A DNA stretch of 21,839 bases from Bdellovibrionota bacterium (lineage in GTDB: Bacteria; Bdellovibrionota_C; UBA2361; JBIKWN01). The notes below the pieces were generated by a model, which saw only the letters and a list, made by a program, of their open reading frames with translations, did no database searches and was not told the origin of the DNA. The DNA is taken from NCBI GenBank assembly GCA_044356295.1, contig JBIKWN010000040.1, forward strand, positions 1 through 21,839. The letters run 5' to 3'. Positions within the stretch are counted from its first letter, which is position 1, and each line of letters starts with the position of its first letter. Of the stretch, positions 1-21,839 are shown piece after piece. A program made the translations under genes and the position numbers.

Positions 1-824
1 TCCTTATAGGTAGGATAAAGAAGCGTCGAAACATAACACTGCTTTAAAAGAGTGTTTGAAACTCGCTGGTTTCCAAGCATTAAAGGATCCAAAGTTTCAA
101 TGGCTTCTTCAAGCGATATAGAACTAGGATAAGAAAGTGAAAATTTATCACAATAAAAATCTACCACTTCTTTTTGAGTAGCATTGGAATCATCACAGAC
201 ACAAAGAGTCTGAGGAATCTTGCAATCCGGATCTATCAACACACTCAACGTTTGGCAGATATCATCAACATGAATTCTGTTCGTATACCTACTGCCATCT
301 CCAATAATTTTATAACGTCCACTTTGTATAGCATTACCAACTCCCCTTCCAGGACCATAGATACCAGGTAAACGAAGAGCACAAAAACTTTCAGAATGTT
401 TTTGATATTTTCTATACGCTTCCTCTACTGCAACTCGAGCTTCAGCCCTTTTATGTTTCGGTTCTAACGGAGTCGTCTCATTCACTATTGATCCATCAGT
501 TTTTCCAAACACACCAGTTGTACTCAAATACAAGATACGATCACTTTGAGACGAGCAACGCTCTATAAAAGAAAGATAACTATTTACCAAGGTAGAGGAA
601 GAACTATTTAAAAGAGGTGGCGGCACAGAATCAATAACACATGAAAAATGATCAGCTTTAAGAACAGCATCAATCTGCCGTTCTGCATCTGGGCTCATAA
701 AGTCTAGGATTGCCCTAGTAGTTATAATGCACCTTTCTCTTACCTCTTCAGATTGAAGTGCCAGAAACCTTTGAAGCGTATATCCTGCACCGACAATTAA
801 TATAGAATTTTCGTGAAAAGCCAT
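1..824 (-). CDS. NAD-dependent epimerase/dehydratase family (atypical SDR, YeeZ-like), 3' end truncated by the window edge
   Basis: Not in the ORF track; translated by hand at the start, part of the middle and the end. ATG at 824 gives MAFHENSILIVGAGY (Rossmann Gly motif), then YLSTTGVFGKTDGSIVNETTP..RAEARVAVEE, and near the edge GNQRVSNTLLK...LLYPTYK, a typical C-terminus for this family. Confidence 0.85.
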   Translation of the reverse strand, partial: MAFHENSILIVGAGYTLQRFLALQSEEVRERCIITTRAILDFMSPDAERQIDAVLKADHFSCVIDSVPPPLLNSSSSTLVNSYLSFIERCSSQSDRILYLSTTGVFGKTDGSIVNETTPLEPKHKRAEARVAVEEAYRKYQKHSESFCALRLPGIYGPGRGVGNAIQSGRYKIIGDGSRYTNRIHVDDICQTLSVLIDPDCKIPQTLCVCDDSNATQKEVVDFYCDKFSLSYPSSISLEEAIETLDPLMLGNQRVSNTLLKQCYVSTLLYPTYK

Positions 825-917
825 TTTTGAGGGATAAATAAAATTTTGGTATTCTTTCAGTTATAACACTTACTAAGCCAAGTTATTGTAAACTAATCTC
901 TTTAATATGTCCCCCGT

Positions 918-1952
918 ATGACTCATTCAGATTTCTCAATTATTTCAGTTTACAAGAAACAAACACCAGCTCGAAAACCTGTTTGGTTTATGAGGCAAGC
1001 AGGTCGTTACCTTCCAGAATATCAGGCAATCCGAAAAAAACATTCAATGCTTGAGGCAATTCAAACACCAGAACTTGCCGCCGAGATCACATTACAACCT
1101 CTCAGACGTTTTGACCTTGATGCAGCAATTATTTTTGCTGATATCTTAAATCCATTAATTGGTTTGGGAATTAAACTTGATTTCATTGAGAAAGAAGGTC
1201 CAAAGATCTTCAATCCTATTACGAGCAATCAAGACGTTTTAAATCTTATAGATGCAAATCCACTTGAAACGATTAGCTACACCTTAGAGGCGATTAAACA
1301 AGTTAAAGCAGAGTTGCTTCCCCGTTCGGTTCCCGTTCTTGGATTCTCTGGAGCCCCATTTACGTTATCAACATATCTTATTGAAGGAAAAACTTCACAC
1401 AGCCTTACCCATGTAAAACGATTTATTGGGGAACATCCAGACAGCTGGAATTTATTACAACAAAAATTAAAAAAATTCACGGTCAGTTATCTTTGTGCTC
1501 AGGCTTCTGCAGGGGTATCAGCAGTTCAGCTTTTTGATTCCTGGGCAGGATATGTTTCTCCATTTTTCTATGAGCGCTACGTTCTGCCGACATTAATTGA
1601 GCTCGTAAACGAATTTAAAGAAAAATCTGATATTCCAATTATTTATTTTTCAACTGGAACATCAGGAATGATTCCACTTCTTAAAAAAATTCCTGTTGAT
1701 GGTTTTAGTATTGATTGGCGAATGCCATTATCAAAAGCATCTGATGCGTTTGGAAATGATACGGTGCTTCAAGGAAACCTTGATCCCGAACTCATCGGTG
1801 GTGATAACGGTTTACTGAAAGATGAAGTTTCAAAAATTCTTACAGATGCTTCATCTTTAAAACATCATATTTTTAACTTAGGGCATGGCATACTTCCTCA
1901 TACGCCAATTAAAAATGTAGAGTCTGTTATTGATTTGGTGCGTCGTGGATGA
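918..1952 (+). CDS. hemE: Uroporphyrinogen decarboxylase
   Basis: Signatures PVWFMRQAGRYLPEY, DAAIIFADIL, GFSGAPFTL, QLFDSW, LQGNLDP, IFNLGHGILP. Confidence 0.97.
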   Translation: MTHSDFSIISVYKKQTPARKPVWFMRQAGRYLPEYQAIRKKHSMLEAIQTPELAAEITLQPLRRFDLDAAIIFADILNPLIGLGIKLDFIEKEGPKIFNPITSNQDVLNLIDANPLETISYTLEAIKQVKAELLPRSVPVLGFSGAPFTLSTYLIEGKTSHSLTHVKRFIGEHPDSWNLLQQKLKKFTVSYLCAQASAGVSAVQLFDSWAGYVSPFFYERYVLPTLIELVNEFKEKSDIPIIYFSTGTSGMIPLLKKIPVDGFSIDWRMPLSKASDAFGNDTVLQGNLDPELIGGDNGLLKDEVSKILTDASSLKHHIFNLGHGILPHTPIKNVESVIDLVRRG

Positions 1953-3303
1953 AGCTACTGTATTTGATGTCGTTATCATCGGTGCTGGAATCTCTGGGCT
2001 CATTGCTGCTTACGAATTAAAAAAAGCAGGAAAATCTGTTCTTGTTATCGAAAAATCATCGATTGCAGGTGGTTGTATTCGTACAAAAGTCATTGATGGC
2101 TTTACCCTTGAGCAAGGTGCAAATACTTTGGTTCTCACTCCTACGATTCACAAACTACTCAGTGAATTATCTTTACTAGATAAAGTATCTGAGCCTGCAT
2201 TTCAACCATTCAAACAATATGTGTGGTCAACGGCACACCATGCCCCAAGGGAAGTCCCAAGAAGTCCTGTTGCTCTTATAAAAACCGATCTCTTTACTTT
2301 TTCTGAAAAACTAAAACTGGTTTTTGGTCTTTTTAAAAAAATAACAGTCACTAAAGACGATTCAATCGCAAACATTTTTGGAAACCTTCTAGGCACTTCT
2401 GTTGTTCAAAAAGCTCTATCACCGGCACTTCGTGGGATTTTTGGAGGAGACACTTCGCGATTAAAACTTGCAGCAGTATTTCAACGAATTGCTGATTCAT
2501 TAAACAGCGGGGGAACTCTATTTTCTTATGCAAAAAAATTAAAAGGTAATAGACGGAAAATATTTCATCTTACCAACGGCAATAATCAGTTAGCTCTTGC
2601 TTTGGTTGATAAGATTGATGGTTCTATTATTTTGAATTCAGCGATTTCTCAGGTAACGAAGGTTGATTCCGGTTATGAAATTGTAGTTGAAGAAAATAAT
2701 CAAAGTACTTCAACAAAAAAGAATATTAAAACTTCCGTTTTATTACTTGCCAATAGTGGTCAGTCTCTTTCGAGCTTTCTTCATACATATTTTCAAGAAC
2801 AGATCCCAACACAGCGATTTGCACCAATTACTGCAGTGCATTTTGCTCAAAACAATAAAAAACCAATCCTCGAAAAAGCATTTGGTATTCTTTTCCCGAT
2901 TGAGAGTCCATTTTCAATAATCGGAGTCCTCTTTAATAGTGATCTTTTTCCTGATACTGCTCCAAATAACCAATCACTGATAACTGTTTGTATTGGTGGT
3001 GTTGATGGATTTGATGATAAAAACTTATCGGATGATGAAGTGTATGAGCTGTGTAAAAAAGATTTATACAGCTCTCTTCAGATAGAGCCCGATACCCTTT
3101 CTGCTCTTTCAATAATTCGCTGGACTCAAGCAATACCGCAATATGAACAGGATTTTTATAAACTCAATGCTGAACTTGATAGTATTGAAAAAAAATATCC
3201 GGGATTATTTTGTATCGGCGTTGATAGAGGTAGTGTTGGAATTCCCGACAGGATTGATAGAGTCTTGAGCTCTGTGCACTCCAGCTCCGTGTTTAAACAC
3301 TAG
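1945..3303 (+). CDS. hemY: FAD-dependent protoporphyrinogen/coproporphyrinogen oxidase (HemY family)
   Basis: VVIIGAGISGL FAD motif, GGCIRT..DGFTLEQGAN, AFGIL, RWTQAIPQY, GSVGIPDRI. Likely start is GTG at 1945 overlapping the hemE stop (ORF track starts at 1930). Confidence 0.9.
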   Translation: MDEATVFDVVIIGAGISGLIAAYELKKAGKSVLVIEKSSIAGGCIRTKVIDGFTLEQGANTLVLTPTIHKLLSELSLLDKVSEPAFQPFKQYVWSTAHHAPREVPRSPVALIKTDLFTFSEKLKLVFGLFKKITVTKDDSIANIFGNLLGTSVVQKALSPALRGIFGGDTSRLKLAAVFQRIADSLNSGGTLFSYAKKLKGNRRKIFHLTNGNNQLALALVDKIDGSIILNSAISQVTKVDSGYEIVVEENNQSTSTKKNIKTSVLLLANSGQSLSSFLHTYFQEQIPTQRFAPITAVHFAQNNKKPILEKAFGILFPIESPFSIIGVLFNSDLFPDTAPNNQSLITVCIGGVDGFDDKNLSDDEVYELCKKDLYSSLQIEPDTLSALSIIRWTQAIPQYEQDFYKLNAELDSIEKKYPGLFCIGVDRGSVGIPDRIDRVLSSVHSSSVFKH

Positions 3304-3726
3304 GGTGCCTCCCAGAAATCCAGTATAGAGAGTTGCCATACAGAGCAGCACAAGAACGATTCTGTAACTTTTTTGCATTAGTGCATCTTCGTATATCTTA
3401 TCAATAGCAAAACCCGCCGCTGCGACTAAACTGCCACCAAAAAAAATCCACCTCCCCCACTGATAATGGAGGGCAATAATATCTTCAGGGATCTTCGAAG
3501 CTTGTTCTGCAATATCTTGGGCTTGAAGCCCTGAAAAAAACGAACCGACCGAAAAAATAATAAATAAAAAACAAAGTGATCTGAATACAAGAAAATATGT
3601 TGATAGTTTTACCTGGGAGCTGTTTTTATCTAATACAAGAAAGTACGGCGCCAAAATATTTTCAGCAGCACAAAGCAACAAAGATAAAACAATTGGAAAA
3701 TGAGTCAGTACTGGGTGAAAATCCAT
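3205..3726 (-). CDS. DUF2231-like multi-pass membrane protein with conserved histidines
   Basis: N-terminal HPVLTHFPI, central ..ALH.., C-terminal TGFLGGTLVFKHGAGV; about four hydrophobic segments. Confidence 0.75.
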   Translation of the reverse strand: MDFHPVLTHFPIVLSLLLCAAENILAPYFLVLDKNSSQVKLSTYFLVFRSLCFLFIIFSVGSFFSGLQAQDIAEQASKIPEDIIALHYQWGRWIFFGGSLVAAAGFAIDKIYEDALMQKSYRIVLVLLCMATLYTGFLGGTLVFKHGAGVHRAQDSINPVGNSNTTSINADTK

Positions 3727-3765
3727 GCAACACAGAGATTATCATTAAAATTCGTTTGAGTCCCT

Positions 3766-4917
3766 CTATTTTGCTCGGAGCACAAGAATCGTTACATCAT
3801 CTTTCAGAATTCTTCCATCCAAAAAGCTCTTAAATGTTTTTTGAATGGTTTCTAATATATTTTGTGAAGAATGTTCCGCGGTTACTGTTTCAAGCACTTT
3901 CGTAATTCCTCCAAAGCCAAAAAACTCTTTCTTGCGATTTTGAGCTTCAGTAACACCATCGGTAACAACAACAAGAATATCACCAGATTGCATCGGTGTT
4001 GAATCGGTTGGATATTCGCCTTCCTCAAAAAAACCAAGTGGGAATCCATCACCTTTTAATTCCAAGATCTCTCGAGTCTGTAACTTGAGTAGCGCTGCTT
4101 GTGGTCCACCAGCGCGAGCAAAATAAAGCTTTTTCTGCTCAGGGTGATATAGATACGCATTCGCAGTAACAAACCTTCCCTGTGGAAGTACAGGAGCCAT
4201 CAGCTCATTCATACCTTTTAATAATTCACCAGGTGACTCTTTAGCAACTGCAACAAGAGCAAGTTTTGTCATACTTCCAATAAACGCAGCAGATAAGCCA
4301 TGTCCTGTTACATCAGTACTCAGTAACTGGACACCACCACCAACAGTTTTTTGTACGGTATAAAAATCCCCTCCAACTTCGTCTAGTGGATCATAGGCAA
4401 TGGATACTTCAAAAGTTTCATCAGAAGGAAGCTCTTTCGGAAGCAGTGCTTTTTGAATATTTCGAGCATCTTGAAGCTCTCTTATATGGCGCTCATTCAT
4501 GTCTCGAAGGGCAGCGTTTACTTCAGCAAGTGATGCCTTCTCTTCGTTACGACCAGACATTTTTCTAAGTCTCAGAAGTGTTGCTAGTTTTGAAACAATC
4601 GTCCCAAGAGAAAAAGGATGTTGCAGAACTTCGATTTTATCAAACAAGAGCTCTCTAATTTGCAATGTTTGTAATTTATCTGCGGCAAGGGCTAGGATTG
4701 GTATATCTCTGGTTTGCTCTTGAGAACGTAAGAATTCTATCCACTCGTGAATCTGTTTATCTTTTGTATCTTCGATAAGTGCGATATCAATAAACTCATC
4801 CCTAACTAACTCTGGAATAGATTTGCTGTCACTTTTTGTATGCAATTTGTAACCAGCTTTGGTCATGAAAGCAGTAAGTTTTGGGTCGACGTTCCCAATG
4901 AGAAGGATAGAGTCCAT
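3766..4917 (-). CDS. RsbU/SpoIIE-type PP2C phosphatase with degenerate N-terminal receiver domain and coiled-coil linker
   Basis: ARNIQKALLP, VGGDFY, DVTGHG, GFPLG, VTDGVTEA and DDVT motifs; N-terminus has a receiver-like pattern (DIPILAL, HPFS). Confidence 0.9.
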   Translation of the reverse strand: MDSILLIGNVDPKLTAFMTKAGYKLHTKSDSKSIPELVRDEFIDIALIEDTKDKQIHEWIEFLRSQEQTRDIPILALAADKLQTLQIRELLFDKIEVLQHPFSLGTIVSKLATLLRLRKMSGRNEEKASLAEVNAALRDMNERHIRELQDARNIQKALLPKELPSDETFEVSIAYDPLDEVGGDFYTVQKTVGGGVQLLSTDVTGHGLSAAFIGSMTKLALVAVAKESPGELLKGMNELMAPVLPQGRFVTANAYLYHPEQKKLYFARAGGPQAALLKLQTREILELKGDGFPLGFFEEGEYPTDSTPMQSGDILVVVTDGVTEAQNRKKEFFGFGGITKVLETVTAEHSSQNILETIQKTFKSFLDGRILKDDVTILVLRAK

Positions 4918-4962
4918 ATCGTTTAGATCCTATAACGTGTTATACTGATTCAAAAAGTTACC

Positions 4963-6267
4963 ATGATGCAAAAAACAGCTTTTGCCGCCGCAGCTATTTT
5001 TAGGTCCCACCTCACCTTGATCCTTATATGCGCTCTTTGCGTATCCCTGCCTGGTCTATATGGTGAAATATTTACCTATCCAGAGCTAAACGAAAAATTA
5101 CTAATTCTAATAACATCGTTTGTTCAAGAACTATTAAGTACTGCTTTCTTTATTTTTATCTTCTATCGAATACGGAAACAGGATCCATCACATCCACCAT
5201 TTTCCTTACATGCAATACTCCTCACTACTGCTTTCTATCAATTCGCATGGCTCATTAATCATCTTCCACTACTTTTAACGTTCTTACTAAAAACCGACCA
5301 AGACGTTTATGAGCGGCTGTCTTCAATGGCAGGAATGTCTTCATTATTTATCTCTTTTTCAATACTGTTCTGGGCATCGAGATACTATTTTATTTTTTGG
5401 CCTCTCCTTATTGAAGGAAAATCTTTAAAAGACAGCTTCAAAGCAACTTCACTTCAAAGTGAGCATTTAAATCGCCGTGCAGCACTACAAGTTGTTGCAA
5501 CTGCGCTCGTTATGTCTGCAATCGTAACGCAGTGTGCAGTAACTTTTTATCCACAACCTGAACATCCAATGGTGAAGATATTTGGAGATTTAGCAGATGG
5601 AATTTATTGGATCGTCATGACATGCCTTTGCATTGGATTTACAAGAGTTTTTGAAAAAAATATTAGTGATAGTTTTTCAATAACGAAAAATAACCAGCTT
5701 CTTGCAAACATATTTGGAGCAAAAGGACTTGGTAAAGCAATCGTATGTTTACTTTTATTATCTGGTTGGCAGCTGTATCGATTAACGGCTGCAGAACCAA
5801 CGGCCACATTTAAAACCTCGATTAGTTCGTTTAATGAAACAACTGGTTTTCTAACGGTTCATCTAGATGCAGTCGACGAGAAAAATCATTTTTCAAATTT
5901 TCAACCTCTGTTTTTGAGGATCGCCGGTGAAGACGGATTTATTTTGAGTGATAGCAGTGAACTTATCTCACCTTCACGGTATCCAGAGGAAATCCTCAAA
6001 GCCCCAGTCTCATTACAAATGACTATACGTTTTCGAATCAGTAATCGCAGAGAAGATTTTGTTCAATTAAAAGACGTCTACCTTTGGTACGGTACCCACC
6101 GCCTGTCTCCTCTTGACCTTAGTAACGTTCCAATTGAAACAACTCCTGAAGTGAATCAAGACGCAGGGCAAAAAAAAGCGCCCTTTGAGGGTTCATTGTC
6201 TTCAAAAACAATGAGCCTCGCGGGCGCCCCAAGTAATATCTTAGATATTACCAAGCTTGTGCTGTAG
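4963..6267 (+). CDS. Hypothetical membrane protein (about 6-7 TM segments plus a soluble C-terminal domain)
   Basis: 434-aa ORF with repeated hydrophobic segments in the first ~275 aa; no recognised motif. Confidence 0.7.
   Translation: MMQKTAFAAAAIFRSHLTLILICALCVSLPGLYGEIFTYPELNEKLLILITSFVQELLSTAFFIFIFYRIRKQDPSHPPFSLHAILLTTAFYQFAWLINHLPLLLTFLLKTDQDVYERLSSMAGMSSLFISFSILFWASRYYFIFWPLLIEGKSLKDSFKATSLQSEHLNRRAALQVVATALVMSAIVTQCAVTFYPQPEHPMVKIFGDLADGIYWIVMTCLCIGFTRVFEKNISDSFSITKNNQLLANIFGAKGLGKAIVCLLLLSGWQLYRLTAAEPTATFKTSISSFNETTGFLTVHLDAVDEKNHFSNFQPLFLRIAGEDGFILSDSSELISPSRYPEEILKAPVSLQMTIRFRISNRREDFVQLKDVYLWYGTHRLSPLDLSNVPIETTPEVNQDAGQKKAPFEGSLSSKTMSLAGAPSNILDITKLVL
6170..6227 (-). terminator. 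Intrinsic terminator of the histone gene
   Basis: Minus strand reads GCGCCC-gc-GAGG-c-TCATTGT-ttttgaag-ACAATGA-ac-CCTC-aaa-GGGCGC followed by T8, about 20 nt after the stop at 6248. Confidence 0.85.
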
Positions 6268-6502
6268 TTGGTGCTTCTACGTCACGTGCCATAACTGTCT
6301 TACGACCAGCATCTTTTGCCTTAGCAATTGCTTTATTGATTTCAACTTCAATAAGTTTTGTAAGTGCTTCTGGAACATCACCTGCAGTGTTCATTCCTGA
6401 GATTTCTTTGATGAACTTCTTAACTTTAGAAGTTACAACAAGAACTGTCCCTTCGTTTGCTGATGTTTCAGTTGTAGTGGTTGTTGTTTCTGTATTTTCC
6501 AT
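6248..6502 (-). CDS. Bacterial histone (Bd0055-like single histone fold) with N- and C-terminal extensions
   Basis: Core VLVVTSKVKKFIKE..GMNT....ALTKLIE...KA...AK..GRKTVMARD closely matches my recollection of Bdellovibrio Bd0055 and contains the histone-fold RKTV..(R)D motif. AGGAG RBS (6509-6513) lies 6 nt before the ATG; dedicated terminator downstream. Confidence 0.92.
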   Translation of the reverse strand: MENTETTTTTTETSANEGTVLVVTSKVKKFIKEISGMNTAGDVPEALTKLIEVEINKAIAKAKDAGRKTVMARDVEAPTTAQAW

Positions 6503-6701
6503 GGTTTTCTCCTAATTAAAATTTTCTTAAAAAAGTCTTATGCTTAAAACCCTCTTAATTTCGTTCTCACGAGCAAGCAGACGGTATCTCATGAAACCAT
6601 TCTACACAAACAATTCAGAGGGGTTTTTTTCAAATAGTAAAATTTAATATATAAATCATTGATTTTACTAAATAATTTTTGTTACCCTGTACCTCAAATT
6701 T

Positions 6702-7352
6702 ATGGGTAAAAAGCAGACTCGGGCAGGTGACCTCATCTTTTTTGCGATTCTTATCGGTACAGTCTCTCTTGCAGTGAGTGCCATGCAATCTATGTTTATC
6801 ATCTTTGAAAATGCTGATTATACACGTCTGCTGACATTCTTTTCTGGTGTTATTCTTGGCGGTGTCCTCTGTAGCCTCTTTGTTAAGGGTCACCTAGCCG
6901 TTTTTTTTCATGAACTAAAACATGCAATCGTAGCTCTTCTTGCCGGGAACTCTCCTAAGGGAATTAAGGTTGGTCAAGAATCAGGGCATTTTGAGTATTC
7001 ATTCACAGAAGATACAAAAAGCTATAATGCGTTTATTTTTCTTGCTCCATATACCCTACCCCTTTTTACAGTTATTTTATTAGGTTCCTGTATCTATCCT
7101 CTTTGGAATCAGCCATTAGCCCTACTTGCACTTGTTGGTCTTGGCTACGGAGTTGATGTCGTAAGTGGTATTCGAGATATCCATCCAGGACAAACTGATT
7201 TCTCATCACTGTATGGAGGGTTTGGAATTGGGATTGTCTATGTAACTGCCCTGCATGTTTTAATTTTCTTCTCGCTTCTTGCATGGTCTGCAGGCGGAAT
7301 TGCAACCCTTGAGATGTTTTGTAAAGGGATCTTTGGCGGACTTTTTTCTTAA
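6702..7352 (+). CDS. M50B-like intramembrane zinc metallopeptidase
   Basis: HExxH (FFHELKHA) within a hydrophobic segment, then SGH, FLAPY and a downstream QTDF; multiple TM helices. Confidence 0.75.
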   Translation: MGKKQTRAGDLIFFAILIGTVSLAVSAMQSMFIIFENADYTRLLTFFSGVILGGVLCSLFVKGHLAVFFHELKHAIVALLAGNSPKGIKVGQESGHFEYSFTEDTKSYNAFIFLAPYTLPLFTVILLGSCIYPLWNQPLALLALVGLGYGVDVVSGIRDIHPGQTDFSSLYGGFGIGIVYVTALHVLIFFSLLAWSAGGIATLEMFCKGIFGGLFS

Positions 7353-7459
7353 TAAGCTTCACTTTTTTTGAATAGAAAGCTGTTTTCAATTAACATCATT
7401 GAACAATTAAATACGTGCAGAAGTGTTAAGAAATGGCATCGCCACAGATAATCCATGGT

Positions 7460-7506
7460 TTTGGTGTCCTTAGACTTAAATAATTTTCAAGTGTAAGGAC
7501 ACCAAA
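7460..7506. repeat. Intergenic inverted repeat / hairpin
   Basis: TTTGGTGTCCTTA (7460-7472) pairs perfectly with TAAGGACACCAAA (7494-7506); extended inward by ACTT/AAGT after one mismatch. Confidence 0.85.
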
Positions 7507-7583
7507 GAGGTTGTCTAAAATCGCCCGTTTATTTTCTTTTTCAATGATGAGAGAGGAGATAGCGGGTAACGTGGAGTGAAGTT

Positions 7584-8189
7584 ATGTCAGATAAAAATGA
7601 TCAAACTAGATTATCTTCCTGGAAGGAAGAATTTGCAGCTGCTGAAGCTGCACTGAACACTAGGGACAGTGATGAAAGCAGTGATCTGCTGGATGATGAA
7701 CTGCAGGATGAGGAACTTTCAGCTCTCGAAGCTGAAGTTGAGGAAGGACTTCGGGAATTCCTTAATTCAGATGATTCCGGTGCAACTGCTGAAGGTGAAT
7801 CGCCTGTGCAAGTGGAACTCCCTCCTTATGATCTTGGTAAGCCGTTTAGCGATAAACGGAAAAGAACGATCGAGGGAAGCCAGGATGCAAGGAAGGGTCG
7901 AGCTAAAACTCGAAAAACCCTTGCATCCGCAGCAACATCCGCTCTTCTAACTGCGCATGAAGATGCCAAGAAGATAGATGGAATTGGATTGTTGATGGCA
8001 GCAACCGTTGTAAGTCTTAGGGCTTTTCAACAAAGCAATCCAAATACCGATCCGTCGCACAAGAAAACAGCAAAAAAGATCCTTAGGATCCAAGCTGCCT
8101 TTCAACAGCGACCAGGCTTTCTAAAGAAGCCACCAAAGGATAATCGTCGAGTAACAACGCCTCTCGAGGCTGAGCCCGTCGAAGCCTGA
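7584..8189 (+). CDS. Hypothetical protein, acidic N-terminal half and basic C-terminal half
   Basis: 201-aa ORF with a GGAG RBS upstream (gtggagtgaagttATG); no family recognised. Confidence 0.65.
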   Translation: MSDKNDQTRLSSWKEEFAAAEAALNTRDSDESSDLLDDELQDEELSALEAEVEEGLREFLNSDDSGATAEGESPVQVELPPYDLGKPFSDKRKRTIEGSQDARKGRAKTRKTLASAATSALLTAHEDAKKIDGIGLLMAATVVSLRAFQQSNPNTDPSHKKTAKKILRIQAAFQQRPGFLKKPPKDNRRVTTPLEAEPVEA

Positions 8190-8286
8190 GCCCGTCGAAG
8201 CCTGAGCCCGTCGAAGCTGTCTAAGCCTGAGCTTGTCGAAGGCAGCTTGTCGAAGGCAGCTTGTCGAAGGCAGCTTAATCGAAGGC
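8170..8286. repeat. Compound tandem repeat, REP-like
   Basis: 3 exact copies of CTGAGCCCGTCGAAGC (8170-8217), then 3 exact copies of AGCTTGTCGAAGGC (8230-8271) plus one degenerate copy (8272-8286). Confidence 0.95.
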
Positions 8287-8360
8287 CGGCACTCTCCACA
8301 GATCTATTTTTCACCGAAAGGTTAAAACGATTTCTGAGGCGAGTGCCATTTTTTAACACC

Positions 8361-9284
8361 TCAAAGCGAAGCAGCAATTAAAGCAAGTGGTCCTTGCTTA
8401 GTGCGATCATCCTGAAGAAGATCCTCAACTTCACTATCATTATCTAACACTGATAGCTCAACAGTTTCTCCACGTTTTTCTAAAAGCTTACCAACGATAA
8501 CGGTAAGTAATCTTCTATCAAATGTTTGAATAGCATCCGAAGCATTTAAATGAAGAGCTGCAGCAATATGAGTTTTTGCTTCATCGAGGTTATTCATTAA
8601 AAGCGAAGTTTCAACCCGTCTTAAATGATAGTTAAGTGAACCGTCGCCGCTTGCTGGAAGGATATTTTTAAACCAATAATCTGCAGATGAAGCTTTTCCA
8701 TAAAGTAAGAGTAAACGAATATGTTTTAATCCTTCATCTAAAGAACCGAGTGCGCTGTATGCATAAATTGAATAACAAAGTGCATCTTCCATACTACCGA
8801 TACGGACATATAAGTTCGCAAGTGAGCGTCCGAATATAGCCATTGAGCCTAGATCTGGGCGAGACTCAGCATCAGTAATGCCCTCTTTAAAGTATTGCTC
8901 AGCTAAAGGATAGTTTCCTAGTTCTGTATAGATTTTTCCAACCCAGATTCGGTACGTTAAATTAAGTGGATCTCGAGCATAGAGATCTTTAAAAATTTCT
9001 AGAGACTCATCGTACCGCTCTTGCATAAAAAGAGATGCCGCAAGATTCAAAAAAATTCTTTCTGCATTTGGTTGCAGCCACAATGCTTGGCGAAATCGAA
9101 ATTCAGCATCAACAAATCGGCCACCAGAAAGGTACCTGAGTCCTTCGTTATTAATACGCAGTGCATCAACTTCCTTTTCTGGAACAAGTGCTTGTCGTGT
9201 TGATTCAGGAGGCGCAATAAAACAACCCGTACAGAGTATTGGAATTAAAACGGCACAAAAGGCGGTTTTGAAAAATTGCATCAT
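8361..9284 (-). CDS. TPR-repeat protein, probable lipoprotein
   Basis: Signal peptide ending ILCTGC; TPR-like repeats (NNEG..Y...GRF..AE..FRQAL; GKIY..LGNY..AEQYF). 4-bp overlap with the upstream SDR gene. Confidence 0.8.
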   Translation of the reverse strand: MMQFFKTAFCAVLIPILCTGCFIAPPESTRQALVPEKEVDALRINNEGLRYLSGGRFVDAEFRFRQALWLQPNAERIFLNLAASLFMQERYDESLEIFKDLYARDPLNLTYRIWVGKIYTELGNYPLAEQYFKEGITDAESRPDLGSMAIFGRSLANLYVRIGSMEDALCYSIYAYSALGSLDEGLKHIRLLLLYGKASSADYWFKNILPASGDGSLNYHLRRVETSLLMNNLDEAKTHIAAALHLNASDAIQTFDRRLLTVIVGKLLEKRGETVELSVLDNDSEVEDLLQDDRTKQGPLALIAASL

Positions 9285-10021
9285 AGAGATAAGCGTTTAA
9301 AGATCCTCTCGGGTATAAGTTTAATGATTAACAGAATAAAACACCAAAACCATGGGACATAAACAATATCTTTCTTATTCTTAATCGCTTTATAAATGAT
9401 CGCCCCAGCTTTTGCGGCACTGGTAAAAAGGGCATTTTTGGGAATATGGGCTGTCATAGGAGACTCAACAAACCCAGGTTTTATCGTTATGACTGAGATC
9501 CCTTTTTTTGCCCCATAATTTCTTAATCCACTTAAAAAAGCATCTAATCCAGCTTTTGTAGCGCCGTACAGAAAATTTGATCCTCGCCCCCTATCACCAG
9601 CAACAGAAGAAATAACAGCAATCGTACCTTCGCGATTTTCAGTGATAAATTGTTGATACCAAATACAGCAGTGATCCATTGCAGAGATTAAATTTACTTG
9701 AAAAAGATCTGCTCGCTTGGTTGCATCAATCAGCACTTCTTCTTGTAAAGGTAAAACACCATATCCAACGTAAATCAGATCAACTGAGACCCCTAATTTT
9801 TTTACTTCTTCAAATAACTCAAGCGGGGCTTCTTTTGTTGCGAGTTCATTTTCTAAACAATGGATATCTGTAGCACCTCGCACTTTCAAGTCCTGCGCTA
9901 GCAGTTGAAGTTTTGTTTTATCTCTTCCTGCAAGGATAATAGTAGCGCGGTCAGATGCATATAAACGTAGCGTTTCAAAAACCATCGCTGACGTTGCTCC
10001 GATTGCAAGTATTGTTGTCAT
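9281..10021 (-). CDS. DprE2-like short-chain reductase
   Basis: GATSAM N-terminus, ISSVAGDRGRGSNFLYGATKAG (YxxxK), KPGFVESPMT; directly downstream of a DprE1-like gene. Confidence 0.85.
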   Translation of the reverse strand: MTTILAIGATSAMVFETLRLYASDRATIILAGRDKTKLQLLAQDLKVRGATDIHCLENELATKEAPLELFEEVKKLGVSVDLIYVGYGVLPLQEEVLIDATKRADLFQVNLISAMDHCCIWYQQFITENREGTIAVISSVAGDRGRGSNFLYGATKAGLDAFLSGLRNYGAKKGISVITIKPGFVESPMTAHIPKNALFTSAAKAGAIIYKAIKNKKDIVYVPWFWCFILLIIKLIPERIFKRLSL

Positions 10022-11313
10022 AGTACCCTCCGACTAAAAGATGATGAAAATTTTGGATCAATATACTTCATAAAAAACGAAAGTTTTGGATACATATGAT
10101 GGAAACTTTCCTTACTCATTAAACCATCTTTTGCAGGATACAGAGCACCATTACAATCCATGACAATCTTTTCAAGAATTTTAAACAATTGAACGGTACG
10201 TTCACCTTTGTAAGCAAAATCAAGTGTCAGTGTAGTACCTTCCCGTGGAAAAGAAAGAAGACCTGGAGAATCGATAGAGCCAAACTCTTTTATTACTGCA
10301 AGAAAAGAAGCAGAACCAAATTTTTTTGCTTCTCGCAGTATCTGTTGAATTCCTGTTTCTTTATATGAAGGAGGAATGACGCATTGAAATTGCAGAAATC
10401 CATTTTTCCCATACATTCTATTCCAGTGATTGACTCCATCGAGTGGATAAAAAAACGGGTCATAGTGGACTGTACTTTGGGTGATACGATTTCTGAGGCG
10501 ATGATAATACAACACATTAAATGCTTGAATTGAAAATCGATTTAAAGCCCAACTGGGTAAATTAATTGGGCATGAAATTTTAGGTTCTCGGTGTGAAATT
10601 TTTTCACCGTGTACTGCATGTTCACCAGAGATAAAATGTCCTCTGCCTATCCCATCGTTTTCAGTTAAGCAATCAATCCAGGAAACGGTATATGTTGCAT
10701 CGCACGATTTGGAGATTGAAAAAAATTCGGAAAGCGAGGAAAACTTTTCAACTTTTTGATCAATATACGCTGAGGTTATTGGAATCAATTTAAGTGTTGC
10801 ATTCAATATAAATCCAGTGAGACCAATACCTGCAATTGTTGCAGCAAAATAATCTGCATTCTCGGTTGGACTACATTCTAAAATTTCACCGGATGATCGT
10901 AATAAAGATAACCTTGTTACCCACCTTCCAAACGTACCAGCGCCATGGTGATTTTTACCGTGGATATCATTAGCAATTGCACCGCCAAGCGAAACAAATT
11001 TTGTTCCAGGACTTACGGGAATAAAAAAACCTTTCGGAACTATGATTTTTAAAATTTCATCAAGAGTCATCCCGGCTTCTGCTGTTATAAGTCCAGCATC
11101 AGTATCTAAACTGAGTGCACGGTTCAAATACTGAGTCTTAATCAGAGTGCCGTCTTGATTCAGACATGCATCTGCATAACTTCTTGCTTGTCCTTGTGCA
11201 AGAAGTGAAGGTTGATTCAAGTTTATGTGGCTACTCCAAAAAGGAGTCTGAATCTCTCTATGAGATACCTTTGGGTATTTCCCCCAAGATTGAAATTGAT
11301 CTGAGTCTTTCAT
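10018..11313 (-). CDS. DprE1-like FAD-binding oxidoreductase (polyprenyl-phospho-ribose 2'-oxidase)
   Basis: RSYADA, PVSPGTKFVSLGGAIANDIHGKNHH, GFLQFQ, LSFP..G.TLTLDF, LYPAKD. Confidence 0.9.
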   Translation of the reverse strand: MKDSDQFQSWGKYPKVSHREIQTPFWSSHINLNQPSLLAQGQARSYADACLNQDGTLIKTQYLNRALSLDTDAGLITAEAGMTLDEILKIIVPKGFFIPVSPGTKFVSLGGAIANDIHGKNHHGAGTFGRWVTRLSLLRSSGEILECSPTENADYFAATIAGIGLTGFILNATLKLIPITSAYIDQKVEKFSSLSEFFSISKSCDATYTVSWIDCLTENDGIGRGHFISGEHAVHGEKISHREPKISCPINLPSWALNRFSIQAFNVLYYHRLRNRITQSTVHYDPFFYPLDGVNHWNRMYGKNGFLQFQCVIPPSYKETGIQQILREAKKFGSASFLAVIKEFGSIDSPGLLSFPREGTTLTLDFAYKGERTVQLFKILEKIVMDCNGALYPAKDGLMSKESFHHMYPKLSFFMKYIDPKFSSSFSRRVL

Positions 11314-11315
11314 AG

Positions 11316-12191
11316 CTATAGAGAAGAGAGAACAATAATAAGAAGTATTAATCCTACAAAGTAACTTGCTTTATCTTTTAGGGCAAAGACAACTGGATCC
11401 TCATGCATCTCGCCTCGTTTTGTTTTTAGCCAAACTCGACAGACCCAGTAAAAAAATAAAGGACATAAAAGCCATAAGTGCTCAGCGTGACTATACAGTA
11501 CGGTTACATCGGCACTATTTAAGTAGAGTGCTAATACTAAAATTGAAAGAAATCCACTTGTAATCCCAAATTGGCTAATCAGACTTAAATCATCAGCACG
11601 GTATCCTCGTCTTCGAAATGTAAGATCATTTTCATCTGCAAGTGATAAAAGCTCATCATATCGCTTCACACAGGCAAGACTAAAAAATAAAAACATTGAA
11701 AATGCCAAAAGCCACTGTGAGATCGGAACACTGCAAGCAACAGCTCCTGCAAAGATTCTTATCGAATAAAGAGATGCCAGGGTTAAAATATCTACAATTG
11801 GAATTCGTTTTAATTGAAATGAGTAAAGTGTTGTCAGTATAAAATAACAACTCACGACGCCAAGAAATTCAGTCCCAATCACCAGTGCAAGTGCAAAACC
11901 AAGCGAAAGCAAAAATGGAACAGTAAACAGCCCAACGGTTCGAGTAATTTCACCTGATGCAAGTGGTCGAAACTTCTTTTTAGGATGAGCTCTATCCGCT
12001 TCTATATCTACAATGTCATTAATAACGTAAACAGCTGAAGCAATCAGTGAGAAACTAAAAAAGGCTCCAACTGCGCCACTCAGTGTTAAAGAATCCTGCC
12101 AACGGTGAGCCATAACCACTGGGACAAATAGGAGAAGGTTTTTTACCCATTGGTGCAAACGAAGGAGTTTCAGTAATGGCTTAATATTCAT
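11316..12191 (-). CDS. UbiA-family polyprenyl-phosphate phosphoribosyltransferase (DPPR synthase-like)
   Basis: RLHQWVKNLLLF, YVINDIVDIEADRAHPKKKFRPLASG, KRYDEL, DPVVFALKD. ATG at 12191 preferred over the track start at 12218. Confidence 0.9.
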   Translation of the reverse strand: MNIKPLLKLLRLHQWVKNLLLFVPVVMAHRWQDSLTLSGAVGAFFSFSLIASAVYVINDIVDIEADRAHPKKKFRPLASGEITRTVGLFTVPFLLSLGFALALVIGTEFLGVVSCYFILTTLYSFQLKRIPIVDILTLASLYSIRIFAGAVACSVPISQWLLAFSMFLFFSLACVKRYDELLSLADENDLTFRRRGYRADDLSLISQFGITSGFLSILVLALYLNSADVTVLYSHAEHLWLLCPLFFYWVCRVWLKTKRGEMHEDPVVFALKDKASYFVGLILLIIVLSSL

Positions 12192-12342
12192 AATCAAAAT
12201 AAAACTGAAAAATAACACTGTTTATAAATGTGATGGGTGCCGCTATCCCACTGAATCTCTTTGAAAAATGACAGTGAAATTATGTAGTTATTTCTGCTAC
12301 AATTTTGGATCATATAGACTATTTTAAGCATCTTACTCGAAT

Positions 12343-12879
12343 ATGACTGCAATCCGAAACATACTTATCTTGTTGATATCCTTCTGTCTAATTAGCTGTG
12401 GTGGAGGTGGTGGTGGCTCTGATCCTAATGAGCCTGCAACTGAACCTGCATTCACTAATTTGGTGGTTCAACCTACGGCGCTTGATGCAGGAGATAAGAT
12501 AAATATCACTATCTATCTACAAGAAATAAATAAAGATGGAATTGTAGTTAAGATTAGAGTCCCCTCTTCTGTACTGTATTTTAACGATACAGGATTTCTC
12601 AACGTTGATGGCAATCAACAAAATATAGACCCTGAGTTTTATCAGTCGGCTAATAATTTTAATTATTTAGTCTACGTATTAAGCCGCGATCAATTTGGTG
12701 AATCAAATGAAGGGACTGTTACTGTTCAATTTCAAGCTTCTGCAGCAGTTGCAGCGGGTGCAGTCGCAGTTGATGTTGATTTTAAAGATACAAGTCTTTC
12801 AAATGCTGAGCAATTTGATATTGATAATCCTAGATTCAGCGCTCAAGATACAGTCGATATTGTGGTAACCAATAGTTAA
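12343..12879 (+). CDS. Hypothetical lipoprotein, beta-rich domain
   Basis: Lipobox LISC followed by a Gly-rich linker; alternating beta-strand pattern. Confidence 0.8.
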   Translation: MTAIRNILILLISFCLISCGGGGGGSDPNEPATEPAFTNLVVQPTALDAGDKINITIYLQEINKDGIVVKIRVPSSVLYFNDTGFLNVDGNQQNIDPEFYQSANNFNYLVYVLSRDQFGESNEGTVTVQFQASAAVAAGAVAVDVDFKDTSLSNAEQFDIDNPRFSAQDTVDIVVTNS

Positions 12880-13809
12880 ATGCTTGGTAAACTTTTCGGA
12901 GGTTTTAAGAAGCCAAATCAGGCGGCACCAGAAAAAGTTAAACTTTCTTCTGGTGTGAGCGATCAGATTATTGCTGTGGTTGGAGCTCGTGGAATCCCAC
13001 CGATGCCAGGGAATGCTCAAAAAGCTTTTTCGCTTGCAGTAAATCCTAAAGCTGAAGCAAGAGATTTTATTGATCTTATTAAATCCGATGAATCAATCTC
13101 TGCAAGAATACTGCGAGTTTCAAATTCAGTTTATTTTGACAGAGGAAAAAAAAGCACCTCTATCGAAGATGCCGTAGGTGTTATTGGTCTGAACGAACTT
13201 CGATCACTACTAAACGCTTCCTCCCTTACTGCTCTTTTTCCATCTTCACATCCTGCCCGTACACTTGCGTGGAATAACGATATTGCCACAGCACTGTTTT
13301 CTAAATTTTTATGTGATAGGTTCCTTCCCGAAATGTCCTCAAGTGCTTTCCTTGCGGGGCTCATGCATGACATTGGAAAGCTCCTTTTAATCCAACGATC
13401 TACTGATGAATATACAAAACTCTTAAGAAGAGTAGAATCTGACGGAATCCCCTTTCATGTTGCAGAAGCAGAAGTATTTCCTTTTGATCATACTGAAGCT
13501 GGACTCTTAGTAGCAGAGCGTTGGAATTTTACGGATGAATTAAAACTCGTAATTAAAAATCATCACTTACCCTTTAAGAGTCTTTCGCAAAGTAATTTTG
13601 TTGGAATAGTAAAAGCAGCAGACATGCTTACCTATGCAATTGGTGTCGTTGGAGGCGCATCTTATAATCGGCTAAGAACTTCGCTTGAGGAACAACTCCC
13701 TTCTATCTGGTCATACCTTGAAATATCTGCGGCTGATGGCTCAGAGATGTGCAAGCAATTAAAACATTTATATGATTCTGAATCGGATCTATACCGTTCA
13801 CATACGTAG
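12880..13809 (+). CDS. Stand-alone HDOD domain protein
   Basis: IPPMP, D..ISARILRVSNS.YF, SIEDAV..IG, AGLMHDIGKL, DHTEAG..VAERWNF, IKNHH. Confidence 0.92.
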   Translation: MLGKLFGGFKKPNQAAPEKVKLSSGVSDQIIAVVGARGIPPMPGNAQKAFSLAVNPKAEARDFIDLIKSDESISARILRVSNSVYFDRGKKSTSIEDAVGVIGLNELRSLLNASSLTALFPSSHPARTLAWNNDIATALFSKFLCDRFLPEMSSSAFLAGLMHDIGKLLLIQRSTDEYTKLLRRVESDGIPFHVAEAEVFPFDHTEAGLLVAERWNFTDELKLVIKNHHLPFKSLSQSNFVGIVKAADMLTYAIGVVGGASYNRLRTSLEEQLPSIWSYLEISAADGSEMCKQLKHLYDSESDLYRSHT

Positions 13810-15026
13810 TGGTAATCCCAATGGATATGACGATTCTTACTATCGGATTATTGGTTGGCCTCGGGCTGCTCCTATCCTTTTCTGGCGGCTATTGGTTTGC
13901 TAATAAAAGAAATGAAGATGATGAAGACTCTAATGATAATGACATCATTTCAGAATCGAGTCTAAAAAATAACAATGGCAAAGATGCGTTGCATCATCTC
14001 TCTGCAGCTATCATTGAAAGAGATAAACATAGTAAAATTATTTTTTGTAGCCCATATACTGAAGTACTCACAGGCTACAGCTTGCAAGAGATCTATGAAG
14101 CAAAAGAAGATTTTTTTCTTACAATTTGCCCTGAAGATCACAAAGAAAGGATTTTTCGCTCATTAAAAATTTCAGAACTAAGCGGCGAGCCTTTCCAGTT
14201 TCAATTCCCTTTCCTGCATAAAAGCGGGATCGAAATGTGGGCTGAATCAAGAGTTGTTCCACTTTTTGATGATGAGCAAGAAGTATGTGGTACAATTTCT
14301 GTCACCCTCGATGTTACTGCAATGGTTCTTCAACAAAAATTAGTCGAACTCAAAAATAGCGAACTCAAAGAATTCACTTCTATTGTTTCACACGATTTAA
14401 AAGCGCCCATTTATACTATTAATGGTCTTATCAATGTCATTAAAGAAGATTTTGAACAGGAATTGCCACCTTCAGCATTAGAAATATTTTCAACAATTGA
14501 GCATTCTGGTCGCCGCCTTGAGCAGCTCGTTCAAGCAATTCTTGAATATGCACGCCTTGGTGTTAAAGAATTTTTAATAGTTCCAGTACCTCTTTCTGAA
14601 GTATTTGAGGATGTATTAGCAGAACATACACATTCAATTGACTCACTCAAAGTCAATATTACTTCTGAATCACTTCCAGAAGTTCTTGGTGATAGGTCTG
14701 CCTTAACTCAAATCTTTAGTAACTTAATTGGCAATGCAATCAAGTACCGAAAACCTGAAGTTCCTCTCGAAATTAAAATTAGTAGTGAAGCAACACAGAG
14801 TTATAAACAGATAAAGATAAAGATTGAAGATAACGGAATTGGTATACCCGCAGACCGTGTCCTCGATGTTTTTAAACCTTTTGTTCGTGTGCATGAACAT
14901 GAAGTTGAAGGTTCTGGAGTTGGGCTTGCTACCGTTAAAAAACTTGTTGAACGTTTCGGAGGATCCGTTTACGTTGAATCAATATCGACTGGCTCATTAT
15001 TTACAGTAATACTACGGACACCATGA
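13809..15026 (+). CDS. PAS-domain sensor histidine kinase with a single N-terminal TM
   Basis: H-box VSHDLKAPI, N-box QIFSNLIGNAIKY, G1 DNGIG, F-box VFKPF, G2 GSGVGLA; PAS pattern (EVLTGYS..E..HKSG..MW.E). The start could be ATG at 13821. Confidence 0.93.
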   Translation: MVIPMDMTILTIGLLVGLGLLLSFSGGYWFANKRNEDDEDSNDNDIISESSLKNNNGKDALHHLSAAIIERDKHSKIIFCSPYTEVLTGYSLQEIYEAKEDFFLTICPEDHKERIFRSLKISELSGEPFQFQFPFLHKSGIEMWAESRVVPLFDDEQEVCGTISVTLDVTAMVLQQKLVELKNSELKEFTSIVSHDLKAPIYTINGLINVIKEDFEQELPPSALEIFSTIEHSGRRLEQLVQAILEYARLGVKEFLIVPVPLSEVFEDVLAEHTHSIDSLKVNITSESLPEVLGDRSALTQIFSNLIGNAIKYRKPEVPLEIKISSEATQSYKQIKIKIEDNGIGIPADRVLDVFKPFVRVHEHEVEGSGVGLATVKKLVERFGGSVYVESISTGSLFTVILRTP

Positions 15027-15628
15027 ATACGTATTCAAAATTAGTACTCTCATTTTTTTTTATCATTGTTAGTAGCTCTGTATGTGCGCAATCTCTCCGT
15101 TATATGGATGAATCTGGACAGCTTCACTTTGTTGACTCCATTTACCAAGTTCCTCCCCGATACAGAAATCAAGTATTAGTCCCAACTCCTGTTCCAACTG
15201 GCAAAGCTCGCATTGTACGTCCGACTCCTAAACCTAGACCAACCAAAACGCCACGACCTCCAAAAAATGATCCTCGAAAAAAACAGGCTCCAAATGTTGG
15301 ATCGACAAGTTTAATAGGAAACTATCCAGCTCCAGGTCAAATCCCAGTTCAAAATAATCAAGTTGGACCTCGTCAGCCAAGAGCTCCATACCCAGTCTTA
15401 CAAGCACCTGTAATCCCTTCTGGAGTACCAGAAGGAGTTATTAATCCTTCTATTTTTACACCCACACCAACCGCTACTCCAACTGAAACCATTGTTCTAC
15501 CTACTAATACGCCGGCCCCCCCTACTGCTACACCTACGCCAACACTTACTCCAACTCGTACACAAACCCCTAAAGCAACTTTTACTTACACTTTTGAAGA
15601 AACGCTTCTTTTAGAACAGCAACAATAG
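15023..15628 (+). CDS. Secreted Pro/Thr-rich protein with DUF4124-like N-terminus
   Basis: Signal peptide, then RYMDESGQLHFVDS...VPPRYR; long PT/TP low-complexity region; 4-bp ATGA overlap with the kinase. Confidence 0.7.
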   Translation: MNTYSKLVLSFFFIIVSSSVCAQSLRYMDESGQLHFVDSIYQVPPRYRNQVLVPTPVPTGKARIVRPTPKPRPTKTPRPPKNDPRKKQAPNVGSTSLIGNYPAPGQIPVQNNQVGPRQPRAPYPVLQAPVIPSGVPEGVINPSIFTPTPTATPTETIVLPTNTPAPPTATPTPTLTPTRTQTPKATFTYTFEETLLLEQQQ

Positions 15629-15638
15629 GTATCGATAA
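15612..15638 (+). promoter_or_regulatory. Candidate sigma-28 (FliA) promoter for motAB
   Basis: TAGA-N15-ATCGATAA versus consensus TAAA-N15-GCCGATAA, with exact spacing, 77 nt upstream of motA. Confidence 0.45.
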
Positions 15639-15715
15639 CTTTTTTCAAACAGAGTTCCCTACTTTTCTATAAAGAAATCTCTCTGAAAGAACGAATTCTC
15701 CTTTAAGGAGATCTC

Positions 15716-16576
15716 ATGGGAGTTATTGGCGGATACATAGGCGTACTGCTTTGCGTAATTATTGGACTTGTAGGTCCTGGAGGTAATCCACTTGTTCTTC
15801 TCCAACCATTCGAGCTTCTCGTAATTGGTGGGGGTGGACTGATGACAGTTTTGATCTCAACTCCTGGCAATGTTATCAAACAAATTGTTCCAACAATTGT
15901 AATTTCACTGAAAGGAAGTGGTGTTACAAAAAGCAAATATATTGAGCTCTTAGGATTAATGGCAAGTATTTTTGATGTCATGCGTCGAGAAGGTGTACTT
16001 GGTATCGAAGGTGATCTTTCAAATCCTCATGAAAGTGCACGATTCAATAAATTTCCAATGATTTCCCATGACCATCACGTTATGGAAACACTGTGCGGTG
16101 CACTAAGACTCTTCGTTGATGGAGTGGTTAATGCTTTTGACTTGGAACGATTACTCGATACAGAAATCGAAGTGCACCACGAAGAAGCACTACTCGTACC
16201 AAGTGCTGTTACAAAACTTGCTGATGCATTCCCTGCTCTTGGGATTGTTGCGTGCGTACTTGGGATTATCATCACGATGGGTCACTTAGATGGACCACCA
16301 AGTGAAATCGGAGCACACGTAGGAGCCGCTCTTGTAGGTACGATGTTAGGTATTCTTCTTTCATACGGATTTGTTGGACCACTAGCAACAAACATGGAAC
16401 ACGTTGTACGTGAGCAAACTGGTATTTATAAAGCTATACAAGCTGGATTAGTATCATTTGCAGGGGGATCTCCTCCTCAAGTAGCACTTGAATTCGCTAG
16501 AAAAAATATTCCTGGAAATCTTCGTCCATCAGCTGAAGAACTTGAGGAACTTATCAAGGCAGCCAAAGCTAGGTAA
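15716..16576 (+). CDS. motA: Flagellar motor stator protein A
   Basis: LLQPFELLVIGGG, RREGVLGIE (torque residues), ADAFPALGIVACVLGII, ALVGTMLGILLSYGFVGP, PPQVALEFARK; AAGGAG RBS. Confidence 0.96.
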   Translation: MGVIGGYIGVLLCVIIGLVGPGGNPLVLLQPFELLVIGGGGLMTVLISTPGNVIKQIVPTIVISLKGSGVTKSKYIELLGLMASIFDVMRREGVLGIEGDLSNPHESARFNKFPMISHDHHVMETLCGALRLFVDGVVNAFDLERLLDTEIEVHHEEALLVPSAVTKLADAFPALGIVACVLGIIITMGHLDGPPSEIGAHVGAALVGTMLGILLSYGFVGPLATNMEHVVREQTGIYKAIQAGLVSFAGGSPPQVALEFARKNIPGNLRPSAEELEELIKAAKAR

Positions 16577-16583
16577 ATAGATC

Positions 16584-17804
16584 ATGGCCGATGACAAACC
16601 AATTATCGTCATTAAAAAGAAAGGTGGTCATGGTGGTCACCATGGTGGTGCATGGAAAATTGCTTACGCTGACTTTGTAACAGCGATGATGGCGTTCTTT
16701 ATGGTGATGTGGCTTCTTAGTGCTGCGCAAAGTAGTGTGCGCAAATCAATTTCCAGTTATTTCAGACGTCCTGGTATTTTCAGTGAAGGTTCAGGAACAC
16801 CACTTATGATCGGTGCAAACGGAATCCTCAATGATGGCGTACCACCTGCCCAATATAAGGGAACAATGGAAATAGATGGTACCATTCAAGAAGCACCGAA
16901 GCGAAAAGAGATGTTAGCAGGAGAGGATCTCGCAGAAAAAATCGACATGAAGATTGCAGAGCTCAAACGTTTACTTGAAGAATTGAAAAAGAAAGGAGAC
17001 GGTGAAGCAGAAGAATTCTTGAAGCAGCTTTCACAAGAAGCTGAACAGCAAAAATCACAAGAAGAGAAAATGAAAGAGCTTGCTGATCAGATTAAACAAG
17101 AAATTGTTTCATCACCTGAACTTAAAGAACTATTAGGAGCAGTCGACGTTAAAATTGATGCCGATGGACTTAATATTGAAATCATGGATACCGCCCAGTC
17201 TTCTATGTTTACTTCTGGGAGTGCAACAATTTTGCCAGATGCTTCAAAAGCTTTTACAAAGCTTGCTGGAATTTTAAATACTGTACCGAATAAGATTGAT
17301 ATCATTGGACATACCGATGCAAAACCTTACCGAAGTCGTACTGGCTTTTATACGAACTGGGAGCTATCAGCTGACCGCGCAAATGCTGCAAGAAAATTAC
17401 TCGAATCGCAGGGATTAGAAACTGGACGTATTGAAAGTGTCATTGGAAAAGCAGATTCTGAGCTCAAAAATAAAGAACTTCCTGAAGATGCTTCAAATAG
17501 ACGTATCACTCTAAAAATTCGATTTAGCAAACAACCCAAAACAGATCTTTCAAAAACTCCAGACATGCTCAAAAACTTTGCATCGATTGAGCAAAAGTGG
17601 CGTAAAGAGACTGAAACTAAACCGGATAGCAAAGAAACCGTGCATTCAATGACTGTTGATGATGTCATCAATGAAGCAAAAGCAGAGAAACGAAAAGAAG
17701 CTATTGAAAACGAGAAACGTATAGCTAAACCTACAGAAATTGAAAAAGGACTGATTTTTCAAGAAAATCCGGTTCTTGGACCTGCTGAATTCTTTGATAG
17801 ATAA
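16584..17804 (+). CDS. motB: Flagellar motor stator protein B (long form)
   Basis: HHGGAWKIAYADFVTAMMAFF with the ion-binding Asp; OmpA-like domain GHTD..NWELSADRANAAR..NRRI. Confidence 0.96.
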   Translation: MADDKPIIVIKKKGGHGGHHGGAWKIAYADFVTAMMAFFMVMWLLSAAQSSVRKSISSYFRRPGIFSEGSGTPLMIGANGILNDGVPPAQYKGTMEIDGTIQEAPKRKEMLAGEDLAEKIDMKIAELKRLLEELKKKGDGEAEEFLKQLSQEAEQQKSQEEKMKELADQIKQEIVSSPELKELLGAVDVKIDADGLNIEIMDTAQSSMFTSGSATILPDASKAFTKLAGILNTVPNKIDIIGHTDAKPYRSRTGFYTNWELSADRANAARKLLESQGLETGRIESVIGKADSELKNKELPEDASNRRITLKIRFSKQPKTDLSKTPDMLKNFASIEQKWRKETETKPDSKETVHSMTVDDVINEAKAEKRKEAIENEKRIAKPTEIEKGLIFQENPVLGPAEFFDR

Positions 17805-17879
17805 ATTTTATATAGGTTTCTTATACATTTCTTAAGCGTATTATCTTAAAATCCTATTTTATAGGAATATATACGTAAC

Positions 17880-18968
17880 ATGTGGCTTACAACTAAGCAG
17901 AAACCTTCAAAAACAAGAAGCCCTCTGCGACAAAGAATTTTAGAAACAACTGGTTTTGGGTTGGCAGTCACCCCTGCAGTTTGGATGGGATGTTGGTTCG
18001 GTGCATTAGCTCTTCAGACGATTAAAAATACAGTTGGACTTGGTGATACAGCTCCCAGAACTATTCCAATTTCAAAAGCAAAAGCGGCTAAACTTACAAA
18101 AAACTCTACAGAATTCATTTTTGATCATTTTCACAATTCAAAGTTAGTATCACTCTCAGATCAGTCAATCTGGTCAGGAATGACACCATTTAGAAATTCG
18201 CTATCGAATTTCTCTCCTGACCTAGACTCTTGGTTGAGTACTATGTATCAATCAGGTCGCTTAAAATTTCAAGATTTTTCTAATGAAGAAAGTCATACAA
18301 CACGACTGGCTCGATTTGATTTTCATTCAAATTCATTATTGCTATTCCCAGGATTCTTTTCTCAAACCGACGCACAAAAAATCCTTATACTTCGACATGA
18401 GCGATTTCATGCAGGGGAAGATATGATTGACCTTATCGTTACTCATGGAGCTCCATTAGCCGGGATTGGAACTATTTCAAGTAAAGTGGCTAAAAATTTG
18501 GCAACAATAGTCAATAATACTGGTAGTACATTTATTGAACCAACATCAGAGGAGATGCGGAGGAATAGAATTATTGCAATGCAGTATTATGATCATCAAG
18601 TTGGTTTTCATCGATCATATAGAGCTCCTGAATTAACACCTCGTCAACAAATGATTAACTCATCTTTTGAATTAAGTAATTTTCTTTCATCACAAGGTGA
18701 GCAAGGATCATTTGCTTATAATCTTATGTATTATAACAACAGAAGTGAAAGAGCTGCACGAAGGTATGAAGAAGAAACTCGACAAGAACTTGGTATTCCA
18801 TCAGAACGCTCTGAAGACGAACATACAATATCCCAGAAAACTGCTTCTTTCATTCCAGAACATAGCGAAGCAGCAGTAGGTTTCGTTTTAGGTGCTGGTT
18901 CTATCCTTGGCGCGAGAAAAAGATTAAAGAAAATCAAAAAAATAATTTCAGATTCTAAAAAAAATTAG
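17880..18968 (+). CDS. Hypothetical membrane-anchored protein, possible zincin metalloprotease
   Basis: N-terminal hydrophobic segment, HExxH (LRHERFHAG), downstream NRSERAAR, C-terminal hydrophobic segment followed by a basic tail. Confidence 0.6.
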   Translation: MWLTTKQKPSKTRSPLRQRILETTGFGLAVTPAVWMGCWFGALALQTIKNTVGLGDTAPRTIPISKAKAAKLTKNSTEFIFDHFHNSKLVSLSDQSIWSGMTPFRNSLSNFSPDLDSWLSTMYQSGRLKFQDFSNEESHTTRLARFDFHSNSLLLFPGFFSQTDAQKILILRHERFHAGEDMIDLIVTHGAPLAGIGTISSKVAKNLATIVNNTGSTFIEPTSEEMRRNRIIAMQYYDHQVGFHRSYRAPELTPRQQMINSSFELSNFLSSQGEQGSFAYNLMYYNNRSERAARRYEEETRQELGIPSERSEDEHTISQKTASFIPEHSEAAVGFVLGAGSILGARKRLKKIKKIISDSKKN

Positions 18969-18972
18969 AATT

Positions 18973-19695
18973 CTATTTTATCAATCCTAACTTATTCGCA
19001 CGCCTAGGAAATTTTTGAGGGGTATCTGCTAATTTCTGAACTACTGCAATGAATCGCTCTTCTTCTAAAAAAGGAACTTTCACAGGTTTGATTGAAATTC
19101 CCGAAGCCCCGAGTATCGTGGCAATCTGAGCAGCATCTGACTTTTCCTCATTAACTTTTGGGCCTTTCATAGCAAGCATGACGCCATCTTTTTTAAGGAA
19201 AGGAATTGATATCTCAACTAATGCAGGCAGTGCGGTTACTGCCCTTGAAATTACAATATCAAATTGATCTCTGATTTCAGTTTTATGTGTAATTTCCTCT
19301 GCACGGGCATGAATTGCTGTAACATTTTTTAGTTCAAGTTTTTCTATAACTGACTGTAAAAATTTAATGCGCTTATCGAGTGCATCAAGAAGTGTAAACT
19401 GGTGATGAGGAAGCAGTATGGCTAATACGATTCCAGGAACACCAAGACCAGTGCCAATATCGACGATTGAAAGAGCACTACCATGTGGTATCAAAGGAAT
19501 AAGTGACGCTGCATCAAGTAAATGATGTGTAACAGCAGCATCACCTGTAACCCTTGTAAGGTTAAGAGATGCATTAGTTTCTTCGACCATGTTCCAATAA
19601 TTCAAAAGATTATTGGAATCTTTTTCTTGATATTCAGGGTATAGACTGGAAAGTCCTTGTCGTAATTGATCTAATGCTTCTTCAGAAAAAATCAT
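18973..19695 (-). CDS. rsmG: 16S rRNA m7G527 methyltransferase
   Basis: NASLNLTR, HHLLDA, DIGTGLGVPGI, LLDALDKRIKFL, HARAEE, SRAV, AMKG, FPRR. Confidence 0.95.
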   Translation of the reverse strand: MIFSEEALDQLRQGLSSLYPEYQEKDSNNLLNYWNMVEETNASLNLTRVTGDAAVTHHLLDAASLIPLIPHGSALSIVDIGTGLGVPGIVLAILLPHHQFTLLDALDKRIKFLQSVIEKLELKNVTAIHARAEEITHKTEIRDQFDIVISRAVTALPALVEISIPFLKKDGVMLAMKGPKVNEEKSDAAQIATILGASGISIKPVKVPFLEEERFIAVVQKLADTPQKFPRRANKLGLIK

Positions 19696-20915
19696 GCCAC
19701 TATCCTCTTTCCTAAAAACATGATTTTTTTCTCGTACAGACGTGTAAAAAATACTACTCCTGGAGGAGTGTCTTCTGTAACGCCTCGCGCTGTAAGCCCA
19801 AGTTGCCCTCTGAAAGATTCTGGCTCTTCTTGAAAATTTGCTTTTTTAAGCTCTGTACGATTATCCCAGTTTCGTTCGTTTAAGATTTGTTTGAGGTCAG
19901 TGAGCCTAAAAGGTTTAACACTATCAATAATAAAAGCTTCGACGAGCCCTTTATAAGATGGCTCATTCAAATGAAAAGCATCCAGAGTGGTAATTGCCAA
20001 CTTCCCTGGTTTCGGTAAATTTAGAGCTTTATGTTGCGCAAAAAACTGCTCTGATACATCTGCTGCAAGAAGCGCTGCATGTGGCTCTAAAAGGACAAAG
20101 GGGGGCTCTGGTAAAGTTTCAATAAAAATTACTTCTTGATCAAGAGAACGTGAACAAAACGCATCTGTATTACTTTCTATAACATGTACCGTTGGAATTA
20201 AACTGTGGTCAGGAGTATCAAGAGATCGAATCAACAACTTTTCCTTACATTCCTTTTGATAACCAACCCACTGAGAGTTCCAATTTGGGAAACTATTTTT
20301 ATTTGTAGGATTAATTTTTATAACAGATTTCTTAACTGTATTATTCGTTAATAAAGACAACGGTGGGGAAAACTCTTCTTGTAACTTGGTGCGCACTCCA
20401 TCATGACTTCGACGCATAGGGTCCGCCCATAATGCCGTGAATTTTTCAAAAGAATTACCTTCAATATAATCTTCATAAGAAACTTCGAGAACTTGAGCAT
20501 TTTCACAACTACAAAGTGTCAGATTCTTTCTGGCAAATGCGGCATGAATTGGGTCGACCTCAAGAGAGGTAACAGATTTTCCATGTCTCGCTAAGTGAAT
20601 AGTATCAAATCCAAGTCCTGATCCTACTTCAAGAATACTATCTTCAGGTGTAAAAAAATTACTGTGATATAACGAGACCTCTGGATGAGAACGTTGCTCA
20701 AGACCTTGCTGAGTAAAAAAACCTTTTCGAAGATCTGGAAAATACTTTGAAACTTTTTTTCTTCCAAAAAAAACTTCTAATCCAATTTTTCTATATTCTG
20801 AGCTGAATTCTTTTGATTTAGAAAGTTCAAGTGGAAGTTGAGTATCAGATTTTTTATCTGATAAACCTTCTAACGCAGTACAAATACGTTCTATCTGTTC
20901 GAAATCAATATCCAC
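19692..20915 (-). CDS. Class I SAM-dependent methyltransferase with THUMP-like C-terminus
   Basis: GLEQRSH, LEVGSGLGFD (motif I), ADPMRR, ECKE, LLEPHAALL. GTG at 20915 preferred as start (track: 21080). 4-bp overlap with rsmG. Confidence 0.8.
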   Translation of the reverse strand: MDIDFEQIERICTALEGLSDKKSDTQLPLELSKSKEFSSEYRKIGLEVFFGRKKVSKYFPDLRKGFFTQQGLEQRSHPEVSLYHSNFFTPEDSILEVGSGLGFDTIHLARHGKSVTSLEVDPIHAAFARKNLTLCSCENAQVLEVSYEDYIEGNSFEKFTALWADPMRRSHDGVRTKLQEEFSPPLSLLTNNTVKKSVIKINPTNKNSFPNWNSQWVGYQKECKEKLLIRSLDTPDHSLIPTVHVIESNTDAFCSRSLDQEVIFIETLPEPPFVLLEPHAALLAADVSEQFFAQHKALNLPKPGKLAITTLDAFHLNEPSYKGLVEAFIIDSVKPFRLTDLKQILNERNWDNRTELKKANFQEEPESFRGQLGLTARGVTEDTPPGVVFFTRLYEKKIMFLGKRIVA

Positions 20916-21052
20916 AGGACGATTATATAGACAGAAAATTTTGGGAGCAAAAAGTGATAGATACACTCTATAAGCTCTTAAAAAATGACACGAATGAATG
21001 AGATTAAAAAAATCCCCTCGTTTTTGAACGTGTCGCAAACGAGGGAAAATAC

Positions 21053-21589
21053 TCATGAAAGCAGTACTGCAAGCTCGCAAAGTGCAAGCAATATAAATAC
21101 CGCTTCGAGCACTGCAAATAACTTAGCTTCTTTATCTTGATTCGTTCGAATACGACCAACCAGGATTAGAATACTAAAGCCACTTGCAGCCAAATATGCT
21201 GGAACCAATAGGAATGCAAACCCTACTGCGTTTAAGGCGCAGACAAGGAATGTAAATATCGCCTGAGAATCCTTTCGGATCTCTGGAATACATTTTATTC
21301 CCATGGTTAGAACAACCAGCAAGACAATAAAAAGCTTCAAAACGTTTTGGGAATCTGGCAGGAACGCAGTAAGCGAACCAGCAAATTCAGTTATCGAAAG
21401 AAGCCTCAGCACTAACGCTGCTCGTAAGACCGCTATCAAGATAAGGCTTGCTCCGAGGAGAAAGCACATTTTCTGGATAAACGGTGCATAATGTTGGGCT
21501 TGTCCTAAAAGCCACATCATCATACCAAGAAGCGTGAGTGTTGAATGGTCGTGGTGCTTCGAATCAAGCTTTTGAGCTCGAGGAAGCAA
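21053..21589 (-). CDS. Hypothetical membrane protein
   Basis: 178-aa ORF with about 5-6 hydrophobic segments; start uncertain (TTG). Confidence 0.6.
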   Translation of the reverse strand: MLPRAQKLDSKHHDHSTLTLLGMMMWLLGQAQHYAPFIQKMCFLLGASLILIAVLRAALVLRLLSITEFAGSLTAFLPDSQNVLKLFIVLLVVLTMGIKCIPEIRKDSQAIFTFLVCALNAVGFAFLLVPAYLAASGFSILILVGRIRTNQDKEAKLFAVLEAVFILLALCELAVLLS

Positions 21590-21613
21590 CGTTTGTCTGA
21601 TTTTGTAGGTCAG

Positions 21614-21654
21614 TTACGTGTATCTACTATCTGCGAGCATAATGCTCGCCTCCC
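21614..21654 (-). promoter_or_regulatory. Candidate leader: SD plus hairpin-occluded ATG of an 8-codon mini-ORF (MLADSRYT)
   Basis: GGGAGG (21654-21649), 8-nt spacer, ATG at 21640, TAA at 21616-21614; perfect 8-bp inverted repeat GCGAGCAT/ATGCTCGC at 21633-21649. Confidence 0.4.
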
Positions 21655-21766
21655 GCACTAGTGCACATGGCGAAAAAACCTCTTTTGGAAATCCTTCTAC
21701 CCATGCATTCGTGACGGTGGGATTATGACATAAATATAGATTTTTCTGTATCTTAATGGGTCTATT

Positions 21767-21839
21767 CCGTGACCGTGAGCGTAGGCGTGAGCGTGACCCA
21801 ATGCTGCACTTCGGTCACGCTCACGCCTACGCTCATGGT
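21767..21839. repeat. Long hairpin built from degenerate hexamers (truncated at the window edge)
   Basis: ACCGTGAGCGTAGGCGTGAGCGTGACC (21772-21798) pairs with GGTCACGCTCACGCCTACGCTCATGGT (21813-21839): 26 of 27 Watson-Crick plus one G-T; 14-nt loop. Confidence 0.92.

Follow-up and report, generated by a model that had tools for sequence, protein, structure and literature searches.

The histone gene and its core

The window, that is, the whole stretch of DNA analysed here (21,839 nucleotides), comes from a lake-water Bdellovibrionota MAG that is 93.6% complete. On the minus strand, positions 6248..6502 of the ORF list (84 codons plus a stop at 6248-6250) encode an 84-aa histone, the sole histone match found in this genome. 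The protein is exactly the one quoted in an earlier note on this DNA, and the open reading frame, the counts of tail residues, the C-terminal EAPTTAQAW and the 6-nt spacing of an AGGAG motif given there were all confirmed on the sequence. Among contigs from four lake-water metagenome runs, those of X1 (the probable source) and X3 are identical to the locus over the part that they cover, which in X3 includes the tail, and those of X2 and X4 carry the histone gene of a sibling species.

The Shine-Dalgarno (SD) motif AGGAG lies at 6509..6513 (minus strand; ctcct on the plus strand), separated by a spacer at 6503-6508 from the ATG at 6500-6502. At the other end of the gene, an intrinsic terminator at 6167..6230 (minus strand) consists of a long G+C-clamped hairpin followed by U8 and lies within the 3′-terminal part of a convergent gene at 4963-6267 (plus strand). 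The RNA fold of 6160-6250 (minus strand) has an energy of −32.2 kcal/mol (z −3.9), and 0 of 200 shuffled sequences were as stable. A simple terminator scan of the minus strand missed this hairpin, which exceeds the loop and stem limits of the scan, and a promoter scan upstream of the gene on the same strand returned no sigma-70-like site. The strong SD, the strong terminator and the single copy may be indirect signs, read from sequence, of an abundant nucleoid protein.

Residues 20-76 (6275..6445, minus strand) form the histone-fold core, with α1, L1, α2, an L2 carrying the RKT motif (R67 K68 T69), the pair R73-D74 and a one-turn α3. The earlier note had taken this core for a bacterial histone akin to Bd0055 (HBb) of Bdellovibrio bacteriovorus and had proposed a search for histone-fold matches; both searches returned clear matches to HBb. 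With phmmer against the PDB, residues 19-75 aligned to 8cmp_A (E 7.8e-12) and 8fvx_A (E 1.1e-11), and the top five Foldseek matches were all HBb structures (probability 1.00, target TM 0.73-0.81); identity across the fold in the Foldseek alignments was 54-57%. The match to Pfam PF00808 reached 17.6 bits, below the cut-off of 21.4, and most of the homologues collected also have no precomputed Pfam match.

HBb belongs to the known “bacterial dimer” class of α3-truncated histones (Hocher 2023; Hu 2024; Schwab 2024), described as defined by an α3 truncated to 3-4 residues and a shortened α2 (PMC11390915). Our AF2 model has helices at residues 15-35 and 43-64 (α2) and a 3-residue helix at 72-74 (the truncated α3), the same short α2 and one-turn α3 as in HBb (PDB 8cmp, 8fvx, 9ezz, 9f0e). 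Both proteins also have the RKT motif, the RD pair of the RKTxxxD motif (RD clamp) and the α1 T-S-K / K / K DNA contacts, with the conserved α1 lysines. In alignment A1 the invariant columns are S25, K26, K28, N38, T39, K63, G66, R67, K68, T69, M71 and D74, and K32 is at least 90% conserved. Hu et al. named ten HBb residues as the main DNA contacts (PMC11317129), and nine of the ten are retained when mapped through the phmmer alignment: T8, S9, K10, K12, K16, N22, K52, T53 and R57 of HBb correspond to T24, S25, K26, K28, K32, N38, K68, T69 and R73. The lone change is S24, which is A40 here.

Like HBb, the protein is predicted to form a homodimer and is encoded in single copy alongside HU/IHF genes. 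The dimer prediction (ipSAE 0.53 vs 0.00 for the best control) cleared a threshold also attained by 20 of 30 pairs and 1 of 23 single chains of known structure, a pass that may stem from resemblance to solved HBb dimers. At least 86% of contacts agreed between runs, the partner pLDDT was at least 67 and the predicted interface spans residues 19-77. We are close to certain that the protein is a tailed histone of the HBb/Bd0055 type.

The N-terminal tail and its translation

Residues 1-19 (6446..6502, minus strand) form an N-terminal tail that lacks Lys and Arg and contains 9 Thr, 1 Ser and 4 Glu. It is predicted to be disordered (AF2 pLDDT below 50 at residues 4-13; means of 44 and 53 in blocks of ten residues). 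Tail plus V20 carries a net charge of −4 and the core +3, which leaves the whole protein at −1; the pI is 5.4 for the whole protein vs 9.5 for the core by itself. In HBb 2-4 residues precede the core; here 19 acidic Thr/Glu-rich residues and an 8-residue C-terminal extension are added. In the alignments residue 19 falls at residue 5 of 8cmp_A and, in 8fvx_A (a 64-aa chain), at residue 3, so that Bd0055 is indeed nearly tail-less, as the earlier note had stated. A motif, M-E-N-T, is conserved at the N-terminus of the tail.

The C-terminal extension APTTAQAW (residues 77-84; 6251..6274, minus strand) contains Thr, ends in Trp and is also predicted to be disordered (pLDDT below 50 at residues 79-84). 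The ending ...Q(A/T)W is common to P0001, P0002, P0003 and L004, and the Bacteriovoracia doublet histones end similarly in ...(E/T)APTT(L)(A/S/T). Another lineage (L013) has a Thr-rich C-tail that ends in Phe. The shared ...APTT might point to an origin of the clade of the query histone in the C-terminal half of these doublets, although the two do not group in the core tree, which is poorly resolved.

Microsatellite slippage was rejected as the origin of the tail. The six-Thr run uses the codons ACA, ACA, ACC, ACT, ACA and ACT, a mixture that had been read as an argument against slippage, and Tandem Repeats Finder reported no repeat with a score of at least 30 in 6200-6560. The composition of the tail was compared with that of 1252 crude ORFs from this genome, which lie in open frames of 150 aa or more and run for 120 aa or more from a start with SD support. 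None of these has at least 9 Thr within its first 19 residues; one has at least 10 Ser plus Thr there, and 38 have a net charge of −4 or lower. Nine other Thr-rich windows of 19 aa occur in the set, eight of them Thr/Pro-rich linkers and one a Thr/Gly repeat, all of a composition that differs from that of the tail.

The tail is almost certainly translated, as the earlier note had thought probable. Besides the placement of AGGAG and the presence of tails throughout most of the clade, no in-frame ATG, GTG or TTG lies between Met1 and Met37, which makes Met1 the only start before the core (the codons of V20, L21, V22 and V23 are GTT, CTT, GTT and GTA). A start inside the coding region would therefore delete α1. 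Relatives L002-L027 have GGAG-type sites at equal spacing 5′ of the tail ATG, and an SD-linked ATG with an open frame was present in all 24 singlets checked; tail length varies among relatives and the frame from this ATG stays open. An internal start or dual isoforms were rejected in a check that covered four distinct close relatives, with a start-capable GTG at V20 only in L002/L004 (one genome). The conserved E-G just 5′ of the core yields an SD-like GAGG. Over-extended calls do exist in the database (in P0063, P0090, P0095 and P0108 a spurious hydrophobic or basic stretch precedes an internal M-A/S-E/N-V start), but given the lack of an in-frame start that would spare α1, the AGGAG positioned for Met1 and the 24 open frames, it is hardly credible that translation begins at the core and that the upstream ATG is a gene-calling artefact.

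Tails in relatives and the balance of charge

The core tree (57 columns, 90 rows) is poorly resolved, with 51 of 87 inner branches open. The clade of the query histone has an SH-aLRT of 98, and 11 of its 13 rows carry N-extensions of 16-22 residues; the remaining two, with extensions of 5 and 8, sit on long branches and are probably misplaced. We also collected 48 singlet loci with checked start sites across the order and class. N-extensions are net acidic at 47 of the 48; they reach at least 16 residues at 18 loci and fall below 10 at 20. Tail presence and composition are conserved among close relatives, and the tail is as real, acidic and Thr-rich as first described; the checks that the earlier note had set against its own reading of a tailed histone did not overturn it. 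It is less singular than was then implied, with similar acidic S/T/E/N-rich N-extensions of 10-27 residues at 28 of the 48 loci.

Over most of the tail, composition is conserved and sequence is not. The 28 extensions of at least 10 residues hold only 12 Lys plus Arg among 431 pooled residues (2.8%), compared with a share of 10.9% over the 19 residues that follow Met in the 1252 genome ORFs, and this holds although the tails are A-rich and the Lys codons are AAA and AAG. Judged from such comparisons of sequence, tail composition is selected at the protein level.

Tail charge and core charge are coupled across the 48 loci. The Spearman correlation is −0.51 with relatives that are not independent of each other; independent contrasts gave r −0.34 (p 0.017), with 25 contrasts of opposite sign, 13 of the same sign and 9 of zero. 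With relatedness allowed for on the poorly resolved 57-column tree, we regard this correlation as modest. Tail length alone did not track core charge in independent contrasts (r 0.12, p 0.40). Mean total charge was +1.0 both in proteins with tails of at least 16 residues (n = 18) and in those with fewer than 10 (n = 20). The tail-less HBb-type proteins have total charges of +1 to +2, compared with −1 and a pI of 5.4 for the query histone.

The arrangement is that of a disordered acidic tail on a basic DNA-binding domain, as in acidic autoinhibitory tails. Our preferred reading, to which we give about an even chance (roughly 0.5), is that the tail electrostatically tunes DNA binding. The histone would form a histone-fold homodimer that contacts the DNA backbone with the first turn of α1 and the RKT motif of L2. 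The tail of about 19 Thr, Glu, Asn and Ser residues is joined directly to the DNA-contacting start of α1, which would give each dimer two built-in polyanions. These could vie with DNA for the basic ridge, or push away the backbone and adjacent dimers; affinity would be lowered and exchange would be faster, and over-compaction, filament formation or aggregation would be prevented. We infer that the tail contacts the DNA-binding face and alters DNA binding, probably by weakening or tuning the grip and not in the way of the basic, modifiable tails of eukaryotic histones; the coupling of tail charge to core charge supports this indirectly. No residue of the tail (1-18) was among the confident contacts of the predicted dimer, and neither the AF2 monomer nor the dimer gave the tail a confident position, which is evidence neither way on docking.

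Alternative roles of the tail

There are three other possibilities. The tail may be a by-product of an A-rich, unstructured 5′ coding stretch that boosts translation of an abundant protein, or a generic solubility “bristle”, in either case with no specific effect on DNA binding and with amino acids constrained only to be harmless (polar, not basic). We consider this somewhat unlikely. Codons 2-20 of the histone are 51% A, at the 99.5th percentile of the 1252 ORFs. Across 29 loci, A occupies 0.43 of four-fold third positions in tails vs 0.22 in cores, and the genome at large shows no such head bias (gene heads 0.372 vs 0.366). Because the four-fold sites of tails are enriched in A and those of gene heads in general are not, mRNA-level pressure also acts on the tail stretch. 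Tail sequence and length also evolve fast, even inside families (20 residues in L016 vs 10 in L025 of family f6; 6, 8 and 11 in family f2). However, a by-product would not be expected to nearly exclude Lys, the residue with the most A-rich codons, to keep a negative net charge at all but one of the 48 loci and to track the charge of the core, or to stay within 16-22 residues in all 11 rows of the clade that are well placed. Also, HBb-type genes that lack a tail are evidently well expressed without a stretch of this kind, HBb being abundant in B. bacteriovorus (PMC10627809; PMC11390915).

The tail may also be a platform for modification, in which Thr and Ser are phosphorylated by Hanks-type kinases, or glycosylated, and thereby switch the histone on or off DNA. 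This idea, raised at first as a possible bacterial chromatin-modification system, found no specific support, and we think it unlikely. Ten Ser/Thr per 19 residues in an exposed disordered segment would be suitable targets, and the genome has 5 Pkinase (Hanks-type) matches over the cut-off and 7 matches to FHA, a phospho-Thr-binding domain; genomes of this kind commonly encode both, which makes their presence uninformative. A SpoIIE/PP2C phosphatase lies two genes from the histone gene, but this synteny is shared only with the nearest relative (G002) and is absent in G001, of the same genus, and in G010. No kinase, acetyltransferase, methyltransferase or glycosyltransferase adjoins the histone gene, and by eye no tail Ser/Thr in A1 is positionally conserved except the residue just before V20. 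More specifically, we doubt that Hanks kinases and PP2C phosphatases phosphorylate and dephosphorylate the tail of the sole histone and so regulate the coating of the chromosome. If they did, bacterial histone-tail signalling would work by adding negative charge and not by neutralising positive charge.

Finally, the acidic tail, perhaps with the C-terminal Trp, could be a handle that binds a basic partner (a Lys-rich nucleoid protein, a polymerase or a chaperone, for instance), in the manner of the SSB tip. The conserved termini, M-E-N-T at one end and ...Q(A/T)W (P0001, P0002, P0003, L004) at the other, fit this reading, as does the Thr-rich, Phe-ending C-tail of the L013 lineage. No partner was found, conservation over most of the tail is confined to composition and no neighbour gene is conserved (as a functional clue, the neighbourhood offered synteny with G002 alone), which makes recruitment quite improbable.

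Electrostatic tuning, the reading that we prefer, has parallels in other systems. The acidic C-terminal tail of HMGB1 is disordered, folds back on the basic DNA-binding surface and lowers affinity, and the acidic C-terminal tip of SSB doubles as a partner-binding handle. These are analogies only, with unrelated folds and with runs of Asp/Glu vs the Thr/Glu of the query tail. Closer to hand, archaeal coiled-coil histones carry strongly acidic, disordered tails at the N-terminus, the C-terminus or both, which Schwab et al. (2024) propose to be intramolecular inhibitors that occlude the α1 DNA-binding face (PMC11390915), the mechanism that we also prefer for the query tail. These tails may serve as a precedent for autoinhibition in the query histone. 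They differ from it in that they are not homologous to its tail and belong to a DNA-bridging archaeal class, described as weakly expressed in one archaeon (PMC11390915), whereas here the acidic tail sits on the only histone match of a bacterial genome.

Experimental characterisation of bacterial histones began only in 2023. Prokaryotic histones are described as generally without N-terminal tails (PMC12701072), and most bacterial singlets as without long disordered ones (PMC10627809). The bacterial face-to-face histones, for example Leptospira HLp (Schwab 2024; PMC12701072), are α3-truncated and often have short, unconserved N-tails; these are mostly positive and the proteins tetrameric (PMC11390915), in contrast to the acidic tail and dimer class here. 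A eukaryote- or Asgard-like histone tail with a modification system would be basic, rich in Lys/Arg and linked to dedicated writer or eraser enzymes. The query tail, which lacks Lys and Arg throughout residues 1-19 and has a net charge of −4, is opposite in charge to the eukaryotic tails, as the earlier note had claimed, and to the Asgard tails as well, and no such enzymes are linked to the histone. In the literature that we searched, no account of acidic tails on histones of the HBb type came up, and supplementary figures such as the HMM logos and tail figures of PMC11390915 could show such tails.

The new element is a translated acidic disordered tail on an HBb-type histone, the histone class itself being already known: an incremental, concrete extension of a young field and not a new kind of system. 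Tails described so far are basic (bacterial face-to-face, Asgard) or sit on archaeal coiled-coil histones; here, the sole detectable histone of a whole Bdellovibrio-related lineage bears an acidic tail that cancels the positive charge of its core. If the tail tunes DNA binding, the N-extensions, from 5 to 27 residues long on a single conserved fold, are a natural series that could reveal how charge balance sets histone-DNA affinity. Tail variants could also bear on the debated filament-vs-bending behaviour of HBb, whose N-termini are reported to exchange between dimers (PMC10627809).

A single HBb-type histone with an acidic tail

The 84-residue translation of the minus-strand ORF at 6248..6502 is identical to the protein quoted in the earlier note, and the AGGAG motif placed there 6 nt upstream of the ATG lies at 6509-6513 (-). 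The tail (residues 1-19) contains nine Thr, one Ser, four Glu and no Lys or Arg; none of 1252 ORFs of the genome has at least nine Thr in its first 19 residues. The Thr run is encoded by ACA ACA ACC ACT ACA ACT, codons as mixed as the note had stated in arguing against microsatellite slippage, and Tandem Repeats Finder detected no repeat there. RNA folding 3' of the stop codon revealed a long hairpin with a G+C clamp and, after it, U8 (-32.2 kcal/mol, z -3.9), a fold matched by 0 of 200 shuffles. With AGGAG upstream and the hairpin and U8 downstream, the histone gene looks like a self-contained unit. A promoter scan detected no sigma-70-like promoter on the histone strand.

The assembly (2.96 Mb, 128 contigs, 93.6% complete; the window is contig 26) contains three HU/IHF-family genes, and this gene is its sole match in a protein search with the histone and in a Pfam profile search with PF00808, where it scores 17.6 bits and thus falls under the cut-off of 21.4. 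In the proposed comparisons with Bd0055 and HMf, phmmer against PDB sequences matched residues 19-75 to HBb (Bd0055; 8cmp, 8fvx) at an E-value of about 1e-11, with HTkC, HLp and HMfA/B as weaker matches, and five HBb entries rank first in Foldseek against the PDB. An AF2 model built from a 24-row alignment (mean pLDDT 72.7) places the end of alpha1 at residue 35, alpha2 at 43-64 and alpha3 as one turn at 72-74, with pLDDT below 50 at residues 4-13 and 79-84. Nine of the ten main DNA-contacting residues given for HBb by Hu et al. (PMC11317129) are retained in the phmmer alignment, the difference being S24, which is Ala40 in the query. The query alignment shows no variation in the RKT motif or the R73-D74 pair. 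A homodimer is predicted via residues 19-77 with an ipSAE of 0.53 (best control 0.00), a mark attained by 20 of 30 solved pairs and 1 of 23 solved single chains; contact agreement between runs was at least 86% and partner pLDDT at least 67. Because HBb dimers have already been solved, this prediction is a likeness to HBb and not independent proof.

Acidic extensions among relatives

The tailed query is not a singleton. Besides many singlets whose N-extensions are polar and acidic, homology searches returned 64-aa HBb-type proteins without a tail, doublets of 131-132 aa (labelled Bacteriovoracia) and ZZ-finger fusions. A histone match (E <= 1e-5) was obtained in 53 of the 110 genomes of the window's GTDB phylum that are at least 80% complete. 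Three families of the same order (f8, f3 and f7) gave matches in 0/34, 0/3 and 0/4 genomes, most of them more than 90% complete, which suggests loss of the histone, or its divergence past the reach of the query, in parts of the order.

We compared 48 singlet genes with checked start sites, counting all residues ahead of the L-V-V motif as N-extension. Extensions of at least 16 residues are present at all three loci of the same genus, at 14 of 28 in other genomes of the order and at 1 of 17 in other orders of the class. In the core-only tree the query clade (starred, SH-aLRT 98) has extensions of 16-22 residues in 11 of its 13 rows; the other two are long branches that are probably misplaced. 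The extension is net negative at 47 of the 48 loci. Close relatives keep both the tail and its composition. The 28 extensions of at least 10 residues, pooled (431 residues), are 19.5% T, 16.7% E, 12.8% S and 10.2% N, and K+R make up 2.8% (12 residues) versus 10.9% over the 19 residues after Met in 1252 crude ORFs of the query genome. The query genus is the Thr-richest among the loci compared.

The query's extension has a charge of -4 and its 57-residue core one of +3, giving -1 for the whole protein (pI 5.4 versus 9.5 for the core alone); HBb-type proteins that lack a tail total +1 to +2. At the 48 loci, the more positive the core, the lower the tail charge tends to be (Spearman -0.51, nominal p 2e-4), and mean total charge is +1.0 in both long-tailed (n=18) and short (n=20) forms. 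Since kin are not independent, we computed independent contrasts of tail versus core charge on the core tree, which gave r -0.34 (p 0.017; signs opposed in 25 contrasts and agreed in 13, and 9 were zero), a value attained in 38 of 2000 tip shuffles. This coupling is only suggestive because the tree has few columns and poor resolution. Tail length alone shows no relation to core charge after contrasts (r 0.12).

Possible roles of the tail

We favour electrostatic tuning or autoinhibition of DNA binding, because the acidic tail is placed at the DNA-contacting start of alpha1. At the first alpha1 turn of HBb, T8, S9 and K10 are described as contacting the DNA backbone (PMC11317129), and a filament crystal form is described in which N-termini swap between dimers (PMC10627809). 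The tail attaches at this first turn, where a flexible acidic chain of about 19 residues would be well positioned to compete with DNA for binding to the basic ridge, to repel the DNA backbone and to disturb dimer-dimer packing. Neither the AF2 monomer nor the predicted dimer gives the tail a confident position. Autoinhibition by acidic tails has likewise been proposed by Schwab et al. (PMC11390915) for archaeal coiled-coil histones, whose tails are negative, as in the query; their passages on tails give bacterial face-to-face histones positive tails, unlike the query, and make no mention of tails in the "bacterial dimer" class. Long disordered N-tails are absent from most bacterial singlets according to the corresponding passage of Hocher 2023 (PMC10627809). 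Full-text searches of the main articles turned up no account of an acidic tail on a histone of the HBb type.

The tail could also result from mRNA-level pressure or be a generic bristle. Its codons are 0.51 A (99.5th percentile) and four-fold synonymous sites are 0.43 A in tails versus 0.22 in cores, while gene heads genome-wide have no general A enrichment (0.372 vs 0.366); this tail-specific synonymous excess therefore indicates some RNA-level pressure. Lys codons are nearly absent, however, and the charge is consistently negative, which argues for selection on the tail protein as well as the RNA. The one hint that the tail may be a partner-binding handle is that the termini are conserved, C-terminal Trp included. 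The best-conserved tail parts are its start, M-E/D/S/T-N/T-T, and its end, x-E-G/S-A/T-V. A phospho- or glyco-switch, which the earlier note extended to a possible chromatin-modification system, is attractive but of low probability: five Hanks kinase hits over cut-off, seven FHA hits and a nearby PP2C gene are present, but none is linked to the histone. That translation omits residues 1-19 is effectively excluded, since no in-frame ATG, GTG or TTG other than that of Met1 precedes the core and the next, Met37, lies within the fold, so that any alternative start deletes alpha1; the tail had been called probably translated on account of its AGGAG, and in all 24 related singlet loci an ATG after a GGAG-type site likewise precedes the N-extension, the frame staying open throughout while tail length varies.

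Other histone forms and the genome setting

Several genomes of the same order or class (loci L028, L029, L031, L032, L049) have another histone gene besides, whose product joins the same fold via a long S/T/P-rich linker to a Cys/His-rich zinc finger (YWKKCSxCKK...CWDAHLGYxNHR), matching the ZZ histones described by Schwab et al. 2024. A search of the window's own genome with the query histone found no zinc-finger-fused form. Some singlets (L013, L033, L034) have Thr-rich low-complexity C-terminal extensions, of about 20 residues in L033 and ending ...TTTTTGTF in L013, and the C-terminal extension of the query (6251-6274) has the conserved ...Q(A/T)W terminus of its genus. A Thr-rich linker with a terminal aromatic in two lineages may be a short docking motif. 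The doublets (P0014-P0055) end ...(E/T)APTT(L)(A/S/T), similar to ...EAPTTAQAW of the query; in the core tree, itself poorly resolved, the query clade and their C-terminal halves do not group together.

The histone is flanked by genes for a SpoIIE/PP2C phosphatase, an M50B-like peptidase and an unannotated 434-aa membrane protein (4963-6267, +), which is convergent and overlaps the last 20 nt of the histone gene. In the synteny comparison this arrangement is common only to the nearest relative genome, whose membrane-protein counterpart is 47% identical. The histone terminator hairpin lies inside the 3' coding region of the membrane-protein gene. About 1 kb from the histone, a 201-aa ORF (7584-8189, +) with a strongly acidic N-terminal and a Lys/Arg-rich C-terminal half has no Pfam match and no counterpart beside the histone in that relative.

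Among named relatives, the closest are MAGs that bear the labels "Bdellovibrionota bacterium" and "Deltaproteobacteria bacterium UBA2409", and the sequencing runs containing the locus are lake-water metagenomes. Two of these runs (X2, X4) contain a sibling species' histone gene, in contigs that part from the window at 6358 and 6454; translated by hand, its tail matches the type of another genome of the genus (...IEVETTS...). Thus, two tailed-histone species of the query genus appear to co-occur in lake-water runs.
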